Origin: a virus
Taxonomy: Duplodnaviria; Caudoviricetes
Direction: 5' to 3' (one strand)
Virus record (IMG/VR): IMGVR_UViG_3300013121_000013
Span: 1-64,000 of that record
DNA length: 64,000 nt
The position numbers were made by a program, and so were the translations under genes. Positions 1-64,000 of the stretch are shown here, in pieces. Under the pieces are notes generated by a model that ran no database searches, was not told the DNA's origin, and saw nothing but the letters and a program-made list of their open reading frames with translations. How positions within the stretch are numbered: position 1 is the stretch's first letter; each line of letters begins with the position of its first letter.

Positions 1-799
1 AGATCTTGTTGGTTCCTCTACTTTGGCTGGAATTTTAAGAAGTCAGATAGTAAAACGACTAAGAGATCCGTCTGGAGTGCATATACCAAATACAGAATTT
101 AATTTGGCCGCAAAAAAGAATTTAGTACCGGCAATGGTGAGTGACCCTAGATCTATTACCGGTTCTCCAATGACAAATCTTTTATCAGATGTGTTTTTTA
201 AAAATAGAACATCTAGAGAACAACTAGCAGACGAGTTGTCCAATATTCAGAATAAAAAGTTAAAGAATATAACTCCAGGCTTGACTAAAGGATTTGTTGA
301 GAGAACGTATAACGACTTGTCTTTAGGTCGTGGAGAAGAAACTGCTAAGTTAATAAATAAACTTTATAATGATAATTTATCAAATAAATCTACTAGAGAA
401 CAAATAGGCAATAGTATTATAGATGGTTTGATAGGAGAACGTAATCCCAAATGGCGTGAACATGGAGAGAGATTTAATAAGGCCTTTAAGCCAGAAGATT
501 TTGAATTAACTAGAAACTACTATAAAAATCATAGTGAATTATATCGTAAAATTATGGATGAGAGATGGGAAAGACATAGAGAAAGAGGGCTTCCTACAAA
601 TAGAGAAGATATAATGAAGCTTTGGATGCAAGCTATACAAAAGTCTGAAGAAGAAGCAGCTAGTCGTATGGACCCTGAGCTAAGATCAAAGGCATTACCT
701 ATTATTAAAAGGATAGACTCTTTTAAATCAATTGAACCGCCGGCCGTCATTTATCCGAATCGGCCAATGATTTTAAATTATTTATTAAGAAATAAATAA
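1..799 (+). CDS. Hypothetical protein, probably 5'-truncated by the window edge
   Basis: The frame of ORF 23..799 is open back to the window start; no recognisable motif. Confidence 0.6.
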   Translation, partial: DLVGSSTLAGILRSQIVKRLRDPSGVHIPNTEFNLAAKKNLVPAMVSDPRSITGSPMTNLLSDVFFKNRTSREQLADELSNIQNKKLKNITPGLTKGFVERTYNDLSLGRGEETAKLINKLYNDNLSNKSTREQIGNSIIDGLIGERNPKWREHGERFNKAFKPEDFELTRNYYKNHSELYRKIMDERWERHRERGLPTNREDIMKLWMQAIQKSEEEAASRMDPELRSKALPIIKRIDSFKSIEPPAVIYPNRPMILNYLLRNK

Positions 800-818
800 A
801 GACTAGGAGTTACTAATA

Positions 819-1694
819 ATGGAAAATAGTTTGTTTTGCGATCATCTTTATAATTTAGGATGGATAGACAGCGGTGAGTTATTGTCTATAGATCCAGACA
901 ACGCGGATGATCTGTCGCCATACGTTGTGAAATATCAAGAGTTCCATGGTCTACCTAAAACTGGAAAGCTCGATACTGAAACTAAGACCCATATGGTTCA
1001 GCCAAGGTTCTGCGGCCTGCCAGATGTCGTAGAAATGAGTATGGAAGAAGCAATCTGTGCTTGGTCAAAGAAAACTATTACTGTTAAAGTAGCCAACGAA
1101 CTTAATAATGTACCTTCCGATCTCTTTAGGTCAGCTGTTAGAGAGGCACTAGGTTATTGGAATGAAGTTTGTGGAATAAATCTTAAACTAGTAGATAGCG
1201 GTGTAACTGATATCACAATAACAACTGGCAGAATAGACGGGCCACAAGGAACTCTTGCCTGGAGCGAACTTCCATGCGGAGGAGTTTCTTCTGTTACTCA
1301 AAGGTATGATACTTCTGAGTCCTGGGTTGTAGCAGAGAGACCGACTAACGGTATAGATCTAGTTAGAGTTATTTGTCATGAAATAGGCCACGCGATTGGC
1401 ATTCCTCATATATCTTCCGGCAACCTAATGCAGCCAACTTATGATGTAAATATTCGTAAGCCCAAGAGTGGAGATATACAAGAAGCCGTTAAAAGATATG
1501 GAAGAGCAACTAATCCTACGCCTCCGACTGTGCCTGATGATGGCCCAGTAATTCCTGATCCTGTACCTGTACCGCCACAGACTGAAAGCGATTGTTCCAA
1601 GCTATTACAATCCTTCTTATCTACTCCTGAAGGCAAAGAGTTGGCTAAAAATTTAGTTAAAGCTTTACTGGACGCAATTAGAAAAGTTAGTTAA
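819..1694 (+). CDS. Matrixin (M10) zinc metalloprotease with PG-binding-like prodomain and cysteine switch
   Basis: PRFCGLPD (cf. PRCGxPD), HEIGHAIGIPH zinc motif, LMQP Met-turn, YQEFHGLPKTGKLD PGBD-like segment; AGGAG RBS. Confidence 0.9.
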   Translation: MENSLFCDHLYNLGWIDSGELLSIDPDNADDLSPYVVKYQEFHGLPKTGKLDTETKTHMVQPRFCGLPDVVEMSMEEAICAWSKKTITVKVANELNNVPSDLFRSAVREALGYWNEVCGINLKLVDSGVTDITITTGRIDGPQGTLAWSELPCGGVSSVTQRYDTSESWVVAERPTNGIDLVRVICHEIGHAIGIPHISSGNLMQPTYDVNIRKPKSGDIQEAVKRYGRATNPTPPTVPDDGPVIPDPVPVPPQTESDCSKLLQSFLSTPEGKELAKNLVKALLDAIRKVS

Positions 1695-1769
1695 TATATA
1701 GATATCTTCGTGGCAAGGTTTGCGCCATGAAGCCTCCTATCTAACCGTACCGTCGTTACGGTTTTAACC

Positions 1770-1812
1770 CCCGCCGAGCACAGCACAGTGCTTTGCGGGT
1801 TTTTTCTTTTTT
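1770..1812 (+). terminator. Intrinsic terminator
   Basis: CCCGC-CGAGCAC/GTGCTTT-GCGGG hairpin followed by a T tract. Confidence 0.75.
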
Positions 1813-1877
1813 TGATTGGCAATATTGTGTATTGTCTCTTCCTTACACGGATATGTAAAAAGTATAATGAGGTAGAA

Positions 1878-2066
1878 ATGGCATCTAAAATAGATATAAA
1901 AGAAGTTATAGACGATAAATCGCTAGATAGACATAACAAAGATAGATTAGTAACTTTTTATGCGTATGAAACAGTTGGCACGGCTATCGGCAGTATTAAG
2001 GGATTGTCTAAAGCTTCTTTCGATTGTATGTTTAAACTTAAATTTAAGAAAATAGGTAAGAACTAG
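1878..2066 (+). CDS. Small hypothetical protein
   Basis: ATG at 1878 after a GAGGT RBS; the longer 1788 start overlaps the terminator. Confidence 0.5.
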   Translation: MASKIDIKEVIDDKSLDRHNKDRLVTFYAYETVGTAIGSIKGLSKASFDCMFKLKFKKIGKN

Positions 2067-2075
2067 GAGACTTAT

Positions 2076-2384
2076 ATGAACCCACATTTGAAGGGTTGGA
2101 TAAAACTTCCAGATTCAGAAGAGTGGGTTGAAGTAGTTAGTGGCACTAGTATATCACAAGTCTTACACAAGATTAAACTATTACCATATACGTCAGGACA
2201 GTGGCAAATCTCTGACCAGAAACCAGTACCTATAAGCATAATCAGTCTTTTAACTCCAAGCCCAATACACGGCACTTTTGAGGATCAACATAACGATGAT
2301 GCAGATTATTTTTCTTACGATATTCTTTCAAGCGAAAGCTATCGAAGCAAAGAACGAACTACCAAATTTGCAGTATGCACATGA
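2076..2384 (+). CDS. Hypothetical protein
   Basis: AGGAG RBS; 102 aa ORF. Confidence 0.55.
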   Translation: MNPHLKGWIKLPDSEEWVEVVSGTSISQVLHKIKLLPYTSGQWQISDQKPVPISIISLLTPSPIHGTFEDQHNDDADYFSYDILSSESYRSKERTTKFAVCT

Positions 2385-2880
2385 AATATATAAACAGCCT
2401 AAGTCCGACAGAGTTTCTATTCTTATAAAAAACTTAGGATCAGATGACTGGTCTACTAGATGTAAAGCTAGTGATGAATTAAAAGAGTATGGAAGTTATG
2501 TTGAAAAAGAATTAAAACAAGCTTTAGAAAGTTCTGATCTTGAAGTTAAGAGTAGGGCTCTAAGGTTGCTTGAGTTATGCACTCTAGGTATAGGACAACC
2601 TTCTGATGGCTGCCATTTGTCCATTTTTGAAATGCTGGAAGAAAAAGGCAAAGACTATTATCTAGAAGAACTCTCTAATCTTTATGGCGGTAAATATTCT
2701 GAATATGATGCTTTTTACAGCGAAGCCGCAGACGAGAATGCAGCTCGTAAATATATTGCAAATTTAAAATTAATTGGTTTCGCTGATGCATCTATTAAGC
2801 CGCATATAAAATATCAACAAGAAGAAACTAGGGATTCTAAATTTACTAAAGTATTCCCTCAGGCTTATGGTGGTGATTGA
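2278..2880 (+). CDS. HEAT-repeat-like protein with hydrophobic N-terminus (start uncertain)
   Basis: LGSDDWSTRCKASDEL...LKQALESSDLEVKSRALRLL resembles HEAT repeats. Confidence 0.6.
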   Translation: MRINITMMQIIFLTIFFQAKAIEAKNELPNLQYAHEIYKQPKSDRVSILIKNLGSDDWSTRCKASDELKEYGSYVEKELKQALESSDLEVKSRALRLLELCTLGIGQPSDGCHLSIFEMLEEKGKDYYLEELSNLYGGKYSEYDAFYSEAADENAARKYIANLKLIGFADASIKPHIKYQQEETRDSKFTKVFPQAYGGD

Positions 2881-3587
2881 GTATAGGCATGGATTATTGT
2901 GTATTAGCTCCAGTTCGTAATGGTTCTAAATGGCTCCCAGAGTTCCTTAACTGCTTGGAGTCTTTTAAATTACAACCATTACGAACTTATTTTTTACTTA
3001 ACAATTGTTCTGATAGATCTAAAGACATACTTAAAAGCTATGCGAATAGAGTTGGTCGAACAACTATCATAGAATATGATTATAAAGATGCATTTTTTCA
3101 TCCAATTGAAGAGCGATATAAATACGTATCTCATTTATGTAAGGTTAGAAACGCTCTTATAGACGTCGCTATACAGCATGATAGTAAATGGAGTCACGCT
3201 TTAATTCACGACATAACAAAATTAAGCCCAATCAATCTTCCTGATAAATTATTATCAATAGATGAAAGCCTAGTCTCTCCATTGATTCTAAGGGAGGATG
3301 TTTGTTCTTTTTGGGATCTGTCCAACTTTCGTGATATTTATAATTGCCCATTTAAGTCCGCTCCACCATTTTTTACTGGGTCAATGATATCTGAAGTTGC
3401 TTCTGTTGGCAGTGTTGTTATGGTCAAGAGAGAAGTATTTTCTGTAGCTAGATTCACACCATCAAAAGATGATTTTGATGGTACGTTTGTAAATTTTTGT
3501 CATCAAGCAAGATCGTATGGTCATTCTTGCTGGGTTTTAAGAGATGTATGTAGCACGGCCCCAATTTTTTTGAGGAAAAAGTTATGA
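2877..3587 (+). CDS. GT-A fold glycosyltransferase (GT2/Anp1-like)
   Basis: VLAPVRN...NNCSDRS, KVRNALI, SVGSVVMVKREVF, FC..AR..G motifs. Confidence 0.7.
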   Translation: MSIGMDYCVLAPVRNGSKWLPEFLNCLESFKLQPLRTYFLLNNCSDRSKDILKSYANRVGRTTIIEYDYKDAFFHPIEERYKYVSHLCKVRNALIDVAIQHDSKWSHALIHDITKLSPINLPDKLLSIDESLVSPLILREDVCSFWDLSNFRDIYNCPFKSAPPFFTGSMISEVASVGSVVMVKREVFSVARFTPSKDDFDGTFVNFCHQARSYGHSCWVLRDVCSTAPIFLRKKL

Positions 3588-4252
3588 AGCGGCTGATGTC
3601 TTTACTTTTTCTATTTCTAATTTTTATTGGATCATCTTTTGCTGGCATAGAAGTTCCTATAGAGCACAGAGTAGAAAATATAGGAGATGGAGTTTGTACG
3701 TGGGCTAGTATAGAGATGCTGGCTAGAGTGCATGGTGTTAAGTCTTTATTTGGCCTGGCAGAAAAGAGAGCTAAGCAGTCTGAGGAATTGGTTGAAAAAG
3801 TTACTTACGAGTTAGGCTTACATCCAGCATTTGGTAACGTATGGTTTAAGAAGGTCGTTAAAGAGAAGAGAAACGACGCAGGAGGTTTTTGTTATAGAGT
3901 TGAACCTCAGCTAAAGACCCTTGGAGCAAATTTTGAGATACACTATGAAAAAACATTTCCCAAAAAAGCTTTATTAAACTCTCTAGATAAAGGCCTTGGA
4001 TCTGTCATATCAGTATTTAACTATCCAGATAAGGGTGATTATCATTCTGTCGTTGCTACTGGATATGACAAAGAGAAGATCTATTTTGTTGATCCTAATA
4101 AAATTAAAACAAATGGTTTATATTTCAAGTGGCCCTGGTTTGAAGAGAATTGGGATGGATCTCTTATTGTAATATTGCCTGACAAAGAGGTTACAAATCA
4201 TAACTTTAAACACGGCGTTCCATTTGTAACTATTCCGGAGCTTAAAAAATGA
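3584..4252 (+). CDS. Secreted papain-like (C39-like) cysteine peptidase
   Basis: Signal peptide; Cys (GVCTWAS), His (YHSVVATGYD) and Asp (VDPN) in catalytic order. Confidence 0.7.
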   Translation: MKRLMSLLFLFLIFIGSSFAGIEVPIEHRVENIGDGVCTWASIEMLARVHGVKSLFGLAEKRAKQSEELVEKVTYELGLHPAFGNVWFKKVVKEKRNDAGGFCYRVEPQLKTLGANFEIHYEKTFPKKALLNSLDKGLGSVISVFNYPDKGDYHSVVATGYDKEKIYFVDPNKIKTNGLYFKWPWFEENWDGSLIVILPDKEVTNHNFKHGVPFVTIPELKK

Positions 4253-4479
4253 TTATAGACGATCAGTATGCTAAATTAAAATCTCAGGCCATGAAGCTAT
4301 CTTCGATAATAGAGAAGGAAATTCTAGAAAGTGAATTTTCTGCGCCGTCTGAAGATTCTCTAAATAGATTGAGTAAAGCTACAAATGAATTTAAAACACT
4401 TGTTCAGGCAACTATTCGTCGGTTTAAAAAGACTGGTGTCTTTCGCTATGGTCTTAGTGAAGACACTAAAAAAGAATAA
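4249..4479 (+). CDS. Small hypothetical helical protein
   Basis: Start overlaps the 3' end of the upstream gene. Confidence 0.5.
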   Translation: MIIDDQYAKLKSQAMKLSSIIEKEILESEFSAPSEDSLNRLSKATNEFKTLVQATIRRFKKTGVFRYGLSEDTKKE

Positions 4480-4618
4480 AAATCAATTTAACAATTATGA
4501 GCTTAATCAATCTGGCTATTATGCGTTAATAGACTTGGAGAGATCAGAGAGAGCTATAAGATGCGGGTGTTCGTATTGTCGAAGTATATTAAAAATGAGG
4601 TTCAGAAAGGTGTAAATA

Positions 4619-4996
4619 ATGCAAAATAGACAACAACTTTTTGCAGAGTTTATGTGGAGATTGGTCTCTGTATCCCACTTGGCATTGATTCTCTTTCATA
4701 CTTTGGCCTTCTTTATTCTAGCTATCTACGGTATGACTGGAAAAATTGAATGGTATATAGCTCTTCCATGTTGTAGCTGGATTTATTATACGGCCTTCTC
4801 AACTGTTCCGTGTCCATTGACGACTTTAGAAAATAGCTATAGACAAAAGTGTGGACGACGCCAGATTAGAGGTTGGATTGGACATTATTTCCTCAAATTA
4901 CCAAAACAAATTTTTGGCTTGATGCCAAAGGATGAATTATATGTCACCGATAAGGTTGGGGTTCCTGACTCCATCTCTACGGCTGGGAGGCGCTGA
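4619..4996 (+). CDS. DUF2784-like membrane protein
   Basis: Two TM segments, H residues, CPLTTLEN and GWIGHY motifs. Confidence 0.7.
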   Translation: MQNRQQLFAEFMWRLVSVSHLALILFHTLAFFILAIYGMTGKIEWYIALPCCSWIYYTAFSTVPCPLTTLENSYRQKCGRRQIRGWIGHYFLKLPKQIFGLMPKDELYVTDKVGVPDSISTAGRR

Positions 4997-6080
4997 GAGA
5001 TGGATACTATCTCTGGCCAGTAATTTCGATCCAAAAAGAGTGTCCCTTGTCGGCACAGCACTCACGGAATATGCTTACTCCTCGACAAGTATAGCTGAAA
5101 AACTATCCAAATATATGCCTATATTCGCAGGTCCAATTCATAAGAATACCGCTGGCCTTCATGATACGTCAATTATTCAGAGATTTGAGCCAAACGCTTC
5201 AGTAGGTATCTCTAAAATAGCTTACAACTCCGATGTTATAATCTCATGGGGATGTTATCATCTAGATATCATCCTTAAAAATTATATCAAACATACTAAT
5301 TTGCTTTCTGTAAGTGTGTCACATTGTGAAGGACCAGTCGGAGAATTTTCTAAGTTTGACGACGGTGCAACTCATTTTGTTTCTGTTTGTAGGGTAGCCA
5401 AGAGCATTTTTTCTGAAGAAGCAAAAAAGAAATGTATTGTGATCCATAATGGAGCCGATATCGATAGGGTTACTCCTACTGTCCCTAGATCCAAAATTAG
5501 AGAAGAGTGGGGGCTTACAGATAGAGACAAAATTGTAGGATATGTCGGCAGATTTTCTCCTGAAAAGAATCCTACTGCTTTAGTTAAAGCTCTGCAGTGC
5601 CTATCGGCTGAGTATAAGGTTATTTTAATCGGTGAAGGCCTTATGGAGGCTGAGCTTAAAAAAGAATTACAGGACAAAGCTCCTGGAAGATATAAATTTA
5701 TTACTCCGATGAACCAGATTGGGAACGCTCTCCAAGCTTTTGATGCTTTAGTGCTTCCTAGTTACACTGAGGCATTTTCCTTATCCATGATAGAAGCTTG
5801 GTTGGCTGGTACGCCTGTGGTTTCTACACCGGTTGGTGCTTTAAGAGAGCTAGAGTCATTATTTGGGGATATTGTTATAGAAGTCCCCTACGCCCCAGAA
5901 GGATATCAACTAGCTGAAGGAATAAAAAGAGCTGTAGGTTTTGAAGGCTATCATTTAGCTAGAAAGTGTCGAAAGATAGCCTGGAGTAACTTTACTGCTG
6001 CGGCCATGACTGAACGATGGACTAGATATCTAGAATCAATAGTTTTAGATAGACGTCTATCAAAAGGAGAAAAATGCTAG
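4932..6080 (+). CDS. GT4 (GT-B) glycosyltransferase
   Basis: GGAER, IHNG, YVGRFSPEKN, EAFSLSMIEAWLAGTPVV. Confidence 0.9.
   Translation: MNYMSPIRLGFLTPSLRLGGAERWILSLASNFDPKRVSLVGTALTEYAYSSTSIAEKLSKYMPIFAGPIHKNTAGLHDTSIIQRFEPNASVGISKIAYNSDVIISWGCYHLDIILKNYIKHTNLLSVSVSHCEGPVGEFSKFDDGATHFVSVCRVAKSIFSEEAKKKCIVIHNGADIDRVTPTVPRSKIREEWGLTDRDKIVGYVGRFSPEKNPTALVKALQCLSAEYKVILIGEGLMEAELKKELQDKAPGRYKFITPMNQIGNALQAFDALVLPSYTEAFSLSMIEAWLAGTPVVSTPVGALRELESLFGDIVIEVPYAPEGYQLAEGIKRAVGFEGYHLARKCRKIAWSNFTAAAMTERWTRYLESIVLDRRLSKGEKC
6046..6063. promoter_or_regulatory. Palindromic motif copy 1 (TAGATAGACGTCTATCAA)
   Basis: 17/18 match to the perfect palindrome; lies just before an AGGAG RBS. Confidence 0.6.
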
Positions 6081-7195
6081 ATAGAAGAATGCCTGTTAAA
6101 GTTGGAATAGTTTGTAGAAATCTGTTACCTAGTTATAACAATAAGTGGCTGATACCTTTTGTTAAATACATGGATCCAAGTAGAGTTAAATTTACTGGTC
6201 TAGCACTATCAGAGTTTAGTCAAGAAGACGAGTCTATTTCTTTGCCTCTTTCTAAATTTATTAATATATATGGATCTCCTAGTGTTGATAAATATGGCAA
6301 GCATGACTTTAAAAACATACAAAGAATTGGAGAATCGTCTATTCTTGGAATAAGTCAAGTTTATGCAGCATCTAATATATTACTGACCGTAGGTATGGAG
6401 TCTACTTTTGTAGAAGCTTTATTGAACCCAGCCTATAAAAGTAAAGAATATGGGGCCAAGATTGTAACAGTTTCGCACAGTTATCAGCCGCCATACAAAG
6501 ACCCAAGGTACGGTAAGGGTGCGAATTATTTGGTAGCATCTTGCCAAGAAGCTGTACAGGCATTTTCGCAGCTATATAGATCGAAAGTTAAAATCATACA
6601 TAACGGTGTTGATGTTAATTCTGTATGTCCTACTGAACCTAGGGAAGAATCTCGTAAGAAGATAGGAATTCAAAATAACGAAATAGTTATAGGTTTACTT
6701 GGCGATAGAGAAGTCAACGATATAGACAATGCCGAGAAGGCTGTAGCAAAACTAAACGAAAATCTTATTAAGAATAGTAGTGAAAATTCTTACAAGCTAC
6801 TGGTTATTAGTGATTTTCCTGACATGCATCTCGGCAATATTTTAAACACGATAGACGTGGTGTTATATACATCGTTTGAGCCTATTTGTTATGATAACTT
6901 AATATTAGAAGCTATGTTTTCTAGCGTGCCTGTTATTACTACAAATACTGGTGTTTATAAGGACTTAAAGGAAATATCTAATTATAATATTGCCAAGGAA
7001 CTATCTTATAACGACCCAACCTCAATTGCACATGCAATTTCTGATGTAAGGACTTGCTGTTATGAAACCTCCACTGTAGATCCGGCTTTTAATCTTGTTT
7101 GGTCTAAGATGTCAGCCAGCTATTCTGCAGCTAGATGGGCAGAGTTTTTAGAAGATATTATGAAAAATAACGGTGAAAGCAATGCCCATGAATGA
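6074..7195 (+). CDS. Divergent GT4-like glycosyltransferase, paralog of the upstream gene
   Basis: Shares DP.RV...G.AL, IQR, VSH, IHNG.D...PT.PR and LEAM...PV motifs with 4932..6080. Confidence 0.7.
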   Translation: MLDRRMPVKVGIVCRNLLPSYNNKWLIPFVKYMDPSRVKFTGLALSEFSQEDESISLPLSKFINIYGSPSVDKYGKHDFKNIQRIGESSILGISQVYAASNILLTVGMESTFVEALLNPAYKSKEYGAKIVTVSHSYQPPYKDPRYGKGANYLVASCQEAVQAFSQLYRSKVKIIHNGVDVNSVCPTEPREESRKKIGIQNNEIVIGLLGDREVNDIDNAEKAVAKLNENLIKNSSENSYKLLVISDFPDMHLGNILNTIDVVLYTSFEPICYDNLILEAMFSSVPVITTNTGVYKDLKEISNYNIAKELSYNDPTSIAHAISDVRTCCYETSTVDPAFNLVWSKMSASYSAARWAEFLEDIMKNNGESNAHE

Positions 7196-7385
7196 TATTT
7201 TTAAGAGCTTTACAAGGCCTAAATTTTCTCGTCGAGCCATGCTAAGAATATTATCAGACGCAAAGCTTGGAAAGTATAGATTACGAGGCAGTACCATTAG
7301 CAAACTAAGATTTAAAAAATTAAAAAAAGACGATATAGTAGTAGAAAATCTTTTACAAAATCTTGATGAATTGTATCAAGCTTAA
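7188..7385 (+). CDS. Small basic hypothetical protein
   Basis: ORF overlapping the end of the upstream gene. Confidence 0.45.
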   Translation: MNDIFKSFTRPKFSRRAMLRILSDAKLGKYRLRGSTISKLRFKKLKKDDIVVENLLQNLDELYQA

Positions 7386-7410
7386 TTTAACTAAAAAACA
7401 GGTCATAATA

Positions 7411-7782
7411 ATGGCGACACTTCAAAAAAAATCGCTCGTTGAGCAGACTATGCGGACGCTACGGCTGAAAATGCCGAAAGCTGCGTGGGCGGCGACTTGC
7501 GAAGATGTGCAATGCTTTTTATCTAGTCTGGAGACTGGAAAAAATGAGATTTGGTTAACGCCCAAATCTCTTCAAGAGCTAGTTGATAAACTTCCGCTAC
7601 AAGAACGTGATTTATTATTTAGAAGTTTAATTAAATTTGGTAGACATTTAAAGTCTGGAGGGTATCATCTAGAGCAGGTACTAGATAGGCCAAAGGTTTT
7701 AGCAATAGCTTTAACCGTATTTTTACGTATTGGGTCTAAAATATTAGACAAACCTCCGATTGTAGATGTAGAAAATAGTTGA
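7411..7782 (+). CDS. Hypothetical protein
   Basis: ORF; start uncertain (7363 or 7411). Confidence 0.55.
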   Translation: MATLQKKSLVEQTMRTLRLKMPKAAWAATCEDVQCFLSSLETGKNEIWLTPKSLQELVDKLPLQERDLLFRSLIKFGRHLKSGGYHLEQVLDRPKVLAIALTVFLRIGSKILDKPPIVDVENS

Positions 7783-7787
7783 ACGTT

Positions 7788-7996
7788 ATAGTCAGCGATA
7801 GCTGAGGTGTCGGCTGGTTAGGACTTGTAGGGCGTGGCAGGATGCCCGCCCTACTAACTTGGAAAATCTGCTATCCTAGCTAGGCAGCAGATCGGCGGTT
7901 AGAGGAGTACACCCGTTAGCATCCTCTTATTAAAGCCATAATTTAATTTCTTGGCTGATTGGGCTCTAGGTGGGGAAACTAGAGATCGCTGACTAT
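7788..7996. ncRNA. Putative ~210 nt multibranched structured RNA
   Basis: 12-bp closing stem ATAGTCAGCGAT/ATCGCTGACTAT enclosing at least 4 internal hairpins; GC-rich intergenic region. Confidence 0.55.
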
Positions 7997-8730
7997 CTCA
8001 TTAATAGCTTTATAAGCTCTGGCACAAAATTAAGAATTAGAGCAAATATGGACACAAGAGAGCCTATTACAAAAACTAGTGAGAGATTTTGAGACCATGT
8101 CATTCGGCTAATTCTATCTATAGCCCATTCTGGAACTATGCCAAAGAGCTTTCTATTACCGACATTTGGATCTCTTGCTATTTCGTCTAGCTCTATACCA
8201 CTTTCGTCTAGAAGTGCCATAGTGATAGCTACAGGAAATCCACCCATTTTATCTCTAGATCTTACTTTAGCTAATTCAGCTTCGGTCATTTTAATAACCT
8301 CTGCTGGCCACGGTATTCTTATGACAACGAGTCTTCCCTTTTTAGCCTCTCCATTTTTAACTTTCCAAATTTTCGACATTCTATAGTGAGATACTTCGCC
8401 GGTTATCAGTTTTTTAAAGTTTGTCTTGTCTAGCAACCTTTCTTCAGAAGAAGAGAAGTTATCAAATCTCATGAATTGAAGCTCAAGTTCGCTGTATCCG
8501 GTAAAGTCTTGAAATTCTGAGTTGGCTGATATCATATAGCCGTTTAAACAAACAAGACTCATAGGAATCGGCAAAATATGCATAAGCTTATAAAGAGTTG
8601 ACTCTTTCCAACTTTCTGGAGAGACTCTTCCGTCTAGAAGTGCCTTAATTAGATTTAATTCTTTTTCTTTAAACTCGTTTAAATTCTTATCTTTCAAAAC
8701 TTCTGATACGGGCAGCTTAGACAATGTCAT
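7993..8730 (-). CDS. PAS-domain protein with C-terminal transmembrane helix
   Basis: PIPMSLVCLNG...ANSEFQDFTGYSELEL...KNG PAS S-box pattern; hydrophobic C-terminus. Confidence 0.75.
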   Translation of the reverse strand: MTLSKLPVSEVLKDKNLNEFKEKELNLIKALLDGRVSPESWKESTLYKLMHILPIPMSLVCLNGYMISANSEFQDFTGYSELELQFMRFDNFSSSEERLLDKTNFKKLITGEVSHYRMSKIWKVKNGEAKKGRLVVIRIPWPAEVIKMTEAELAKVRSRDKMGGFPVAITMALLDESGIELDEIARDPNVGNRKLFGIVPEWAIDRISRMTWSQNLSLVFVIGSLVSIFALILNFVPELIKLLMR

Positions 8731-8911
8731 TTTGTCTTTTCTCCATCTATGTCGGAAATATATACGTGGATTATATTTAAGTATATACGCTGCCAGTTGT
8801 TTACGTAAATAGATATGCTAAATTTTCGACAAAAACACGTTATAATATAGTGCAAAAGCTCATAAGTATGAGAGTTGCCGTTTTTATATCTATTTAAAAT
8901 TGATTTTTCAC

Positions 8912-8940
8912 TTGAATTGTTTAAGTTACTTATGTAACAT
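8912..8940 (+). promoter_or_regulatory. Sigma70-like promoter for the tRNA/Y-RNA operon
   Basis: TTGAAT-17 bp-TAACAT, 10 nt upstream of the first RNA element. Confidence 0.55.
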
Positions 8941-8949
8941 CTTTGAATC

Positions 8950-9018
8950 ATAACTGACTGCAGCATTGGACTACATCACTTGTAAGGCGAATGTCTAATG
9001 CGAACCCTTGTCAGTTAT
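8950..9018 (+). ncRNA. Y-RNA-like element Y1 (minimal)
   Basis: ATAACTGAC/GTCAGTTAT outer stem, GCATTGGAC/GTCTAATGC inner stem, TACATC. Confidence 0.75.
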
Positions 9019-9023
9019 AATGT

Positions 9024-9147
9024 GTGAGGGTAGCTCAATGGGCAGAGCACAAAGAGTTCTCTCTGGATAATTTTCGTTGATGTCGTCAACTGCCATCTTG
9101 AGTACATCATAATCTTTAGGTTGTAGGTTCGAATCCTACCCCTCACA
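9024..9147 (+). ncRNA. tRNA(CAU)-like RNA with a circularly permuted Y module inserted in the anticodon loop
   Basis: GTGAGGG/CCCTCAC acceptor stem, normal D and T arms; insert TTTTCGTTGA-TGTCG-TCAACTGC...GAGTACATC. Confidence 0.75.
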
Positions 9148-9152
9148 CTTTT

Positions 9153-9226
9153 TGCAGAGTGGACTGGAGAGGCGCCAGCGCGGCTTCATACGCCGTACGA
9201 CACGGGTTCGATTCCCGTCTCTGCGA
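9153..9226 (+). tRNA. tRNA-Met(CAU)
   Basis: Cloverleaf; GCGGC-TTCATAC-GCCGT anticodon arm; weak 1:72 pair; no encoded CCA. Confidence 0.8.
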
Positions 9227-9227
9227 C

Positions 9228-9376
9228 TTACCAACTGTTTGATAAGAGTACATCAATTTGAATGGTTCGATTCCATTTTCCCCCTATATCTACTATCGGG
9301 GGAAAAGCCACAAGGCGTGGCACTTACCCTTCTGGGGTAAGAATTTATGGATCTCTTGTCTACTCTTCGTTGGTAA
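9228..9376 (+). ncRNA. Y-RNA-like element Y2, YrlA-type with a permuted tRNA cloverleaf
   Basis: TTACCAAC/GTTGGTAA and GATAAGAG/CTCTTGTC stems; T arm, loop-closed acceptor stem, D arm, anticodon-like arm. Confidence 0.8.
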
Positions 9377-9379
9377 CAT

Positions 9380-9436
9380 GGTAGCTCTCTTAGATTTAAA
9401 TAATCTAAGGAGATGACTTTCGAAGGTCAAGCTACC
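9380..9436 (+). ncRNA. Small three-way-junction RNA
   Basis: GGTAGCT/AGCTACC stem closing two hairpins. Confidence 0.5.
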
Positions 9437-9440
9437 CCTT

Positions 9441-9576
9441 CCTGACTGCTAGAATGGAGTACATCCCTTCGGAGGACGAAGAATCGGTGCAAATCCGATC
9501 CCTGCAACTTCAAAATTTATTGCAGGGTAGTGTAATAGATAGCACGCGAAAAATCTCTATTCATCCCCTTGTCAGG
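9441..9576 (+). ncRNA. Y-RNA-like element Y3, YrlA-type with a permuted tRNA(UCG)
   Basis: CCTGAC/GTCAGG and GAATGGAG/CTCTATTC stems; anticodon loop CTTCGGA, T arm, CCCTGCA/TGCAGGG acceptor, D arm. Confidence 0.8.
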
Positions 9577-9582
9577 TTAATT

Positions 9583-9655
9583 GGGCAGTTAGTTCAGCGG
9601 CAAGAGCGCCTCGTTTACACCGAGGATGTCACAGGTTCGAGTCCTGTACTGCCCA
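9583..9655 (+). tRNA. tRNA-Val(UAC)
   Basis: Canonical cloverleaf; CCTCG-TTTACAC-CGAGG. Confidence 0.95.
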
Positions 9656-9657
9656 CT

Positions 9658-9781
9658 TCCGACTGCTGTTTTTAGTACATCGTTCTGCCAGGTGTGGTAA
9701 CTAGCCCACTCCAAGCGACGCCAGCAATGGTGATGGCCCTTAAAGTCGTGTAACTAAGTCTAAAAACAAATCTTTGTCGGA
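9658..9781 (+). ncRNA. Y-RNA-like element Y4 with a ~78 nt non-tRNA insert
   Basis: TCCGAC/GTCGGA and TGTTTTTAG/CTAAAAACA stems, TACATC. Confidence 0.75.
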
Positions 9782-9793
9782 CGTGCGTATTTT

Positions 9794-9877
9794 CGGGGTG
9801 TAGACCGTAACTTGGTAGCGGGCCTGCTTTGGGAGCAGGTGGTATATCCCCTGTAGGTTCAAATCCTATCACCCCGA
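9794..9877 (+). tRNA. tRNA-Pro(UGG) with enlarged variable region
   Basis: CGGGGTG/CACCCCG acceptor; CCTGC-TTTGGGA-GCAGG. Confidence 0.9.
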
Positions 9878-9881
9878 CTTC

Positions 9882-9980
9882 GACAAATAGGCGAGAGTGT
9901 GGCTCGGAGCAGTAATGCGACGGGTGGCTGGGTTTGTAGCATCATAGTGCAATCTCCACAGTATGCACCGTCTGTTTGTC
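9882..9980 (+). ncRNA. Unassigned structured RNA
   Basis: 12-bp closing stem GACAAATAGGCG/CGTCTGTTTGTC with G-U pairs; internal TGTGG/CCACA. Confidence 0.55.
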
Positions 9981-9987
9981 TTATTAT

Positions 9988-10060
9988 GGGACCGTAGCTC
10001 AATGGTCAGAGCAAGGAACTCATAATTCCCAGGTTGTAGGTTCGAATCCTACCGGTCCCA
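9988..10060 (+). tRNA. tRNA-Ile2 or Met (CAU)
   Basis: GGGACCG/CGGTCCC acceptor; CTCATAA loop; Ile2-like body. Confidence 0.9.
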
Positions 10061-10086
10061 CTGTAGGATAACTAACCTATATTTTT

Positions 10087-10173
10087 GGAAGGGCAAGCCA
10101 ATTGGCGGTGGCCGCGCTCTTGAAAAGCGTTAGGGGTTAACGACCCGTGTGGGTTCGACTCCCACCTCTTCCG
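10087..10173 (+). tRNA. tRNA-Ser(UGA)
   Basis: GGAAGGG/CTCTTCC acceptor, CTTGAAA loop, long variable arm, G discriminator. Confidence 0.95.
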
Positions 10174-10180
10174 CTAAACT

Positions 10181-10249
10181 TGGGCTGGGGCAGGGATCTA
10201 GAAATAGAGCTGCTTGCCATTATCATAGGGCTCGTAACCCACCAGTCCG
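10181..10249 (+). ncRNA. Reduced tRNA-like RNA
   Basis: GGGCTGG/CCAGTCC stem, one long arm, T-loop-like GGG-CTCGTAA-CCC. Confidence 0.4.
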
Positions 10250-10252
10250 CTT

Positions 10253-10322
10253 TGCTAACTGTTGGTCCGGATTACATCAATCATTTTTAACCGTTGACAT
10301 CCGGATCGTCACCTCGTTAGCA
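10253..10322 (+). ncRNA. Y-RNA-like element Y5 (minimal)
   Basis: TGCTAAC/GTTAGCA and GGTCCGGAT/ATCCGGATC stems, TACATC. Confidence 0.75.
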
Positions 10323-10333
10323 TAATATTCTTA

Positions 10334-10432
10334 TCGGCGGTGCCTGGAAGGCTTCCTTGTAGAAATCTGCGAATAGTCAGCTGTGCTAGTCTGATTAGAG
10401 GTAAACAGGTTCGATTCCTGTTACATGTCCGA
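10334..10432 (+). ncRNA. Atypical tRNA-like RNA (canonical T arm, aberrant body)
   Basis: AACAGG-TTCGATT-CCTGTT plus three small hairpins; poor acceptor stem. Confidence 0.45.
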
Positions 10433-10434
10433 AT

Positions 10435-10507
10435 GCCGTTCTGGTGTAGCCGGTCTGCACGCCTGCCTGAAGAGCAGGAGGTTCTGGTTCGAACCCAGAG
10501 GACGGTA
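10435..10507 (+). tRNA. tRNA-Phe(GAA)
   Basis: GCCGTTC/GGACGGT acceptor; CCTGC-CTGAAGA-GCAGG. Confidence 0.9.
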
Positions 10508-10890
10508 CTTGTCCACCGGCAGTCCGAAGACTGCTGAGGCCGCCATGTGGGGGTCAGGTAGGGCAGCCATAGAATGTAGGTCCCCTAGCAGGGAGGATGT
10601 CATGAAATCGATGTTTAGCTTTATTATAGCCACGGGTGCGTGTGGCACCCTTTAATAATACCTCAGCTTTTGTGCTTGGCGGCACGAGGATGACTGAGGG
10701 TAGATTTAAATTTGTTAAGTAAGCTTCGTACTTGTCAGAACATTCAGATTCAGTGAGAATACCAATGTAAGATGTAAGATAAGTTTTAGAATTTTAGAAC
10801 CAGGAGATTAGGAGTTGAGCTCCCTAATGTAGCGCCTGGGCAGTGCGCTCAAGTCCGACTGCTTTCTAGTCGGATCTTACTTTTATATAC

Positions 10891-10963
10891 GGGTCTGTGG
10901 CGTAATTGGGAACGCGCTGGATTTGCACTCCGGAGTTGAGGGTTCGATTCCCTCCAGTATCCA
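10891..10963 (+). tRNA. tRNA-Ala(UGC) with a 1-nt acceptor bulge
   Basis: CTGGA-TTTGCAC-TCCGG; G3:U70 is kept if one T of CAGTATCC is bulged. Confidence 0.8.
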
Positions 10964-10967
10964 TTAA

Positions 10968-11027
10968 GCCGACTATCGAACGGTTTACACCATAATGCCA
11001 AAATAAACTGTTCAAATCTTCGTCGGC
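10968..11027 (+). ncRNA. Y-RNA-like element Y6 (minimal)
   Basis: GCCGAC/GTCGGC and GAACGGTTTA/TAAACTGTTC stems, TACACC. Confidence 0.75.
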
Positions 11028-11038
11028 CTAAATCATTT

Positions 11039-11300
11039 TTCAACTGCGGTCAGCGGAGTACACCTGAAAATAGAATTGTTCGGGAGTAGCTTCCCATAAA
11101 GAGCGCTAGCACGTAGGAATGCTCTTTATAAGCAGGCGATCCCTCGTAGCAGCCGGAGGTTAAACGGCGCAAGTAGGAGTTACTTTGAAACCCCCCTGGT
11201 AAAGCTTGGGTTAAATGTGATGCTCGTGGCGACGAGCCTAAACTATAATAAGTGTGGGTGTTCCACGCTTGTTACGCCTCTCCGGACCATTTTCGTTGAA
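11039..11300 (+). ncRNA. Y-RNA-like element Y7 with a ~210 nt structured insert
   Basis: TTCAAC/GTTGAA and GGTC(AG)CGGAG/CTCCGGACC stems, TACACC. Confidence 0.75.
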
Positions 11301-11314
11301 TCTATATTGGTCTA

Positions 11315-11484
11315 GATCGACTGCGGCAGACGGCATTCATCATGCCTAGCTGTTTAAGGAAGGTAATAGGAGAAAGTTCGCGGCCTCCTGGGCACGTCCT
11401 TTAGCCAAAAGAAATCCGCGCATGCCGATAGCCTCTCGGCTGTATGAGGCACCTTAACCCTTGCTGCTGCAACTTTCGTCGATC
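11315..11484 (+). ncRNA. Y-RNA-like element Y8 with a ~120 nt pseudoknotted insert
   Basis: GATCGAC/GTCGATC and GCAG(A)CGGCA/TGCTGCTGC stems, TTCATC. Confidence 0.7.
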
Positions 11485-11487
11485 AAC

Positions 11488-11531
11488 GGAGCCCTGAGGA
11501 TTGTCCTCAGGGCTCCTTGTTTCTTTTTTTT
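11488..11531 (+). terminator. Intrinsic terminator closing the ncRNA operon
   Basis: Perfect 13-bp stem GGAGCCCTGAGGA/TCCTCAGGGCTCC plus a T-rich tract. Confidence 0.85.
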
Positions 11532-11555
11532 CGTTTCTTAATAGGAGAAACTGCA

Positions 11556-13181
11556 ATGTCGAATCCTGATCTCTTTAGCAGCAAATCAGCCACTTCTTCT
11601 TTCGGGCTGAAACATCCTAAGACTGATACTGTGAATAACGCTGGAGGCGTTGCTTATAAATTTACACCGATGCATGCCCTTGCTCAGATGGTTGCGACCG
11701 GAGTGTTTCGTAACACGTATTACACTTCTGGTGCAGAGCAATTGAAGGCATTCATGGAAATTACCGAAGATAAGAAAAGTATCAGTGATGAAAGGCTGGC
11801 TAAGTTAGCGATCTGGGGGCGGCACAACGCTTATATGAAGGACACCCCTGCAGCTTGCGTTATGCGTCTGTTGTCTAGAAACAACATGGACTTGTTCCAT
11901 AAGGTTTTCGATAAAGTAATCGACAACGGTCGAATGCTCCGTAATGCATTTCAGATGTTGAGGTCTGGTGTATTTGGTAGGCGTAGCATGGGATATTCGG
12001 TTCAACGTGCTTTTCAGCGCTGGTTCAATGAGAAGCCAGTACACGTTCTTGTTGCTGGAAGCGTAGGCAACAATCCTAGCCTTAAGGACGTTCTACGTGC
12101 AGCAAGGCCGACTCCTAAAGATCAAGAGAGAGACGCTCTCTTCGGATGGCTTGCTGGCAAGGCCACTGACGCACAGGCACAGAACTTCCCACAAATGTTG
12201 AAAGATATTTTGGAGTTCAGAGCAAACAAAGAACCTAGTGCTCAAATTGAGGTTCTTAACAGGATGGGCGGGTTGCGTTGGGAAATGCTATCTGACGCGA
12301 TTGCTGGTCCAGAGGTGTGGAAGGTAATTATCGGGCATATGGGCCATCAAGCACTTCGTATGAATCTCAATACCCTCGATCGGCATGATGTATTTAAGTC
12401 CAAAGAGACAGTTAATTATGTAGCCAGCAGGCTGTCTGATGTTGAAGAAATCAAGAAGGCAAGGCAGTGGCCTATTCAGTACTTCAGCGCATATATGAAT
12501 GCCGATAATGTCCCTCATAAGATTCGTGAAGCTCTGTGTTCGGCTGCCGAAGTAGCTTGTGGTAATATTCCAGAGCTAGATGGCCCTCTAGTAATTGGCG
12601 TGGATACTTCTGGTTCTATGGGTTCTCCCATTACAGGCGTCCATGCTAAAGGAGGCGCATCGTCCAAAGTGACTTGTAGAGATGCCGCAGCCCTGTTTGC
12701 TGCGGCCCTGATTCGAAAGAATCCGGACTCTCTAGTTGTTCCTTTTGACGATAGGATTCACAAGATCAAGATCGATCCTGGAGATACTATTCTTAGTATT
12801 AGCAAATCCTTGTCTAGACTTGGAGGTGGCGGCACTTGCTGTCATCTACCGCTGCAGCATGCAAATAGTCTTAACAGGCCGTTTGCTGGTTGCGTCATGA
12901 TTTCTGACAATGAAAGCTGGATCGGCACTGGTCGATACGGGTCAACAGGCGTCATGTCGGAGTGGAATATCTTTGTTGATAGGCAGAAAAAGCTTGGTGT
13001 ATATCCAGCGCCAAAGCTTCTAAATATTGACATCGCTCCATATGCATCAACTCAGGCTGTTGATAGGGTTGATATCTTGAATGTTGGAGGATTTTCTGAC
13101 TCTGTCTTTAGCGTTATTTCTGGATGGATGTTCAATAAAGCTGGAACGTTTGTCGATCAGATCGAAGCTGTCCAGCTCTAA
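11556..13181 (+). CDS. rsr: Ro60/Rsr TROVE-domain RNA-binding protein with C-terminal vWA domain
   Basis: N-terminal NNAGGVAY, ALRMNLNTL, MIDAS DTSGSM, GGGT, SDNESW, VGGFSDSVF; AGGAG RBS supports ATG 11556. Confidence 0.92.
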   Translation: MSNPDLFSSKSATSSFGLKHPKTDTVNNAGGVAYKFTPMHALAQMVATGVFRNTYYTSGAEQLKAFMEITEDKKSISDERLAKLAIWGRHNAYMKDTPAACVMRLLSRNNMDLFHKVFDKVIDNGRMLRNAFQMLRSGVFGRRSMGYSVQRAFQRWFNEKPVHVLVAGSVGNNPSLKDVLRAARPTPKDQERDALFGWLAGKATDAQAQNFPQMLKDILEFRANKEPSAQIEVLNRMGGLRWEMLSDAIAGPEVWKVIIGHMGHQALRMNLNTLDRHDVFKSKETVNYVASRLSDVEEIKKARQWPIQYFSAYMNADNVPHKIREALCSAAEVACGNIPELDGPLVIGVDTSGSMGSPITGVHAKGGASSKVTCRDAAALFAAALIRKNPDSLVVPFDDRIHKIKIDPGDTILSISKSLSRLGGGGTCCHLPLQHANSLNRPFAGCVMISDNESWIGTGRYGSTGVMSEWNIFVDRQKKLGVYPAPKLLNIDIAPYASTQAVDRVDILNVGGFSDSVFSVISGWMFNKAGTFVDQIEAVQL

Positions 13182-13202
13182 GATATTAAGTATTTAACAC
13201 GA

Positions 13203-13241
13203 TCAAACGCGGGTGCTTGTGGCCCGCGTTTGACTTTTTTT
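13203..13241 (+). terminator. Intrinsic terminator
   Basis: TCAAACGCGGGT/GCCCGCGTTTGA stem plus T tract. Confidence 0.8.
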
Positions 13242-13296
13242 ACCTATCAAAGTTTTGAAATTTTAGTAAGAATATAGAATGGGAAAGTAGTAGTTT

Positions 13297-14691
13297 ATGT
13301 CGCTAGAGGTAAAATACATGCAGCAAGTAATAGATAAGTTAATTGCTGGTCTATATCTTATAAAAAGAGGAGCTTCTCCAGAGCTATCATATGATATGCA
13401 TGGAGAGCTTTATTTAAGTAAGTCTGGATGGATTCTATTATCAGTTCCTAACTCTCTTGTTAGAGGATCATTTGATGCTCTTGGAGTTGTCGGAGCTGAA
13501 TTACCTCCAGGTCCTGATGGAAAGCTAAATGCGCATATTTCTGTTATTAGGCCAGAAGAACTTGAGCAGATAGGCGGCGCTGATAAAGTAACAGAAAGAG
13601 GAAAACAGTTTAAGTATAGGATTAAAAGCTTAAAAACTGTAGTTCCATCTAGTTGGCCTGAGATATCTAAAGTCTGGATGTTAGAAGTTCAATCGCCAGA
13701 ATTAGAAAATTTAAGAAAAAGTTATGGACTTTCAGCCAGGCCAAAAGATAACAAATACGAATTTCATATCACCATAGCGGTCAGAAGAAAACACGTCTTA
13801 AAAGAAAATGAAATAGTAAAAAAGAGTGGAGTAATAAAAGTGGCAAACTCAGATAACGCACCTTATAGGGAGCGCGCCGAGGTATTTGCTATTTCTCCTT
13901 CTAATAAAGTATTCGGAGCAATATGGGATAACGATAAGACATTTGCAATTCCTGGTGGAGGAATAGACCCAGGAGAAGATATTACAGAAGGGGCGCTTAG
14001 AGAGTTTAACGAAGAAACTGGATTAAAGATAAGAAATCCAAGATTAGCGCCTGATATAGAGCCAGTCGTGAATCTATGGCCTGAAGAATATAGGAAATCG
14101 GCACCTGAGGATAGAAAGCATTTTCTAGGCAGTAGAACACATTATGTCTTAGCTGATATCGACGATAACTTACTTGTAGATCCTTCTACCGACTACTGGG
14201 GTGCCAAAGACAAGCGCTATTACGATCTTGAAGAGGCTTTAAAGATTCATACTGGATCAGAAATTCCTCCAATGTCTAAACCTCATTGGGAGGTAAGAAA
14301 AAGAATTTTGGAAAATCTGCTTAAAGGCGTACAAAGTAAAAAAGCTGATAATACAACAGATGATGAAGTCTATAGAAATTCTCTTGAGGAGGCAGTAGAA
14401 CATGAATTAGAACACACAGATGACGAAGATATAGCAGAAGAAATAGCTAAAGACCATCTTAAAGAAGATCCAGAATATTATACAAATTTAGATAAGATGC
14501 ATGAATACGTTAATAATCTGGACGATGATTCTGAAGATGCTTTAAAAGACTCTATTGTCATAAAGCAGACAACTATGATTATTTCTTCAAAGAAAGGTAT
14601 TAAGCCTCCTAAAGAATTGGAAAAGATTTTCTCTAAGTCAGCGCCAGGGATACCAGAAGAGCTAGAAGAGTTATTTAACAGAGGTAGATAA
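13297..14691 (+). CDS. 2H-phosphoesterase + Nudix hydrolase + DUF5661-like fusion protein
   Basis: HISV and HITI 2H motifs; Nudix box GGGIDPGEDITEGALREFNEETG; ELEHTDD...IAKDHLKEDPEYY. Confidence 0.8.
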   Translation: MSLEVKYMQQVIDKLIAGLYLIKRGASPELSYDMHGELYLSKSGWILLSVPNSLVRGSFDALGVVGAELPPGPDGKLNAHISVIRPEELEQIGGADKVTERGKQFKYRIKSLKTVVPSSWPEISKVWMLEVQSPELENLRKSYGLSARPKDNKYEFHITIAVRRKHVLKENEIVKKSGVIKVANSDNAPYRERAEVFAISPSNKVFGAIWDNDKTFAIPGGGIDPGEDITEGALREFNEETGLKIRNPRLAPDIEPVVNLWPEEYRKSAPEDRKHFLGSRTHYVLADIDDNLLVDPSTDYWGAKDKRYYDLEEALKIHTGSEIPPMSKPHWEVRKRILENLLKGVQSKKADNTTDDEVYRNSLEEAVEHELEHTDDEDIAEEIAKDHLKEDPEYYTNLDKMHEYVNNLDDDSEDALKDSIVIKQTTMIISSKKGIKPPKELEKIFSKSAPGIPEELEELFNRGR

Positions 14692-15461
14692 TGCTATCTT
14701 TTCTTCATGGCGGCAGAATGGGGGATCTGATATTTGGTCTATCTGCAATTCGTGAGCTAGGTGGAGGAATCCTTTATTTAACTCGAAACTTTAGAATACA
14801 TAAAAATCGTCCTGGAAGTACTAGTTTATCCACTATTATGCCGTTCTTGCATACTCAGACATATCTTAAAGAGGTCAGAGTATGGGACGGTAAAGTAAAG
14901 GTAACTCACGATTTAAGAGATTTCCCTAATCATAGCCTTAATAGTGAAGGAAAAATATATAATCTAGTTGATATGCATAGAGCTGCTTGTGGACTAGATC
15001 ATAGCTCTGCTAATCATAACAGGCCCTGGCTGCAAGTAGATAAAACTAGAAAAATTATTGGTAGAGATATTCTTATACATCGAAGTCTTCACTATAGAAA
15101 TATAAATTTTCCATGGTCTAGACTTTTAAATAAGTTTCGAGATAGAGCTTTTTTTGTTGGACTAGTTGAAGAATATCAAGATTTTATTAATAAATTTGGA
15201 TGGATAGAATATGTCCCAACTCCAGATATAAACGAAGTTCTAAGATTGCTTTCAGGAGTTTCTCTATTTATAGGAAATCAGGGTGCTCCCTTTGCGCTTG
15301 CAGAAGGTCTTAAAAAACCTGTTTTCCTTGAAGCTTGTTGTACCGCTCCTTCTTGTATTTTTCCTAGACATAAAATGTATTGTTATTGGTGTGGGTCTAT
15401 TCCTCTGTGGCCGTCTGTATATAAACCCAAGAATCAAACAGATCAATGTTGGGAGTTTTAA
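14691..15461 (+). CDS. GT9/heptosyltransferase-like glycosyltransferase
   Basis: HGGRMGDLI...GGG and LFIGNQGAPFALAEGLKKP motifs. Confidence 0.65.
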   Translation: MLSFLHGGRMGDLIFGLSAIRELGGGILYLTRNFRIHKNRPGSTSLSTIMPFLHTQTYLKEVRVWDGKVKVTHDLRDFPNHSLNSEGKIYNLVDMHRAACGLDHSSANHNRPWLQVDKTRKIIGRDILIHRSLHYRNINFPWSRLLNKFRDRAFFVGLVEEYQDFINKFGWIEYVPTPDINEVLRLLSGVSLFIGNQGAPFALAEGLKKPVFLEACCTAPSCIFPRHKMYCYWCGSIPLWPSVYKPKNQTDQCWEF

Positions 15462-15478
15462 ATAAAGGAGCTATGTAA

Positions 15479-15751
15479 ATGTCTCTTGAAATTTGGAAAT
15501 TCCATGAAGCGCCAGTAGAATATCAAAATATGTTTCCTCTGTGTCCAAAGAGTAAGGCTAGATGGCTTTTACATTTGACTCCGGATATGGTCGAGGAAGC
15601 TTGTTGTTTGCCATTTTTATCTAAGAATGGAGTAGTTGGATATACGGTTGAACGTCGTCTATTAATAGGTACACACCACTTTTTATTCTTATTTTTGGAG
15701 AACTCGCATGAACAGACGATCGATAGCAGAACTACTACATACCAGATTTAG
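15479..15751 (+). CDS. Hypothetical protein
   Basis: AAGGAG RBS; 90 aa. Confidence 0.55.
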   Translation: MSLEIWKFHEAPVEYQNMFPLCPKSKARWLLHLTPDMVEEACCLPFLSKNGVVGYTVERRLLIGTHHFLFLFLENSHEQTIDSRTTTYQI

Positions 15752-16190
15752 AAAACAAGCTAGTAAGCGTCAGAATATTCTAGGAGAACTTTTATGTAAA
15801 TTAGCTGTTGAAAGACCTAACCCTTTTAATTACTTGACATATCCTGTTGTTGGAGGTCTTCTAGGGCATGCAGCTTCTGGTGGCAGCAATATACAAGCTT
15901 TAAGTGGTGCAGGTGCTGGCCTAGGTGCAGTTCTTGGAAGTGATTTGGCCATTAATGCAGTTGGCGAAAACTCCGGCGTTCCAGGTGTTTTAGCTAAATC
16001 TCTAGGTACAGCCGCTGGAGGTGTAGGTGGATATGGTTTGATAAGAGCGTTATTAGGAAAAGAAGAGAAAAAGAAAAAACAAGAAGAGCAGTTATTCTTA
16101 CATCCAAACATGAGTTCTTTGAGTCAGATGAGGCTGCCAGCAAGCTTTGACGATAGAGCGCTAGTCGCATCAATGCAGACACAGTTATAA
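15708..16190 (+). CDS. Glycine-zipper protein (possible internal virion protein)
   Basis: GxxxG-rich hydrophobic segments; GGAG RBS. Confidence 0.55.
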   Translation: MNRRSIAELLHTRFRKQASKRQNILGELLCKLAVERPNPFNYLTYPVVGGLLGHAASGGSNIQALSGAGAGLGAVLGSDLAINAVGENSGVPGVLAKSLGTAAGGVGGYGLIRALLGKEEKKKKQEEQLFLHPNMSSLSQMRLPASFDDRALVASMQTQL

Positions 16191-16201
16191 GGTATTAAAA
16201 T

Positions 16202-18043
16202 ATGCAAAGTTTTAAACAGTACTGCTATATGCTTGGAAAATCGGCTGCTTGGTCGTTTAACTCTAAAGGTTGTGTAGGAAAGATTAAGCAAGCTGCTCAA
16301 CTTTATCGTGGTTTGAAGACTGACTATGTAGAACCAAACATTGATAATAAGCGGTATAATGAATTGATTACCAGCGCACTAGATGGCGGTTTATCTAGAA
16401 AAGCACAACACGAATTGCAAATGCTTGGGCGCAGACGCGAACAATTTTACACTGACCAAGAGAATGAGGCGCGACAATATGCTGGTCCTGGCGGTACTTT
16501 GGTGAAATTAAATCTTCCTGATGCTGGCCTATCTGAGTTTAGGTGGACATACAACAATCTCGGTAGGCCAAATCAGTTTTTAACTGGTGCAATAGACTCA
16601 GCGCGATTACAGCGGTTGTTGCAGCGTAGACGATGGTTGCAAAGCATTGAAAAGATAATAATACAACATAACGAGAAACAAGCTGCTAAAGGTATACCAG
16701 ATAGAAAAGATTACGGAGATTTATCAAATATTAATATTGGTCAATTAGTTGATTGGATAGTTCAAAAACACGACGCAGAGAGAGCGGGAACTCATTATGA
16801 CGTTCGGTTTGGAACTCCAGAATCTGGATTGTACTCATGGGCAGCTAGAAAAGGCTTACCTAAACCTGGAGAGAAAAACTTAGCCGTTCAACAACCTCTT
16901 CACTCTTATGATTATAAAGATTTTGAAGGCCGAATTGAGGAAGGCTACGGCAAAGGAAACGTCAAGAAGCAAGATTCAGGAGAGATTCTATTAACTGATG
17001 TTTCTCCTAATAAGATTAATTTTACTACCGGTTCTAAGAGATTCCCAGAGAGATTCTCTTTAGTAAGAACAGGCAAAGGTAAGAACTGGCTTTTATTAAA
17101 CACAACACCAACAAAATCAGTAGGTGTAGATAAGGTACATTATAAGGTAGTAGACGCTGATAAAGTTCAGCCTTTGATAGACGATCTATCAAAAGGCTCG
17201 TCTGTTCAGGCTAAGATAGATGGAGCCTCTTCTTTAATTAATCTAGTTAAAGATAAAGTTGAGCTTCTTTCATATAGACAAAACAAAGCTACTGGATATC
17301 CAATCTTTCATACTGAAAGGGCTTTTGGTGGAATACCCAAAGGAGTTCCTAAAGATTTAAATGACACTACCTTGAGAGGAGAGCTTTATGGATTAAAGAA
17401 TAATAAAGTCATTCCTCCAAGCGAGTTAGGTGGGCTCCTTAACTCTGGAGTAGCTAAAAGCTTAAAAGATCAGAAAGATCGAGGCATACAACTTAGAAAT
17501 ATGGTGTATGATATAGCTAAGTATAAAGGAAAAGAAATAGATGTAAATAAAATACCATACGAGCAACGAATGAAATATATAAAAGAAATACTTGATAAGA
17601 TTCCGCACGGAGATAGATTTGAAGTTGCCCAGGAAGCTAAGACTCCAGACGAAGCAAGATCTTTACTAGATAGCATTAGATCCGGGCAGCACCCTCAAAC
17701 TTCTGAAGGAATAGTTATTCATCCTCCTACTGGAAATCCTATTAAGTCTAAGCTCCTTGAAGAACAGGATGTTCATATAAGAGAATTCTTCCCAGGAAAA
17801 GGAAGGTTGCTAGATAAGGGTGTAGGTGGGTTTAAATATAGCTTAACTCCTACAGGGCCTATATTAGGAGAAGTAGGGACCGGGCTGACAGATGATATGC
17901 GAAGTCAGATGCATCAGGACCAAGGGTCTTTTATAGGCCGCCGAGCCAGGGTCAGATCACAAGGAGCGCTGCCTAGCGGTGCATTAAGGGCGCCGGCTTT
18001 AATATCTTTACATGAAGATTATCCTCTTATGCAAGGACAATAA
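16202..18043 (+). CDS. ATP-dependent DNA ligase fused to a LigD-type 3'-phosphoesterase domain
   Basis: VQKHDA..HYDVRF..SWAARKG..H..DY.DFEG.I..GYGKG (PE domain); KIDG, GELY, YDI, EGIV, VGTGL (ligase/OB fold). Confidence 0.88.
   Translation: MQSFKQYCYMLGKSAAWSFNSKGCVGKIKQAAQLYRGLKTDYVEPNIDNKRYNELITSALDGGLSRKAQHELQMLGRRREQFYTDQENEARQYAGPGGTLVKLNLPDAGLSEFRWTYNNLGRPNQFLTGAIDSARLQRLLQRRRWLQSIEKIIIQHNEKQAAKGIPDRKDYGDLSNINIGQLVDWIVQKHDAERAGTHYDVRFGTPESGLYSWAARKGLPKPGEKNLAVQQPLHSYDYKDFEGRIEEGYGKGNVKKQDSGEILLTDVSPNKINFTTGSKRFPERFSLVRTGKGKNWLLLNTTPTKSVGVDKVHYKVVDADKVQPLIDDLSKGSSVQAKIDGASSLINLVKDKVELLSYRQNKATGYPIFHTERAFGGIPKGVPKDLNDTTLRGELYGLKNNKVIPPSELGGLLNSGVAKSLKDQKDRGIQLRNMVYDIAKYKGKEIDVNKIPYEQRMKYIKEILDKIPHGDRFEVAQEAKTPDEARSLLDSIRSGQHPQTSEGIVIHPPTGNPIKSKLLEEQDVHIREFFPGKGRLLDKGVGGFKYSLTPTGPILGEVGTGLTDDMRSQMHQDQGSFIGRRARVRSQGALPSGALRAPALISLHEDYPLMQGQ
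17174..17192. promoter_or_regulatory. Palindromic motif copy 2 (TTGATAGA-CGA-TCTATCAA), intragenic
   Basis: Same 8-bp arms as the other copies, 3-nt spacer. Confidence 0.45.
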
Positions 18044-18045
18044 TA

Positions 18046-18828
18046 GTGAATAACAACATTTTATTTGGCTTTACTATGGGTGTTAAAGCTAGCTCTTGCA
18101 AGACAGCTCAAGATAGGGCACCTCTTGACGAAAACGATATGAAGTCCGTACAAAACTACATATCAGATTTAAGAAAAAGAACTCCGCCCATGATAGATTG
18201 GCTAAAGGAGTGGGTTAAAGCATCCCCAACTGTCTTATCTCCTAGGGATGTTCTTAGAGATCGAATTTCTATTTTAGACGATAGAAATTTAATCGGAGAT
18301 AAGCCTCTTATGGGAAGTGCCAGATATCACAGACCGTCAGTAATAGAGCATATAAATCAATTTGATGCTGGAAGAAAGGCTATAAAAGATTTAGACCTAG
18401 TTAAAGTAGACCTAGATAAAAGTAATCAAGATAATGCAAAATTGCAGAAATGGACCACTAACCCTAGATTCTGGACAGGAATAGGTATAGGTGCCGGAAT
18501 TCCGTTAGTAGCATACGGAGCTAAGAAGTTATATGATTATGCGACTACTCCAGAGAAAAAGAAGCAAGTTAAAGTCGCTTCTCAAGGTCCGGTCAAGAAT
18601 CCTATATTAGAGCAGCTTTTACAGGCTAAGACCTTTTCAGATAAAAAGAAGTTTCAAGAAAAGCAGAGAATACTTAGAAAATTAATGTCTTCTTATCCTG
18701 AAGATTTTTTTGTAGATTCTAAACTTAATGATAAGTTTATAGGACTTACACACAGGCCTACAAATTTTCAATTACATCTTCCTGCAACAGCAGTTCCACA
18801 AGAGGTACAGTCTACCTATGTTAAATAA
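18046..18828 (+). CDS. Hypothetical protein with one TM segment
   Basis: 260 aa ORF in a tightly packed operon. Confidence 0.65.
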   Translation: MNNNILFGFTMGVKASSCKTAQDRAPLDENDMKSVQNYISDLRKRTPPMIDWLKEWVKASPTVLSPRDVLRDRISILDDRNLIGDKPLMGSARYHRPSVIEHINQFDAGRKAIKDLDLVKVDLDKSNQDNAKLQKWTTNPRFWTGIGIGAGIPLVAYGAKKLYDYATTPEKKKQVKVASQGPVKNPILEQLLQAKTFSDKKKFQEKQRILRKLMSSYPEDFFVDSKLNDKFIGLTHRPTNFQLHLPATAVPQEVQSTYVK

Positions 18829-19921
18829 ATCTATAGAGAATACTATTAATGAAGCTCTTTGGAAAACTGTTCCAGAACAAGCAATAGAATTTGCTAAAAG
18901 AGCTGCGCCTCAAGCTTTTTCTATATCTGAGGCCATAATAGATATGCCTACGTATGGTTATGTATATTACTTTCCTGTTGAGAAAGAGGCATACATTGTA
19001 ACAGATAAGAATTCTGAAGAAATTTGGAAAGATAAATTATCTAAAGTTGCTAATTTAAAAGTAGCAGTAGCTCCTCCGGTGCCTCCAAATCCTAGCCCAA
19101 GAGTTCCTATAGCAAATTCAAATATTAAAGCAAGGGACGTGTTTGGCCCTATTGCATCTTTTGCTGGTTGGAGAGAAGGACCAACTGCAAATCTATTTGG
19201 AGGTCCAAACACGCTTTCAGCTGCTATAGGGACTGGTTTACTGGGAGCAGGAGTTGGCTATGGTGCCGGATGGCTTGGAGAACTGTTAGCTGGCGATGAA
19301 AATCTTAAAAAGGGAAGATTAAGAAACTCCCTAGCTCTACTAGGTGGTGCAGCCGGCACTATGCCAGCATTATGGGCTGGATATAATGGCTGGTTTAAAC
19401 AGTCTTCCTGTATTAATATTCCAAATCCTTTAAAAGAAGGGTATAAGGATTTAGTTAAATCTTTGCCGTCTAATATATACATTAAAACCTTAGAGAAAAA
19501 ATCTGACGACGGATGGCTGCCAGGCGTTGGATTTAGAAGTAATATTAATAGAATGCTGGACCCCTCGTCGTACAGCACGACAGGTGCTTTTGGAGAAGGT
19601 TACTGGGAGCCAACTATTCCAAAAGATAATTTTAATCAGGCCATATGGAATGATCCTATGACTCCGACCTCTATTCGTGCTGGTGCAGCTGGCCTTGTCT
19701 CTGGAGCTTCTGCAATAAGAGGAGGAGATACATGGGTGTCACCGGCAGATATAGCTAGAGTCGCAGTAGGTATGGGATCTGGATATGTTTCTGGTAAGAT
19801 AGTTGGCAAGGCTTTAGGAGCCTTAGCCGGCCTACAACCTAAAGCTCAAGAAAGACTTCAGGACGCTGGTATATGGGCTGGCCTTTTAACTAATGTAATT
19901 CCGAAAGCGTTTGGAAATTGA
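18818..19921 (+). CDS. Glycine-zipper hypothetical protein
   Basis: 367 aa; several Gly/Ala-rich hydrophobic segments. Confidence 0.7.
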   Translation: MLNKSIENTINEALWKTVPEQAIEFAKRAAPQAFSISEAIIDMPTYGYVYYFPVEKEAYIVTDKNSEEIWKDKLSKVANLKVAVAPPVPPNPSPRVPIANSNIKARDVFGPIASFAGWREGPTANLFGGPNTLSAAIGTGLLGAGVGYGAGWLGELLAGDENLKKGRLRNSLALLGGAAGTMPALWAGYNGWFKQSSCINIPNPLKEGYKDLVKSLPSNIYIKTLEKKSDDGWLPGVGFRSNINRMLDPSSYSTTGAFGEGYWEPTIPKDNFNQAIWNDPMTPTSIRAGAAGLVSGASAIRGGDTWVSPADIARVAVGMGSGYVSGKIVGKALGALAGLQPKAQERLQDAGIWAGLLTNVIPKAFGN

Positions 19922-19935
19922 TAGATGTCTATCAA
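19918..19935. promoter_or_regulatory. Palindromic motif copy 3 (TTGATAGATGTCTATCAA)
   Basis: Overlaps the upstream TGA stop and precedes an AGGAG RBS. Confidence 0.65.
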
Positions 19936-19953
19936 AAAGTTCTAGGAGAAAAA

Positions 19954-20493
19954 ATGAATCCTTGTTTTGTAGATTTTTTAAATAAGCAAGTGTCTAAAAC
20001 TCAGTCTTATGTTAACAAAGTTAAGAATTACTTATTTGGTTGGTTCAAGAAAGAGGAAGCTAAGAATCAAGACGATCAGCCGTATACTCCTCCAGAGGGG
20101 TATGTTTCAGAGCTAGAGGCTATCAGTGAAGCGTTTAAACTTAGTATGCAAAATCCAGGAAATTCGTATAGAGTTATTAAAGACGGTCGAGGATTTGCTA
20201 AAGTAGAAAGATTTGATCTAGACACGAAGCAAATCAAAAAGAATAAAGATGACCATCCATCTATTCCTCTAGTCAGTATGCCAAAGCCTGATGTTCAGAT
20301 TGTTGACTTTGCCAGAATCGGCAGCAGAGCTTGCGCAGTATGTCCATATTGTAGGTCTACAATTATGCCTGATATCTCTGTAGAGGCAGAGTCGTATAAG
20401 ATTGAGATGGGCAGCGAAGCAGCTAAATTTTTCGAAGAACAAAAGAAGCAAATTCTAGACGAAGAAGAGAAGAAACGTAAGGGATTACAGTAA
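19954..20493 (+). CDS. Hypothetical protein with a CPYC motif
   Basis: AGGAG RBS before ATG 19954. Confidence 0.6.
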   Translation: MNPCFVDFLNKQVSKTQSYVNKVKNYLFGWFKKEEAKNQDDQPYTPPEGYVSELEAISEAFKLSMQNPGNSYRVIKDGRGFAKVERFDLDTKQIKKNKDDHPSIPLVSMPKPDVQIVDFARIGSRACAVCPYCRSTIMPDISVEAESYKIEMGSEAAKFFEEQKKQILDEEEKKRKGLQ

Positions 20494-20628
20494 TATATTG
20501 AATTAATATTAGATTAATTTAGACAGTCCTTGCGGTGCTAAATATACCAGATAAATCTGGTATTATATAGTGCTGCGAGGACTTTAGTATTCTTTGGAAT
20601 CAAGTTTTTTAGTTGTTAGGAGAGCAAG

Positions 20629-21705
20629 ATGCGTTTGACACACCAAATCGCTATTCAATCTGGTGTTCCGACTTTGTTCTATGGCGAGCCGGGAGTTGGT
20701 AAGTCCAGCTCTCTTATGGCGTTCGGAGCTGCTCTTAATGAGCCGACAGAAGTCGTTATTTCTTCTGTTCGAGAACCGTCTGATTTTGCCGGTCTTCCTG
20801 TTCTGACAGAACAAGGCGTTATTCTTCACGCTCCGTCGTGGGCGCACCGGCTGTGCAAGGCTGGTCATGGAATTCTATTTTTGGACGAGATTTCTACTGC
20901 AGCGCCTGCCGTACAGTCAGCGCTATTGCGAGTGGTACTCGATGGTGTTGTAGGTGATCTAGAGCTGCCAAAGCGTGTCAAGGTGGTTGCTGCCTGTAAT
21001 CCAGTGGATCAGGCAGCGAATGGTTGGGATCTGGCTCCACCTCTTGCAAATCGATTCTGCCATATCAAATGGCGAGTTGATACCGAGAAGTGGATCGATG
21101 GAATGGTGTCTGGATTCCCGACACCTGAAGTAACTAAGCTGCCGGACGATTGGTACGAGCAGTGTATGCCTCAGTCCAGGGCTATCGTCGCTTCTTTTAT
21201 TAAGGCTCGACAGGCGCTCCTTCTGAATCTCCCTAAAGACGAGTCTCAGATGGGTGGTGCATGGGCATCGCCTCGATCCTGGACTATGGCGGCTCAAATG
21301 CTTGCTGCCTGTGATTCCATCAAGGCTCCTAAAGAATGCAAGATGGAACTTATCGCCGGCTGCGTTGGCGAGGCCCCGGCTCTGGAGTTCGTGAATTGGG
21401 CAGAAGAGCTGGATCTTCCTGATCCGGAGTTCGTCCTGGCCAATCCAGAGAAGTTCAAGCTACCAAAGCGTGGCGATCGTGTTTACGCTTGCTTGTCTAC
21501 TATCGTGGCCGCTGTGCTTAATAACAACACTCCTAAGCGATGGGTGGCGTGTTGGAAGGTGCTGGCGCTTACTCAGGATGAGGGTATGGCTGACGTTGGA
21601 GCGTCGGCAGCTATTACTCTTAGTAAGAATCGTCCGCCCAAGACCAGCCCACCTCCTGAGGCTAATAAGTTCATGAAGCTTCTGGTTCAAGCTGGAGTTT
21701 ACTAA
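20629..21705 (+). CDS. MoxR-like AAA+ ATPase
   Basis: Walker A GEPGVGKS, Walker B LFLDE, VVAACN, PPLANRF, SPRSW. Confidence 0.92.
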   Translation: MRLTHQIAIQSGVPTLFYGEPGVGKSSSLMAFGAALNEPTEVVISSVREPSDFAGLPVLTEQGVILHAPSWAHRLCKAGHGILFLDEISTAAPAVQSALLRVVLDGVVGDLELPKRVKVVAACNPVDQAANGWDLAPPLANRFCHIKWRVDTEKWIDGMVSGFPTPEVTKLPDDWYEQCMPQSRAIVASFIKARQALLLNLPKDESQMGGAWASPRSWTMAAQMLAACDSIKAPKECKMELIAGCVGEAPALEFVNWAEELDLPDPEFVLANPEKFKLPKRGDRVYACLSTIVAAVLNNNTPKRWVACWKVLALTQDEGMADVGASAAITLSKNRPPKTSPPPEANKFMKLLVQAGVY

Positions 21706-22532
21706 TGCTAGATAGACCGAAGTCTGTATACATTTCTATATTTTGCTGCGGGGACGAGCATCTAGTTAAGATCAAACCCAATGGAACTATTTGTTTATTA
21801 AATCATATCTTAAAACAAGAAAGAATATTAAAGGCATTGAGTAAGGATGAAGTTCCTTGCATGAAATTCTTGACTATGTGGAACGACATCATGACTCAGC
21901 ATAAAAGATACAATATACTTAGAGAAATAAATTTTCAAACTTTAGCCTCAACTTTGAATAAGTTATTGCCAGGTATAAGAACTGGACGTAAGCATTCTAA
22001 AGGAAATTGTCTAGAAAACAGCGACTCATCGTTAAGACATTTAAAGCCATTCTTTCGATCTTGCCTAGACAAAAGAGAAAAACGTATAGAATTATCAGTT
22101 CTTGTAAATAAAAGTAAAACTTATCAGCCTTTAATGGATAGGGTTCGTAGAAGTATAATCGAAGCAGCCGCCGGATGTCTTCAATCATCAGAGTTTTACT
22201 TAAAACTTAGATCTCCTCCATATAAAATATATCCTTACATAAATAAACAAATAGACCTCCTATTTGAAGAGAACGTTAACTCTATGCCTGCTATTTGGAA
22301 AAGTGAAAACGGTTCCTTAAACTTGTTTCTAGATAGTTCATTCTTATGGTTATCAAAACATAAACTAGTTATTATAGATAACGCATTCGTAATTAATATC
22401 TTAGACAAAGAAAAGCTAATAGTAGGATACGTTAATTTAATAAGAACCTCAGACAAACATTGGGATATAGATAGTAAACAAATTGGTAGAATTATCTTCC
22501 AAGGAGACGGTAAATGTCCAAAAATTGTCTGA
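21705..22532 (+). CDS. Hypothetical protein with a Cys/His N-terminal motif
   Basis: CCGDEH...LNH...ERILKAL...C; translationally coupled to the MoxR gene. Confidence 0.65.
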   Translation: MLDRPKSVYISIFCCGDEHLVKIKPNGTICLLNHILKQERILKALSKDEVPCMKFLTMWNDIMTQHKRYNILREINFQTLASTLNKLLPGIRTGRKHSKGNCLENSDSSLRHLKPFFRSCLDKREKRIELSVLVNKSKTYQPLMDRVRRSIIEAAAGCLQSSEFYLKLRSPPYKIYPYINKQIDLLFEENVNSMPAIWKSENGSLNLFLDSSFLWLSKHKLVIIDNAFVINILDKEKLIVGYVNLIRTSDKHWDIDSKQIGRIIFQGDGKCPKIV

Positions 22533-23047
22533 GTAGATCTAAAGTAATTCCTATTATTAAAGACCTAGTGTGTGGATCTGAAAGGCATTCGATTGGATTA
22601 AACTACAAGGGTCAATTTGTATTTTTAAATCATAGCAATAATCTAGAAGTCATGGCTGAAAGAGTGATTAAATCGCTCGGAGGCCGACCTTCTGGTTGTG
22701 GGGCTTTTTTCTTATTCTTGACAAACAAAATTCCTATATTTTGGAATAGCGAAGAAGATGCAGGATATAGATTTTGCGACTCTAGCAATGAGACCCTGCA
22801 ACTTCTATTGGCTATAGCTAGACTTAAGAGGTTCTACAGAGAAGTTAGAGACTCGGCCAAAGTTGAAAATACTCCTTTAAATAAACTTTTTTTTGAAGCA
22901 GGTTTCATAAAAGCATTTCTGGAAGGTATATTTGACTCTAAAGATATGGAGTATATAGGTAAATGCGTATTTGATGACGGTATGTTTATTAATTGTAAAG
23001 TTTCCAGACCTTTAGTTTGGGAGATACTTAATGGGAACACCGATTGA
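22514..23047 (+). CDS. Hypothetical protein, paralog of the upstream gene
   Basis: CGSERH...LNH...ERVIKSLGG...C. Confidence 0.6.
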   Translation: MSKNCLSRSKVIPIIKDLVCGSERHSIGLNYKGQFVFLNHSNNLEVMAERVIKSLGGRPSGCGAFFLFLTNKIPIFWNSEEDAGYRFCDSSNETLQLLLAIARLKRFYREVRDSAKVENTPLNKLFFEAGFIKAFLEGIFDSKDMEYIGKCVFDDGMFINCKVSRPLVWEILNGNTD

Positions 23048-24446
23048 GTTATCGGCGGCTCGCTTTAGAGCTGCGAGCGAACGTCCTTACTTAGCTACTG
23101 CGATTATGTCAATGATCCCCATCGAAACCAAAGGTCTAGGAACTCTTGCCTGCGATCGGTGGTGGCGACTATACTACGATCCAGCGATTCTGACCGAGTG
23201 GAGCGTTCAAGATCTATCAAGTGTGGTTATACACGAGGTGGGTCATCTTATTCGAAATCATATGGAGAGGTTTGAACGACTAGGAGTACAAAATTTTTAT
23301 GGATCTCAGTTAGCTAACGTCGCTGGCGATATGGAGATCAATGACGATCTCAAGGCAGAAGGTTTGACCCTGCCTGGTACGCCAGCTTTGCCGTCTCAAA
23401 TTAATATGCCGGACGGACTCCTATGCGAACAGTACTACACAGAACTGGTTAAGCAGAACCCACAGGCTATGTCCCAATCTGGGATGTGCCAAAGTGGAAC
23501 AGGACAGGGACAAAAATCTGGCCAATCACAACCTGGTCAGCAGGGTAACAATAAAGGCAACTCCTCTACGTGGGGACGACAAGGACAATCCGGCCAGAAA
23601 GGCAACAACCAGCAAGGCAAAGGGTCTGGATCTACTCCGGGTAAACTGCCAGATGATTTTCAAACTGGCCTAGGCTCAGGACAATGCGGTAGTTGCGCAT
23701 CTGGGGTGCAGCAGCCCTGGGAGCTAGGACCTCCTGATGGCGGCGCCAGTGGAGACCCAGATCGACAGAGCGGAATCCATTCTATGGAAGGCGAGCTTAT
23801 TCGCAGGAAGGTCGCTCAAGAAATTCTAGAGCATAGCAAGAGCAGAGGCACTATCCCTGCTGGATGGAAACGATGGGCTGAACTTCATATGAAGCCCAAG
23901 ATCGATTGGCGCAAACAGCTCGGTACTATTATTCGCAGCACTATGGCTACGATTTCCGGCGCTGTTGATTATTCTAGATCCAGGCCAAATCGTAGGCAGC
24001 ATGCTATGGGTAAAGTAATTCTTCCGGCATTGCGGCAACCAACGCCAAATGTCGCTGTGGTGATTGATACGTCCGGATCCATGGACGATGCACGCATTAA
24101 CGCAGCTATGAGTGAAATTCAAGGCATCCTTAGTCAGATTGGCCAAAAGGATGGACTTAATGTCCTTTCTTGCGACTCAGCCGTTCACACTGCCAAGCGT
24201 GTGTTTAACATGAAACAAGTTAAGCCTCTAGGTGGCGGTGGTACAGACATGCGTATTGGTATCGATGCGGCTTTAAAGTCAAAGCCTAGGCCAGATTGTA
24301 TCATCTGCCTTACGGATGGCTATACCCCATGGCACGACAAACCAATTGGTACTAAGCTGGTAGTCTGTATGGTTGGCACTAAAGAAAAGGGCCCTCCTTA
24401 TGCTAAGACAATCTATATCGAAGAAAAAGACGTAATCAATGTTTAA
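23031..24446 (+). CDS. DUF2201-type putative metallopeptidase + vWA domain protein
   Basis: HEVGH, N.A.D.EIND, Gln/Gly linker, DTSGSM, GGGGTDM, CLTDGY. Confidence 0.9.
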   Translation: MGTPIELSAARFRAASERPYLATAIMSMIPIETKGLGTLACDRWWRLYYDPAILTEWSVQDLSSVVIHEVGHLIRNHMERFERLGVQNFYGSQLANVAGDMEINDDLKAEGLTLPGTPALPSQINMPDGLLCEQYYTELVKQNPQAMSQSGMCQSGTGQGQKSGQSQPGQQGNNKGNSSTWGRQGQSGQKGNNQQGKGSGSTPGKLPDDFQTGLGSGQCGSCASGVQQPWELGPPDGGASGDPDRQSGIHSMEGELIRRKVAQEILEHSKSRGTIPAGWKRWAELHMKPKIDWRKQLGTIIRSTMATISGAVDYSRSRPNRRQHAMGKVILPALRQPTPNVAVVIDTSGSMDDARINAAMSEIQGILSQIGQKDGLNVLSCDSAVHTAKRVFNMKQVKPLGGGGTDMRIGIDAALKSKPRPDCIICLTDGYTPWHDKPIGTKLVVCMVGTKEKGPPYAKTIYIEEKDVINV

Positions 24447-24451
24447 AGAAC

Positions 24452-24492
24452 ATGGACCTGGCCTTAGGCCAGGTCCATATTGCTTTTTCTTT
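24452..24492 (+). terminator. Terminator-like palindrome
   Basis: ATGGACCTGGCC/GGCCAGGTCCAT stem followed by a T-rich tract. Confidence 0.7.
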
Positions 24493-24580
24493 AGCTATTA
24501 GACAAAATCTAACTTCCAGTTAATAGCCTGTTTAGATATCATAAAATAATATATCCACTACTCGAAGAGAGATCAATTTA

Positions 24581-24979
24581 ATGGTTAACGTATTTCTGGC
24601 TAACACCTATGTATATAAAAATACAAGATTCTGGCCTGAATCTGGTATGATTTGGATTGAGGATACAAATACAGGTGAAGCCCAGGCCATCACTCGCAAA
24701 CAAGCGCTTTTAAGGGCTAAAAGCATAAACGATATGATTAATTTCTATCCGCACGCATCCGAAAGAGACGAGCAGCATAAGCTTGTTTCTGACCTTATAG
24801 AATGTGTGCGTAAAGCTAAAGAACAAGGCGATCCAACTGATCCAGAAGTTATAAAGCAAAAAGTTGCTGAGGCAAAAAGAACTAGTAGAGCCAAGATTCT
24901 TCTTCCTCCAGCTGGTATTAAACTCAATCCTAATGCGAAGCCTCTAGACCTTCCTGGACTTCGTAAAGTAGACTTTTAA
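24581..24979 (+). CDS. Hypothetical protein
   Basis: 132 aa ORF. Confidence 0.65.
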   Translation: MVNVFLANTYVYKNTRFWPESGMIWIEDTNTGEAQAITRKQALLRAKSINDMINFYPHASERDEQHKLVSDLIECVRKAKEQGDPTDPEVIKQKVAEAKRTSRAKILLPPAGIKLNPNAKPLDLPGLRKVDF

Positions 24980-25003
24980 TTATTTTAGATAATGGAGGCA
25001 GCC

Positions 25004-25831
25004 ATGCCATTTAAAAGTGAAGCACAACGCAAATATTTATATGCAAAACATCCAGAGCTTGCTAAAAAATGGCAACAGCACACCCCAAAGGGAGCGGATC
25101 TGCCAGAACATGTAACTAGCTCTGATAATGAAAAGAAAGCATCATTTCTTCTTAAGCTTTTAGAGAAAAGGTCAGAGTCTACGCCTCCTCCAGGTCTTAG
25201 GCCAGCTGGAAGTATTGGAGAAGGTAGCTGTCAATCTTGCACCAATTTCGACGGACAAGGAAATTGTTCTAAATTTAACAGCCCGGTTCAGCCTACAGAT
25301 GTATGTGACGCATTCGAAGCTATGAAGGTCGGAACTAACGAAGTAGTCAGTCCAGAAAAACCAGTAGGTATTGATTCTCAAAGCTCTTCTAGTCTTGGAC
25401 TTCCTGGAGGAGAAGAAATAGATTTACCAGACTCGCCTATGGACGCAGAGAAGAATTTTAAATTTGCATTTCTTCTCAAGTGCGCCGAAGAGGGCCTCTC
25501 CTCTAAAGAAACACTTCTTAGAATAAAAATGGCAAGAAAAGCTTTAAGAGTTAAGCAGGCTGGATTTTGGTCAACACTTCTAGGTTTGAGCAAGCCAGTG
25601 TCAGACATAGCTTTCACAGCTGGTATTGCTGCTCCTATAGTTGGAGGTGGAGTAACAGGATATGGCTTGAGACAAATCCTAGGCCCATCGAAATCTCCTT
25701 TTGAGGATAGACTAAGAATTCAAAGAAAGAAAGACCTATCAGAAGAATATGAGAGACTAGCAGCTGAAACAGAGTATAAGCAGAAGCTTAGAGATGCAGC
25801 AGGTAAATCTGGTTTGATCAGATTGGGGTAA
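25004..25831 (+). CDS. Multidomain hypothetical protein with a 4-Cys HiPIP-like motif
   Basis: GGAGG RBS; MPFKSEAQRKYL N-terminus; CQSC..C..C cluster; TM segment. Confidence 0.65.
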   Translation: MPFKSEAQRKYLYAKHPELAKKWQQHTPKGADLPEHVTSSDNEKKASFLLKLLEKRSESTPPPGLRPAGSIGEGSCQSCTNFDGQGNCSKFNSPVQPTDVCDAFEAMKVGTNEVVSPEKPVGIDSQSSSSLGLPGGEEIDLPDSPMDAEKNFKFAFLLKCAEEGLSSKETLLRIKMARKALRVKQAGFWSTLLGLSKPVSDIAFTAGIAAPIVGGGVTGYGLRQILGPSKSPFEDRLRIQRKKDLSEEYERLAAETEYKQKLRDAAGKSGLIRLG

Positions 25832-25835
25832 TTTT

Positions 25836-26204
25836 ATGCCTGGAAGTTTGAGCAAATACTGGAAACAAAAGAAAGATACGTCTGGTAATAATTTATTTTG
25901 GCCTGGAACCTCTGACGGATATCCAGTTAGAGGTTCTATTCCACCGACACTAAAGCAAGATGAGTTTGAAGACATTCCTCTTGTTTATGATGCAAAAGCT
26001 GATTATTTTCGACTGCCAGAACAATTAGATGAATATTTAAACGTAATAGACAAAGCAGCCAATGGCTGGTTCCAGCTTAGACATGAACGTGTCGTTAAGC
26101 CATATAATCCAGAAACTGGCGAAGAGGTTATTTTCCTACAATGGCTAGAAATTCACGGAGAAGTACCAGATGTTAAATCAGGTTCGAAAGCTCGCAAGTT
26201 ATAA
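25836..26204 (+). CDS. Hypothetical protein
   Basis: 122 aa ORF. Confidence 0.65.
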   Translation: MPGSLSKYWKQKKDTSGNNLFWPGTSDGYPVRGSIPPTLKQDEFEDIPLVYDAKADYFRLPEQLDEYLNVIDKAANGWFQLRHERVVKPYNPETGEEVIFLQWLEIHGEVPDVKSGSKARKL

Positions 26205-27195
26205 AAAAGCAAATCCTGCTGACAAGCCGACTATTCAAGGTGATGCTTTAAGGGCTATGCTTTACACAGCCCTCGCTAGTGCTGGAGCAGGAATGGGATT
26301 TAGAGGTTTAACTGGCGCTTTAAACGCTTTTAAACAACCATATCCAAAAGATCGATTATCTAAAATGCCGACCATAGTTGACATTCCTTATCCTAGACGT
26401 GTGCAAGAAGACAAAGAGAAGCAGCGTCTAAGTTTAATGAAGACTTCCAATTATCTTTGGGATTTGTTAACAAATCCCAAAGCTACAACTCAGTCAGAGG
26501 TTCCTTTTATATATCCTGGGTTGTTACTGGCTGGAGCCGGCGGCGCAGCAATGGGATATAAAGGAATGGATAAATTCTTAAAAAATAGGCAAGAAAATGT
26601 ATTAGAAACCGACCTTGCTGCGGCTAGAAAGAGATATCACAAAGCGCTGATCTCTCAATATTTAAACCCTTCTTTACAAAAGAGCAGTGAATGTGAAGAG
26701 GAGGTAGAGGCTGGCCCAGATATAGACAATGATGAGGCAATGCCGTCTGACGCTCAAATGGAATATTATGCCGGGGATGATGACTTCTTCGATTATTATG
26801 AAGACTTCGATTTTGACGACATAGAGGACGAAGACGAAAAAGAAGCAGCGTATGCAGAGAAGATAGGATCAGAATTGGATGCCTTGTATCACGAAGCTAC
26901 AGAGAAGAAAGCTAATAATTGGTTCGACAAAGTTTGGCCTCATGCTATGGGTGCATATCTAGGCATTGCCGCGCCTGCTGCTGTCGGCAGTGGCATACTT
27001 GCATATAACTATGCAGACAAGAGAGATCCTAAAAAGATGCTTGATGAAGCAATAGAAGCTAGAGAACAAGAAGCTCTTGTTAGAAGGCCTAGAGAAGTCT
27101 TTATCAGGCCAGTTCCTATTGACGTAACAGACGAAAATAGAGAAAAGAAGATGCGTCAAGCATTGAGTAAAATTAAGTTACCCGCAGATCTATAA
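26170..27195 (+). CDS. Hypothetical protein with 3 Gly/Ala hydrophobic segments and an acidic tract
   Basis: 341 aa ORF. Confidence 0.7.
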   Translation: MLNQVRKLASYKKANPADKPTIQGDALRAMLYTALASAGAGMGFRGLTGALNAFKQPYPKDRLSKMPTIVDIPYPRRVQEDKEKQRLSLMKTSNYLWDLLTNPKATTQSEVPFIYPGLLLAGAGGAAMGYKGMDKFLKNRQENVLETDLAAARKRYHKALISQYLNPSLQKSSECEEEVEAGPDIDNDEAMPSDAQMEYYAGDDDFFDYYEDFDFDDIEDEDEKEAAYAEKIGSELDALYHEATEKKANNWFDKVWPHAMGAYLGIAAPAAVGSGILAYNYADKRDPKKMLDEAIEAREQEALVRRPREVFIRPVPIDVTDENREKKMRQALSKIKLPADL

Positions 27196-27213
27196 ACAGA
27201 AATAGCGAGAACC

Positions 27214-30200
27214 ATGTTACCAGATATCCTAAAGCCAAGAGAACCAGCCCCAGCCACGCCACAACAGGCTGGGGTTTTGTCCAATCCTCCATCTTCTCAA
27301 TGGGGGAAGCCCACATCTATTAATATGCCTCCAGCGCCTGAGGTTAATCAACGATCTTTTGGTGATATAGACGCCACTAGAAAATTGATCTTCGATAACG
27401 TACTGGCAGCGGCACAAAGAATAGAGCCTGTCGGTAACTCCAGGCACATCATGGAGGTTAGCGATGTTCATTATCATGGGCCAGATAGATACTCTATCAA
27501 AGAAAGAAAGAAAGCTATTCTTGCGGGTAACTCGTTGCAAAGAAGATTAAGAGGAACCATAGTTTTAAAGAATGCTGCTACTGACGAGCCTATAGATAAA
27601 GTTACTACGACTTTAGCTCATGTACCGTATTTAACGGAAGGCGGTACGTTTGTTTTAAATGGAAACGAGTATACGTTAGCCCACCAAATGAGGCTTAGAC
27701 CTGGAATCTTTGCGCGTATTAAAGAGAACGGCGAGATCGAATCTCACGTTAACATTCTTCCAGGTAAGGGCGTATCGCATCGTTACTATCTGGACCCTGA
27801 GTCTGGACAATTTAAAATTAACATCGGACAAGCTAGAATGCCGCTAATGCCTTTGTTGAGGGCGATGGGTGTAACAGATACTCAGCTGAGAGAGCATTGG
27901 GGTAACGACATCTACAATAGCAATGCTCCTTTGGATGATCCATCTGTTATCGATAAGCTTTATAAGAGATTGTTTAAAAGTTCCAAAGAGCAAACTCCAG
28001 CTGGGAGGCGTAAAGCTGTTGCTGAAGCATTTTCTAAAATGGAATTAGACTCTGATGTAACCAGAGCTACTCTTGGTAAAGGATTTAAAAACCTAAGCCC
28101 AGCCGCTATTCTATCAGCAACCAGAAAATTGATTTCGCTTAATAAAGGAGAGACAGATCCTGACGATAGAGATCACTTGGCGTATCAGACCTTCCTTGGC
28201 CCAGAGGATCTCTTTGCAGAAAGAATTAGAAGAGATAAAGGCGTATTAAGAAATATACTTTGGAAAAGCAGCTTTAAAGGCGACTTGAAATCCGTAACTC
28301 CCGGAACTCTTACTAAGCACTTGCATGCAGCTATAATGGGTAGCGGCCTAGGTCTTCCTTTGGAAGAAATTAATCCTTCTGACATCTTCGATCAGCAGAT
28401 GCGCGTAACTCGACTTGGCGAAGGCGGTATACCCAATATTGACGCCGTTCCAGATGAAGCTAGAAGCGTGCAGCCTTCTCACCTTGGGTTTATTGATCTT
28501 ATTAGAAGCCCGGAAAGCTTTAAAGTAGGCATTGATTCAAGAATGGCATACGCTGCTAAAAAGGGTAGCGATGGTAGGATCTATACACCTCTCTGGGATA
28601 TTAAGAGCAATAAAGTAGTTTATAAATCTCCTCAGGATATTTCCGAGTCTGTAATAGCATTTCCAAATCAGCTAAATAGAGGAATGTCTCACGTAGCGGC
28701 GTTAAAAGCTGGAAAGCTAAGCTACGTACCAAGAGACGAAGTTGAAATGGAAATACCAGACTTTGAAAGCTCCTTTTCGCCTTTAGCTAATCTTGTTCCA
28801 ATGAAGTCAGCTGTTAAAGGACAGAGAGTGGCTATGGGTAGTAGAATGTATACCCAGGCTCTTCCTGTCAGAAATGCAGAGGCTCCGTTGGTACAGACAG
28901 GTATTCCTGGAAAGCAAGAAAGTTTTGAACGACTATTCGGACGACAAATGGGCGCTGCGTTTGCCGATTCAGATGGAGTTGTAGAATCTGTAACGCCAGA
29001 TGAAATTGTCATTAGAAATGCTGATGGTAGTAAGTCTGTAAAAGAGCTGTATAACAATCTGCCATATAATCGTAAGACATTTTTGCACAATTCTCCTGTT
29101 GTGCAGCCAGGCCAAAGAGTTAAAGCTAATCAGGTTCTTGCTGCTAGCAACTATACAAGTAAAGACGGAGAAGTAGCTTTGGGTCTAAACCCCAGAGTAG
29201 CATTCTTGCCGTATAAAGGTAAGAACTATGAAGACGCTATAGTTATATCGGAAGACTTTGCTAAAAGACTAACTTCTGAACATATGTATCAGAATGATAT
29301 AGAGTGGGATCCGAGCCATAAAAAGGGCAAGAACACATTTACGTCTATCTTTCCAAGCAAGTATTCAAGAGAAGTGCTTGATAATATGGACCAAGACGGA
29401 ATTGTCAAGCCTGGAACTACCGTAAACTATGGCGATCCGCTTATCTTGGTGGCTGCACAAAAGCAGCTTGGACATGGTAGTGTTATGAAGGCCAGATCTA
29501 ATGCGTTTAGTGATAAATCGGTAATCTGGGAACATCATTTCCCAGGTGTTGTAACAGACGTATCGCCAACTAAAAAAGGCGCCACTGTCGCCGTTAAAGC
29601 TTATGTACCTACGCAGGTAGGCGATAAGATGTGCTACTCAGAGGATACTCAGGTTTTAACATATAATGGTTGGAAATTTATTTACGAGATAACGACAAAT
29701 GATTTAATTGCAACGCTAGTAGATGGACGTGAACTACAATACTTTAAACCTGTAGCTGTTCATAAATATCCACATAAAGATAGAATGTATTCTTTAGAAA
29801 CTACGCAAGTTAGCTTACTAGTCACGGATAATCATAGACTATATGCAAAACCAAGAGATAGAGAAGAATACTCTCTTATCGAGGCTAAGAATCTTTTTGG
29901 ATCTAGATTTAGTTTAAAACGTAATGTTGAGATTTTTGACGGGAAGAATGTAGATACAGTAAAGTTAGAAGATATAATTATAAGATGCGGAAGAGGAGGA
30001 GCTGCCACAAAAACTGTTGTAGGTCCAGAAATACCTATAGACACTTACTTAATGCTACTTGGAATGTACTTAAGCGAGGGTAATCTTGTAGACCAACCAT
30101 CGAGTGGAAGCTTTGGCTTTGATATAACACAAGTCAAACCGGACTTCAAATTGAAAATGATAACTGCTTTATCTAAAGCAGGAATCAAATTTTGTAGCCA

Positions 30201-33200
30201 TAGTAGAAATAATAAAATACGCATATATAGTAAACATTGGCTGCATCATCTTAAAAGTTTTGGGTCGCGTTGTTACTATAAACGAATTCCTTCTTTTATA
30301 TTTGATTTAGATGTAGACAAGCAGAAGTTATTATTAGACTGGTTGATGTGGGGCGACGGCCATATTTCTAAGACCACTGGATCAATGTCCTACACAACCA
30401 CATCTAGACGCCTTGCTGATGATATACAACGTCTTGTATTGAATATCGGTATGTCTGCTAACATAAAGCATAAGACTGGTGGCAAAACCGTATACATACG
30501 AAATAGAAAGTGTATAACTTCAGATATATATAGAATTTCTATATACAGATATAAGAATTTTCCAACTATAAATCATGGTCATTGTGATAACCAAAATGGA
30601 CAACGTGAGCAATGGGTAGACTATGATGGTTATGTGTATTGTCCGACCATGCCGCATAGTAATGTTATATATGTACGAAGAAATGGCAAACCTGTCTGGT
30701 GTGGAAATAGCAACAGATTTGGCGGTAAAGGTGTAATAGCTGAAGTAGTGCCAATGGATGAAATGCCAACTGACAAGGACGGAAAACCCTTTGAAGTTTT
30801 GCTAAATCCGCTTGGAGTAGTAAGCCGATGCTACGATGAGCAAACAGAGTTTCTAACAAAGCGCGGATGGGTATTCGGAAAAGATGTTCGAGATGAGGAC
30901 ATCTTTGTTTGCTATCATCCATGGACTAAAGGTTTATTTGAATTAGAACAGCTAGAACGATTTTATGCTGCGGACTACAAAGGAAAGATGCTTAAGTTTG
31001 AAAACAAAATGACAAACTTCTGTGTTACTCCTAATCATAGAATGTGGGCCGCTTGTGGATATCCTGGTGCGCCTTGGCAGGAAGTAACAGCGGAAAGAAT
31101 TGCTGGAAGAAAGGGTTGGAAGGTTCCAGTTGCTGGTAGGCCGATTCCTGGAGTTGAGCAAGCCTTCGTTCTTCCGCATTTTGATTATCACAAAAAGGAC
31201 ACAGCATCAAATAAAGAAGAAATTGTCATTAACGCTGGTGATTGGGCTGAGCTTCTCGGATGGTATATCGCAGAGGGAAATTCTGATGAAAAGGTACATA
31301 TAAGCCAGAGCAGTACAGCCAATGCGGAAAACTGTAGAAAGATAGTCAAGCTTTTAAATAGACTTCCTTTCTCTTGGCATTACAACCCTAAGAATTGTCA
31401 GTTTCATATTACTTCTAAGAGACTAGTTGAGGTTCTAAAGTCCTTTGGATTATGTGACAAGAAATATATACCAGACTGGTTATTTAGACAGCCTCCGCAT
31501 ATTAGGCAGAGATTTATTGATTCGTATCTGGCTGGTGACGGAAGTAAAGATAAATCCTATAGAGACAGCCAGTACTCTGGTGCGTCTACTATGTCTGAAC
31601 GTTTAGCCTCAGACCTTCAGAGATTGTTTGTATATCAAGGTATTTCTGCCAATATTAGTAAACACAAATCTGGAATTTGGAGAGTTGGTATACACCAGAA
31701 GAAGCACAGAATTCTTGAATCGCAGAACTGGAGCGAGATAGACTACGACGGAAAAGTATATTGCCCGACTGTACCTACAGGCTATATAGTTACTAGGCGA
31801 GCAGGTAAGATACTTATAGCAGGAAACACTAATCCAGCCCAGGTATTAGAGATGGCCTTGTCCAAAATAGCTAAAAAATACGGACGACCAGAGGTTGTAC
31901 ATGACTTCAGCGAAATAGAAGATTTAACTGAATGGGTTAAAAAGAGAATGGACGAAGAAGGTTTATCTTCTACTGAAGACCTTATAGATCCTAAGACTGG
32001 AAAGAAGATACCAAATATTTTGACCGGCCATCAGTTTATGATGAAGCTTCACCATACTTCCGAGTGCTTTAGTGCTGACACTGAAGTCTTAACTTCTGAA
32101 GGTTGGAAGAAGTGGCCAACTGTAACGAGCAAAGATAAACTAGCTACAGTAGAATTAGGAAGTAATAAGTTATTCTTTGAAGAGCCTCTGGAGTTAGTTA
32201 AGTATCATTTCAATGGTGATCTATTACAAGTTTCCAACCAATGTATAGATTATGCCGTTACGCCGAACCATCGATTGCTGTGTAGTTTTGAGAAATCTTC
32301 TGATCTAGAATTTAACACAGCTAAGAATGTTTATTCTAGAGACTTCTATATACCTCAATCTGGATTTATAAACTCTGAGAATATTGACGAAGGCGAAGTT
32401 AATATAAACGGGTTAAGCTTTAAATGGGATGACCTTTCAGAGCTTATTGCCTGGTGGGCAGCTAGAGGCAGTGCTACATCTTTAAAAGGCAAAAACATAG
32501 TAACCATATATCAAAATGAAAACCTTAAACCCGAAGGCTTTGCCTCAATTGATCAGCTACTGTCGAGACTAAAGCTTAACTATAAAGTTATAAATATATA
32601 TGGCAGAAAACTTGGCTTTACTATAAAGGGTAAAGAGCTTTCTAAATATTTTGTAAAGCTTGGGTCTAAAATATGTAATAAAAAGCTGCCAAGAGAGTTT
32701 GTTACACAAACTTCTTTAGAGACTCGTAGAAAGTTTTTAGGCATAATAGCCTTTAATAGCGTTGTGGAAAAAGAAGATGGAAGGAAGTTTTATTCTTTCT
32801 CTACGAAGTCCAGACAGTTGGCAGACGATATTCAAGAAGTTGCTATCAGATCCGGCTTCTCAGCTGTCGTAAAAAATGTAGTTATGGATAAGATGTTGAC
32901 CGGATTTAAAGTAGAGATCTTTACTAACAATAAGCGTGTGAAAGTAGACCAAAACAGCCATTCTTATCTACAGTATTCTGGAATGGTATACTGCGCCAAT
33001 ATGAGAAATGGCCTGCTGTACGTTAGAAGAAACGGGAAGCCAATGCTTTCTGGAAATTCTAAGTCTCAAGGTAGAGGTCTTGGCGGCTATACAGCAGAAG
33101 GAATTCCCGCAAAGGGCGGGGACGATGCTAGTAAAAGAATGGCTATGATGGATACTTACGCTTTGCTGTCTCATGGAGGTATAGATATCCTTAGAGATTC

Positions 33201-34743
33201 TAATTTAATCCGTGGGCAGAGAAATGATGAGTATTGGCAGGCGTTTATGACTGGTCATAGGCCGCCTGCTCCTAAAGTTCCATTTGTATATGAAAAGTTT
33301 GTTAATTCTTTAAAGGCTTCTGGTATTAATGTAGTGCGAAAAGGTTCACAGACTCAATTAATGGGATTAACTGATAAAGATATAGAACAGATGGCTGGAG
33401 ATAGATATATAACAAACGCCGAGACTGTTGACTGGAAAGAAGGATTAAAGCCCGTTAAGGGAGGTTTATTTGATCAAGCTTTAACAGGCGGGCACGACGG
33501 CACGCGATGGGCGCGAATTAAGTTACACGAACCTATGCCAAATCCTGTTTTTGAAGAGCCTATCAGGAAGATCTTGAATCTTACTCAGTCTCAATTTGAT
33601 GATGTTATTAAAGGTAAGAGAAGTATTCATGGTCACACCGGGGCGAGCGGTATAAAGAAGCTTTTAGAGAATATTAATCTGGATAGAGCAATAGAGACAG
33701 CTAGAGCTGAAATAGCTGGAGGAAAAAAGAGCGCCAGAGATATGGCTATCCGTAAACTGGGATATCTAAAAGCTGCACAAGCTACTGGTGTTCATCCAAA
33801 AGATTGGGTAGTTTCTTCAATTCCAGTTTTGCCTCCAGCTTTCAGGCCTGTGTCGGTCATGAAAGGAAGCGGAGGTCAGCTAGTAGCTGATCCTAATTAT
33901 CTCTATAAAGAAGTGTTTGACGCTAATGAAACTTTGTCACAGCTGGCGACCATGGTCGATGATGTTGGGGAAGAGCGACTAAATGTATATAAAGCGTTTA
34001 AAGCAGTGACTGGTCTAGGCGACCCAACTCAACCAAAAAATCAAGAGCGTCAAATTCGCGGTCTTCTCAGACACGTATTTGGCGATTCTCCTAAATTTGG
34101 AATGGTGCAACAAAAGTTATTAGCGTCTTCTGTAAACTTAGTCGGTAGATCAGCGATTACTCCTAATGCAGATTTGGACATGGATCAGGTAGGCCTTCCA
34201 GAACCAACTGCTTGGTCTGTGTATAAACCATTCATTATTCGTAGACTCGTTCGTAAAGGTTTAAAGCCTTTAGATGCGGCCAGATCTGTTGCTGATCAAA
34301 CAAAAGTGGCTAGGGAAGCTTTAATTCAAGAAATGGAAGATAGGCCAGTAATTGTTGACCGTGCGCCTGTACTTCATAAGTATGGTATTATGGCTTTTAA
34401 ACCCTTATTAACTAAGGGGCATACACTTCAAGTCAACCCGGTAGTAACTAAAGGCTTTGGTGCCGACTTTGACGGCGATCAAATGAATTATCACGTACCA
34501 GCTGACGACGACGCTGTTGAAGAGGCACTTCATAAGATGTTGCCATCTAAGAATCTCTTTGCCACTTCTAGCTTTAAAGCTCATTATCTGCCTAACCAGG
34601 AATATGTAGGCGGTCTTTATGCGGCATCAGTTAATAAGAATAAAAATAGGCCACGAAGGTTTGCTACCAAAGCGGACCTTTATAAAGCTATAAAATCTGG
34701 AAATGTTAATATTGACGATCCAGTCGAAGTCGTACAAACCTAA
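27214..34743 (+). CDS. DNA-directed RNA polymerase beta subunit fused to the N-terminal (catalytic) part of beta', with 3 inteins
   Basis: GTFVLNG, NYEDAIVISE, GDKM|SNRFGGKGV, LNPLGVVSR|TN, KLHH; then GGLFD, PVLPPAFRP, RAPVLH, ADFDGDQM. Confidence 0.95.
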   Translation: MLPDILKPREPAPATPQQAGVLSNPPSSQWGKPTSINMPPAPEVNQRSFGDIDATRKLIFDNVLAAAQRIEPVGNSRHIMEVSDVHYHGPDRYSIKERKKAILAGNSLQRRLRGTIVLKNAATDEPIDKVTTTLAHVPYLTEGGTFVLNGNEYTLAHQMRLRPGIFARIKENGEIESHVNILPGKGVSHRYYLDPESGQFKINIGQARMPLMPLLRAMGVTDTQLREHWGNDIYNSNAPLDDPSVIDKLYKRLFKSSKEQTPAGRRKAVAEAFSKMELDSDVTRATLGKGFKNLSPAAILSATRKLISLNKGETDPDDRDHLAYQTFLGPEDLFAERIRRDKGVLRNILWKSSFKGDLKSVTPGTLTKHLHAAIMGSGLGLPLEEINPSDIFDQQMRVTRLGEGGIPNIDAVPDEARSVQPSHLGFIDLIRSPESFKVGIDSRMAYAAKKGSDGRIYTPLWDIKSNKVVYKSPQDISESVIAFPNQLNRGMSHVAALKAGKLSYVPRDEVEMEIPDFESSFSPLANLVPMKSAVKGQRVAMGSRMYTQALPVRNAEAPLVQTGIPGKQESFERLFGRQMGAAFADSDGVVESVTPDEIVIRNADGSKSVKELYNNLPYNRKTFLHNSPVVQPGQRVKANQVLAASNYTSKDGEVALGLNPRVAFLPYKGKNYEDAIVISEDFAKRLTSEHMYQNDIEWDPSHKKGKNTFTSIFPSKYSREVLDNMDQDGIVKPGTTVNYGDPLILVAAQKQLGHGSVMKARSNAFSDKSVIWEHHFPGVVTDVSPTKKGATVAVKAYVPTQVGDKMCYSEDTQVLTYNGWKFIYEITTNDLIATLVDGRELQYFKPVAVHKYPHKDRMYSLETTQVSLLVTDNHRLYAKPRDREEYSLIEAKNLFGSRFSLKRNVEIFDGKNVDTVKLEDIIIRCGRGGAATKTVVGPEIPIDTYLMLLGMYLSEGNLVDQPSSGSFGFDITQVKPDFKLKMITALSKAGIKFCSHSRNNKIRIYSKHWLHHLKSFGSRCYYKRIPSFIFDLDVDKQKLLLDWLMWGDGHISKTTGSMSYTTTSRRLADDIQRLVLNIGMSANIKHKTGGKTVYIRNRKCITSDIYRISIYRYKNFPTINHGHCDNQNGQREQWVDYDGYVYCPTMPHSNVIYVRRNGKPVWCGNSNRFGGKGVIAEVVPMDEMPTDKDGKPFEVLLNPLGVVSRCYDEQTEFLTKRGWVFGKDVRDEDIFVCYHPWTKGLFELEQLERFYAADYKGKMLKFENKMTNFCVTPNHRMWAACGYPGAPWQEVTAERIAGRKGWKVPVAGRPIPGVEQAFVLPHFDYHKKDTASNKEEIVINAGDWAELLGWYIAEGNSDEKVHISQSSTANAENCRKIVKLLNRLPFSWHYNPKNCQFHITSKRLVEVLKSFGLCDKKYIPDWLFRQPPHIRQRFIDSYLAGDGSKDKSYRDSQYSGASTMSERLASDLQRLFVYQGISANISKHKSGIWRVGIHQKKHRILESQNWSEIDYDGKVYCPTVPTGYIVTRRAGKILIAGNTNPAQVLEMALSKIAKKYGRPEVVHDFSEIEDLTEWVKKRMDEEGLSSTEDLIDPKTGKKIPNILTGHQFMMKLHHTSECFSADTEVLTSEGWKKWPTVTSKDKLATVELGSNKLFFEEPLELVKYHFNGDLLQVSNQCIDYAVTPNHRLLCSFEKSSDLEFNTAKNVYSRDFYIPQSGFINSENIDEGEVNINGLSFKWDDLSELIAWWAARGSATSLKGKNIVTIYQNENLKPEGFASIDQLLSRLKLNYKVINIYGRKLGFTIKGKELSKYFVKLGSKICNKKLPREFVTQTSLETRRKFLGIIAFNSVVEKEDGRKFYSFSTKSRQLADDIQEVAIRSGFSAVVKNVVMDKMLTGFKVEIFTNNKRVKVDQNSHSYLQYSGMVYCANMRNGLLYVRRNGKPMLSGNSKSQGRGLGGYTAEGIPAKGGDDASKRMAMMDTYALLSHGGIDILRDSNLIRGQRNDEYWQAFMTGHRPPAPKVPFVYEKFVNSLKASGINVVRKGSQTQLMGLTDKDIEQMAGDRYITNAETVDWKEGLKPVKGGLFDQALTGGHDGTRWARIKLHEPMPNPVFEEPIRKILNLTQSQFDDVIKGKRSIHGHTGASGIKKLLENINLDRAIETARAEIAGGKKSARDMAIRKLGYLKAAQATGVHPKDWVVSSIPVLPPAFRPVSVMKGSGGQLVADPNYLYKEVFDANETLSQLATMVDDVGEERLNVYKAFKAVTGLGDPTQPKNQERQIRGLLRHVFGDSPKFGMVQQKLLASSVNLVGRSAITPNADLDMDQVGLPEPTAWSVYKPFIIRRLVRKGLKPLDAARSVADQTKVAREALIQEMEDRPVIVDRAPVLHKYGIMAFKPLLTKGHTLQVNPVVTKGFGADFDGDQMNYHVPADDDAVEEALHKMLPSKNLFATSSFKAHYLPNQEYVGGLYAASVNKNKNRPRRFATKADLYKAIKSGNVNIDDPVEVVQT
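29632..30708 (+). mobile_element. Intein 1 with LAGLIDADG homing endonuclease (359 aa)
   Basis: CYSEDT...VTDNH...LLGMYLSEG...LMWGDG...CGN|S; interrupts the GDKM-SNR motif. Confidence 0.9.
30829..31827 (+). mobile_element. Intein 2 with LAGLIDADG homing endonuclease (333 aa)
   Basis: CYDEQT...VTPNH...LLGWYIAEG...YLAGDG...AGN|T. Confidence 0.9.
32065..33057 (+). mobile_element. Intein 3 with degenerate homing endonuclease (331 aa)
   Basis: CFSADT...VTPNH...SGN|S; LAGLIDADG acidic residues lost (WWAARG, IIAFNS). Confidence 0.88.
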
Positions 34744-34755
34744 AAAGGACTAATA

Positions 34756-35217
34756 ATGTTAAAAAGCGTTAAGAACTTTTGTGTATATATGTTTCTATCT
34801 GCTAGAATGTATTTAAAGAATAGGCAACTTCTTAAAAATATTAATTTTGAGATAGATAAAATTAATAAGAATAAGTTTAAATATTACGAAGACGTAACTA
34901 AGTCGGATTTATTATGCAGGCTAAATGAATTGCAAGTAGACTTGCATTCTTTTAAACTAAATTACGTTAAGAGATCGACTAGTGACGTTTTGGGTGGTTA
35001 TGATATTAACATAGAAGTGGGCGGTCGTAATTTATCTGATTGTGGCGTCCTGGTTCAGGGTGTGGACATCAGTATTAGTTCTAAAGATTTTATACCTAAG
35101 GTTACGCTTCATACAGTAACTTTACCTAACGATTTTGTCTCGTCTAAGGAGCCGACAAGAAATGAAAAACCTGAGCAGGTCGTTGATAAAAACAGCGTCC
35201 ATAAGGGCGAAGTCTGA
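34756..35217 (+). CDS. Hypothetical protein
   Basis: AAGGA RBS; 153 aa. Confidence 0.55.
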   Translation: MLKSVKNFCVYMFLSARMYLKNRQLLKNINFEIDKINKNKFKYYEDVTKSDLLCRLNELQVDLHSFKLNYVKRSTSDVLGGYDINIEVGGRNLSDCGVLVQGVDISISSKDFIPKVTLHTVTLPNDFVSSKEPTRNEKPEQVVDKNSVHKGEV

Positions 35218-36346
35218 TCATATAAATGGACTCATAAAGCAAGGTGCATCTTTGTATAAAAATGTACTGAGTCCTTTAAATGAAAAACTAGCCTATAGAG
35301 ATTTAAAAGATCCTCTTGGTCCTTACGAAGCGGATAGATCGGCGGCTGTTTCTGGTTTAGACAACCAGGTTGCAGTTGACGAATACATTCGTGAAAAGCA
35401 CCCAGTTCAATATTGGCTAAATCCTCTGGTAAACGGGCCAATATCTGAAATTATGCATAGACTTTCTAGACGTCATAATGCGTCAATGGGAAGAAGTATG
35501 GGTATGGAAGTTGGTAGGGGTGCAGCTGGGCTTATAGGCGGCATAAATGTTCCGTTAGCCCCTGGGTTAGGAGTACATGCCGGCACTGATATATTTGATA
35601 TAGGAGCGACCATTGCTGGCGGTGCGGGGTCTAAAACAAGGGCCAGAGATACCTTCAATACCAAGCTTAAACCAAGATTAGATATGACAAAAAAAAGAGA
35701 CGAGGAAGATGAAGCTGAAAAAACTTCATCTGATAAAGACTCAGATATCGGGGCTTATACTGCAACTCAGTTAGGGCAATTTAGAGAATCTGATGCGGCT
35801 GTAGCAGCAAATGAGTTTAACAGGAGTAATAGACCCTTCCATTATTGGTTAAACCCTTATGTACAAGGTCCACTCGGAGAGTTTAAGAATAGATATTTAA
35901 GAAGACTTGCAGCTGCAAGGGGCACATCCACTCCAGCTGCTGTAGCTTCGAGTATTCCGTTGTTGAACTTAATCGGGGCTCCTGCAGCAGCTTTATTGTC
36001 TGGAGGACTTAAAAATAAAAATAAGATGCGAAGAATGAGTTCTCCAGATATAGAAGATAGAAAGAAAAAAGAAGTAGAAAAAGATGTCGATGTTATGACC
36101 TATGGCAGTAACCAAAATTATGCCAGACAAAGAACTAAAGAATCTATGCACGTTCCTAGATACCTAGCTTTCAGCTATAGACTAGGGAAGTCAGCTGCGG
36201 AGGTAGGCATGCCGCAAGTTTCTCCTAGCGGCTCTACTTCTTCAAAGTTACCAATTTCGAAAGTAGGTAGGCCTAGAGGGTTAATGTCCATAAAAGCTCC
36301 TCTAGCTGGAGGTTCACAAGCTGGAAATAATTTTTTTTTTAACTGA
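35162..36346 (+). CDS. Hypothetical protein with two internal repeats
   Basis: YWLNPLVNGP...RR and YWLNPYVQGP...RR; AAGGAG RBS. Confidence 0.7.
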   Translation: MKNLSRSLIKTASIRAKSDHINGLIKQGASLYKNVLSPLNEKLAYRDLKDPLGPYEADRSAAVSGLDNQVAVDEYIREKHPVQYWLNPLVNGPISEIMHRLSRRHNASMGRSMGMEVGRGAAGLIGGINVPLAPGLGVHAGTDIFDIGATIAGGAGSKTRARDTFNTKLKPRLDMTKKRDEEDEAEKTSSDKDSDIGAYTATQLGQFRESDAAVAANEFNRSNRPFHYWLNPYVQGPLGEFKNRYLRRLAAARGTSTPAAVASSIPLLNLIGAPAAALLSGGLKNKNKMRRMSSPDIEDRKKKEVEKDVDVMTYGSNQNYARQRTKESMHVPRYLAFSYRLGKSAAEVGMPQVSPSGSTSSKLPISKVGRPRGLMSIKAPLAGGSQAGNNFFFN

Positions 36347-36383
36347 CAACGATCCGTCTGTCAGTGTAAAGAAGGCTGGCATC

Positions 36384-36773
36384 TTGTATAAAAAGATGGA
36401 TCCAACAGAGCCTATATTAACAAGGCTTAAAAAAAGAAACGATAAGACCGGAGAAACCGAAATAGGTAATTTTTGGGCTGGCGTAGAGCAGTATCAAAAA
36501 CCTAGATTTTTAACTAGACTATTTACTGACGACGAGAACAAGCAATACAACACGGCCACTAACCATTCATTTGCTGTGGACCTGGATGAATATAAAAATA
36601 GACCAGAGTCTTTAAAGAAAGAGGTCGATGCAAGATCTGCACTGTGGTTGGCAGCACTAGTTGAAAACTATCCTAAGCAGTATAGATTTGAAGGTGAAGA
36701 TCTATATACAGTGCCAGAAGAAGTTGCTTTAAAAGGTCCAAAAAGTAACACCAACTTAGAGTATAAAGTTTGA
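36384..36773 (+). CDS. Hypothetical protein
   Basis: 129 aa ORF; start uncertain. Confidence 0.6.
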   Translation: MYKKMDPTEPILTRLKKRNDKTGETEIGNFWAGVEQYQKPRFLTRLFTDDENKQYNTATNHSFAVDLDEYKNRPESLKKEVDARSALWLAALVENYPKQYRFEGEDLYTVPEEVALKGPKSNTNLEYKV

Positions 36774-36787
36774 TAGACGTCTAGCAA
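36770..36787. promoter_or_regulatory. Palindromic motif copy 4 (TTGATAGACGTCTAGCAA)
   Basis: Overlaps the upstream TGA stop and precedes an AAGGA RBS. Confidence 0.6.
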
Positions 36788-36801
36788 AAAGGAAATGTTT
36801 T

Positions 36802-37542
36802 ATGCCAATGTATAACCCCGAGTTAATGAGACTTGCGCAGAAAAAGGCTTCTGCTCGAAAGAAGCAAGCATTTGTACCAGGCGATCCGGCTGCAGCAGCA
36901 GGTGGAGGAGGTGGAATGCCTATGGATCCTGCAATGATGGGTGGCGCTCCTCCTATGGATCCTGCAATGATGGGTGGCGCTCCTCCTATGGATCCTGCAA
37001 TGATGGGTGGCGGGGGAATGCCGCCAGCTGCACCACCACCTCCTCCTCCAGCACCTCCTGCACCTCAGCCAGCTACAGCTGAATCAGGAGGAAAACCTCC
37101 TAAGCCTGATATCAATACAGTTGCTAACGACATTTGGCAAGTTAAAAAGATGGTTGAAGGCATCTATCATAGAAATGAATGGCCATTACCTCAAGGCTTG
37201 ATAGACGGCCCTAATAGAGACCCAGCGACAGGCGCTGCTGTGCCGCCTGGAACACCTGGATCTACAAGCGACATGTCGGCACCTACTCAGAATCCTGCAG
37301 GCGGGGGCGGCGGCGCTATACCAGCCATAGAGCCGATGGAAGCCGCCAGTTTTGGAGGAGGCGGAGAAAAGAGTGGAAGCTTTAAGCGGACAGAAGTTGT
37401 AGGTGAGCCTTATGCAGATTCGTCTAGAACTGGCCGACATAGAAACAATATAACTACAATGTCTAAAGCAGCTGCCGTGGCCAGATTGGTTCAGGGTCTG
37501 GCTATGAAACGGGAGAAAGAACGTGCGTCTAGAAGCTCATAA
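36802..37542 (+). CDS. Pro/Gly/Met-rich low-complexity protein
   Basis: 246 aa; PMDPAMMGG repeats. Confidence 0.7.
   Translation: MPMYNPELMRLAQKKASARKKQAFVPGDPAAAAGGGGGMPMDPAMMGGAPPMDPAMMGGAPPMDPAMMGGGGMPPAAPPPPPPAPPAPQPATAESGGKPPKPDINTVANDIWQVKKMVEGIYHRNEWPLPQGLIDGPNRDPATGAAVPPGTPGSTSDMSAPTQNPAGGGGGAIPAIEPMEAASFGGGGEKSGSFKRTEVVGEPYADSSRTGRHRNNITTMSKAAAVARLVQGLAMKREKERASRSS
36919..37012 (+). repeat. 33-bp in-frame tandem repeat, 2.8 copies
   Basis: Exact copies of CCTATGGATCCTGCAATGATGGGTGGCGCTCCT. Confidence 0.95.
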
Positions 37543-37786
37543 TGCTTTTGGAGATGTCATCAACTCAGAAGTGACTAGGGTTGTTGTATATGATGACTAT
37601 GACAACCCTATTTCTGTAACATTTAAATACAACGACGGCAATATCTTTACAGCTAATGTCACCGACCCTGATTTTCAAAGAATTCTTTCTTTTTTAGGTA
37701 TTAAAAAAATTGTAAAGGTATCAACTTTAAAGTCTACGAGTATAAAAGATGCTATCGACAACAGCAGGACAATTCTTAATCAATGA
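37523..37786 (+). CDS. Hypothetical protein
   Basis: GGGAG RBS, GTG start. Confidence 0.55.
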   Translation: MRLEAHNAFGDVINSEVTRVVVYDDYDNPISVTFKYNDGNIFTANVTDPDFQRILSFLGIKKIVKVSTLKSTSIKDAIDNSRTILNQ

Positions 37787-39638
37787 ATCGCTTCCACCAG
37801 ATCTCAGAGACTACAATAGAGTTCTGGATATGAAAGGCATTAAAAAATTATTTCAAGATATAGCTGAAAAGCATCCTGATAACTATAAGGATATAACAAA
37901 GAAGTTATTTGATATAGCCAGAACTAGTGCTTACGAGACTGGAGGCTATTCTTTTGCTTTAGAGCATTTAACTAAAGCTAAGTCGGCTAAGGCAATAACT
38001 GAGAAGATAAGACAAAAAGTTAATGCTATAAATATGGACAATACGTTGTCCAAAGACGAAAAAGAAAAGAAAATTCTAGAGACTGTCTTAGGCGAAGATG
38101 AAAATTTAACTAATGCTGTCTATAAAGAAAGTCTAGAAGAAAACAATCCTATAGCATTGCAAGTTAAATCTGGTGCTAGGGGTAAGCCTATGAACTTGAG
38201 AAGTCTACGTGGAGCAGACTTAACGTATGTTGATCACAGAGATAGACCGATTCCTATACCTATTTTAAGGAGCTATAGCGAAGGTTTGTCTCCAGCTGAA
38301 TACTTCGCTGCAGCTTTCGGAGCTAGAAAGGGCATTATCGATGTTAAGTTTGCAACTCAAGATGCTGGGTATTTTTCAAAACAGCTAAATCAAGCTACAC
38401 ATAGACTAATGGTGTCTGCTACAGATTCAGAAACTGAACCCACTAACATTAGGGGACTTCCAGTAGATACAAATGATTCGGATAACGAAGGAGCACTATT
38501 GGCTTACCCTGTTGGCGGGTATCCAAGAAATACAGTACTAACTCCTAAAATATTAAATGATCTACAAAATAAGGGCATAGACAAGCTCTTAGTAAGGAGC
38601 CCTCTAGTAGGCGGACCTGAAGATGGTGGAGTGTATGCTAGAGATGTAGGGGTCAGAGAAAGAGGAACTCTCGCGCCTATCGGAGATATGGTAGGAATTA
38701 CAGCCTCGCAGGCATTAAGCGAGCCTCTAAGTCAAAGCCAACTTTCATCAAAGCACAGTGGAGGCGTTGCCGGAGCAGCTAAGGGTGTCAGCGGATTCAA
38801 GCTGATGGATCAATTAGTTCAGGTTCCAAAAACATTTCCAGGCGGTGCTACTCACGCACAGATTGACGGTAGGGTAGAACAGATAGTCGAAGCTCCTGCT
38901 GGAGGTCATTATGTAACTATATCAGGAGAGCGACATTACGTCCCTTCTGGTCTAGATCTTAAGGTTAAAAAAGGTGATCCGATAGAAGCTGGCGATGTCC
39001 TGTCTGCCGGTATTCCCAATCCTTCAGAAATTGTAAAACATAAAGGAATTGGTGAAGGTAGACGTTATTATGCAAATTTATTCAAGTCCTCTTTAACGGA
39101 ATCAGGAATACCAGCAAATAGAAGGAATGTTGAACTTCTAGCTAGGGGCTTGATAAACCATGTCAGAATCACAGAAGAAATGGGCGAATACGTACCAGGT
39201 GATGTATTGCCATATAACGTCTTAGAGAGTCGCTATCAGCCACGTGAAGGGCATAAGGTAATGGACCCAAAACAAGCTGTTGGCCACTACCTTGAAGAGC
39301 CTGTACTTCACTACAGTATAGGCACAAAGATTAGACCAACGATGATACCTGATTTACAGAGATACGGTGTAAGTAATGTCAAGGTGCATCCCGATCCAGC
39401 GTATTTTGAACCTGAAATGGTCAGAGGAATGCAGAACGTGACACAAGACCCAGATTGGATGACGAAGATGCTTGGTTCTAACCAGCAACGAAGTCTGTTA
39501 TCAAGTGTCCATAGAGGTAATAGAAGTGACGAACAAAGCACTAGCTTTGTCCCAGCTTTAGCCAAGGCCGAGGGCTTTGGTATAACAAGTAAAGTAAAAG
39601 ATTGGCATAAGACGCCAAAGGAGTTGTTCAGTGACTAG
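37749..39638 (+). CDS. RNA polymerase beta' subunit, C-terminal part
   Basis: SGARG; EGLSPAEYF..GARKG..D.K.AT.DAGY (bridge helix); GITASQALSEP..Q..L..KHSGG (trigger loop). Confidence 0.92.
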   Translation: MLSTTAGQFLINESLPPDLRDYNRVLDMKGIKKLFQDIAEKHPDNYKDITKKLFDIARTSAYETGGYSFALEHLTKAKSAKAITEKIRQKVNAINMDNTLSKDEKEKKILETVLGEDENLTNAVYKESLEENNPIALQVKSGARGKPMNLRSLRGADLTYVDHRDRPIPIPILRSYSEGLSPAEYFAAAFGARKGIIDVKFATQDAGYFSKQLNQATHRLMVSATDSETEPTNIRGLPVDTNDSDNEGALLAYPVGGYPRNTVLTPKILNDLQNKGIDKLLVRSPLVGGPEDGGVYARDVGVRERGTLAPIGDMVGITASQALSEPLSQSQLSSKHSGGVAGAAKGVSGFKLMDQLVQVPKTFPGGATHAQIDGRVEQIVEAPAGGHYVTISGERHYVPSGLDLKVKKGDPIEAGDVLSAGIPNPSEIVKHKGIGEGRRYYANLFKSSLTESGIPANRRNVELLARGLINHVRITEEMGEYVPGDVLPYNVLESRYQPREGHKVMDPKQAVGHYLEEPVLHYSIGTKIRPTMIPDLQRYGVSNVKVHPDPAYFEPEMVRGMQNVTQDPDWMTKMLGSNQQRSLLSSVHRGNRSDEQSTSFVPALAKAEGFGITSKVKDWHKTPKELFSD

Positions 39639-40191
39639 AAATAGTAGAATGCTTAAAGCCGCGTTCTTAGGCTCTGGCGGCGGCCAGGGAGCTAGTGCTG
39701 GCGGCTTCTCTTCTGGTAATTTATTTAATAGAAGTGCTGGACAGACAGCAACTAATGTTAGACCTGCTTCAACTCCTTACGACAGAAGTACGGGAGTTAA
39801 TCTTGGGGCTAGAGCTGGAAATACTGGAACCAATACAGGCGCTAATAAACCACCAACCACTACAGCAAATGGCTCGCCAACTACAACAACGTCTGGGCAA
39901 TCTATTGGAGATATGACCTCCGGTATAGGCAATTTCTTAAAAGGAATGGTATTGCCGAGAAGTGGAAGTGGACAAGATATGGGGCAGTGGTTAGGAGGGC
40001 CTATGGGTAAGATGATAATGCCAATGTTAGGTGCCACTGGCCCTATGGCCCTTCCAGCTATTATGTGGATGCAGCAAATGATGAATGGCAATATGAAAGA
40101 TTGGAATACTATTACTGCTGGACCTGGAAAAGAAGTAAGATCTTCGTTATCTAAAGATATCAAATGCATTATGGGCATAAGAGAGAGCTAA
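39631..40191 (+). CDS. Gly/Thr/Met-rich hypothetical protein
   Basis: 186 aa ORF. Confidence 0.55.
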   Translation: MTRNSRMLKAAFLGSGGGQGASAGGFSSGNLFNRSAGQTATNVRPASTPYDRSTGVNLGARAGNTGTNTGANKPPTTTANGSPTTTTSGQSIGDMTSGIGNFLKGMVLPRSGSGQDMGQWLGGPMGKMIMPMLGATGPMALPAIMWMQQMMNGNMKDWNTITAGPGKEVRSSLSKDIKCIMGIRES

Positions 40192-40265
40192 ACAATTATT
40201 GCAGAGATATTTAAATACTTGTTATTCTAGGTTAGTAAGCTTTAACAACGGCAAGGAGACTGAAC

Positions 40266-42647
40266 GTGCCTATTACATCAAATCAAAAAAGAGCGAACAT
40301 GGGCGGCGGACAAGATACGCCGTTTGAACAAGCATTTGCTAATCTAGCGCATACGCATTTGAAAGATAAAGCACCTTCGTTGCTAGATTACGAGGTCGGC
40401 TTTCAACTTGTGGATAGAAACGAAGACAACACAAAAGCTGTAGGTATTTTTGGATTTAAAGTTGGTAATCAGTGGCTGTATGCTCCTGTGTTCTTTTTAA
40501 ATGGTGAGCTTAAAGGCCACGAACTTCTCTACATTAAAAATCAAGATAGCTTCGTTCCTTTGAAGGAAAATTGGCTTAGTTATTTATTAAATAGGAAGCC
40601 GAGTGTCTTAGGAGAAGAGACAGATAAAAATCTATCTCACATTGGAATTATTCCTCCTCACCTATACCAGCTGTCTAGATCGCCGCATAAATTCGCTTCG
40701 GCCATACCTAGAATGTCTGATTGGGCACAGCAAGTGATGCCGGATATTGCAACATTTGCAACAGAGAATCCTCTTACTTCTGAAAAGTATAAAGACATTA
40801 GAACTGCTACTCAGTTTATAAAAGATGCTGGGGCCAATGTAGCCATTACCTTTATCAGAGCTATACAGGAGAATCCGCAGCTTGAGAAAGTGTGCTATGA
40901 TGTGTATGGCAAGGACGAGGTAATTGCTGCTGTAAAGGAAGCTAGAGATTCTTTAAAGAAATCAGCTTCAGTTTTAAATGTTAAAAAAGCTGCTGTTCAA
41001 CCTAGGACTATTAGACAAGTCTTAAATGTTGACCCTCTTTATAAGATGGCTCAAGTACAGAAAAAGATACGAATATTAAAACTGTCGGAAGATAAAAAAG
41101 CTCCTGATGGTCTAGACCAGGGCTTGTCTGGGCTAGACGACAAAGAAAAAGAACAGATTGTGAGATCTGGAGTCGTCATAAAAGATACTAGAGGGCCAGA
41201 AGAAACTACTCTTGCGTATAGAACAGAAGGCCCTGAAAAACTTACGAATCCGTTTGCGAGTGGTATATACGATGTTCTAACTTCTCCAGGGAAGTTCGAA
41301 CGTTGCTATATAGTATTTGGCCCATATAGTTCTAGAAGAAGAAATAGTTTCTGCACGTTGTTCAGACTTGAGGGTTCCAAGTCTGTACTTAATACACATC
41401 CGTCTAACATATGGGTATCCAATAAAGTTGAAGATAAAGAGTTCGATTCTTGGTGGGACAGCTTAGAAGATGTTAAGAGTTTGTCCAAATCTTCGGCTGA
41501 ATATGTTCTTATAACTAAAACTGGAGAAGGTACAGTACCTTTTCGAGTTGAATCTGAGGTAGCAGATGAAAATGGCTACAAGACATATAATGTATGCTTT
41601 GATGACTATGCTAGAAAGTGTAGAGCAGGATATCTGCCCAAAATAGGCCCTGACTCTGATAGAAGATTTGGATTTGAAGGCTCTGGATACGACGATGAAT
41701 ATAGTTCTGACTATCCTAGAATAACTTTAACCGAAAGGCATGGTGGAAGAATTCGTCTAATGAAGGGCGAGCTATTTGTTCCAAATGGAACTAAGATTGT
41801 TAAAGTAACTGATGAAGAGTCGGATAAATCTGAAAAGGATGAGCCTTTAACATTGTCTAGCCTTATTGATATCCAAATGAAGATAATCAATAAGTCGCCT
41901 AAGCTAATGATACAGAAGATGGGAAGTGGCTTTATTCTTAACGGAAAGCCTCAAAAAGATAAGATAGATTCAATCATATATCTTATTAGACAGCACGGGT
42001 TAGGAGAAAAGCAAGCTTCGCTTCTTCTTGATGAAGCTTATGAAAATGGAAAAGCTTCTTATGTCTTAAAATATGCTGCGCCATGGGATTTGTTAAATCA
42101 AGGACCAACAGCTCCAAGCGACCCAGGTCCGTTTATGGGATATGATCCTATGACCAGCGGAGGAGTTCCAACTCAATTCTCGTCTGAGTATATGCAAAAT
42201 ATACCAGAAATGTCTGCTGCAAACACGGATAGGTCTATCTACGCACCAATGGGACCTGAACCTAAATATCAAGGTCCATCTAAGCCAGATCAATCAACGC
42301 TTCAAGCGGCTATGCAAGCTAGCCAGACAGGGCAAAAGGAAGTCTTTGATACAGCTATGCTTGGCTCGCTTTTAAAAGCTACTAAAGATGAAAATCTTGT
42401 AGATAGGTATTTAGGCGATCTGATGAAGGGCATAGACCGTCTTGGACGAATACTCTTCATGTTCTACTGGCACCAGGAAGAGTTTGAGGGCAGATATGGA
42501 AAAGACGATCTTGTTGAATTAGAAGACGGGCTAAGAAATGCGTTTGAGTCACTTGGAGATATTACCTTGTTCTTGAAGCAGAAGACTATAGATCCAGGCC
42601 AAGACAACGCTTACGGACCAGATATAGAAGATATTTCTTCAATATAA
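40266..42647 (+). CDS. Large hypothetical protein, probably a virion protein
   Basis: 793 aa; AAGGAG RBS; upstream of the head module. Confidence 0.75.
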   Translation: MPITSNQKRANMGGGQDTPFEQAFANLAHTHLKDKAPSLLDYEVGFQLVDRNEDNTKAVGIFGFKVGNQWLYAPVFFLNGELKGHELLYIKNQDSFVPLKENWLSYLLNRKPSVLGEETDKNLSHIGIIPPHLYQLSRSPHKFASAIPRMSDWAQQVMPDIATFATENPLTSEKYKDIRTATQFIKDAGANVAITFIRAIQENPQLEKVCYDVYGKDEVIAAVKEARDSLKKSASVLNVKKAAVQPRTIRQVLNVDPLYKMAQVQKKIRILKLSEDKKAPDGLDQGLSGLDDKEKEQIVRSGVVIKDTRGPEETTLAYRTEGPEKLTNPFASGIYDVLTSPGKFERCYIVFGPYSSRRRNSFCTLFRLEGSKSVLNTHPSNIWVSNKVEDKEFDSWWDSLEDVKSLSKSSAEYVLITKTGEGTVPFRVESEVADENGYKTYNVCFDDYARKCRAGYLPKIGPDSDRRFGFEGSGYDDEYSSDYPRITLTERHGGRIRLMKGELFVPNGTKIVKVTDEESDKSEKDEPLTLSSLIDIQMKIINKSPKLMIQKMGSGFILNGKPQKDKIDSIIYLIRQHGLGEKQASLLLDEAYENGKASYVLKYAAPWDLLNQGPTAPSDPGPFMGYDPMTSGGVPTQFSSEYMQNIPEMSAANTDRSIYAPMGPEPKYQGPSKPDQSTLQAAMQASQTGQKEVFDTAMLGSLLKATKDENLVDRYLGDLMKGIDRLGRILFMFYWHQEEFEGRYGKDDLVELEDGLRNAFESLGDITLFLKQKTIDPGQDNAYGPDIEDISSI

Positions 42648-42660
42648 AGGACTTTAAAGA

Positions 42661-43119
42661 ATGAAGGTTTATAATCAAAGTTATTCAACACTGGCTAAAG
42701 CTGCCGCATCAGCTGCGTTTAATAATATTGTTATAGCTGCGGGGCAAAGCTATTTTTTGCAGGTACCCTTCCCGTATGAAGGTGTTCTGGAAAAGATTAG
42801 ATGCAAGCAAGCGTCAGGCCCATCTGTAGCGTTTACAGTAGATGTGTATGAGTCTGATCTTGGAATTACAAATTTCGGGTCTGCAGTTCATTCGATTCCA
42901 GCATGGGCTCCTTTGTTTGAAGTCGTCAATCAAATGAGTGCCACAGCGGGAAATGTTATTAGGGAGTTGACTAGCGGTATAGACGCTACATTTAGAAATG
43001 TAGATGGAACACAGACAGTTCCACAGAGATTTCTTTATGTTCATATAGCACCCACTGGGGCAGCGGACGTTACTGAATGGATGCTGTCCTTAGAGGCTAG
43101 AACACACGTCGGTGGCTAA
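42661..43119 (+). CDS. Beta-rich hypothetical structural protein
   Basis: 152 aa; composition only. Confidence 0.6.
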   Translation: MKVYNQSYSTLAKAAASAAFNNIVIAAGQSYFLQVPFPYEGVLEKIRCKQASGPSVAFTVDVYESDLGITNFGSAVHSIPAWAPLFEVVNQMSATAGNVIRELTSGIDATFRNVDGTQTVPQRFLYVHIAPTGAADVTEWMLSLEARTHVGG

Positions 43120-43139
43120 GTCGAATTGGAGAAGACCTT

Positions 43140-44195
43140 ATGTCCATTAATTCGAGTATCACAAGGCTTAGGGTGGATTCTCCATATCGTCCAGCAGACT
43201 GGAGATGGCAAAAAGCCTGCTATTTAAAGAATAAAAAATCTTTAGCGTCTAAAAGAAAAGACGATAAATGGATAGCCGAAGCGTTGCGATTTAAGATAGC
43301 ACTGGACGCATGTAAAACACAAAAGGACTTAGAGGAACTAACTCGAACCTGGTATTACATGTATTTGGCATATGAAATATATGACGAAAGCGATGAGGGC
43401 GATATCCCTAAAGGACGACCTCATCCAACCAGATATGAAATAGAGGCAAGGATATTAGCAGAAGAATCGTTTGCTTCTATTGGTTGGAAGACTCACGTTG
43501 CTGAAGGCGCTATTGAAATATATGAAAAACTATTTTTCAATGTATTAGATAGAATAGACAGTGAAAGCTATATCTGTAATCAGATCATAGGAAGCGAAGC
43601 CCTTCAAAAAGGTCTTGGTGATAGAGATTATGACAAAATTTGGAAGCTGTACGGATATCACCATGGCGAAGGTGCTGTCGATGAGCTTGTTACAACTTTT
43701 CCTCAAAAGAGAAAAAAACTAGCTCGCGGTGAAATGGAGTCAGTCTGGGAAGAGGACAAACGAGCTACCATGAACCGTAAAGCAGCACTAGCTGCTAGAA
43801 GTATGGCCGTTAATAATTTTACTAATCTCCCTATTTTCGACGCACAAACTAAAGCTACAGAAGTTGCAAATAAATCTTTGTCTGGAGTTGGCGGCGGTGG
43901 GGCCTTAAGTGAAGACTGGCTAAAGTTAATCGGCAACATACTTTTAAATTTACCATGGGTTTCAGGAAAAAAATTAGAAGACGCACATATAGTAGCGCCT
44001 TTTGTAGATCAAGGTTATGATAAAGATAGAGGTTATCCTGTAGAGCCTAGAGCCGATCAAATTTTAATGCTAGCATATAAAAATGGAAGACTACCTAAAC
44101 TTGCTAAAGCTGAATTTCCAGACCAGCCAGCAGACTTAGTAGACGAGTCACAAAACGAGGAGACCGACAATGGAGAAGTTGAGCAAGGAAGCTGA
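43140..44195 (+). CDS. Hypothetical protein
   Basis: 351 aa; GGAG RBS. Confidence 0.75.
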   Translation: MSINSSITRLRVDSPYRPADWRWQKACYLKNKKSLASKRKDDKWIAEALRFKIALDACKTQKDLEELTRTWYYMYLAYEIYDESDEGDIPKGRPHPTRYEIEARILAEESFASIGWKTHVAEGAIEIYEKLFFNVLDRIDSESYICNQIIGSEALQKGLGDRDYDKIWKLYGYHHGEGAVDELVTTFPQKRKKLARGEMESVWEEDKRATMNRKAALAARSMAVNNFTNLPIFDAQTKATEVANKSLSGVGGGGALSEDWLKLIGNILLNLPWVSGKKLEDAHIVAPFVDQGYDKDRGYPVEPRADQILMLAYKNGRLPKLAKAEFPDQPADLVDESQNEETDNGEVEQGS

Positions 44196-45669
44196 GAGTC
44201 TCATAATTGAGTCTGTCTCACGCGTGAATGAATTAGTCAATTCTGGTTTGAATCCAACAGACGCAGCCATTAAAGTTGCTGAAGAGAACAGTTTACAACC
44301 TGACTATATCCAGCTAGTAGCCCAAGCATATAATATCGGAGCTACTAATGAACATCGTCAAAATGAAAAAACGGTCCTTGGAAAAGCAGCTAGTTTTCCT
44401 ATCATAGACCCGAAGAAAGTTGTTAAAGCTAGATATCCAGATGAATTAAAATCTGCAGCACAGCTGTTAAGGCAGGAAGCTGTTGCGGATGATTATTCTC
44501 ATCCGCCTCACTGGGTAAGAGAAAGAAATAGATTAAAGGTGGCATGCATTGATCAGAACTGGGCGCTTACTGAAAAGAAGGCTTCTTATCAGACAGATCC
44601 AGAACTAGAAGTTAAAAAAGAAATAGCCCATCAAGACAGACTTCAAAAGAAGGCAGAAAATGCAAGAACTGAAATGTCTAGATACTATAACCAAGTTATG
44701 GGTATAACAAATTCTTTACGCCTATATTTCAAGCAAGCTTCTAAGCACATTCCATTCAAAACAGTAGAAGCTAATTGCAAGATGAAGTATGGCGATAAAG
44801 TTAACTCTTTATTCGATAGACTTTTAGATAGTAATCCAGAGTTTACTAAGTCAGCTTCAAAGAGTTCTATACTTGGTCCAATGATTGGACGACCATATGA
44901 CTTAGTGAGAGATTGGCTGGATAGTGTTGACAAATTTGCAGAGTCTAAAAATAACTTTTCTAAGCTAGCTGGTGAGTACAACGATTCAAGAGTTATAAAG
45001 CCAGAACTAGCTAAGAGAGCTAGGCCAATGCATGTCCTAGATGGAGTTATTTCACTTTCTGAAAAATCCAGTAGTGAGGTATCAAAAGGCCACCCTTCTG
45101 TTACGGGTAACGTATTAAACCCTACAATAGTTAAAGAGGCTGCCTCTGCTAAGAAGATAGAAGATGGCAAGATATTAAGTAAGAAGGCAGAAAATAATCC
45201 TAAGCCTTGGTTTGGAAATAGTGCTACTTTCCTTAGATCAATTAAGCCGTTATTTAGCTCTACTCCTCAAAGCTTAAGCTCAGTGCAAAAGGCAGATATG
45301 GATCACGCCAAACGACTTGCATACGATCCAAAAGGAATGGCCAATATAGACAATCTTCGAACTCAAGCCATGCTTCACGATATGCTTCTAAACGATGACG
45401 TTATTTCTGGCTATGACCCATCTGAAGTAGCCCTAGCCTATAACGATCTTAGAGGCCTAGTGCCAGAAATTGCTGTCAATCCAGTTACAGCCAGGGCTTT
45501 CTTAAGGAAGCATCTAGCACAAGGCCAGACAGATCCATATGACCTAGATCTAGCGGCTGGCCTAGAGAATAAAGTTAGAAAACGTAACGAGCAGCACCTA
45601 ACAGTAGAGGGTGCTAGAATGGGTATAGCTTCTAAACCGAAAATTCGAAGCGAAAAAGAAGAGGAGTAA
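44170..45669 (+). CDS. Helical hypothetical virion protein, rich in KxA motifs
   Basis: 499 aa; GAGGAG RBS. Confidence 0.75.
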   Translation: MEKLSKEAESLIIESVSRVNELVNSGLNPTDAAIKVAEENSLQPDYIQLVAQAYNIGATNEHRQNEKTVLGKAASFPIIDPKKVVKARYPDELKSAAQLLRQEAVADDYSHPPHWVRERNRLKVACIDQNWALTEKKASYQTDPELEVKKEIAHQDRLQKKAENARTEMSRYYNQVMGITNSLRLYFKQASKHIPFKTVEANCKMKYGDKVNSLFDRLLDSNPEFTKSASKSSILGPMIGRPYDLVRDWLDSVDKFAESKNNFSKLAGEYNDSRVIKPELAKRARPMHVLDGVISLSEKSSSEVSKGHPSVTGNVLNPTIVKEAASAKKIEDGKILSKKAENNPKPWFGNSATFLRSIKPLFSSTPQSLSSVQKADMDHAKRLAYDPKGMANIDNLRTQAMLHDMLLNDDVISGYDPSEVALAYNDLRGLVPEIAVNPVTARAFLRKHLAQGQTDPYDLDLAAGLENKVRKRNEQHLTVEGARMGIASKPKIRSEKEEE

Positions 45670-45671
45670 TA

Positions 45672-47021
45672 ATGAATATTCCACAACCAAAAACGGTTAA
45701 AGAAGCTGCGGCTATTCTAGCTACTGTTAAAGCTAATTCTTTGGCCTTTAAAAAATCTGCTGAAGACCCATGGTATAGTTTTCCTGGCGCTCTTAGACGA
45801 ATTGATACAGCCTCAAACGCTGCTGCAGACGTTATCGGCGCTGCTGCTACTGGAGCTTTGGACAAAGCCAGAGATGGCATTAATTACTTTAAAGGCCATT
45901 TTTCTGACCCTTCAAATGCGCTAGGAATTTCTCCTCTAGGCCAGACTGTTGCAGGAGGTCTAGCTGGTGGTGCGGTTGGAGGCTTAACCGGTCTTACGAC
46001 AGGCCTGTCGCGTAAAAATAAACGACCACTTAGAGATATGCTTACTGGAATTGGTTTAGGTGGTCTTACAGGCGCAGGTCTTGGAGCTGCATATGGCTAT
46101 GGCCATAAAGCTTTATACGATACAGGAGAAGGAGCATCTAGAGCTGGCTTGGACGCTGGAGCTAAAGCCATTGAAGAAGCTAAGGCACATAATGCAACGT
46201 ATGCTATAGCTAGGCCTATAGCTTCTTTAGCCAGGGCTCCTGGTGACACATTATCAAGAGCCGGGACTAAAGTCTTGGATCCAAATATGGCTGACGAAAC
46301 CTGGGCTGGAGCAGCAGGCGGTGGTACGTATTTGGGGGTTAAGGGGTATAAAGGCCTAAGAAATTTGGTGGCTAAATATAAGGGGCTAGACGACAATCGT
46401 GGATGGAGAGCCCTTGCCTCAACTATGAGCGAGCCAACAGCTAAAGGGATGCCAGCAAGTCCTGGAGCTGGAATTGGCAAGCCGAAATCAATACCCTATC
46501 AATTGGCTCAAAGATTATCTACTGGAAAAGAAATTTTTGCTGATGAGATGAATAACATGTTAAATACTTTAGGTCGAAAAGGTGGCGGACTATCTAACAA
46601 GCAAATGATCGAATTGAGGAAGGTGTTAGCCGGAGTAGGCGTTAACGCGCCGACAAGAGCCAAGATTTTAAATGTTATAAAGAATCATGGTCTAGGAAAT
46701 TTAAATGCCAATGAATTACAGCGGCAAATGAACACTGCTGTCAAGACTAGATACGGTGCTAAGCCTACAGTCAGGGGCTTTGGAGCATCAGTTCTAGCGC
46801 CGATGGCTATAACAAGAGGAATAAAGACTCTAACGGATTCTGCTGCACTGAGAGATGAGTTAGAGGCGTTTGTTAAAGCCCAACCGTCTAGCATACAAGG
46901 AAACGGACCTATGCTAGCTAAAGCTTATAAAAAAATGATAGAAGAACAGGCCAACGCGTCCGGCGGTAATCCTCAAGTTTCTCCTGCGATAATAGATAGA
47001 CTTATGAATTGGGGTAAATAA
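45672..47021 (+). CDS. Glycine-zipper protein (possible ejected internal virion protein)
   Basis: GGLAGGAVGGLTGL and GLGGLTGAGLGAAYG segments. Confidence 0.7.
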   Translation: MNIPQPKTVKEAAAILATVKANSLAFKKSAEDPWYSFPGALRRIDTASNAAADVIGAAATGALDKARDGINYFKGHFSDPSNALGISPLGQTVAGGLAGGAVGGLTGLTTGLSRKNKRPLRDMLTGIGLGGLTGAGLGAAYGYGHKALYDTGEGASRAGLDAGAKAIEEAKAHNATYAIARPIASLARAPGDTLSRAGTKVLDPNMADETWAGAAGGGTYLGVKGYKGLRNLVAKYKGLDDNRGWRALASTMSEPTAKGMPASPGAGIGKPKSIPYQLAQRLSTGKEIFADEMNNMLNTLGRKGGGLSNKQMIELRKVLAGVGVNAPTRAKILNVIKNHGLGNLNANELQRQMNTAVKTRYGAKPTVRGFGASVLAPMAITRGIKTLTDSAALRDELEAFVKAQPSSIQGNGPMLAKAYKKMIEEQANASGGNPQVSPAIIDRLMNWGK

Positions 47022-47039
47022 TACCAGAGGTGACAACAT

Positions 47040-48497
47040 ATGCTTAAGGTTATCACGCCAGGTAGCTACGACTTTGATACAAGCTCTACTCAGCTTATAA
47101 AGGTTTCGAGTAGGGGTTTAAGAGGTCATGACCTGAATGAATTTATAAAAAGAGCAGGCCATGCTTTTGTAGATATGGTCAAGAAGCCTGGAATGGTTAA
47201 AGAAGGTGAAGTTCCTATACACCTTATAGCAATTGGAGCCACTGAGTTTTACGGCCCCAATCGAAACGGAGACGGCTTTACTGAAAGTACTTGCAGAGAC
47301 TACCATCAAGAGTTTAAAAAGAACGCTAGATGGTATAGGAACCATTCTAATAAGAATCCATCTGCAAGTTATGGGTTAGTCAAGGAGTCTTATTATAATG
47401 AGAAAATGCATCGTATTGAATTGTTCTGCGTCCTCAATGGAACAAAAGAAGCAGCCAAGAGAAACGGAGGACTTGTCGCAGATCAAGAGCTCGAAAAACT
47501 TGCAAGAGAAGAAGACATCCCTGTTTCCATGGCCTGTCTTGTACCCTATGACATCTGCTCAGAGTGCGGCCATCAAGCAAGGAATAAAAAAGAATACTGT
47601 ACAGGAAAGAGCGAGGGAGGATTCTGCACTAGAGACGGTGCTAAGACAGCTCTTTGTAAAGTCTACTCAGATGGTCGTATTCATCATGTAGACAATCCTA
47701 GACCTAAATTTTTTGATATATCCAAGGTTGTAAGGCCGGCCGATAGGATTGCCTATACTATGGGCAAATTAGCTAGCTGTGCTAGTGTGAAGAGCGGAGC
47801 AGAGATAGCAGAAGAACTAAAGATAACTGCTCCAGCAATGCTATCAATAGATGAGTTTATGCCATATAAAGTGGCAGAACAGATTAAACTCGCTTACGAG
47901 CTTGCTGCTGTAGAAGACTCTATAGAGAATAATTTTAATAACAGACTAAATCTCGCGTTTACAAAAGAAGCCTCTGATCGCCATAGGTTTAACGATGCGC
48001 CCTCTGGCCTTGGCGTGCAACTTTGGAGCGCTTTAGCACAATCAAAAGTGATGCTACCGCTTGAAGGGTTCCTACAGTTGACTACTGGCGATATTGAGAA
48101 ATCGGCCTCTATCGCCCCTGTAGTTCAAGCTGCTCTGCCAGGCGTATATGGAAGAATGATAAATGATGGAACCCTAACGTCATCAGTCGAAAATAATTTA
48201 TTCACAGTTAATGATATATTACCAAATAATAAGCTAAGAAATTGGGCTACCAAATATTCTAAAGATTATTCTTTAGACCCAAATATTGTAGATAAAAGAA
48301 TTGTTAAAGCTGCTATATATAATCCTAAAGTTAGAAAGCCAGCTATGATAAAAATGGCAGCTAATCAAGAAGCTATAGAGCAGCTAGCTAGAAGCTACGC
48401 ATTATACAAGCTTGCAGCATTGCAATATTTACAGGAAAGAGACGTAAAATTTGACCTTACTAAAGAGTTAGCAATACGTCAAAATTACGTAAGCTAA
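47040..48497 (+). CDS. Putative prohead maturation protease with zinc-finger insert
   Basis: PNRNGDGF, YRNH, PVSMAC, CSECG; position before scaffold and capsid genes (function inferred). Confidence 0.5.
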   Translation: MLKVITPGSYDFDTSSTQLIKVSSRGLRGHDLNEFIKRAGHAFVDMVKKPGMVKEGEVPIHLIAIGATEFYGPNRNGDGFTESTCRDYHQEFKKNARWYRNHSNKNPSASYGLVKESYYNEKMHRIELFCVLNGTKEAAKRNGGLVADQELEKLAREEDIPVSMACLVPYDICSECGHQARNKKEYCTGKSEGGFCTRDGAKTALCKVYSDGRIHHVDNPRPKFFDISKVVRPADRIAYTMGKLASCASVKSGAEIAEELKITAPAMLSIDEFMPYKVAEQIKLAYELAAVEDSIENNFNNRLNLAFTKEASDRHRFNDAPSGLGVQLWSALAQSKVMLPLEGFLQLTTGDIEKSASIAPVVQAALPGVYGRMINDGTLTSSVENNLFTVNDILPNNKLRNWATKYSKDYSLDPNIVDKRIVKAAIYNPKVRKPAMIKMAANQEAIEQLARSYALYKLAALQYLQERDVKFDLTKELAIRQNYVS

Positions 48498-48662
48498 AGT
48501 CCTGTATGTTCAATCTTGTTAAATATTTTGTATAAAACATCTTGTGTAGTTATTGTAAAACCGTCACAATTATATTATTACCTTATGGGTACGGTACATT
48601 TTCTGACACCCGGTAACAACCGGCCGGACCCAGTCAGCAAGAAAGTTTAAAGGAGTGGCCAA

Positions 48663-49955
48663 ATGCCAAGAGCGATGCAAGCACCTACGTATGACGAGAT
48701 CGGCCGGTGGCTAGAAACCGCAACAGCCAGAACTCAGAAGACTGCCAAAGCTAAGTCTGCTTCTGAGATGGAGACTAGCGGCCAAGGTACTAAAGATCCA
48801 GGAGGATACACTGGAGCTAGTAGCCATCCATCCGCAAGAAATGCCTCTAATACACAAAGTGCTCCTATGGGCGCCAGAGCTAAAGAAAATGAGGCGGATA
48901 ATAAGGAAGACAGAGGTCCAGCTTCTGTTGATAGTGTCAGTCCTTCGAGCGGCGGAGATCAGGACGACAAACAGATCCATGTCGGCATGAACCCATCTTC
49001 TACTGGAGAAGATCCGAGCGTAGAGGACGACTACAAGAGTGACAAGGAAGACGGCACAACAGCGCATCCAGCCGACGCTGAAGACGTTGGAGAAAAATAT
49101 AGCTCATGGAAACTTGATCGGCTATGCAAAACTGCTGAATCTCTTCAGAATAATATTTTAGCAAATATAACAATGGGGTTTGGATTTGAAGAGGACGCCA
49201 AGCAGCCAGTAAGAAAGACTGCTGCAGCGAATAGCAAAGCACAAAACAATAGATCGAATTCATCCTCTACACCCTCGAATGAGACAGTTCAGCAAGGTTA
49301 TGAGCTAGCTGCATTAATGGGTCTAACTAAGCAGGCCGCAGACGAGAATGTTAGCTTGTTCCTAGCTGGTATGATGAAGGAAGCTGCTGAAGATGCCGAC
49401 AGCGTTGGCGCATTCCTTGCCGGATATGTACAGAAGCTGGCTGAAGAAGAGGCTGCGGAGCTGCAATGTGGAGAGAACCACGGCTCGCCAGGCGGTGCAG
49501 GCGGCGGCGAGGAACTACCTCCTGAACTTCTTGCGGCTATGCAGGGAGGTGGAGGAGGTGCGCCAGGCGGAGAAGGCGGCGGTGTCCCAGGAGGCGGCCT
49601 CGGAGAGCCCGGCGGAGAAGGCGGTAGTGAAGAAGACGATATGCAGCAACTTGCTATGGCGCTAATGGAAGCTGGGATTCCTCCAGAGAAGCTTCCTGAG
49701 TTAGTCGCTGCAGCACAGGACGCGTCTGGCGAGGGCGATGGAGGCGGACTGCCACCTGGCGGCGATGCGATGCTTGGCGGCGGCGGAGGCGCAGAACCAC
49801 CATCCCCAGCAGAAATGGGAGCTAAGATTGCATCAGCGGTAACCTCGTATAAGAGAAGTGGAAAATTCCGATTTTCTGAGGCCAAGACAGCCGCACAGCG
49901 TCGCAAGCGTGATGCGATGAAAAATTATATTTTAGAGATAGCGGGCCAACGATAA
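48663..49955 (+). CDS. Putative scaffolding or internal head protein
   Basis: Acidic, Gly-rich, disordered; AAGGAG RBS; synteny. Confidence 0.5.
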   Translation: MPRAMQAPTYDEIGRWLETATARTQKTAKAKSASEMETSGQGTKDPGGYTGASSHPSARNASNTQSAPMGARAKENEADNKEDRGPASVDSVSPSSGGDQDDKQIHVGMNPSSTGEDPSVEDDYKSDKEDGTTAHPADAEDVGEKYSSWKLDRLCKTAESLQNNILANITMGFGFEEDAKQPVRKTAAANSKAQNNRSNSSSTPSNETVQQGYELAALMGLTKQAADENVSLFLAGMMKEAAEDADSVGAFLAGYVQKLAEEEAAELQCGENHGSPGGAGGGEELPPELLAAMQGGGGGAPGGEGGGVPGGGLGEPGGEGGSEEDDMQQLAMALMEAGIPPEKLPELVAAAQDASGEGDGGGLPPGGDAMLGGGGGAEPPSPAEMGAKIASAVTSYKRSGKFRFSEAKTAAQRRKRDAMKNYILEIAGQR

Positions 49956-50011
49956 CCTGTTACCCGCGCTTCTAAAGCCGGGCAATTGCACTGTAAGGAG
50001 TTATAAGAAAA

Positions 50012-50428
50012 ATGCCTAATTTGACAACTGCTCAAGAAGTCATCGAGCACATCAAGGTTTCTAGCGAGATTGCTGAACGTGCAATGAAGATGGCTAACGA
50101 AAAGAAAGCTCAGGACCAGGCAATTGCGGCCAAAATTCCAGAGGCTGTAGATGCATTGATCCAGAGAGGATTTGTACCTAGTGAGTACGCAGAAGAAGCC
50201 AAGCAAGCTCTTGCTGATCCTGTGCGTGCTCTTGATGTCTTAATTAATACAGCTTGCTATTCGCCAGATAACACTAATCATCTAGGTGAACAAGTTTCAA
50301 ACGGAAGAAGTGAGAAACAAGCTTCTACCAGAGGCAACGTAGACAGCCCTTATTGCGGAGTTCGCTCGTCTACAAAGAGAGCTTCTGATCTTGCGTTTGA
50401 GCAAGGTATTCTTGGTAGAAGAATATAA
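50012..50428 (+). CDS. Helical head-module protein
   Basis: 138 aa; AAGGAG RBS. Confidence 0.65.
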   Translation: MPNLTTAQEVIEHIKVSSEIAERAMKMANEKKAQDQAIAAKIPEAVDALIQRGFVPSEYAEEAKQALADPVRALDVLINTACYSPDNTNHLGEQVSNGRSEKQASTRGNVDSPYCGVRSSTKRASDLAFEQGILGRRI

Positions 50429-50446
50429 TTGATAGATGTCTATCAA
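50429..50446. promoter_or_regulatory. Palindromic motif copy 5 (TTGATAGATGTCTATCAA)
   Basis: Immediately after a stop codon; symmetry extends over 50426-50449. Confidence 0.65.
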
Positions 50447-50617
50447 TTAGTGTAAATTTTAAATTATTGTAAGCTAGAGAATAGGCATACTTTGAGTGCC
50501 AACTGTAATTGGGCTAGAGGTTGAATAGTTTAGCCTCGTGCCAAACATAGAAAAAACTAGCACAAGATTCTAGTATAATCGATTTAATCTATTAACTTTT
50601 TTATGGAGGGTATTAGA

Positions 50618-51283
50618 ATGCCCAGTTATCCAGGCCAGATGTTCGACCACACTTTAGATGGATTGAAGGGTTGGCCAAGACCACACGCAGTAGACATGAG
50701 CGGTACTTTAAGCTCTAACGTTAACAGAGGAAGCGCAGCTTTGCCTATTTATGGTGGTATGTGCGTTCACGTAGTCTCTGTTACTGCCGGTGTCCCGCCC
50801 GAGCCAGTCTTTGAAATGGGTGCGAACCTAACTAAGATGCCGATCTTCTTATGGGTTGGCGATGCGGATTACGATGTAAGCAACCCTGGCGTACCAGCCG
50901 GAACACCTCTTGGTGGATCCGGTGGCGTACTTGGAACTCCAGGCGCTGGAACAGTTCCAGGATGGGTTCCAATTCGCCCTAGCGGTCACGTAATGGGTCT
51001 TGTGGCCATCGGTGGGTACGAACTTGAAACAACCGAGTTTGATACTGATCAGTCTTATTCGCCAAACGACCCGCTTCGCGCTGTAACTAGCAACACAAAT
51101 ACCAATGCTGGAAGGCTCACTAACAAGGGCAACACTGGTGCAGGAAATCCAGGCTATACCAGTTCAGCGTTTACTGTATATACCGACTCTACTGTAGGGA
51201 TTGTAAGTCGCGGTTCATATACTAACAAACATGGTGTACAGGCTCTAGCTTTCTGGCCAGTGTTTTTGCCAGGAAGTAGATAA
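50618..51283 (+). CDS. Putative head decoration/cement protein
   Basis: GGAGG RBS; directly upstream of the major capsid gene; ELETTEFD...Y.PND.L pattern. Confidence 0.5.
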   Translation: MPSYPGQMFDHTLDGLKGWPRPHAVDMSGTLSSNVNRGSAALPIYGGMCVHVVSVTAGVPPEPVFEMGANLTKMPIFLWVGDADYDVSNPGVPAGTPLGGSGGVLGTPGAGTVPGWVPIRPSGHVMGLVAIGGYELETTEFDTDQSYSPNDPLRAVTSNTNTNAGRLTNKGNTGAGNPGYTSSAFTVYTDSTVGIVSRGSYTNKHGVQALAFWPVFLPGSR

Positions 51284-51335
51284 GTTTAGGCCTGAAGTAC
51301 ATATATATCAATTATAACACGGAGGTTAGCAAACC

Positions 51336-52265
51336 ATGCCACAGACTCGTGATGAAACCAGACTGCTAAACGACACATTGTTTGAGCAGTTAAGCACTCC
51401 TGGCATGGAGAAGACCGCGATTGATGCCGTCAACGACTTCACCCGCATCAGAATGCGTGAAGACGGATTCTATCGCAGAATTCTCCCGCCATTGCAAATT
51501 ACTAATGACGAGCTAGATCGTCAAGTAGACACAGATAAGCCAGTGAAGGTTGTAGACAAGGAGCCAGACAGCCCGGCTGCTGTAAGTATTCCTTTCGCCA
51601 CACTGCCGACCAACTTCTACATTCGCGGACCTCGCTATCGAGTAATGTTTGACAGACTAGTAACTCCAAGATTTACTAAGGACGTAGACGAGCTTCGCAC
51701 CTGGGTAATGGACATCAGACAGGTAATGTCTGACAATGCGATTAAGGACATGTTGGCTGAAGAAGACAACAAGTTCATTGCCGCTGTAAACGCTTCTCTC
51801 ATCTCTCAAGGCGCTGTAGCCCCTACTTCTGGCGAAGTCCAGTGGACACAGATCTTTGGAGGTATTACTCGAGATACATTCCAGGACAGCTTGAAGGTTA
51901 TGCCTTCTACGCCGTTCCACTTAGAGGCGCACACTGGCCTTATCAATAACGTAACCATTAGAGAGTTCCTCAAGTGGGGCCGTGACGAAGTCGGCGGCGA
52001 TATGTCGCAGGACCTTCTAAGAAATGGCTGGTCCGAAACCGAATTTGCAAACGTTCGTTGGATCATCACTATCAAGAGAGATCTTGTACCTGATGACACA
52101 ATCTTCTACTTTGCAGATCCTAAGTTCATCGGCAAGAGCTATATGCTTGAAGATACAACTATGTATATCAAGAGAGAAGCATACTTACTAGAGTTCTTTG
52201 CTTATGAAACTCTTGGCGGATCTATCGGCCATACTGGCGGTCTTGTCAGAGTAGACTTCGCGTAA
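51336..52265 (+). CDS. Putative major capsid protein (HK97 fold)
   Basis: 309 aa, GGAGG RBS, strong C-ending codon bias, synteny; REDGFYRRILPP...EEDNKFI. Confidence 0.7.
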   Translation: MPQTRDETRLLNDTLFEQLSTPGMEKTAIDAVNDFTRIRMREDGFYRRILPPLQITNDELDRQVDTDKPVKVVDKEPDSPAAVSIPFATLPTNFYIRGPRYRVMFDRLVTPRFTKDVDELRTWVMDIRQVMSDNAIKDMLAEEDNKFIAAVNASLISQGAVAPTSGEVQWTQIFGGITRDTFQDSLKVMPSTPFHLEAHTGLINNVTIREFLKWGRDEVGGDMSQDLLRNGWSETEFANVRWIITIKRDLVPDDTIFYFADPKFIGKSYMLEDTTMYIKREAYLLEFFAYETLGGSIGHTGGLVRVDFA

Positions 52266-52295
52266 TATCCTTGTCTTGTAAGGATCTAATACGTA

Positions 52296-52808
52296 ATGAG
52301 CAGATACTCAGAGCTAAGGTTAAGAAATCTTTGCTGCTCTTGTAGACAGCCAGCACAGACACCAAGATGTGCTGGCTGTTGTAAGAAGCGCCGTGAAAAT
52401 GATCAACGTACTAGACAATTACGAAGACAAGATAAAAGATGTATAGATTGTGATTCTAAAGAGCTGTTTGACAATACAGCATATTGCAAACGACACGCTA
52501 TAGCCAGACGACTAAGAGATAAAAAATTTAGACAACGTCTAAAGACTAGGGTTTTTAATGCCTATGGCGGCTTTAAATGTAGCTGCTGTGGAGAAACGGG
52601 AGAGTCCTTCTTAGCTATAGACCATATTAATAATGACGGCGCAGAGCATCGTAAAAAGCTGTCACAAGGTACTGGCAGTAGGTTTTATCAGTGGTTAAGT
52701 AGTAACAACTTTCCAGACGGCTTCCAAGTTCTGTGCTTTAATTGCAATCACTCCAAGTCAATTAATCGTGGAGTGTGTGAACACCAAATAAAAAGAGGTG
52801 ATAAATGA
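52296..52808 (+). CDS. HNH endonuclease-like protein with Zn-finger N-terminus
   Basis: YGG.KCSCCGE...LAIDHINNDG...QVLCFNCNHSK. Confidence 0.8.
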   Translation: MSRYSELRLRNLCCSCRQPAQTPRCAGCCKKRRENDQRTRQLRRQDKRCIDCDSKELFDNTAYCKRHAIARRLRDKKFRQRLKTRVFNAYGGFKCSCCGETGESFLAIDHINNDGAEHRKKLSQGTGSRFYQWLSSNNFPDGFQVLCFNCNHSKSINRGVCEHQIKRGDK

Positions 52809-53233
52809 CAAATGAGACTTTGACTCCAGAACAGCAAAAGGCTGCAATGGATCAGGCTTATAATAACTCATACGCGACACTAGTTGACCGAGTGTGGGGG
52901 CCTGTATTCTTTGAAAAGCTGGCTAGAGATTGGGGCATTCAACCTACGGACGCCGAAGAGGCAGACAAGCTAATAGCTCTGTCACATAGATTAAGAGCTG
53001 GTCGGCATGATCAGTTGAACAAGCAAGCAAATGCTAGTAAATCCTTGTTGGACAGAGCGCTAGATGATGTAGGTGTTGCGCTTCAGCAACAAGGGGTTGG
53101 CCTTCCTCCAGATGTAGCATTTATAAACGAAGCAAAAGAAGTAGCAGCAGCAGCTGTACAGAATGATCCTTCATTAAGAGACGCTGCTTTGCTATACCAA
53201 GACTTTTTGACCCAAGTTCTAAGAAATAACTAA
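52805..53233 (+). CDS. Hypothetical protein
   Basis: 142 aa; GAGGTG RBS. Confidence 0.7.
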   Translation: MTNETLTPEQQKAAMDQAYNNSYATLVDRVWGPVFFEKLARDWGIQPTDAEEADKLIALSHRLRAGRHDQLNKQANASKSLLDRALDDVGVALQQQGVGLPPDVAFINEAKEVAAAAVQNDPSLRDAALLYQDFLTQVLRNN

Positions 53234-53266
53234 TAACTTCTTAGATTATTCACGAAAGGATTAATC

Positions 53267-53599
53267 ATGCCAGATACCTCTGCATTGTACACGACTGTAA
53301 GAAATACATCTGGCGGAGTTGCGAAGCTTGGGTTCATCCCTCCACATGGAAAGAGCTTGGCCAACAACGCAGATGTGACAGTATTCGGCGATATTTGGGA
53401 TAGAATGACAAAGGGTGGCAGACTAAACGAGCGTGCGAGAGCTTCTTTCGAAGCCGCGCTTCTATCTGGCGATATAGAGATTATTAAGTCGCCGGCGCTG
53501 CTAGTTCAAGATTCATCAACTCTTGAAGTAAAGCAAGTTAGTTTAACTGGTGGCACGCTAGGTGTTAGCGACCCCAGCTGGGGTTCGTTTAGCCCATAA
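53267..53599 (+). CDS. Hypothetical structural protein
   Basis: 110 aa; AAGGA RBS. Confidence 0.7.
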   Translation: MPDTSALYTTVRNTSGGVAKLGFIPPHGKSLANNADVTVFGDIWDRMTKGGRLNERARASFEAALLSGDIEIIKSPALLVQDSSTLEVKQVSLTGGTLGVSDPSWGSFSP

Positions 53600-53630
53600 T
53601 ATAGTTCTTACCTTAGGACTATTTCATAGT

Positions 53631-53670
53631 AAGAAAAGGAAATGCATAAATAGCATTTCCTTTTCTTTTT
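53631..53670 (+). terminator. Terminator of the head operon
   Basis: AAGAAAAGGAAATGC/GCATTTCCTTTTCTT inverted repeat plus T run. Confidence 0.75.
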
Positions 53671-53672
53671 AA

Positions 53673-53701
53673 TAGACAAACTATCACTACCGTTGTATAA
53701 A
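53673..53701 (+). promoter_or_regulatory. Sigma70-like promoter
   Basis: TAGACA-17 bp-TATAAA. Confidence 0.4.
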
Positions 53702-53740
53702 ATGGTCTTACTTTACTAGTTTGTCCATTAGAGGTAACCC

Positions 53741-55015
53741 ATGCCAAAGATTGTAGTTTACACACCGACTCACCATAACAAGTTTATTCTAGAGGCGTAT
53801 AATTCATTAAAAAATCAAACTATAGATAATTGGACTTGGTTGCTTGTTCCGAATGGAAGCTCTTCAATACCAGATGTCATAAAGAGCGATAAAAGGGTCG
53901 TCGTTATAAACTGGCCAGTAGGTCTGGAGAATATATTTGAAACCAATATCGGAGCTCTTAAGAATTTTGCCTGTGCGCAGGCCATACAAAATGGATTTGG
54001 GGATATTCTTGTAGAACTTGATCATGACGATATTTTATTACCCAACTGTTTAGAAGAGATATTAAAAGCTATAACTGAGGATCCAGAGTCTGGGTTTCTA
54101 TATTCTGATACAATTGGATTTACAGAATCTGGAGAGTCTAGAATATACTCAAAGAAGTACGGCTGGGAAGAATACACCAAAGTTGTTGATGGCAAGCTAT
54201 GGAAAGTAATGAAAACTTTTCCTATAAATGCTAGATCCTTATGCGAAATATTTTATAGCCCAAATCACGTCAGATGCTGGACAGTCGATGCATATAAAAG
54301 ATCTGGTGGTTATGACCCTAGAAGAAAAGTAATAGATGATCATGATCTTATATGTAGAACGTACCTTGCCGGTGTTAAATTCAAATACTTAGGCGATGCC
54401 CTATATATGCAGAGAGCGCATAGCAACTCCATGAGTGTTAAACTAAATTCTTTAATACAGACGGAACAAGCTAATGTTAGAAATAAGTTTTTGCTGCCTT
54501 TGGTTAAAGAATGGTGTAAAAGAGAAGGATTGCAGATGTTTGACCTGGGTGGCGCTCATGCGTTAGAAAGTGGATTTAAGTCCGTAGACTTGTATAATTC
54601 TGATATAATTCATGATGTAACAAAAGGACCTTGGGCAGATGAAAATTCCGTGGGCGTCATAAGGTGCGCAGATTTTATAGAGCATATTCCTATCCCTGAT
54701 ATTATTCCTTTTGTTAATAATGTATATAAGCAACTGGCTCCAGGAGGTTGGTGGCTCACATCAACACCATCTACAGATGGTAGGGGCGCTTTTTGTGATC
54801 CAACTCACGTATCCTTCTGGAATGAGTTAAGTTTTAGATATTATTGTGATAAAAATTTCTCCAAATATATACCTGCAATGACTGCTAGATTTCAACAAGT
54901 TAGGCTCGAGACAATAAAGCCTACTAAGTGGCATGTAGACAATAATGTCCCATATGTAATATGTGATATGTGTGCTTTAAAAGGACAAAGGCAGCCAGGT
55001 GATTGCCATATTTAA
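53741..55015 (+). CDS. GT2 glycosyltransferase fused to a SAM-dependent methyltransferase-like domain
   Basis: YTPTH, SLKNQT, ELDHDD, DDHDL; DLGG, DFIEHI, LAPGGW, DPTH. Confidence 0.85.
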   Translation: MPKIVVYTPTHHNKFILEAYNSLKNQTIDNWTWLLVPNGSSSIPDVIKSDKRVVVINWPVGLENIFETNIGALKNFACAQAIQNGFGDILVELDHDDILLPNCLEEILKAITEDPESGFLYSDTIGFTESGESRIYSKKYGWEEYTKVVDGKLWKVMKTFPINARSLCEIFYSPNHVRCWTVDAYKRSGGYDPRRKVIDDHDLICRTYLAGVKFKYLGDALYMQRAHSNSMSVKLNSLIQTEQANVRNKFLLPLVKEWCKREGLQMFDLGGAHALESGFKSVDLYNSDIIHDVTKGPWADENSVGVIRCADFIEHIPIPDIIPFVNNVYKQLAPGGWWLTSTPSTDGRGAFCDPTHVSFWNELSFRYYCDKNFSKYIPAMTARFQQVRLETIKPTKWHVDNNVPYVICDMCALKGQRQPGDCHI

Positions 55016-55029
55016 TACTGGAGGTTCTC

Positions 55030-56004
55030 ATGCCTATTACTAATTCTTCAGTTCCGCCTTCTGACCCAGGAGCGGCTAACGAAGCTGCGCAGACAGATCT
55101 AAGCGCATTCATTATACGCCCTGTCACTACTAGATTTTACGACAATATCGTACAGGGCAAACGTAGAGGTGTTCAAATCTCTCAAGGACAATACGCTAAT
55201 ATAGTAATGGAAATGAGGGACCCACAAGGAAACGTTGTAGACTTAACACCATTTAGCCTACCTCTTAGCATTCCCACAGAACAAGTTCTAGTTAGATTTG
55301 GTGAAGCAGTTTATGCAACTACAGGAGTTAGCGGCAATGCAGCCATTACTTTAGAAGAAGAAACTGGAGAAATAACTGACGCGGCAAGTGGTTTGGTCCA
55401 ATTCCCTATATCAACTTCTGTTTCTGAATTACCAGGAGTGTATATAGCAGAAGTTGGAATTTTTAGTGCTGGTGGTCATATGCACTTTTCTAACACAATA
55501 TACATATATGTAAATAAGGGCCTTTTTACAGGTACTTCTAGCGCTGCTGCTGTTAGTAATTTTGGTCCACCTACATTGGAAGAGATAAGAGTAGCTATTA
55601 GGGATAATGGTCCTCAAGAAAATCTACTACTTGACGACTTAGAGTTTGATATAGCAGAAATAGGAGATTGTGTTAAAAGAGCTGTTATGGCGTGGAATGA
55701 GGCCCAGCCCCCTATAAACGTCTTCTACACTACTAGGAATTTTCCGTTTAAGGAAAATCTTCTGAGAGGCACTATCGGACTTTTGTTTAGAACTGCCGGA
55801 ATGAGATCTTTCAGAAATGAATTCCAGTACTCAGCTGGAGGTTTATCTATAAACGATCAGAGTCAGTGGAAGCAATACCTTCCTATAGGCAACGAATTTT
55901 GGGAAGAGTACAGAACTTGGGTAAGGCAGAAGAAAGCTCAATTTAATGCAGAAGCTGCAATGGGCTCACTTGGATCTGCTTATGGTTTCTATAGAAAAGG
56001 ATAA
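55030..56004 (+). CDS. Putative head-tail adaptor (neck) protein
   Basis: GGAGG RBS; IRD....N.LLD, YSAGGLSINDQ; synteny. Confidence 0.5.
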   Translation: MPITNSSVPPSDPGAANEAAQTDLSAFIIRPVTTRFYDNIVQGKRRGVQISQGQYANIVMEMRDPQGNVVDLTPFSLPLSIPTEQVLVRFGEAVYATTGVSGNAAITLEEETGEITDAASGLVQFPISTSVSELPGVYIAEVGIFSAGGHMHFSNTIYIYVNKGLFTGTSSAAAVSNFGPPTLEEIRVAIRDNGPQENLLLDDLEFDIAEIGDCVKRAVMAWNEAQPPINVFYTTRNFPFKENLLRGTIGLLFRTAGMRSFRNEFQYSAGGLSINDQSQWKQYLPIGNEFWEEYRTWVRQKKAQFNAEAAMGSLGSAYGFYRKG

Positions 56005-56009
56005 CTATT

Positions 56010-56027
56010 TTGATAGATGTCTATCAA
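56010..56027. promoter_or_regulatory. Palindromic motif copy 6 (TTGATAGATGTCTATCAA)
   Basis: Between a stop codon and a GGAGG RBS. Confidence 0.65.
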
Positions 56028-56040
56028 CGGAGGCAGCCCT

Positions 56041-56922
56041 ATGACTCTTAGAAAGAGAATTCAACAATCTGCAAATCCAGAACGAGTTCCTATCTTTCCA
56101 ATAGATCAGGATGCTTTTCATAGGGTTTCTGTTGATTACCTAACCAAGGGCGGCGCTAGAATAAGATGGGAAATGGCTCATCATTTTGTAAGGCCTGCAC
56201 CGCACACTTTTCAGTTACAAACTACTTCTGGTAATGTAGCGGAAGCTGATGATTGGGAAGATGTTGGAAGTCCGGTCGTTAATACATTTTATGCCATGGA
56301 TAATACAAGAAGATTATATGGCAAAACTAGGCATATTTCTTATAGAATAAAGTTAACAGATGCGGCTAATGTAGTTTACTACTCTAAGCCTGCGTTAACT
56401 TTAGGACAGTGGACCAAAAGAGACTGGGTTATAGCCCAAGAAATACTTCGCAGAGAACAATTAAGAGCAAAAAGATACACTTCAGTTGATGGTTACATAT
56501 TTAAACGAAGACGATATGGAACTCAATGCCCAGAGGATAATTGCCTAGATCCTATAACTGGGGAAATCATGAATAGTAACTGCGAAGTTTGCGGAGGTAC
56601 TGGAATTGTATTTGGATATTACGATCCAGTAGCTGCGTCGTACGCAGATGTAACTAATGAAAATTCTAGAGAGCATAGAGATAATCAATCAAGGGCTACG
56701 GTAAACGACGTTACTATATCAGGAAGATTCTTTAATTTTCCACCTCTTGTTCAGGGCGATATATGGGTAAACAGATTCTCTGATGAAAGATACTATATTC
56801 ATCAAGTCGGAGAACTGGCGTCACATAGAGGGGTTCCTATAGTCTGGAATGTAGAATTAAGAAAAGCGGAAGATACAGATAAGATTTATCATGACCCAAT
56901 TTTTAATGTAGAAGATAAATAA
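56041..56922 (+). CDS. Putative neck/head-closure protein with Zn finger
   Basis: C..C...CEVCGGTG motif; synteny. Confidence 0.5.
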   Translation: MTLRKRIQQSANPERVPIFPIDQDAFHRVSVDYLTKGGARIRWEMAHHFVRPAPHTFQLQTTSGNVAEADDWEDVGSPVVNTFYAMDNTRRLYGKTRHISYRIKLTDAANVVYYSKPALTLGQWTKRDWVIAQEILRREQLRAKRYTSVDGYIFKRRRYGTQCPEDNCLDPITGEIMNSNCEVCGGTGIVFGYYDPVAASYADVTNENSREHRDNQSRATVNDVTISGRFFNFPPLVQGDIWVNRFSDERYYIHQVGELASHRGVPIVWNVELRKAEDTDKIYHDPIFNVEDK

Positions 56923-56932
56923 GGGCGATAGC

Positions 56933-57133
56933 ATGTCACAAAATAAAGTTCTCGAAGGCGGCGTTCTACCTAAAAAGAAAGATAGACAGGCATTGCGTAA
57001 AATTAAGATCTTGGAGACAATAAAGCTATCTATGTATAAACCCAATCAGGACCTGATAGATGAAGCTATGCCTGATATCTTTAATAGTGAGTCTAGAGAT
57101 AGAAAAAGCTCTGGAGGCCTAAGAGTTATATAA
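56933..57133 (+). CDS. Small hypothetical protein
   Basis: 66 aa, coupled to the next gene. Confidence 0.5.
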   Translation: MSQNKVLEGGVLPKKKDRQALRKIKILETIKLSMYKPNQDLIDEAMPDIFNSESRDRKSSGGLRVI

Positions 57134-57768
57134 TGTCAGGTTCTACTATAAACCTTCAGGAATTCTGTACAAAGCTTTGTTCAGTTTGTAGAACTGGATG
57201 GAGATTAAGGCTTTTAACTGGTTTCGTAACTCTATGGATGAGATCTCACTTCTCTAGTGCTGATTCAATAGATGACCCAGCGTTAAAGCACAGAATATGG
57301 AAACCAACACAAGATACCGGAATACTGATTGAAAGTATTAGTAAATGGGACCCAAAAACTACTGGTAAAAGACCAGCTATTATAGTTAAAAGAAATCCAC
57401 AAAAGATATTAAGGCAAATTATAGAAGATAGGCTAATGCCTGGTATGGGGCCTGAAAGCACAAGAAATATCTTCTCTTCATTTAGACAGGGCAGTCATAC
57501 TATTTTTTGCATAGGCGGAGAAAGTGCAGAGACAGAAATATTAGCTGAAGAAGTTGCCATAGAGTTAATACAGTTTGCTGCTGTATTAAGACAGCCTTTA
57601 AGATTACATAAATTACAAACAACGGAAATAGGTGATCTTTCATTGGTAGAAGAAGCCGATGAAAATTTTGTTGTGCCTATTACACTGGCGTATGCGTTTG
57701 AAGACACATGGGAACTCACAAACCGGGCTCCTCCGATTAGAAGAGTTGACCTGTCTGTGTTTATTTAA
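57133..57768 (+). CDS. Putative tail terminator/completion protein
   Basis: RPAIIVKR motif; directly upstream of the sheath gene. Confidence 0.5.
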   Translation: MSGSTINLQEFCTKLCSVCRTGWRLRLLTGFVTLWMRSHFSSADSIDDPALKHRIWKPTQDTGILIESISKWDPKTTGKRPAIIVKRNPQKILRQIIEDRLMPGMGPESTRNIFSSFRQGSHTIFCIGGESAETEILAEEVAIELIQFAAVLRQPLRLHKLQTTEIGDLSLVEEADENFVVPITLAYAFEDTWELTNRAPPIRRVDLSVFI

Positions 57769-57787
57769 CATCTGGTAGGAGGACAAA

Positions 57788-60589
57788 ATGCCACAAGTTT
57801 TAACAGCTGGGTCAGTAATTGACAGCGGACGTAGAATCAAGACCTCATTCGGCGCCCCTCTTCGTCCACTTATTTTTGGATCGAAAGCTGGGTTACATAG
57901 ATATTCGGTCGCAGGAGAAAAGACAGAGATCTCTCTTGGTGATTACGACGTAAACCAAAATACTGTTTATAGCTATCCGGATAAGGCTTCTGGCTCTATT
58001 GTAGATCTGGACTATGTGAAGCTTTACATGGACGATGCGTATTTACAGTACTTAGCTAAATATATAGGTGTAGGTAGCGGGACTGTTGCTCCAGTAGCTA
58101 ATTACAATAATAGAGTTAGGGCATCAGATTTAGTATTTAAAGAATACACAAATGCTGCAGGTACGACTTTTTCTAGATCTTCTGACTTCTATGACAGAGA
58201 CGTAGCTGTAGGAGACATAGTAAGAGTTAGAGGAACAGTAGGAAGCCAATCTACTACGTTCACTACCAGCGTTAATGGATTTATAAACGAATCAATCCCA
58301 TCTGTTATAGGCGCAGCCTCCGCAGACTCTGACAATGCCGCAAGCCAAAGCTCTAGTACTTCTATCAGTCAAGTAGCTGATACTCCAGTCAATGAAGTTG
58401 TAGCTACCGCCGATGGTAGCGCTTATGATGGCCTTGCTGACGGGGATATTAGTGAAACCTACACTATCACTGTCATACAATCATCAACCAATAGTGATGC
58501 CACTACAGCAAGACTTCAAGTTACCAGCGCCAGCGGTAATGATGATCAGGCTTCTGTAACTCCAGCCGCTTTTGGGGATCCTACAGATATCGGAACTAGA
58601 GGCCTAACTGTCACATTTGCACTAAGCGGTCCAGGAACGTCTGAATCTATAGATCAAAACGATCTTGTGGTGGGGCAATCTTGGACGGTAACTGTAGAGC
58701 AAAGCTTCACTCCTCCGACAGCTACCTCTGGAGGAACAGCAGCGACAGGTCTACCCACAACAACCTATATAATCACTGTTACAAGAGGCGGGTCGTTCGT
58801 AGATCCAACTCCTCCTCAAATCACGGTCTCTACAACAACTGGCGTTGATGTGAGCGGACCAACTAACGCTACTGTATCAACAGCTTTGGCGGTAGGTACA
58901 TATGGAGTCACTGTCACTTTTACAGGGTCTGCACTGCGTAAGGGGGATATTTATCACATCTCCACAACTCGTACACAGCTTGGTGCTTATAAAACAATTA
59001 TCTTGAAGGATAGTCTTCCCTCAGGCTTAGTTGGAGCTACAGATCTTGATATTTGGTTATTCATTGAGAAAAATGGATTACTCATTACTGAAAATAGGCT
59101 GCCCAGTCCTCCAGATAAGAACTGGGTTGCAGCAGCGTCAACTTTTACAGTGAATTCAGATATAGAAGTTTACGAGGATAGTTGGACAGACGACGGCACG
59201 CCTCTAAGTCTGCCTGTCGTTGAAGGCACTATGTATCTTGAATACAGAGAGTGGCTGACGTCTGGTGGAAATACTATATACAACATATATGACGTTTCTG
59301 AAGTAGAAGCTACGTTCGGAACGGTTGATCCAGATAATCCAATTGCCTATGCCGTGGACAAGGCTCTTAGAAATACTGGATATAACAACCTTACCGGAGT
59401 ATCCGTAGATGATATAGACATCGTTAGGGCAGTATGGCTAGCTGATGACCCATCAGAAACTCAAAGCTGGCAGGATGTTCTAGATCTAGTTGAAGGTGTA
59501 GAGAGCATTTATAATCTCATACCTCTCACTACAGATACCGATGTTCTAAATATCGTAGCGTCTCACGTTTCGACTGAATCGGCGGCAGAAGTGGCCAGCT
59601 TTAGAGCCGCAATATTCCAGCTTACAGCGCCCAGCGTACAGACTATAAGATCTACAAACGACGACTCGTCGGTTATCTTGGCTACACTCGTCCAAAATCC
59701 TGAAGTTACATCTACCTCTTATAGTCAGTTTGTGGTTGAGGGACAAACACCGAAATTTATTACAAGCGGTGTAGTGGCGGGTGACGTTGTGAGATATCTA
59801 TATACCACAGACGGGTTCGGAAGCGAAACATACACGGAGTTCACAATCGCTTCTGTAGTCTCTGAAGATACACTTCTAGTAGAGACGGGGCATACATCTG
59901 CAGTGAACGTGGCGCAAAAGATAGTAATCGTAAGATATCCTAGTAAGGCAGAAATTATCACTGATCTTATAACTCAGGCAGAGTCTTATGGTTCTGATAG
60001 AGTTCTTGCTATTTGGCCTGATACTATTAACGACGCTGGACAAGAAGTCGCAGGATATTATCTTGCAGCAGCTCTCGGAGGATTAATGGGCTCTGTTGCC
60101 CCACATCAGCCTTTGACAAATGTTGAAGTCCTTGGTTTCGATGCTGTTTCTAGATCTAAAGATTTCTTCACCAATAAGCAACTTCAGCAACTCGCAGATG
60201 GTGGCGTATTTGTTGTTACAGAGGCACCAGATGGTACTGTCTATATTCGAAAAGCTTGGACAACCGATCCTTCGTCTATAGGCTCTAGAGAGGAAATGGC
60301 TAGACGCAATAGTGATGCAGCCAGATTTGCAATACTTAGTAAGTGGCACGACTACATCGGTAATGCAAACAATGTCCCATCAACTTATGCTGCGATGAAT
60401 GGTGACTTTACCGGCGTTATCGGAGAAATGAGAAGTGACACCTTCTTACCTAGATTAGGGTCTATGGTACTGGCGGGCAGTCTTGACGAATTGCGATCTC
60501 ATGCTGTACTTGCTGATAGGGCAGTTGCAAACATAACTTTACAGGTGCCTTATCCTCTTAATGTTATAGAGCTAAACGTTGTTATATAA
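57788..60589 (+). CDS. Contractile tail sheath protein
   Basis: 933 aa; FGTVDPDNPI, YYLAAALGGL...PHQPLTN, C-terminal VPYPLNVIEL. Confidence 0.85.
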   Translation: MPQVLTAGSVIDSGRRIKTSFGAPLRPLIFGSKAGLHRYSVAGEKTEISLGDYDVNQNTVYSYPDKASGSIVDLDYVKLYMDDAYLQYLAKYIGVGSGTVAPVANYNNRVRASDLVFKEYTNAAGTTFSRSSDFYDRDVAVGDIVRVRGTVGSQSTTFTTSVNGFINESIPSVIGAASADSDNAASQSSSTSISQVADTPVNEVVATADGSAYDGLADGDISETYTITVIQSSTNSDATTARLQVTSASGNDDQASVTPAAFGDPTDIGTRGLTVTFALSGPGTSESIDQNDLVVGQSWTVTVEQSFTPPTATSGGTAATGLPTTTYIITVTRGGSFVDPTPPQITVSTTTGVDVSGPTNATVSTALAVGTYGVTVTFTGSALRKGDIYHISTTRTQLGAYKTIILKDSLPSGLVGATDLDIWLFIEKNGLLITENRLPSPPDKNWVAAASTFTVNSDIEVYEDSWTDDGTPLSLPVVEGTMYLEYREWLTSGGNTIYNIYDVSEVEATFGTVDPDNPIAYAVDKALRNTGYNNLTGVSVDDIDIVRAVWLADDPSETQSWQDVLDLVEGVESIYNLIPLTTDTDVLNIVASHVSTESAAEVASFRAAIFQLTAPSVQTIRSTNDDSSVILATLVQNPEVTSTSYSQFVVEGQTPKFITSGVVAGDVVRYLYTTDGFGSETYTEFTIASVVSEDTLLVETGHTSAVNVAQKIVIVRYPSKAEIITDLITQAESYGSDRVLAIWPDTINDAGQEVAGYYLAAALGGLMGSVAPHQPLTNVEVLGFDAVSRSKDFFTNKQLQQLADGGVFVVTEAPDGTVYIRKAWTTDPSSIGSREEMARRNSDAARFAILSKWHDYIGNANNVPSTYAAMNGDFTGVIGEMRSDTFLPRLGSMVLAGSLDELRSHAVLADRAVANITLQVPYPLNVIELNVVI

Positions 60590-60607
60590 AATTTGACAAA
60601 TAACTAA

Positions 60608-60631
60608 TCGGCGGATAGAGATATCCGCCGA
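60608..60631 (+). other. GNRA-capped hairpin between the sheath and tube genes
   Basis: TCGGCGGATA-GAGA-TATCCGCCGA, no U tract. Confidence 0.6.
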
Positions 60632-60658
60632 CTATTGAAATGACATGGAGGTCCTAAT

Positions 60659-61309
60659 ATGGCCGATATTTTTAACCGACGGTCTATGCAAATAGGTAAT
60701 TCCTTTGCAGCAGATTCGGCGGTAATCAACTTTAGTGGTGGAGGTCTTGCTCCAGGTGCTGGATCTGGATTGTTGGTACAGAATATGGGCTTCCAGTATC
60801 AGCAGCCAGTTACTCGTATCTACGAGCTTGGAACTCAGTTAACATATTATATTGCCGGCAGGCCTCAAGGTAACGGTAATATCGGAAGAATACTAGGTCC
60901 GGGCCCTGTTGTATTATCATTTTATACTGCATATGGCGACGTATGTAAGGCTGCCAGAAACAATATCAACATTTGGGCGTCTGCTCTATGCAACCCGTCC
61001 TTGGGGCAATCACTAGGACCAACGGCAAACGCTTTGTTAGGCTTAGTTGGACTTGGAGGCGCTAGAATAGCCCCAGGCATTAAATGGTGCCTTACTGGTG
61101 TAGTTCTTAATAGCGTAGGTATGACTATAGCCGCGCAAGATATGATAATGAATGAGACCCTAGGATTTATGTTCGTTGCCTTGGAAGTATGTCAGGCTTC
61201 ACAGTTTGCGCTACCTTGGTCAGCCGGAGCCTGCTGCCCAGTTTCTGCACCAGCAGCAACACAAGCAGGTGCTGCTCCACTACCTTTACTTAGAACAGTT
61301 AGCGGCTAA
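60659..61309 (+). CDS. Putative tail tube protein
   Basis: Follows the sheath gene; LVQN..FQYQQPVTRIYELG motif. Confidence 0.7.
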   Translation: MADIFNRRSMQIGNSFAADSAVINFSGGGLAPGAGSGLLVQNMGFQYQQPVTRIYELGTQLTYYIAGRPQGNGNIGRILGPGPVVLSFYTAYGDVCKAARNNINIWASALCNPSLGQSLGPTANALLGLVGLGGARIAPGIKWCLTGVVLNSVGMTIAAQDMIMNETLGFMFVALEVCQASQFALPWSAGACCPVSAPAATQAGAAPLPLLRTVSG

Positions 61310-61360
61310 TTTTCCATAGACAATTCTAGTGATTTAGAGAAGCCCAGAAATAAGGAATGA

Positions 61361-64000
61361 ATGAACGACAGCACTTTAGATCTGGACTATTTAATTGAAT
61401 CCTACATCGATAACGAAGTTATTCCAAAATCCGAAGCGATGCGAGATCGCTTCGGATCTTATTGGTTACACCGTCAAGATCTGGGCAATTCAAGTATAAT
61501 ACGCTTTGGCCGTATAGTAGATTACGTGCCATACGCTAATGCATACAAAGTACAAGCTGATCAACAATCTATAATTTGGTGTACAACACTAACAGACACC
61601 GGGCTGCAGCCGTTTGGCGCGAAGTCAATTAATACCCTTCCGGCCGGTGCTGGCGTTTTCTATTTATGGTATAGAGAATCCCATTGGGGCTACATTATAG
61701 GGGTAGTTCCAGATTTTATTACAAATAAAGAAAAAGGGCAGTCTGACTATATAAGTCCTGGAAGCAGGGCTGGAATATTAGCAGATGCAGCTCATAGAAA
61801 TCTGATGAGCTTGCAATTCAACGGAGGCGTGGTCAACTGGTCTGCCGGCAGACCAGTTGACTCTACAGGTGTAGGCGAGTGGGGTGCTATTACTGAAACT
61901 GGCTTAATGTTCTTTCTAGACCCATATATGGCTTGCATGAAGGTTAATGAAGAGACTGGTATTTGGGGATTTTTCTACGATCAACTCTTAAGAATAGCTG
62001 GACATAATTTGCAATTTAGAACAGCTATGCGTGATCAATATGAATTTGATGACCAAGACGAACCTTCTATGGTGTCCGGTATTACGCCATATACGTGGGA
62101 AAGATTGGGACTTTGGTCGTGGGGTAATACTTCAGGCCATAGAGTAAACTCGCCGCTTAAAACTCAAGTCTCCAATACAGAGCTAGCCAGGATAGAGCCC
62201 GCATATTCTGATCAACAGCCATTCATGCGTAAGTTAGAGTTTGAAGGCTACTTAGGTCAGGGTGGATCTAGATTAATTTCTTTACCTCCTTGTCCAGTCC
62301 CAGAATCGGATTTAGATCTTAATAGATTTTCTATTGATAGAAGCTTCCCAGGAGCGTTTGAAGAGCACATAGCTCTGACAGGTGCGTATTCAATAAGGAG
62401 CGCCAAAGAGATAATAATCTCCAAACGCTGGGGCGTTACGCCTAAACAAAAAGTATTGCCTGAGGACGATAACGGCGATAATGAAACAAATTATAAATCA
62501 GGCGGTATGCTCGGAGATGGCGATGCACACCTTATTAAGGGAGAGCTTTCGCTCCACGAGGATGAAGATCTACAAGAAAATATACTTAGAAGATTAAGTA
62601 GTGCTGATTCTGAAGTTTGGGTGTTTAACTGGAAAAACCTACATCAGTTTCACTACCATAAGCGGGACTGGTACCTACCAGAACACTCTGAGCTTCCATG
62701 CACATTAGGTATTAGTTCCAGTATTTGTGAAAGTCTGGCTGAACTCAGTACTAATCAGTATATGTCTGCTCCTACACCTGTCGAAGTATACGTTGACCAT
62801 AGATATGGAAATACTAAATATTGGCTCAACGAAAGTGTGTTCATACTAACAGAGGATGGAGGAGTATCTCTTATAGACGGATATGGCGTCGAATGGAGGT
62901 CCACTGGCGGAAATCTTGATATATTTGCTCCAGCAGATATTAATCTCCATGCTGGAAGAAGCTTTAATCTTATAGCCGGAAAAGACATAAACCTTAGAGC
63001 AAATAACTCTATTGATATTATTTCTAACAATAAAGACGTAAGAATCAAAGCCGAGCATAACTTTATGGCACTATCTGGCAATGACGGATGTGGCGGTACG
63101 TTACTTGAAAATAGAGCTATCTGCCCAGCCTATGATTTTTGTCCAAATGTGGGCGAAGATGTGGTTCATAGTGGGATCTTTTTAAAGTCTTTTTCTAGCC
63201 GAGTTGCAGTTCAAGCTGCAGATGTTGTAATAGAAGCTAACTGCAATCCTCACTATGATGGGCAGTTAGTTCTTGACACTAACGATAGCCGATTGAGGGT
63301 TAGAACTGGATTCCTGGAAAGATTTGTTAGTTCAGCTATTCTTGACTTTTTTATAAACGACAACAATGAAGTAGTAAATGGTAATGAATGGTGGCAGAAT
63401 CAAACCGTAATAGGATCTCCAGTTTCTATTCATGGATGTATGCACGTATACGGTATACACAGCAAGGGAAATGTGGTAATCATAGATGGGCACATTGGAA
63501 CAAGTGAAGCAGCGACTAACAACTATACTGTGGCCCAAGTCACTAATGTTTCAACTATAGACGGACAATTTACGTCGCTAGATTCAGAACTTGCACAACT
63601 TGTTAGTGTTACCGGACCCCAAGAGTTTGATTTTGCGGCATATACAGCTTTAAAAAATATACATAATTCTGTAGAGTATTCACTAAGAACTAGTGAACAA
63701 TACGGAACTAATGGATATGTATTAGCCGAGAGTAGATGGCAGCAGACAGCAAGGTTATGCGAAGCTGGTGCTAGATGGGTAGAAAATCCTGTAGCGACTA
63801 GTTGTAGCACGCATGAGTTTATGTATCCATGGCCAGGCCCAGCTGTTTGGTGTAGCGATAGTGGTTACAAAATTTATAATCCTAAGTTTAAAAATCCAGC
63901 TTCTGGAAGTGTTGTTGATAGAGATACGGTGGATGGCGACTCGACAACTACTATCTATGAAGACGCAGTTCTTGCTAAATCTGCTAGCTTGAAGCCAGAT
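61361..64000 (+). CDS. Baseplate hub/spike (gp5/VgrG/GpV-like) protein, 3'-truncated; missing from the supplied ORF track
   Basis: ATG 61361 after AAGGA; frame appears open to the window end (translated only in part); OB-fold-like GRIVDY...YKV and beta-helix repeats DINLHAGRSFNLIAGKDINLRA. Confidence 0.7.
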   Translation, partial: MNDSTLDLDYLIESYIDNEVIPKSEAMRDRFGSYWLHRQDLGNSSIIRFGRIVDYVPYANAYKVQADQQSIIWCTTLTDTGLQPFGAKSINTLPAGAGVFYLWYRESHWGYIIGVVPDFITNKEKGQSDYISPGSRAGILADAAHRNLMSLQFNGGVVNWSAGRPVDSTGVGEWGAITETGLMFFLDPYMACMKVNEETGIWGFFYDQLLRIAGHNLQFRTAMRDQYEFDDQDEPSMVSGITPYTWERLGLWSWGNTSGHRVNSPLKTQVSNTELARIEPAYSDQQPFMRKLEFEGYLGQGGSRLISLPPCPVPESDLDLNRFSIDRSFPGAFEEHIALTGAYSIRSAKEIIISKRWGVTPKQKVLPEDDNGDNETNYKSGGMLGDGDAHLIKGELSLHEDEDLQENILRRLSSADSEVWVFNWKNLHQFHYHKRDWYLPEHSELPCTLGISSSICESLAELSTNQYMSAPTPVEVYVDHRYGNTKYWLNESVFILTEDGGVSLIDGYGVEWRSTGGNLDIFAPADINLHAGRSFNLIAGKDINLRANNSIDIISNNKDVRIKAEHNFMALSGNDGCGGTLLENRAICPAYDFCPNVGEDVVHSGIFLKSFSSRVAVQAADVVIEANCNPHYDGQLVLDTNDSRLRVRTGFLERFVSSAILDFFINDNNEVVNGNEWWQNQTVIGSPVSIHGCMHVYGIHSKGNVVIIDGHIGTSEAATNNYTVAQVTNVSTIDGQFTSLDSELAQLVSVTGPQEFDFAAYTALKNIHNSVEYSLRTSEQYGTNGYVLAESRWQQTARLCEAGARWVENPVATSCSTHEFMYPWPGPAVWCSDSGYKIYNPKFKNPASGSVVDRDTVDGDSTTTIYEDAVLAKSASLKPD

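What the first reader, a model, noticed from the sequence alone, without database searches (positions are those of the whole stretch)
9441..9576. Y3 is a permuted tRNA(UCG) with an intact anticodon loop, possibly processed to a two-piece RNA
Seen order: TCC-CTTCGGA-GGACG (anticodon loop, UCG), AAGA, T arm ATCGG-TGCAAAT-CCGAT, 3' acceptor CCCTGCA-A, linker starting CTT, 5' acceptor TGCAGGG, D arm, G-CG. Rejoining CG and TCC gives a perfect CGTCC/GGACG anticodon stem, so the Ro module interrupts the stem between positions 28 and 29. The linker begins with the same A-CTT trailer found after four true tRNAs in this cluster. Known: typical YrlA has T, acceptor and D arms but no anticodon loop; permuted tmRNA genes are matured by cutting out the acceptor linker. 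Inference: RNase P/Z could open the loop, giving a chargeable Ro-tethered tRNA-Arg mimic or a decoy for anticodon nucleases.
Basis: partly seen in the sequence, partly recalled or inferred. Interest (0 to 1): 0.82.

Follow-up and report, generated by a model that had tools for sequence, protein, structure and literature searches.

The report
Phage Y RNA holding a rearranged tRNA
This phage RNA is a Ro60-binding Y RNA (YrlA type) whose body is a complete but circularly rearranged tRNA, anticodon arm included, and about a hundred related Y RNAs show the same arm, which the literature says is absent or calls a "variable" stem-loop.

Summary
Window 9441-9576 (+) is a YrlA-type Y RNA, 1.9 kb upstream of a phage Ro60 gene on the same strand.

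- **What is there:** a two-part Ro-scaffold stem encloses a circularly permuted cloverleaf: T arm, 7-bp acceptor closed by a 14-nt linker, D arm. UCC/GGA plus C27-G28:C42-G43 forms a perfect 5-bp anticodon stem with the loop CUUCGGA.
- **Not chance and not unique:** in 38 of 43 comparable modules from other Ro60 loci, the two bases after the D arm pair with 42-43. The permutation null is 11.9 ± 2.6.
- **Independent model:** a covariance model built without this window hits Y3 at 57 bits (E 5e-16).
- **Loop signature:** homologs keep a 7-nt loop with U33 and R37, while the triplet varies.
- **Already in a described group:** mycobacteriophage Catera, from the phage group where YrlA RNAs were described, has the same arm.
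- **Known by precedent:** cutting into two pieces was shown for M. smegmatis YrlA, but it is untested here.
- **Speculative:** charging with arginine or a decoy role.
- **Caveat:** energy folding prefers a Y3-specific hairpin, CUUCG/CGAAG.

The parts
9441..9446 (+). Y scaffold, outer stem 5' strand (CCUGAC); pairs with 9571-9576
   Evidence: MFE fold. The paralogous modules in the window change both strands together, for example AACUGAC/GUCAGUU and ACCAAC/GUUGGU.
9452..9459 (+). Y scaffold, inner stem 5' strand (GAAUGGAG); pairs with 9555-9562
   Evidence: The GGAG/CUCU core is shared with Planctomycete YrlA.
9460..9465 (+). Conserved junction motif UACAUC. It corresponds to the YUAY 'kink' motif of YrlA. 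Its last two bases, U9464 and C9465, are positions 29-30 of the anticodon stem.
   Evidence: The motif recurs six times in 8950-10280 and is enriched upstream of Ro60 in Planctomycete loci. Literature.
9464..9478 (+). Distal anticodon arm: U29 C30 C31, loop C32 U33 U34 C35 G36 G37 A38 (9467-9473), then G39 G40 A41 C42 G43
   Evidence: Sequence. Family covariation. Covariance-model alignment without mismatched pairs.
9479..9482 (+). 4-nt variable loop AAGA
   Evidence: A genuine phage tRNA-Arg(UCG), L167, has AAGU at this place.
9483..9499 (+). T arm AUCGG / UGCAAAU / CCGAU, with G at position 55
   Evidence: G55 co-occurs with A18 in the D loop.
9500..9507 (+). Acceptor 3' strand CCCUGCA (9500-9506) plus discriminator A (9507)
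   Evidence: 7-bp stem with 9521-9527.
9508..9520 (+). Linker closing the acceptor stem. It starts with the trailer-like CUU and ends with the leader-like AAUUUAU, with U at -1. Predicted RNase P site is 9520/9521; predicted 3' trimming is after 9507.
   Evidence: Sequence. The cleavage sites are inferred from M. smegmatis YrlA and were not tested.
9521..9527 (+). Acceptor 5' strand UGCAGGG
9528..9545 (+). U8 A9 and the D arm GUGU / AAUAGAUA / GCAC, with A18 G19 in place of G18 G19
   Evidence: Identical D arm in genuine phage tRNA-Arg and tRNA-Gly genes.
9546..9548 (+). G26, then C27 G28, which pair with G43 C42 (9478, 9477) and close the split anticodon stem
   Evidence: 38 of 43 homologs pair here against a permutation mean of 11.9. 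100% of cells paired, with GC/CG/AU types.
9555..9562 (+). Y scaffold, inner stem 3' strand (CUCUAUUC)
9563..9576 (+). Pyrimidine-rich bulge (AUCCCCUU) and outer stem 3' strand GUCAGG. The conserved 3' motif is CUUGUCAGG.
   Evidence: The same YUYGUYRG strand occurs in Planctomycete YrlA.
11517..13181 (+). Ro60 gene (TROVE plus vWA domains), the presumed protein partner. The likely true start is near 11556, because the database protein has 541 aa.
   Evidence: Pfam PF05731 and PF25045. 52-56% identity to Planctomycete Ro60.

Best explanation
Y3 is a YrlA-class Y RNA of a large phage whose Ro60 is of the Planctomycete type.

**Architecture**
- The two-part stem (9441-9459 with 9555-9576) is the scaffold shared by all Y modules of this cluster and by Planctomycete YrlA. 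By analogy it is the Ro60-binding site.
- The rest is a complete, circularly permuted tRNA: variable loop, T arm, acceptor stem closed by a spacer-like linker, D arm, and a full anticodon arm.
- The anticodon stem is split. Positions 27-28 come after the D arm and positions 29-31 come right after the scaffold's UACA motif. The Ro scaffold therefore branches off a three-way junction inside the anticodon stem instead of replacing the arm.

**How it most likely works**
- Most likely it is a Ro60-tethered mimic of a whole tRNA that recruits or titrates tRNA-binding factor(s).
- Across the family selection keeps the shape of the anticodon loop (7 nt, U33, R37, A38) and not the triplet.
- Y3 itself looks recently derived from a phage tRNA-Arg(UCG)-type gene pair.
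- Because it has a 7-bp acceptor, an A discriminator, a CUU trailer and U at -1, RNase P and 3' trimming plus CCA addition may open the linker, as in M. smegmatis YrlA.

**Shown:** the anatomy, the family-wide covariation and the Ro60 neighbourhood.
**Inferred:** Ro60 binding, the fold in the cell, processing and function.
For: **Ro60 context**
- A TROVE plus vWA Ro60 gene lies 1.9 kb downstream on the same strand.

**Scaffold**
- The UACAUC motif is repeated in the cluster and is enriched upstream of Ro60 in Planctomycete loci. Planctomycete YrlA share the same 5' and 3' scaffold strands.

**Split anticodon stem**
- 43 unique permuted modules carry a local hairpin with a 7-nt loop. In 38 of them the two bases after position 26 pair with 43 and 42.
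- The permutation null has mean 11.9, sd 2.6 and maximum 24 in 20,000 shuffles. Slid controls give 2-10.
- The count of structure pairs shows the local helix 96-98% paired and the long-range helix 100% paired. Every pair has changes on both sides, and 0 of 500 shuffles reach the observed values.

**Independent model**
- Model R2, built from 30 YrlA of other loci, hits 9456-9556 at 57.0 bits, E 5e-16, with no non-standard pair.

**Loop signature**
- First set of 38 modules: Y32 31/38, U33 33/38, R37 36/38, A38 32/38, and 26 different triplets.
- Replicated in 22 viral rows outside the model's seed alignment (five of them also in the first set of 38): U33 22/22, R37 22/22.
- Replicated in 52 Planctomycete rows: U33 51/52, R37 51/52.

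**Elbow**
- G55 in the T loop goes with A18 in the D loop in Y3 and in the three other true YrlA rows listed with G55; L004_5790, read by eye, fits as well. 92 of 106 modules with U55 have GG.

**Ancestry**
- Genuine phage tRNA-Arg genes (UCG, UCU, ACG) carry the same D arm and the UGCAAAU T loop.

**Processing precedent**
- M. smegmatis YrlA, with a 7-bp acceptor, is cut by RNase P and receives CCA.
Against: - Nearest-neighbour folding gives the split arm essentially zero probability in Y3. It prefers the local hairpin CUUCG/CGAAG: -42.3 kcal/mol, against -35.1 for the split arm and -36.5 for a long-range UUCG:CGAA stem.
- The distal helix is only 3 bp and the proximal one only 2 bp, so the arm depends on coaxial stacking.
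- Y3 has A15/A48 rather than a standard Levitt pair (read).
- Rfam's YrlA model does not match Y3 even at E 10, and the GNCGAAN0-1G motif is not literally present.
- The comparison rows for searches were picked for having the hairpin. The unbiased figure is 38 of 43.
- There are no RNA data: expression, ends and Ro60 binding are all inferred.
Confidence: 0.7

Rival explanations
1. Conventional YrlA reading. The stem-loop upstream of the T arm is a variable-arm hairpin, which in Y3 would be CUUCG-GAGGA-CGAAG. No anticodon loop forms, and the Ro scaffold simply takes the place of the anticodon arm.
For: - The MFE and centroid fold use this hairpin with pair probability about 0.99.
- Chen et al. 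2014 label a stem-loop at this position 'V'.
- True variable-arm hairpins exist in tRNA-Leu-like YrlA such as L097, L136 and L086, where a full long-range anticodon stem forms (read by eye from the sequences).
Against: - The 5/5 pairing of 32-36 with 42-46 occurs only in Y3 among 38 homologs.
- Three of its five pairs are inherited, because the variable loop AAG opposite C32-U34 is also present in the genuine tRNA-Arg(UCG) L167. The other two follow automatically from CG at 35-36 and CG at 42-43.
- The thermodynamic model also misses the covariation-supported split arm in 37 of 38 homologs.
- A variable arm would lie 3' of positions 42-43, whereas this hairpin lies 5' of the bases that covary with 27-28.
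Confidence: 0.2
2. Y3 is a working permuted tRNA-Arg gene. RNase P and 3' processing open the linker, giving a two-piece tRNA-Arg(UCG), or a religated one once the scaffold is removed. This tRNA is charged and used in translation, or serves as a spare copy.
For: - All cloverleaf parts are intact. ARAGORN calls the un-permuted sequence tRNA-Arg(tcg).
- The 155-kb record has 24 tRNA genes and none for Arg.
- The D arm and T loop equal those of genuine phage tRNA-Arg genes.
- The trailer and leader resemble those of the neighbouring tRNAs.
Against: - Orthologous YrlA do not conserve the triplet: 23 kinds in 52 rows.
- With the loop masked, the bodies rarely match the isotype of their triplet (8 of 38). 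Y3's best body match is a tRNA-Gly.
- The ARAGORN test is lenient, since controls with shifted or swapped junctions are also called tRNA.
- A roughly 45-nt scaffold plus Ro60 on the anticodon stem is hard to reconcile with decoding.
- No RtcB and no CCA-adding enzyme were found in the record, and the record is only about 76% complete.
Confidence: 0.06
3. A young evolutionary by-product. A tRNA-Arg gene pair was recently captured in a Y scaffold, and the anticodon arm is still intact only because too little time has passed. It has no selected role.
For: - Close likeness to genuine phage tRNA-Arg in D arm, T loop and variable loop.
- A dimeric-tRNA origin has been proposed for YrlA.
- The three tRNA-bearing modules of the window join the scaffold at three different points.
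Against: - In older, diverged orthologs the triplet has drifted while loop length, U33, R37, A38 and the stem pairs are kept through compensatory changes.
- This points to selection on the arm in the family.
Confidence: 0.1

Closest known systems
YrlA (Y RNA-like A) of Salmonella Typhimurium; Rfam RF02553; crystal structure 6CU1
   Same: - A Ro60-associated non-coding RNA encoded next to the Ro60 gene on the same strand.
- The order is permuted: T arm, closed acceptor-like stem, then D arm.
- A UA 'kink' motif sits at the junction.
- It has a tRNA-like elbow.
   Different: - The Salmonella RNA has a 6-bp acceptor and no anticodon loop, and the stem continues straight into the Ro site.
- The Rfam consensus has no hairpin.
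- Y3 has a 7-bp acceptor and a full split anticodon arm.
- Its scaffold sequence is different (ACUGC...UACAUC / CUUGUCAGG).
- It does not match RF02553.
M. smegmatis YrlA and mycobacteriophage YrlA (ET08 in the paper; Catera examined here)
   Same: - M. smegmatis YrlA has a 7-bp acceptor, is cut by RNase P and receives CCA, which gives a two-piece RNA bound to Ro60.
- Catera carries the same split arm: CUC / AUUGCAA / GAGAG, with C27 U28 after the D arm.
   Different: - In the literature the stem-loop upstream of the T arm is called 'V', not an anticodon arm.
- Catera's acceptor has 6 bp.
- The Ro60 proteins are only about 23% identical to the one here.
Planctomycete YrlA-like RNAs upstream of Ro60 (not annotated; found here)
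   Same: - The same scaffold motifs.
- The same junction at 28|29 or 29|30.
- The same 7-nt loop.
- They sit inside tRNA arrays.
   Different: - They are cellular, not phage-borne.
- The variable loop is mostly 5 nt (AGGUU).
- The T loop is the standard UUCGA.
- The triplets are biased to CAU and CAG.
Phage tRNA-Arg(UCG/UCU/ACG) genes with the D arm GUGUARUAGAUAGCAC and the T loop UGCAAAU
   Same: - Identical D arm and T loop, including the A18/G55 pair.
- A 4-nt variable loop starting with AAG.
- The loop CUUCGAA against Y3's CUUCGGA.
   Different: - These are ordinary, collinear tRNA genes without a Ro scaffold.
Circularly permuted tRNA genes (Cyanidioschyzon merolae) and two-piece/permuted tmRNA
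   Same: - The 3' half is encoded before the 5' half.
- The acceptor is joined by a linker that processing enzymes can remove. This rests on established knowledge.
   Different: - Those genes mature through circular intermediates or yield a working tRNA or tmRNA.
- Here no splicing motif, no tag reading frame and no evidence of maturation was found. ARAGORN with tmRNA search found no tmRNA.

Membership tests
YrlA-type bacterial/phage Y RNA (Chen et al. 2014) | Encoded within about 4 kb of a Ro60 (TROVE) gene, on the same strand | tested here: met
   Y3 ends at 9576. The Ro60 ORF is 11517-13181 (+), with PF05731 and PF25045. The criterion is quoted.
YrlA-type bacterial/phage Y RNA (Chen et al. 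2014) | T-arm-like and D-arm-like stem-loops separated by a closed acceptor-like stem, all inside a long terminal stem | tested here: met
   Fold, parser, and a full-length match to the covariance model of 30 other YrlA at 57 bits.
YrlA-type bacterial/phage Y RNA (Chen et al. 2014) | GNCGAAN0-1G motif near the 5' end (the putative Ro60 contact) | tested here: not met
   The 5' strand reads CCUGACUGCUAGAAUGGAG and has no literal match. Planctomycete relatives read UGCCGAUUGGAG, which is closer.
YrlA-type bacterial/phage Y RNA (Chen et al. 2014) | Conserved YUAY just before the region upstream of the T arm | tested here: inconclusive
   Y3 has G-UAC-A (UACAUC). UAC is conserved in all modules, but the first base is G, not a pyrimidine.
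YrlA-type bacterial/phage Y RNA (Chen et al. 2014) | Bound by Ro60 in the cell | not testable with these tools
   No RNA or protein data.
Rfam RF02553 (YrlA) | Score at or above the gathering threshold of 69 bits | tested here: not met
   No match at E up to 10 in 2.4 kb or in 166 nt. Mycobacteriophage Catera, used as a positive control, gives only a partial 36.1-bit match.
Canonical tRNA | Collinear cloverleaf recognised by tRNA finders | tested here: not met
   ARAGORN and Rfam tRNA do not call 9441-9576. There is only a 12-bit local match.
Canonical tRNA | All four arms, a 7-nt anticodon loop with U33 and R37, and D-loop/T-loop elbow contacts | tested here: met
   After un-permutation ARAGORN calls tRNA-Arg(tcg), although that test is lenient. 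Loop C32 U33 ... G37 A38. A18/G55 covariation. Exception: 15:48 is A:A.
Circularly permuted tRNA gene that yields a mature tRNA | 3' half upstream of the 5' half, with halves that rejoin without gap or overlap | tested here: met
   CG (9547-9548) plus UCC (9464-9466) complement GGACG exactly.
Circularly permuted tRNA gene that yields a mature tRNA | Processing to a mature, chargeable tRNA | not testable with these tools
   No RNA data. No RtcB or CCA-adding enzyme in the record.

The most novel reading that the evidence does not exclude
The stem-loop of YrlA RNAs that the literature calls 'V' is a real anticodon arm displayed on Ro60, and its fast-changing triplet is functional. Y3 (UCG) and Y2 (UCU) would then act as Ro60-tethered tRNA-Arg stand-ins. 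After RNase P/CCA opening they could be chargeable two-piece tRNAs, or decoys or sensors for anticodon-loop nucleases, in a phage record that has 24 tRNA genes but none for arginine.
Probability: 0.1. Interest if true: 0.9.

Novelty: new variant of a known kind. Interest (0 to 1): 0.62.

Why it matters
YrlA RNAs are described as tRNA mimics that lack an anticodon loop, and the effector they recruit to Ro60 is still unknown.

- **A complete mimic:** here, and in about a hundred relatives, the mimic is a whole tRNA. The anticodon arm is kept by compensatory changes and the loop keeps the U33/R37 signature, while the Ro60 scaffold hangs off the anticodon stem.
- **Effector search:** this changes which effectors are plausible. 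Factors that read the anticodon loop, such as modification enzymes, repair ligases and anticodon nucleases, join the elbow binders.
- **Origin:** it gives concrete support to the idea that YrlA arose from dimeric tRNAs.
- **Annotation:** such RNAs can be found with a simple structural model where Rfam fails.
- **Phage biology:** it links Ro60/Y RNA modules to the contest over tRNAs between phage and host.

Tried and rejected
- **Close relatives of the phage:** a single-protein locus search found none. DNA similarity to known phages found only tRNA genes.
- **ARAGORN on un-permuted constructs:** it of 38 as tRNA with the expected triplet. Controls with 1-3 extra bases or swapped 27-28 are also called, so this says nothing about the junction.
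- **BLAST of loop-masked bodies against 757 genuine tRNAs:** same isotype in only 8 of 38, and Y3's best hit is a tRNA-Gly. I therefore do not claim that the body is specifically tRNA-Arg.
- **First covariance model R1:** I mistyped its structure by one column. It was replaced by R2.
- **A long-range UUCG:CGAA stem (model C):** considered, then rejected as not conserved and not favoured.
- **Y RNAs on the minus strand:** considered, then rejected because the T loops and tRNAs read on the plus strand.

Full report
**Context**

The window is the first 64 kb of a 155,646-bp IMG/VR virus record, estimated about 76% complete. Positions 8731-11516 contain no long ORF. On the + strand they hold eight tRNA genes, interleaved with modules that share one scaffold. 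The scaffold's 5' strand is ...ACUGY-N(8-10)-UACAUC and its 3' strand is ...CUCU-...-CUUYGUYRG.

Directly downstream lies a Ro60 gene, 11517-13181, with TROVE and Ro60-vWA domains. Its best relatives, at 52-56% identity, are Planctomycete Ro60 proteins. Next come a 2H-phosphoesterase/Nudix protein and a LigD-phosphoesterase/ATP-ligase protein. A strong terminator-like hairpin at 11488-11516 separates the RNA cluster from Ro60.

**The observation**

C27-G28 (9547-9548) and U29-C31 (9464-9466) together complement G39-G43 (9474-9478) perfectly, around the loop CUUCGGA. The module folds better than shuffles (z = -3.5).

It forms a local hairpin CUUCG/GAGGA/CGAAG next to the T arm, at -42.3 kcal/mol. 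The split arm costs -35.1 and a long-range UUCG:CGAA stem -36.5. Sequence and energy alone therefore leave three readings open.

**Comparative test**

I collected 80 viral and 80 Planctomycete loci that encode Ro60 relatives. I scanned them for permuted cloverleaves: a T arm, a 7-nt acceptor 3' strand, a linker, a complementary 5' strand and a D arm. After removing T arms that belong to ordinary tRNAs, 115 unique modules remained.

- 43 of these have a 2-4 bp hairpin with a 7-nt loop ending exactly 5 + (4 or 5) nt before the T arm.
- In 38 of the 43, the two bases that follow position 26 after the D arm pair with positions 43 and 42.
- Permuting those dinucleotides among modules gives a mean of 11.9 (sd 2.6, maximum 24 in 20,000). 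Sliding the partner gives 2-10.
- The five exceptions are two tRNA-Leu-like modules with true variable arms, one choice of register, and two false positives.

On MAFFT alignments, the count of structure pairs shows the local helix 96-98% paired and the long-range 2-bp helix 100% paired. Every pair has changes on both sides, and no shuffle or slid control comes near. Those rows were chosen for having the hairpin, so 38 of 43 is the unbiased figure.

A covariance model built from 30 such RNAs, none from this window, finds 9456-9556 as the best hit in the window. It scores 57.0 bits at E 5e-16, full length, and all 20 modelled pairs are standard.

**The loop**

- In the 38 modules, position 32 is a pyrimidine in 31, 33 is U in 33, 37 is a purine in 36 and 38 is A in 32. 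Positions 34-36 are nearly uniform, with 26 different triplets.
- The pattern repeats in 22 viral matches outside the model's seed alignment, five of which were already in the first set of 38 (U33 22/22, R37 22/22).
- It repeats again in Planctomycete loci. Of 82 distinct matches, 65 have a 7-nt loop and 52 have the loop plus all four modelled pairs. In those 52, U33 is 51/52 and R37 is 51/52, and there are 23 triplets with CAU the commonest.
- Column entropy is 0.14 bit at position 33 and 1.4-1.8 bit at 34-36, which is as variable as the acceptor linker.

Y3's loop (C32 U33 UCG G37 A38) fits this consensus. The family therefore conserves the length and shape of an anticodon loop but not the triplet.

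**Why the energy model is not decisive**

- The same thermodynamic model predicts the covariation-supported long-range pairs in only 1 of 38 homologs.
- The competing pairing of 32-36 with 42-46 reaches 5 of 5 only in Y3.
- Three of those five pairs, the variable loop AAG opposite C32 U33 U34, are also present in a genuine collinear phage tRNA-Arg(UCG). The other two follow automatically from CG at 35-36 and CG at 42-43.

I therefore regard the hairpin as a Y3-specific competitor. It may or may not matter in the cell, and only probing can settle this.

**Relation to tRNAs**

- Y3's T loop has G55 and its D loop has A18 G19. Among true YrlA modules, G55 always goes with A18, whereas 92 of 106 modules with U55 have GG. 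This is a covariation at the tRNA elbow.
- A search for Y3's D arm in viral contigs found it in ordinary phage tRNA genes. These are Arg-UCG (loop CUUCGAA, variable loop AAGU, T loop UGCAAAU), Arg-UCU, Arg-ACG, Gly-UCC (T loop UGCAACU) and one Gln-UUG with a different T loop.
- Y3 thus looks like a permuted copy of a phage tRNA-Arg(UCG)-type gene.
- With the loop masked, however, its best BLAST match is a tRNA-Gly of the same class. Over all modules the triplet matches the isotype of the body in only 8 of 38. I do not claim a specific arginine identity.
- The record has 24 tRNA genes and none for Arg, but it is incomplete.

**Relation to the literature**

- Chen et al. 2014 defined YrlA by T, D and acceptor-like stems next to Ro60. 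[quoted passage not shown]
- Wang et al. 2018 state that YrlA lacks the anticodon loop and has a UA kink in the anticodon-like stem. They cite the idea of a dimeric-tRNA origin.
- Rfam's YrlA consensus pairs four bases just before the variable loop with four bases just after the D arm and has no hairpin. It does not match Y3.
- Mycobacteriophage Catera, from the phage group in which YrlA was described, shows CUC / AUUGCAA / GAGAG with C27 U28 after the D arm.
- The hairpin lies 5' of the bases that pair with 27-28, so topologically it is the distal anticodon arm and not a variable arm.
- Among the eight papers in the library that contain both 'YrlA' and 'anticodon', I found none that describes this.
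- Two-piece processing is known: M. smegmatis YrlA has a 7-bp acceptor, is cut by RNase P and receives CCA.

**Mechanism**

The best-supported reading, at about 0.7, has three parts. Y3 is a Ro60-bound Y RNA. Its effector module mimics a whole tRNA. The Ro scaffold branches from the anticodon stem at 28|29.

Opening of the linker by RNase P and 3' trimming plus CCA addition is plausible, at roughly 0.4-0.5. The grounds are the 7-bp acceptor, A73, the CUU trailer shared with five neighbouring tRNAs, and U at -1. None of this was tested.

Charging by ArgRS, or a decoy role against anticodon nucleases, remains speculative. The lack of triplet conservation in orthologs argues against a triplet-specific role for the family. 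The neighbourhood of end-healing and sealing enzymes fits a role in tRNA damage or repair.

**Verdict**

The claimed contrast with 'typical YrlA' and the novelty of processing are overstated. The functional ideas are open.

The object is a YrlA-class Y RNA of a variant architecture, with a complete split anticodon arm. Current models and annotations do not capture that architecture.

Noticed in passing
window 9024-9147: A tRNA(CAU)-like gene (Rfam tRNA, 50.3 bits) with a 57-nt insert in the anticodon loop. The insert is the Y scaffold in reversed strand order, closed by a loop. This is the circular permutation of a YrlA. A similar 147-nt tRNA hit lies just upstream of Ro60 in a Planctomycete locus (L086 2533-2679).
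   Followed up: partly
window 9229-9377: Y2 is a permuted cloverleaf with T arm AAUGG/UUCGAUU/CCAUU and acceptor UUCCCCC/GGGGGAA. Its anticodon-like hairpin after the D arm is unsplit and can be read as the loop CUUCUGG (UCU). The scaffold joins at the variable-loop side. MFE z = -5.6.
   Followed up: partly
window 9380-9436: A compact three-helix element between Y2 and Y3. A 7-bp closing stem GGUAGCU/AGCUACC encloses two hairpins, one with a UUCGAA-like loop. MFE z = -3.4. It may be a tRNA-like processing signal that sets the 5' end of Y3.
   Followed up: partly
whole record (G000), tRNA genes at 9153-10962, 121154-122372 and 142835-148739: ARAGORN finds 24 tRNA genes and none for Arg, Asp, Trp or Tyr. 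Two Y modules (Y2, Y3) carry Arg-type loops (UCU, UCG). The record is estimated at only 76% complete.
   Followed up: partly
L167 2321-2394, L174 618-692, L205 638-712, L182 3606-3677 and others: A class of genuine phage tRNAs (Arg-UCG, Arg-UCU, Arg-ACG, Gly-UCC) has the D arm GUGUARUAGAUAGCAC and the T loop UGCAA(A/C)U. A18/G55 replaces G18/psi55, an apparent covariation at the tRNA elbow. A Gln-UUG tRNA (L192) shares the D arm but has a different T loop.
   Followed up: partly
L082-L161 (Planctomycete Ro60 loci), upstream 3 kb: Ro60 genes of Planctomycetes are preceded on the same strand by tRNA arrays and by one to several YrlA-like RNAs. None reaches an Rfam threshold. Their anticodon-like triplets are biased to CAU, CAG and CAC.
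   Followed up: partly
L123 about 2604-2710 and L091 about 1339-1443: Two YrlA whose anticodon-like loops have 8 and 9 nt instead of 7.
   Followed up: no
window 13297-14691 and 16202-18043: The first is a fusion of 2H-phosphoesterase (2H-SAK), Nudix and DUF5661. The second combines a LigD 3'-phosphoesterase with an ATP-dependent ligase. Together they form an end-healing and sealing set next to Ro60.
   Followed up: partly
window 11488-11516: A 13-bp GC-rich hairpin followed by a U-rich tail lies immediately before the Ro60 ORF. The called TTG start at 11517 is probably too early, because the database protein has 541 aa rather than 554.
   Followed up: no
window 10087-10174: Rfam calls this RNA tRNA-Sec (49.8 bits against a threshold of 47), while ARAGORN calls it tRNA-Ser(UGA). 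It is most likely an ordinary class II tRNA-Ser.
   Followed up: no

What the first reader, a model, noticed from the sequence alone, without database searches (positions are those of the whole stretch)
11039..11300. Y7: a ~210 nt unknown structured domain mounted on the Y scaffold
Seen hairpins: GGGAG/CTTCC, ATAAAGAGC/GCTCTTTAT, GCCG/CGGC (its loop GAGG can pair with upstream CCTC, a possible pseudoknot), GCTCGT/ACGAGC, ATAAGTGTGG/CCACGCTTGT, and long-range AGGCG/CGCCT. No T loop. It is much larger than the tRNA-like inserts. Inference: candidate new ribozyme or scaffold domain.
Basis: partly seen in the sequence, partly recalled or inferred. Interest (0 to 1): 0.72.

Follow-up and report, generated by a model that had tools for sequence, protein, structure and literature searches.

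The report
Phage Y RNA with large orphan head
This is one of nine small-RNA genes in front of a phage's Ro60 gene: it has the usual Ro60-docking stem, but where known partner RNAs carry a tRNA look-alike it carries a 215-base folded domain that matches nothing known, and I found no relative that could confirm its fold.

Summary
Window 11040-11299 (+) is a complete Y-RNA scaffold: outer stem TCAAC/GTTGA, TGC, inner stem GGTC-AG-CGGAG/CTCCG-GACC, TACACC and the bulge ATTTTC. It encloses about 215 nt. My scaffold scan finds eight such modules, all on the + strand at 8954-11482, none elsewhere in the 64 kb and none in shuffles. The same scaffold lies upstream of Ro60 genes in many Planctomycetota loci.

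GGGAG/CTTCC is displaced by CCUGAA/UUCGGG. Folding is modestly better than shuffles (z about -2.5, + strand only).

The head matches no Rfam family, no tRNA, and none of the 23S, 16S, RNase P or tmRNA of one Pirellulaceae genome. No homologue turned up in 160 Ro60 loci, 29 whole Ro60-bearing phage records, 401 Planctomycetota genomes, the phage collection or exact-word scans. Helix conservation is therefore untested, and nothing supports a ribozyme.

Best reading: a lineage-specific Y RNA whose head recruits an unknown partner to phage Ro60. This scan has noted other large non-tRNA Y-RNA heads on other phage DNA. In passing I confirmed a conserved planctomycete Y-RNA class whose head is a miniature of the 23S H67-H71 junction. 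Y7 is not a member.

The parts
11040..11044 (+). Y scaffold, outer stem 5' strand (TCAAC)
   Evidence: Pairs with GTTGA 11295-99, P 0.98. It has the same place and form as in seven other modules.
11045..11047 (+). TGC internal-loop motif of the scaffold
   Evidence: TGC is the commonest form in the modules listed from Ro60 loci (TGT, TGA and TAT also occur) and is invariant in A3.
11048..11058 (+). Inner (presumed Ro60-docking) stem, 5' strand: GGTC, 2-nt bulge AG, CGGAG
   Evidence: Pairs with GACC 11285-88 and CTCCG 11280-84, P 0.98-0.99. By my reading of the sequence, Y8 shows the same 4 bp + bulge + 5 bp layout.
11059..11064 (+). TACACC, the conserved TACAYC tail of the scaffold
   Evidence: TACAYC, TACATG or TCCATG follows the inner stem in all modules.
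11063..11084 (+).
11089..11133 (+). Head hairpin H2: GCUU/AAGC plus the 10-bp AUAAAGAGCG/UGCUCUUUAU
   Evidence: P 0.97-0.98; z -2.34.
11134..11279 (+). Head core: helix AGGCG/CGCCU closing a junction with four hairpins (11142-77, 11179-11221, 11222-37, 11246-74). Its 3' strand abuts the inner Y stem with no unpaired base between them.
   Evidence: z -2.37 on +, -0.65 on -. Covariance model R2 of this core finds only itself.
11280..11288 (+). Inner stem, 3' strand (CTCCG GACC)
   Evidence: 11278-99 is 86% identical to the 3' strand of the permuted module at 9059-80 (family D10).
11289..11294 (+). Pyrimidine-rich bulge ATTTTC of the scaffold
   Evidence: A 5-8 nt pyrimidine-rich bulge sits at this place in all modules.
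11295..11299 (+). Outer stem, 3' strand (GTTGA)
11488..11516 (+). Intrinsic terminator (13-bp stem followed by a T run) ending the tRNA / Y-RNA array
11556..13181 (+). Phage Ro60 (Rsr) gene, TROVE + Ro60 vWA domains
   Evidence: Pfam PF05731 and PF25045. 50-56% identical to Planctomycetota Ro60 proteins.

Best explanation
Y7 is a gene for a Y RNA, a non-coding partner RNA of the phage's own Ro60 protein. It is transcribed on the + strand within the tRNA / Y-RNA array that ends at the terminator at 11488-11516. Its paired 5' and 3' ends form the conserved docking stem shared by the other modules in this phage and by Y RNAs beside Ro60 genes in Planctomycetota (shown by sequence comparison). Known bacterial Y RNAs of the YrlA type carry a tRNA-like head on this stem. 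Y7 instead carries a lineage-specific head of about 215 nt. The predicted head has two side hairpins, followed by a helix that stacks on the docking stem and closes a junction of four further hairpins (predicted only). On the tether-and-gate model of Y RNAs (Chen et al. 2013 and 2014, as cited in PMC4201824), the head most likely recruits a protein or RNA partner to Ro60 that differs from the partner of the tRNA-like modules. This would give the phage one more way to aim its Ro60 / RNA-repair gene set (inferred).
For: The scaffold is complete and specific: eight modules, + strand only, at 8954-11482, none in shuffles. The same scaffold lies upstream of Ro60 in 73 of 160 fetched loci. Y7 sits 257 nt upstream of a TROVE+vWA Ro60 gene, followed by a 2H-phosphoesterase/Nudix fusion and a LigD-phosphoesterase/ligase. 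A strong terminator follows Y8. Folding is strand-specific and better than shuffles. Five helices have P>=0.96. There is no ORF above 40 aa. GC is 44-52% across the RNA array against 30-38% just upstream. There is no match to any Rfam family. Chen et al. 2014 expect further, undetected Y RNAs.
Against: No homologue of the head was found, so no helix has covariation support. The fold z-scores are modest (-1.85 for the head alone). Ro60 binding is inferred from likeness of the stem only. Y7's stem departs from the consensus: TACACC for TACATC, a 2-nt bulge in the inner stem, and T for C at the first base of the CTTC bulge end. Rfam's YrlA model does not score any module of this phage above its cut-off.
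Confidence: 0.55

Rival explanations
1. The head is a rearranged imitation of a cellular RNA (ribosomal RNA or another), acting as a decoy or as a docking site for a protein that binds that RNA. This would match the planctomycete Y-RNA class with a 23S H67-H71 head and the rRNA-like heads that this scan noted in other phages.
For: The principle is real in the likely host clade. 33 of 80 Planctomycetota Ro60 loci carry a Y RNA whose head keeps 14-16-nt exact 23S words and the H69/H71/H67 layout. By eye, Y7 has GCCGGAGGTTAA, GCGCAAG, GAAACCCC..GGTAAA and AACTATAA in the order of 23S H68-H69.
Against: Every quantitative test was negative while the positive control passed. Local alignment to a Pirellulaceae 23S gave z 0.15. 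The longest exact word shared with LSU, SSU, RNase P or tmRNA is 11 nt (p 0.115), against 16 nt (p 0.000) for the control. Shared 9- and 10-mers gave p about 0.3 against 0.000. An nhmmer profile of the 23S junction finds 32 control RNAs and nothing in the Y array. Covariance model R3 gives 0.8 bits on Y7, although R3 is weak for permuted copies. The H68-like pairing has P about 3e-4 and costs 6.8 kcal/mol.
Confidence: 0.15
2. The 215 nt are a neutral or selfish insertion, such as an expansion, the remnant of a mobile element, or a degenerate intron. It landed in the apical loop of what was a small (10-20 nt loop) Y RNA and has no function of its own.
For: The head is an orphan. It has no relative in any collection searched and no paralogue in the window. 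Small-loop modules are the commonest class. Large length-variable insertions do occur inside other Y heads, for example L127, L156, L100 and L125 in the capped hairpin.
Against: The fold is strand-specific and better than chance in both sub-domains. The closing helix abuts the docking stem exactly. There is no Rfam intron or mobile-element RNA match, no ORF and no terminal repeats. Spacers of 12-17 nt within a processed RNA array argue against tolerated junk.
Confidence: 0.15
3. The head is a catalytic RNA: a self-cleaving ribozyme or a self-splicing intron that is removed to leave a small Y RNA.
For: Its size is in the range of the smallest group I introns (my recollection, not tested here). 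It has a multi-helix junction and a possible pseudoknot. It lies in a tRNA-rich array, and bacterial and phage tRNA genes are known hosts of group I introns (general knowledge, not tested).
Against: No match to any ribozyme or intron family at E<=10 with permissive filters on the 281-nt stretch. Removing 11065-11279 would leave only the 6-nt TACACC between the two strands of the inner stem (my reading), whereas the other modules have at least 10 nt after TACAYC.
Confidence: 0.05
4. There is no RNA gene here. The scaffold halves and helices are chance, or left-overs of duplications in the array.
For: No expression data and no homologue.
Against: The scaffold scan gives 0 hits in shuffles and 0 outside the array. 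There are 14 base pairs plus three conserved unpaired motifs in the right order and spacing.
Confidence: 0.03

Closest known systems
YrlA (Y RNA-like A; Rfam RF02553; Chen et al. 2014, PMC4201824; Wang et al. 2018, bioRxiv 10.1101/312249)
   Same: Encoded next to a Ro60 (rsr) gene on the same strand. The 5' and 3' ends pair into a bulged stem taken to dock Ro60. A separate head sits on top of that stem. Found in phages as well as bacteria.
   Different: The YrlA head is a tRNA mimic with T and D arms, in an Rfam model of 114 positions. The Y7 head is 215 nt with no T loop and no tRNA score. No module of this phage reaches RF02553's 69-bit cut-off: the best is 18 bits, outside the window.
Bacterial Y RNAs without a tRNA-like head
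   Same: Ro60-associated RNAs whose head is not tRNA-like.
   Different: I did not compare Y7 with them. The minimal modules in this array (8954-9014, 10255-10320, 10969-11026) have only 14-20 nt on the stem. Y7 has a large multi-helix head.
I did not find it in the papers searched. Similar copies were noted earlier in this scan on other DNA.
   Same: The same docking scaffold beside Ro60. A non-tRNA head of over 120 nt, organised as a multi-helix junction closed by a helix next to the docking stem.
   Different: That head keeps 14-16-nt exact 23S words and has covariation support (19 of 46 pairs). Y7 shares neither sequence nor rRNA words, and it has no relatives.
Large non-tRNA Y-RNA heads noted by this scan in other phages (e1-5746955, e1-5325896, e1-5738817, e1-5785313)
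   Same: A phage Ro60 gene with a Y-type stem carrying a folded head of 150-320 nt with no catalogued family.
   Different: Those notes report conservation within their own lineages. Y7 shares no short words with any noted stretch, and its core model finds nothing in 80 viral Ro60 loci. I did not check those notes myself.

Membership tests
Y RNA (Ro60-partner RNA, functional class) | Encoded beside a Ro60/TROVE gene | tested here: met
   Y7 ends 257 nt upstream of the TROVE+vWA gene at 11556-13181, on the same strand.
Y RNA (Ro60-partner RNA, functional class) | 5' and 3' ends pair into a conserved bulged stem shared with other Ro60-linked RNAs | tested here: met
   The scaffold is found by the same scan in seven other modules here and in 73 of 160 Ro60 loci. 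Stem P is 0.98-0.99.
Y RNA (Ro60-partner RNA, functional class) | Binds Ro60 | not testable with these tools
   Needs co-immunoprecipitation or a gel-shift assay.
Y RNA (Ro60-partner RNA, functional class) | Accumulates as a discrete small RNA | not testable with these tools
YrlA (Rfam RF02553) | Scores at or above the family's gathering score (69 bits) | tested here: not met
   No RF02553 match on Y7 at E<=10. The best match in the whole phage is 18.1 bits, elsewhere.
YrlA (Rfam RF02553) | tRNA-like head (T arm, D arm, acceptor-like stem) | tested here: not met
   No tRNA call by ARAGORN or RF00005 in 10963-11555. No GTTCRA T loop in the sequence.
Planctomycete 23S-junction Y class (A3) | Head matches the class profile (ACGGTCCTAAGGTAGCGA ... 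GTGAATGGCG ... ACGGACGGCCGT) | tested here: not met
   nhmmer with the A3 head profile finds 35 loci and nothing in the window. The motif is absent from the window.
Mimic of the 23S rRNA H67-H71 junction | Sequence or structure match to a model of that 23S region | tested here: not met
   nhmmer with the A4 profile finds no hit in the array, while it does find 32 control RNAs. CM R3 gives 0.8 bits on Y7. R3 has low power for permuted copies.
Known ribozymes, introns, riboswitches and large ornate RNAs (all Rfam 15 families) | Covariance-model match | tested here: not met
   Only one chance-level snoRNA match, on the opposite strand (16 bits, E 1.4).

The most novel reading that the evidence does not exclude
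Phage and host Ro60 use the Y stem as a universal handle onto which quite different RNA 'cargoes' are mounted: tRNA mimics, a 23S-junction mimic, and orphan domains such as Y7. On this reading the Y7 head is a new functional RNA domain, either an aptamer or decoy for a host defence or RNA-processing protein, or a catalytic RNA. It would aim the phage's Ro60 / RNA-repair set at a target of its own.
Probability: 0.2. Interest if true: 0.75.

Novelty: new variant of a known kind. Interest (0 to 1): 0.52.

Why it matters
In the papers I searched, bacterial Y RNAs are described either as tRNA mimics or as RNAs that eluded bioinformatic discovery, and what their heads recruit is largely unknown. This phage places nine Y modules with different heads in front of its Ro60 and RNA-repair genes. 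The arrangement suggests that Ro60 can be re-aimed simply by changing the head. Y7 is the largest head in the array and has no known relative. Identifying its partner by pull-down would show what a phage Ro60 particle acts on during infection. It would also show whether non-tRNA heads are functional cargo or tolerated insertions. On present evidence it remains a well-placed but unvalidated orphan.

Tried and rejected
**Homologue searches that found nothing**
- blastn against GenBank phages.
- nhmmer and blastn against 160 Ro60 loci.
- Covariance model R2 of the core against those loci and against 29 whole viral records.
- BLAST against 401 Planctomycetota genomes. This gave only short chance hits, piling on the GC-rich palindrome GCTCGTGGCGACGAGC.
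- Exact 20-mers in IMG/VR and in JGI metagenomes.
- Close relatives of the phage sought through its Ro60 and its 2H/Nudix protein.
- Look-alikes among this scan's own notes.

The Logan contigs that encode a >=90% identical Ro60 (P0121) could therefore not be fetched.
- One genome search failed.

**A faulty model**
- Model R1 was built with a mis-registered structure string. This was found, and R1 was never used.

**The 23S H68-H69 likeness**
- I saw this likeness by eye and rejected it after five tests.
- A by-eye likeness of H2 to the uL11-binding region was not pursued beyond the word tests.

**Other readings rejected**
- Paralogy of the head with tRNAs, other Y heads or the 7788-7996 element: no match better than E = 2.
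- A coding reading: no ORF above 40 aa.

**False leads from my scaffold scanner**
- Candidates L148:3708-3980 and L156:2882-3234 proved to be two adjacent modules read as one.

Full report
**Context.** The window is part of a 155.6-kb IMG/VR virus record. Between 8950 and 11520 lies a dense RNA array on the + strand. It holds seven to eight tRNA genes interleaved with modules that share one scaffold. The array ends at a 13-bp intrinsic terminator at 11488-11516. The next genes are:
- a Ro60 gene (11556-13181; TROVE and Ro60-vWA domains);
- a 2H-phosphoesterase/Nudix fusion;
- further on, a LigD-3'-phosphoesterase/ATP-ligase fusion.

The phage Ro60 is 50-56% identical to Ro60 proteins of Planctomycetota. 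That points to a host in or near that phylum (inference).

**The scaffold.** I wrote a scanner for this pattern: a 5-bp outer stem, T(G/A)N, an 8-12-nt inner strand, TACAYC-like, an insert, the inner complement, a 5-8-nt pyrimidine-rich bulge, and the outer complement.
- It finds exactly eight modules in the 64-kb window, all on + at 8954-11482. It finds none on the minus strand and none in ten shuffles.
- The ninth, circularly permuted copy inside the tRNA at 9024-9147 is visible in the sequence.
- The same scaffold turns up upstream of Ro60 in 73 of 160 loci fetched through Ro60.
- Y7 is 11040-11299: TCAAC, TGC, GGTC-AG-CGGAG, TACACC, 215 nt, CTCCG-GACC, ATTTTC, GTTGA.
- Its 3' strand is 86% identical to that of the permuted module, and its 5' strand is 89% identical to a stretch at 7895-7913.

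The 'Y scaffold' part of the finding is therefore solid.

**The head.**
- In the predicted ensemble five of them have mean pair probabilities of 0.96-1.00.
- GGGAG/CTTCC has a 3-nt loop and loses to CCUGAA/UUCGGG (P 0.70-1.00). Forcing it costs 6.4 kcal/mol.
- The predicted architecture starts just past TACACC with two side hairpins (11063-84 and 11089-11133).
- The helix AGGCG/CGCCU follows. Its 3' strand runs straight into the inner docking stem.
- That helix closes a junction of four hairpins (11142-77, 11179-11221, 11222-37, 11246-74).
- Folding energy beats dinucleotide shuffles moderately, and only on the sense strand. The whole element gives z -2.48 against -1.34. The 5' part gives -2.65 against -0.99, and the core -2.37 against -0.65.
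- There is no ORF over 40 aa.
- The proposed CCUC/GAGG pseudoknot is sterically possible but untested.

**What it is not.**
- Rfam 15 gives no match at gathering thresholds, or at E<=10 with permissive filters on the 281-nt stretch. The one exception is a chance-level snoRNA hit on the other strand.
- There is no tRNA or T loop.
- Rfam's YrlA model does not reach its cut-off anywhere in the phage.

**Search for relatives.** Nothing was found in any of these:
- GenBank phages;
- 160 Ro60 loci, by nhmmer and blastn;
- the same loci and 29 complete Ro60-bearing virus records, with a covariance model of the 146-nt core (R2);
- 401 Planctomycetota genomes;
- exact-word scans of IMG/VR and JGI metagenomes;
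- this scan's own index.

The phage itself has no close relative in IMG/VR by two of its proteins.

**A lead that came up on the way.** Sorting modules in host-clade loci by insert length gave three classes: 10-20 nt, 80-100 nt (tRNA-like) and 120-150 nt. The third class has a TACATG or TCCATG tail and a head beginning ACGGTCCTAAGGTAGCGA.
- It is present in 33 of 80 Planctomycetota loci, always upstream of Ro60 on its strand. It is absent from all 80 viral loci and from the window.
- A 22-sequence alignment (A3) gives 46 consensus pairs, 19 of them with compensatory changes.
- I compared it with the Rfam structure line for a Pirellulaceae 23S. The head is a miniature of the domain IV junction, read in this order:
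  - the H69 3' strand;
  - C-UAA-G and GUAGC;
  - a shortened H71;
  - GUGAAUGGCG (the junction strand plus the H67 3' strand);
  - H67 capped by a hairpin;
  - a stub for H68;
  - ACGGAC-GGCCGU (the H69 5' strand).
- The Ro60 stem stands where the H69 loop would be.
- One variant (L108:150-321) even keeps GUAACUAUGA, the H69 loop.
- I found no paper describing rRNA-like Y RNAs. This scan had noted such copies on other DNA.

**Is Y7 such a mimic?** By eye its core shows short words in the order of 23S H68-H69. Every quantitative test was negative, and the planctomycete class served as a passing control:
- Local alignment to 23S gave z 0.15.
- The longest exact word against LSU, SSU, RNase P or tmRNA is 11 nt (p 0.115), against 16 nt (p 0.000) for the control.
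- Shared 9- and 10-mers gave p about 0.3, against 0.000 for the control.
- An nhmmer profile of 30 Planctomycetota 23S junctions (A4) recovers 32 control RNAs and nothing in the Y array.
- The covariance model of that junction (R3) gives 0.8 bits on Y7. Its power for permuted copies is low, because only L108 was recovered.
- The H68-like pairing has probability about 3e-4.

I therefore do not file Y7 as an rRNA mimic. A mimic too diverged or too rearranged for these tests is not excluded.

**Reading.**
- Shown: a complete, specific Y-type docking scaffold next to a phage Ro60 gene, enclosing 215 nt that fold moderately well on the sense strand and match nothing known.
- Inferred: it is transcribed and processed from the array, it docks on Ro60, and its head recruits a partner different from that of the tRNA-like modules.
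- Unknown: the partner, the true fold, and whether the head is functional at all.

The nearest described relatives are YrlA-type Y RNAs. Y7 meets the class features that can be tested in silico, but not the YrlA family's defining tRNA-like head or its Rfam score. Earlier notes of this scan describe other large non-tRNA heads on phage Y RNAs in other lineages. Y7 is thus one more, unrelated, instance of a pattern seen before on other DNA. I score it as a new variant of a known kind, of moderate interest, held down by the lack of any conservation or expression evidence.

Noticed in passing
L082:3282-3451, L086:2656-2825, L094:3271-3440, L099:1431-1599, L109:3119-3287, L117:3506-3676, L131:3218-3387, L134:3497-3669, L142:3156-3329, L147:554-731, L152:815-986 and others (alignment A3): A conserved Y-RNA class upstream of Ro60 in 33 of 80 Planctomycetota loci. 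Its head of about 125 nt is a miniature, circularly rearranged copy of the 23S rRNA H67-H68-H69-H71 junction, with the Ro60 stem in place of the H69 loop. It shares 16-nt exact 23S words, and 19 of 46 pairs show compensatory changes. I found no paper on it. Similar copies were noted earlier in this scan.
   Followed up: yes
L108:150-321: A variant of the 23S-like class that also keeps the H69 loop sequence (GTAACTATGA) right after TACATC. It is the only member that the un-permuted 23S junction model R3 recovers (17 bits).
   Followed up: partly
L127:4287-4567, L156:2976-3234, L100:3252-3439, L125:2213-2407: Members of the 23S-like class with extra insertions of about 20-110 nt. In L127, L156 and L100 these lie in the hairpin that caps the H67-like helix, and in L125 in the H68-stub hairpin (my reading of the sequences). 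These two hairpins appear to tolerate expansion.
   Followed up: no
window 11317-11482 (Y8) compared with 11040-11299 (Y7): By my reading of the sequence, Y7 and Y8 alone share an inner docking stem built as 4 bp + a 1-2-nt purine bulge + 5 bp. The other modules have an unbroken 9-10-bp stem. The Y8 head (120 nt) folds no better than shuffles (z +0.59) and does not match the 23S-like class.
   Followed up: partly
window 7895-7913: GCGGTTAGAGGAGTACACC, inside the 7788-7996 intergenic element, is 89% identical to the Y7 5' strand (11046-64). It appears to close a small hairpin (AGAGGA/TCCTCT) with a 15-nt loop, like a minimal Y module that lacks the usual ACTGC and outer stem.
   Followed up: partly
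L005:699-2840: A 162-kb phage (Ro60 38% identical) carries at least eight Y modules mixed with tRNA-like elements and small ORFs upstream of its Ro60. One of them (about 846-1024) has a much extended inner stem and a TACATG tail. None resembles the Y7 head.
   Followed up: partly
L006:3437-3461: A 5' half-scaffold (TCAAC TGC CGGTCAGGAG TACATC), very like the Y7 5' strand, has no 3' partner that I could find. It is followed directly by an open frame of about 88 codons.
   Followed up: no
G000:C1:121330-121447 and 142878-144649 (outside the window): Weak YrlA-model matches (the best 18 bits) and T-arm-like matches suggest a second tRNA or Y-like RNA cluster elsewhere in the same phage genome.
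   Followed up: no
window 10853-10875: A terminator-like hairpin (GTCCGACTGC...) just before the tRNA-Ala gene contains the scaffold word CCGACTGC. The 380 nt between tRNA-Phe and tRNA-Ala (10509-10890) have no assigned RNA.
   Followed up: no
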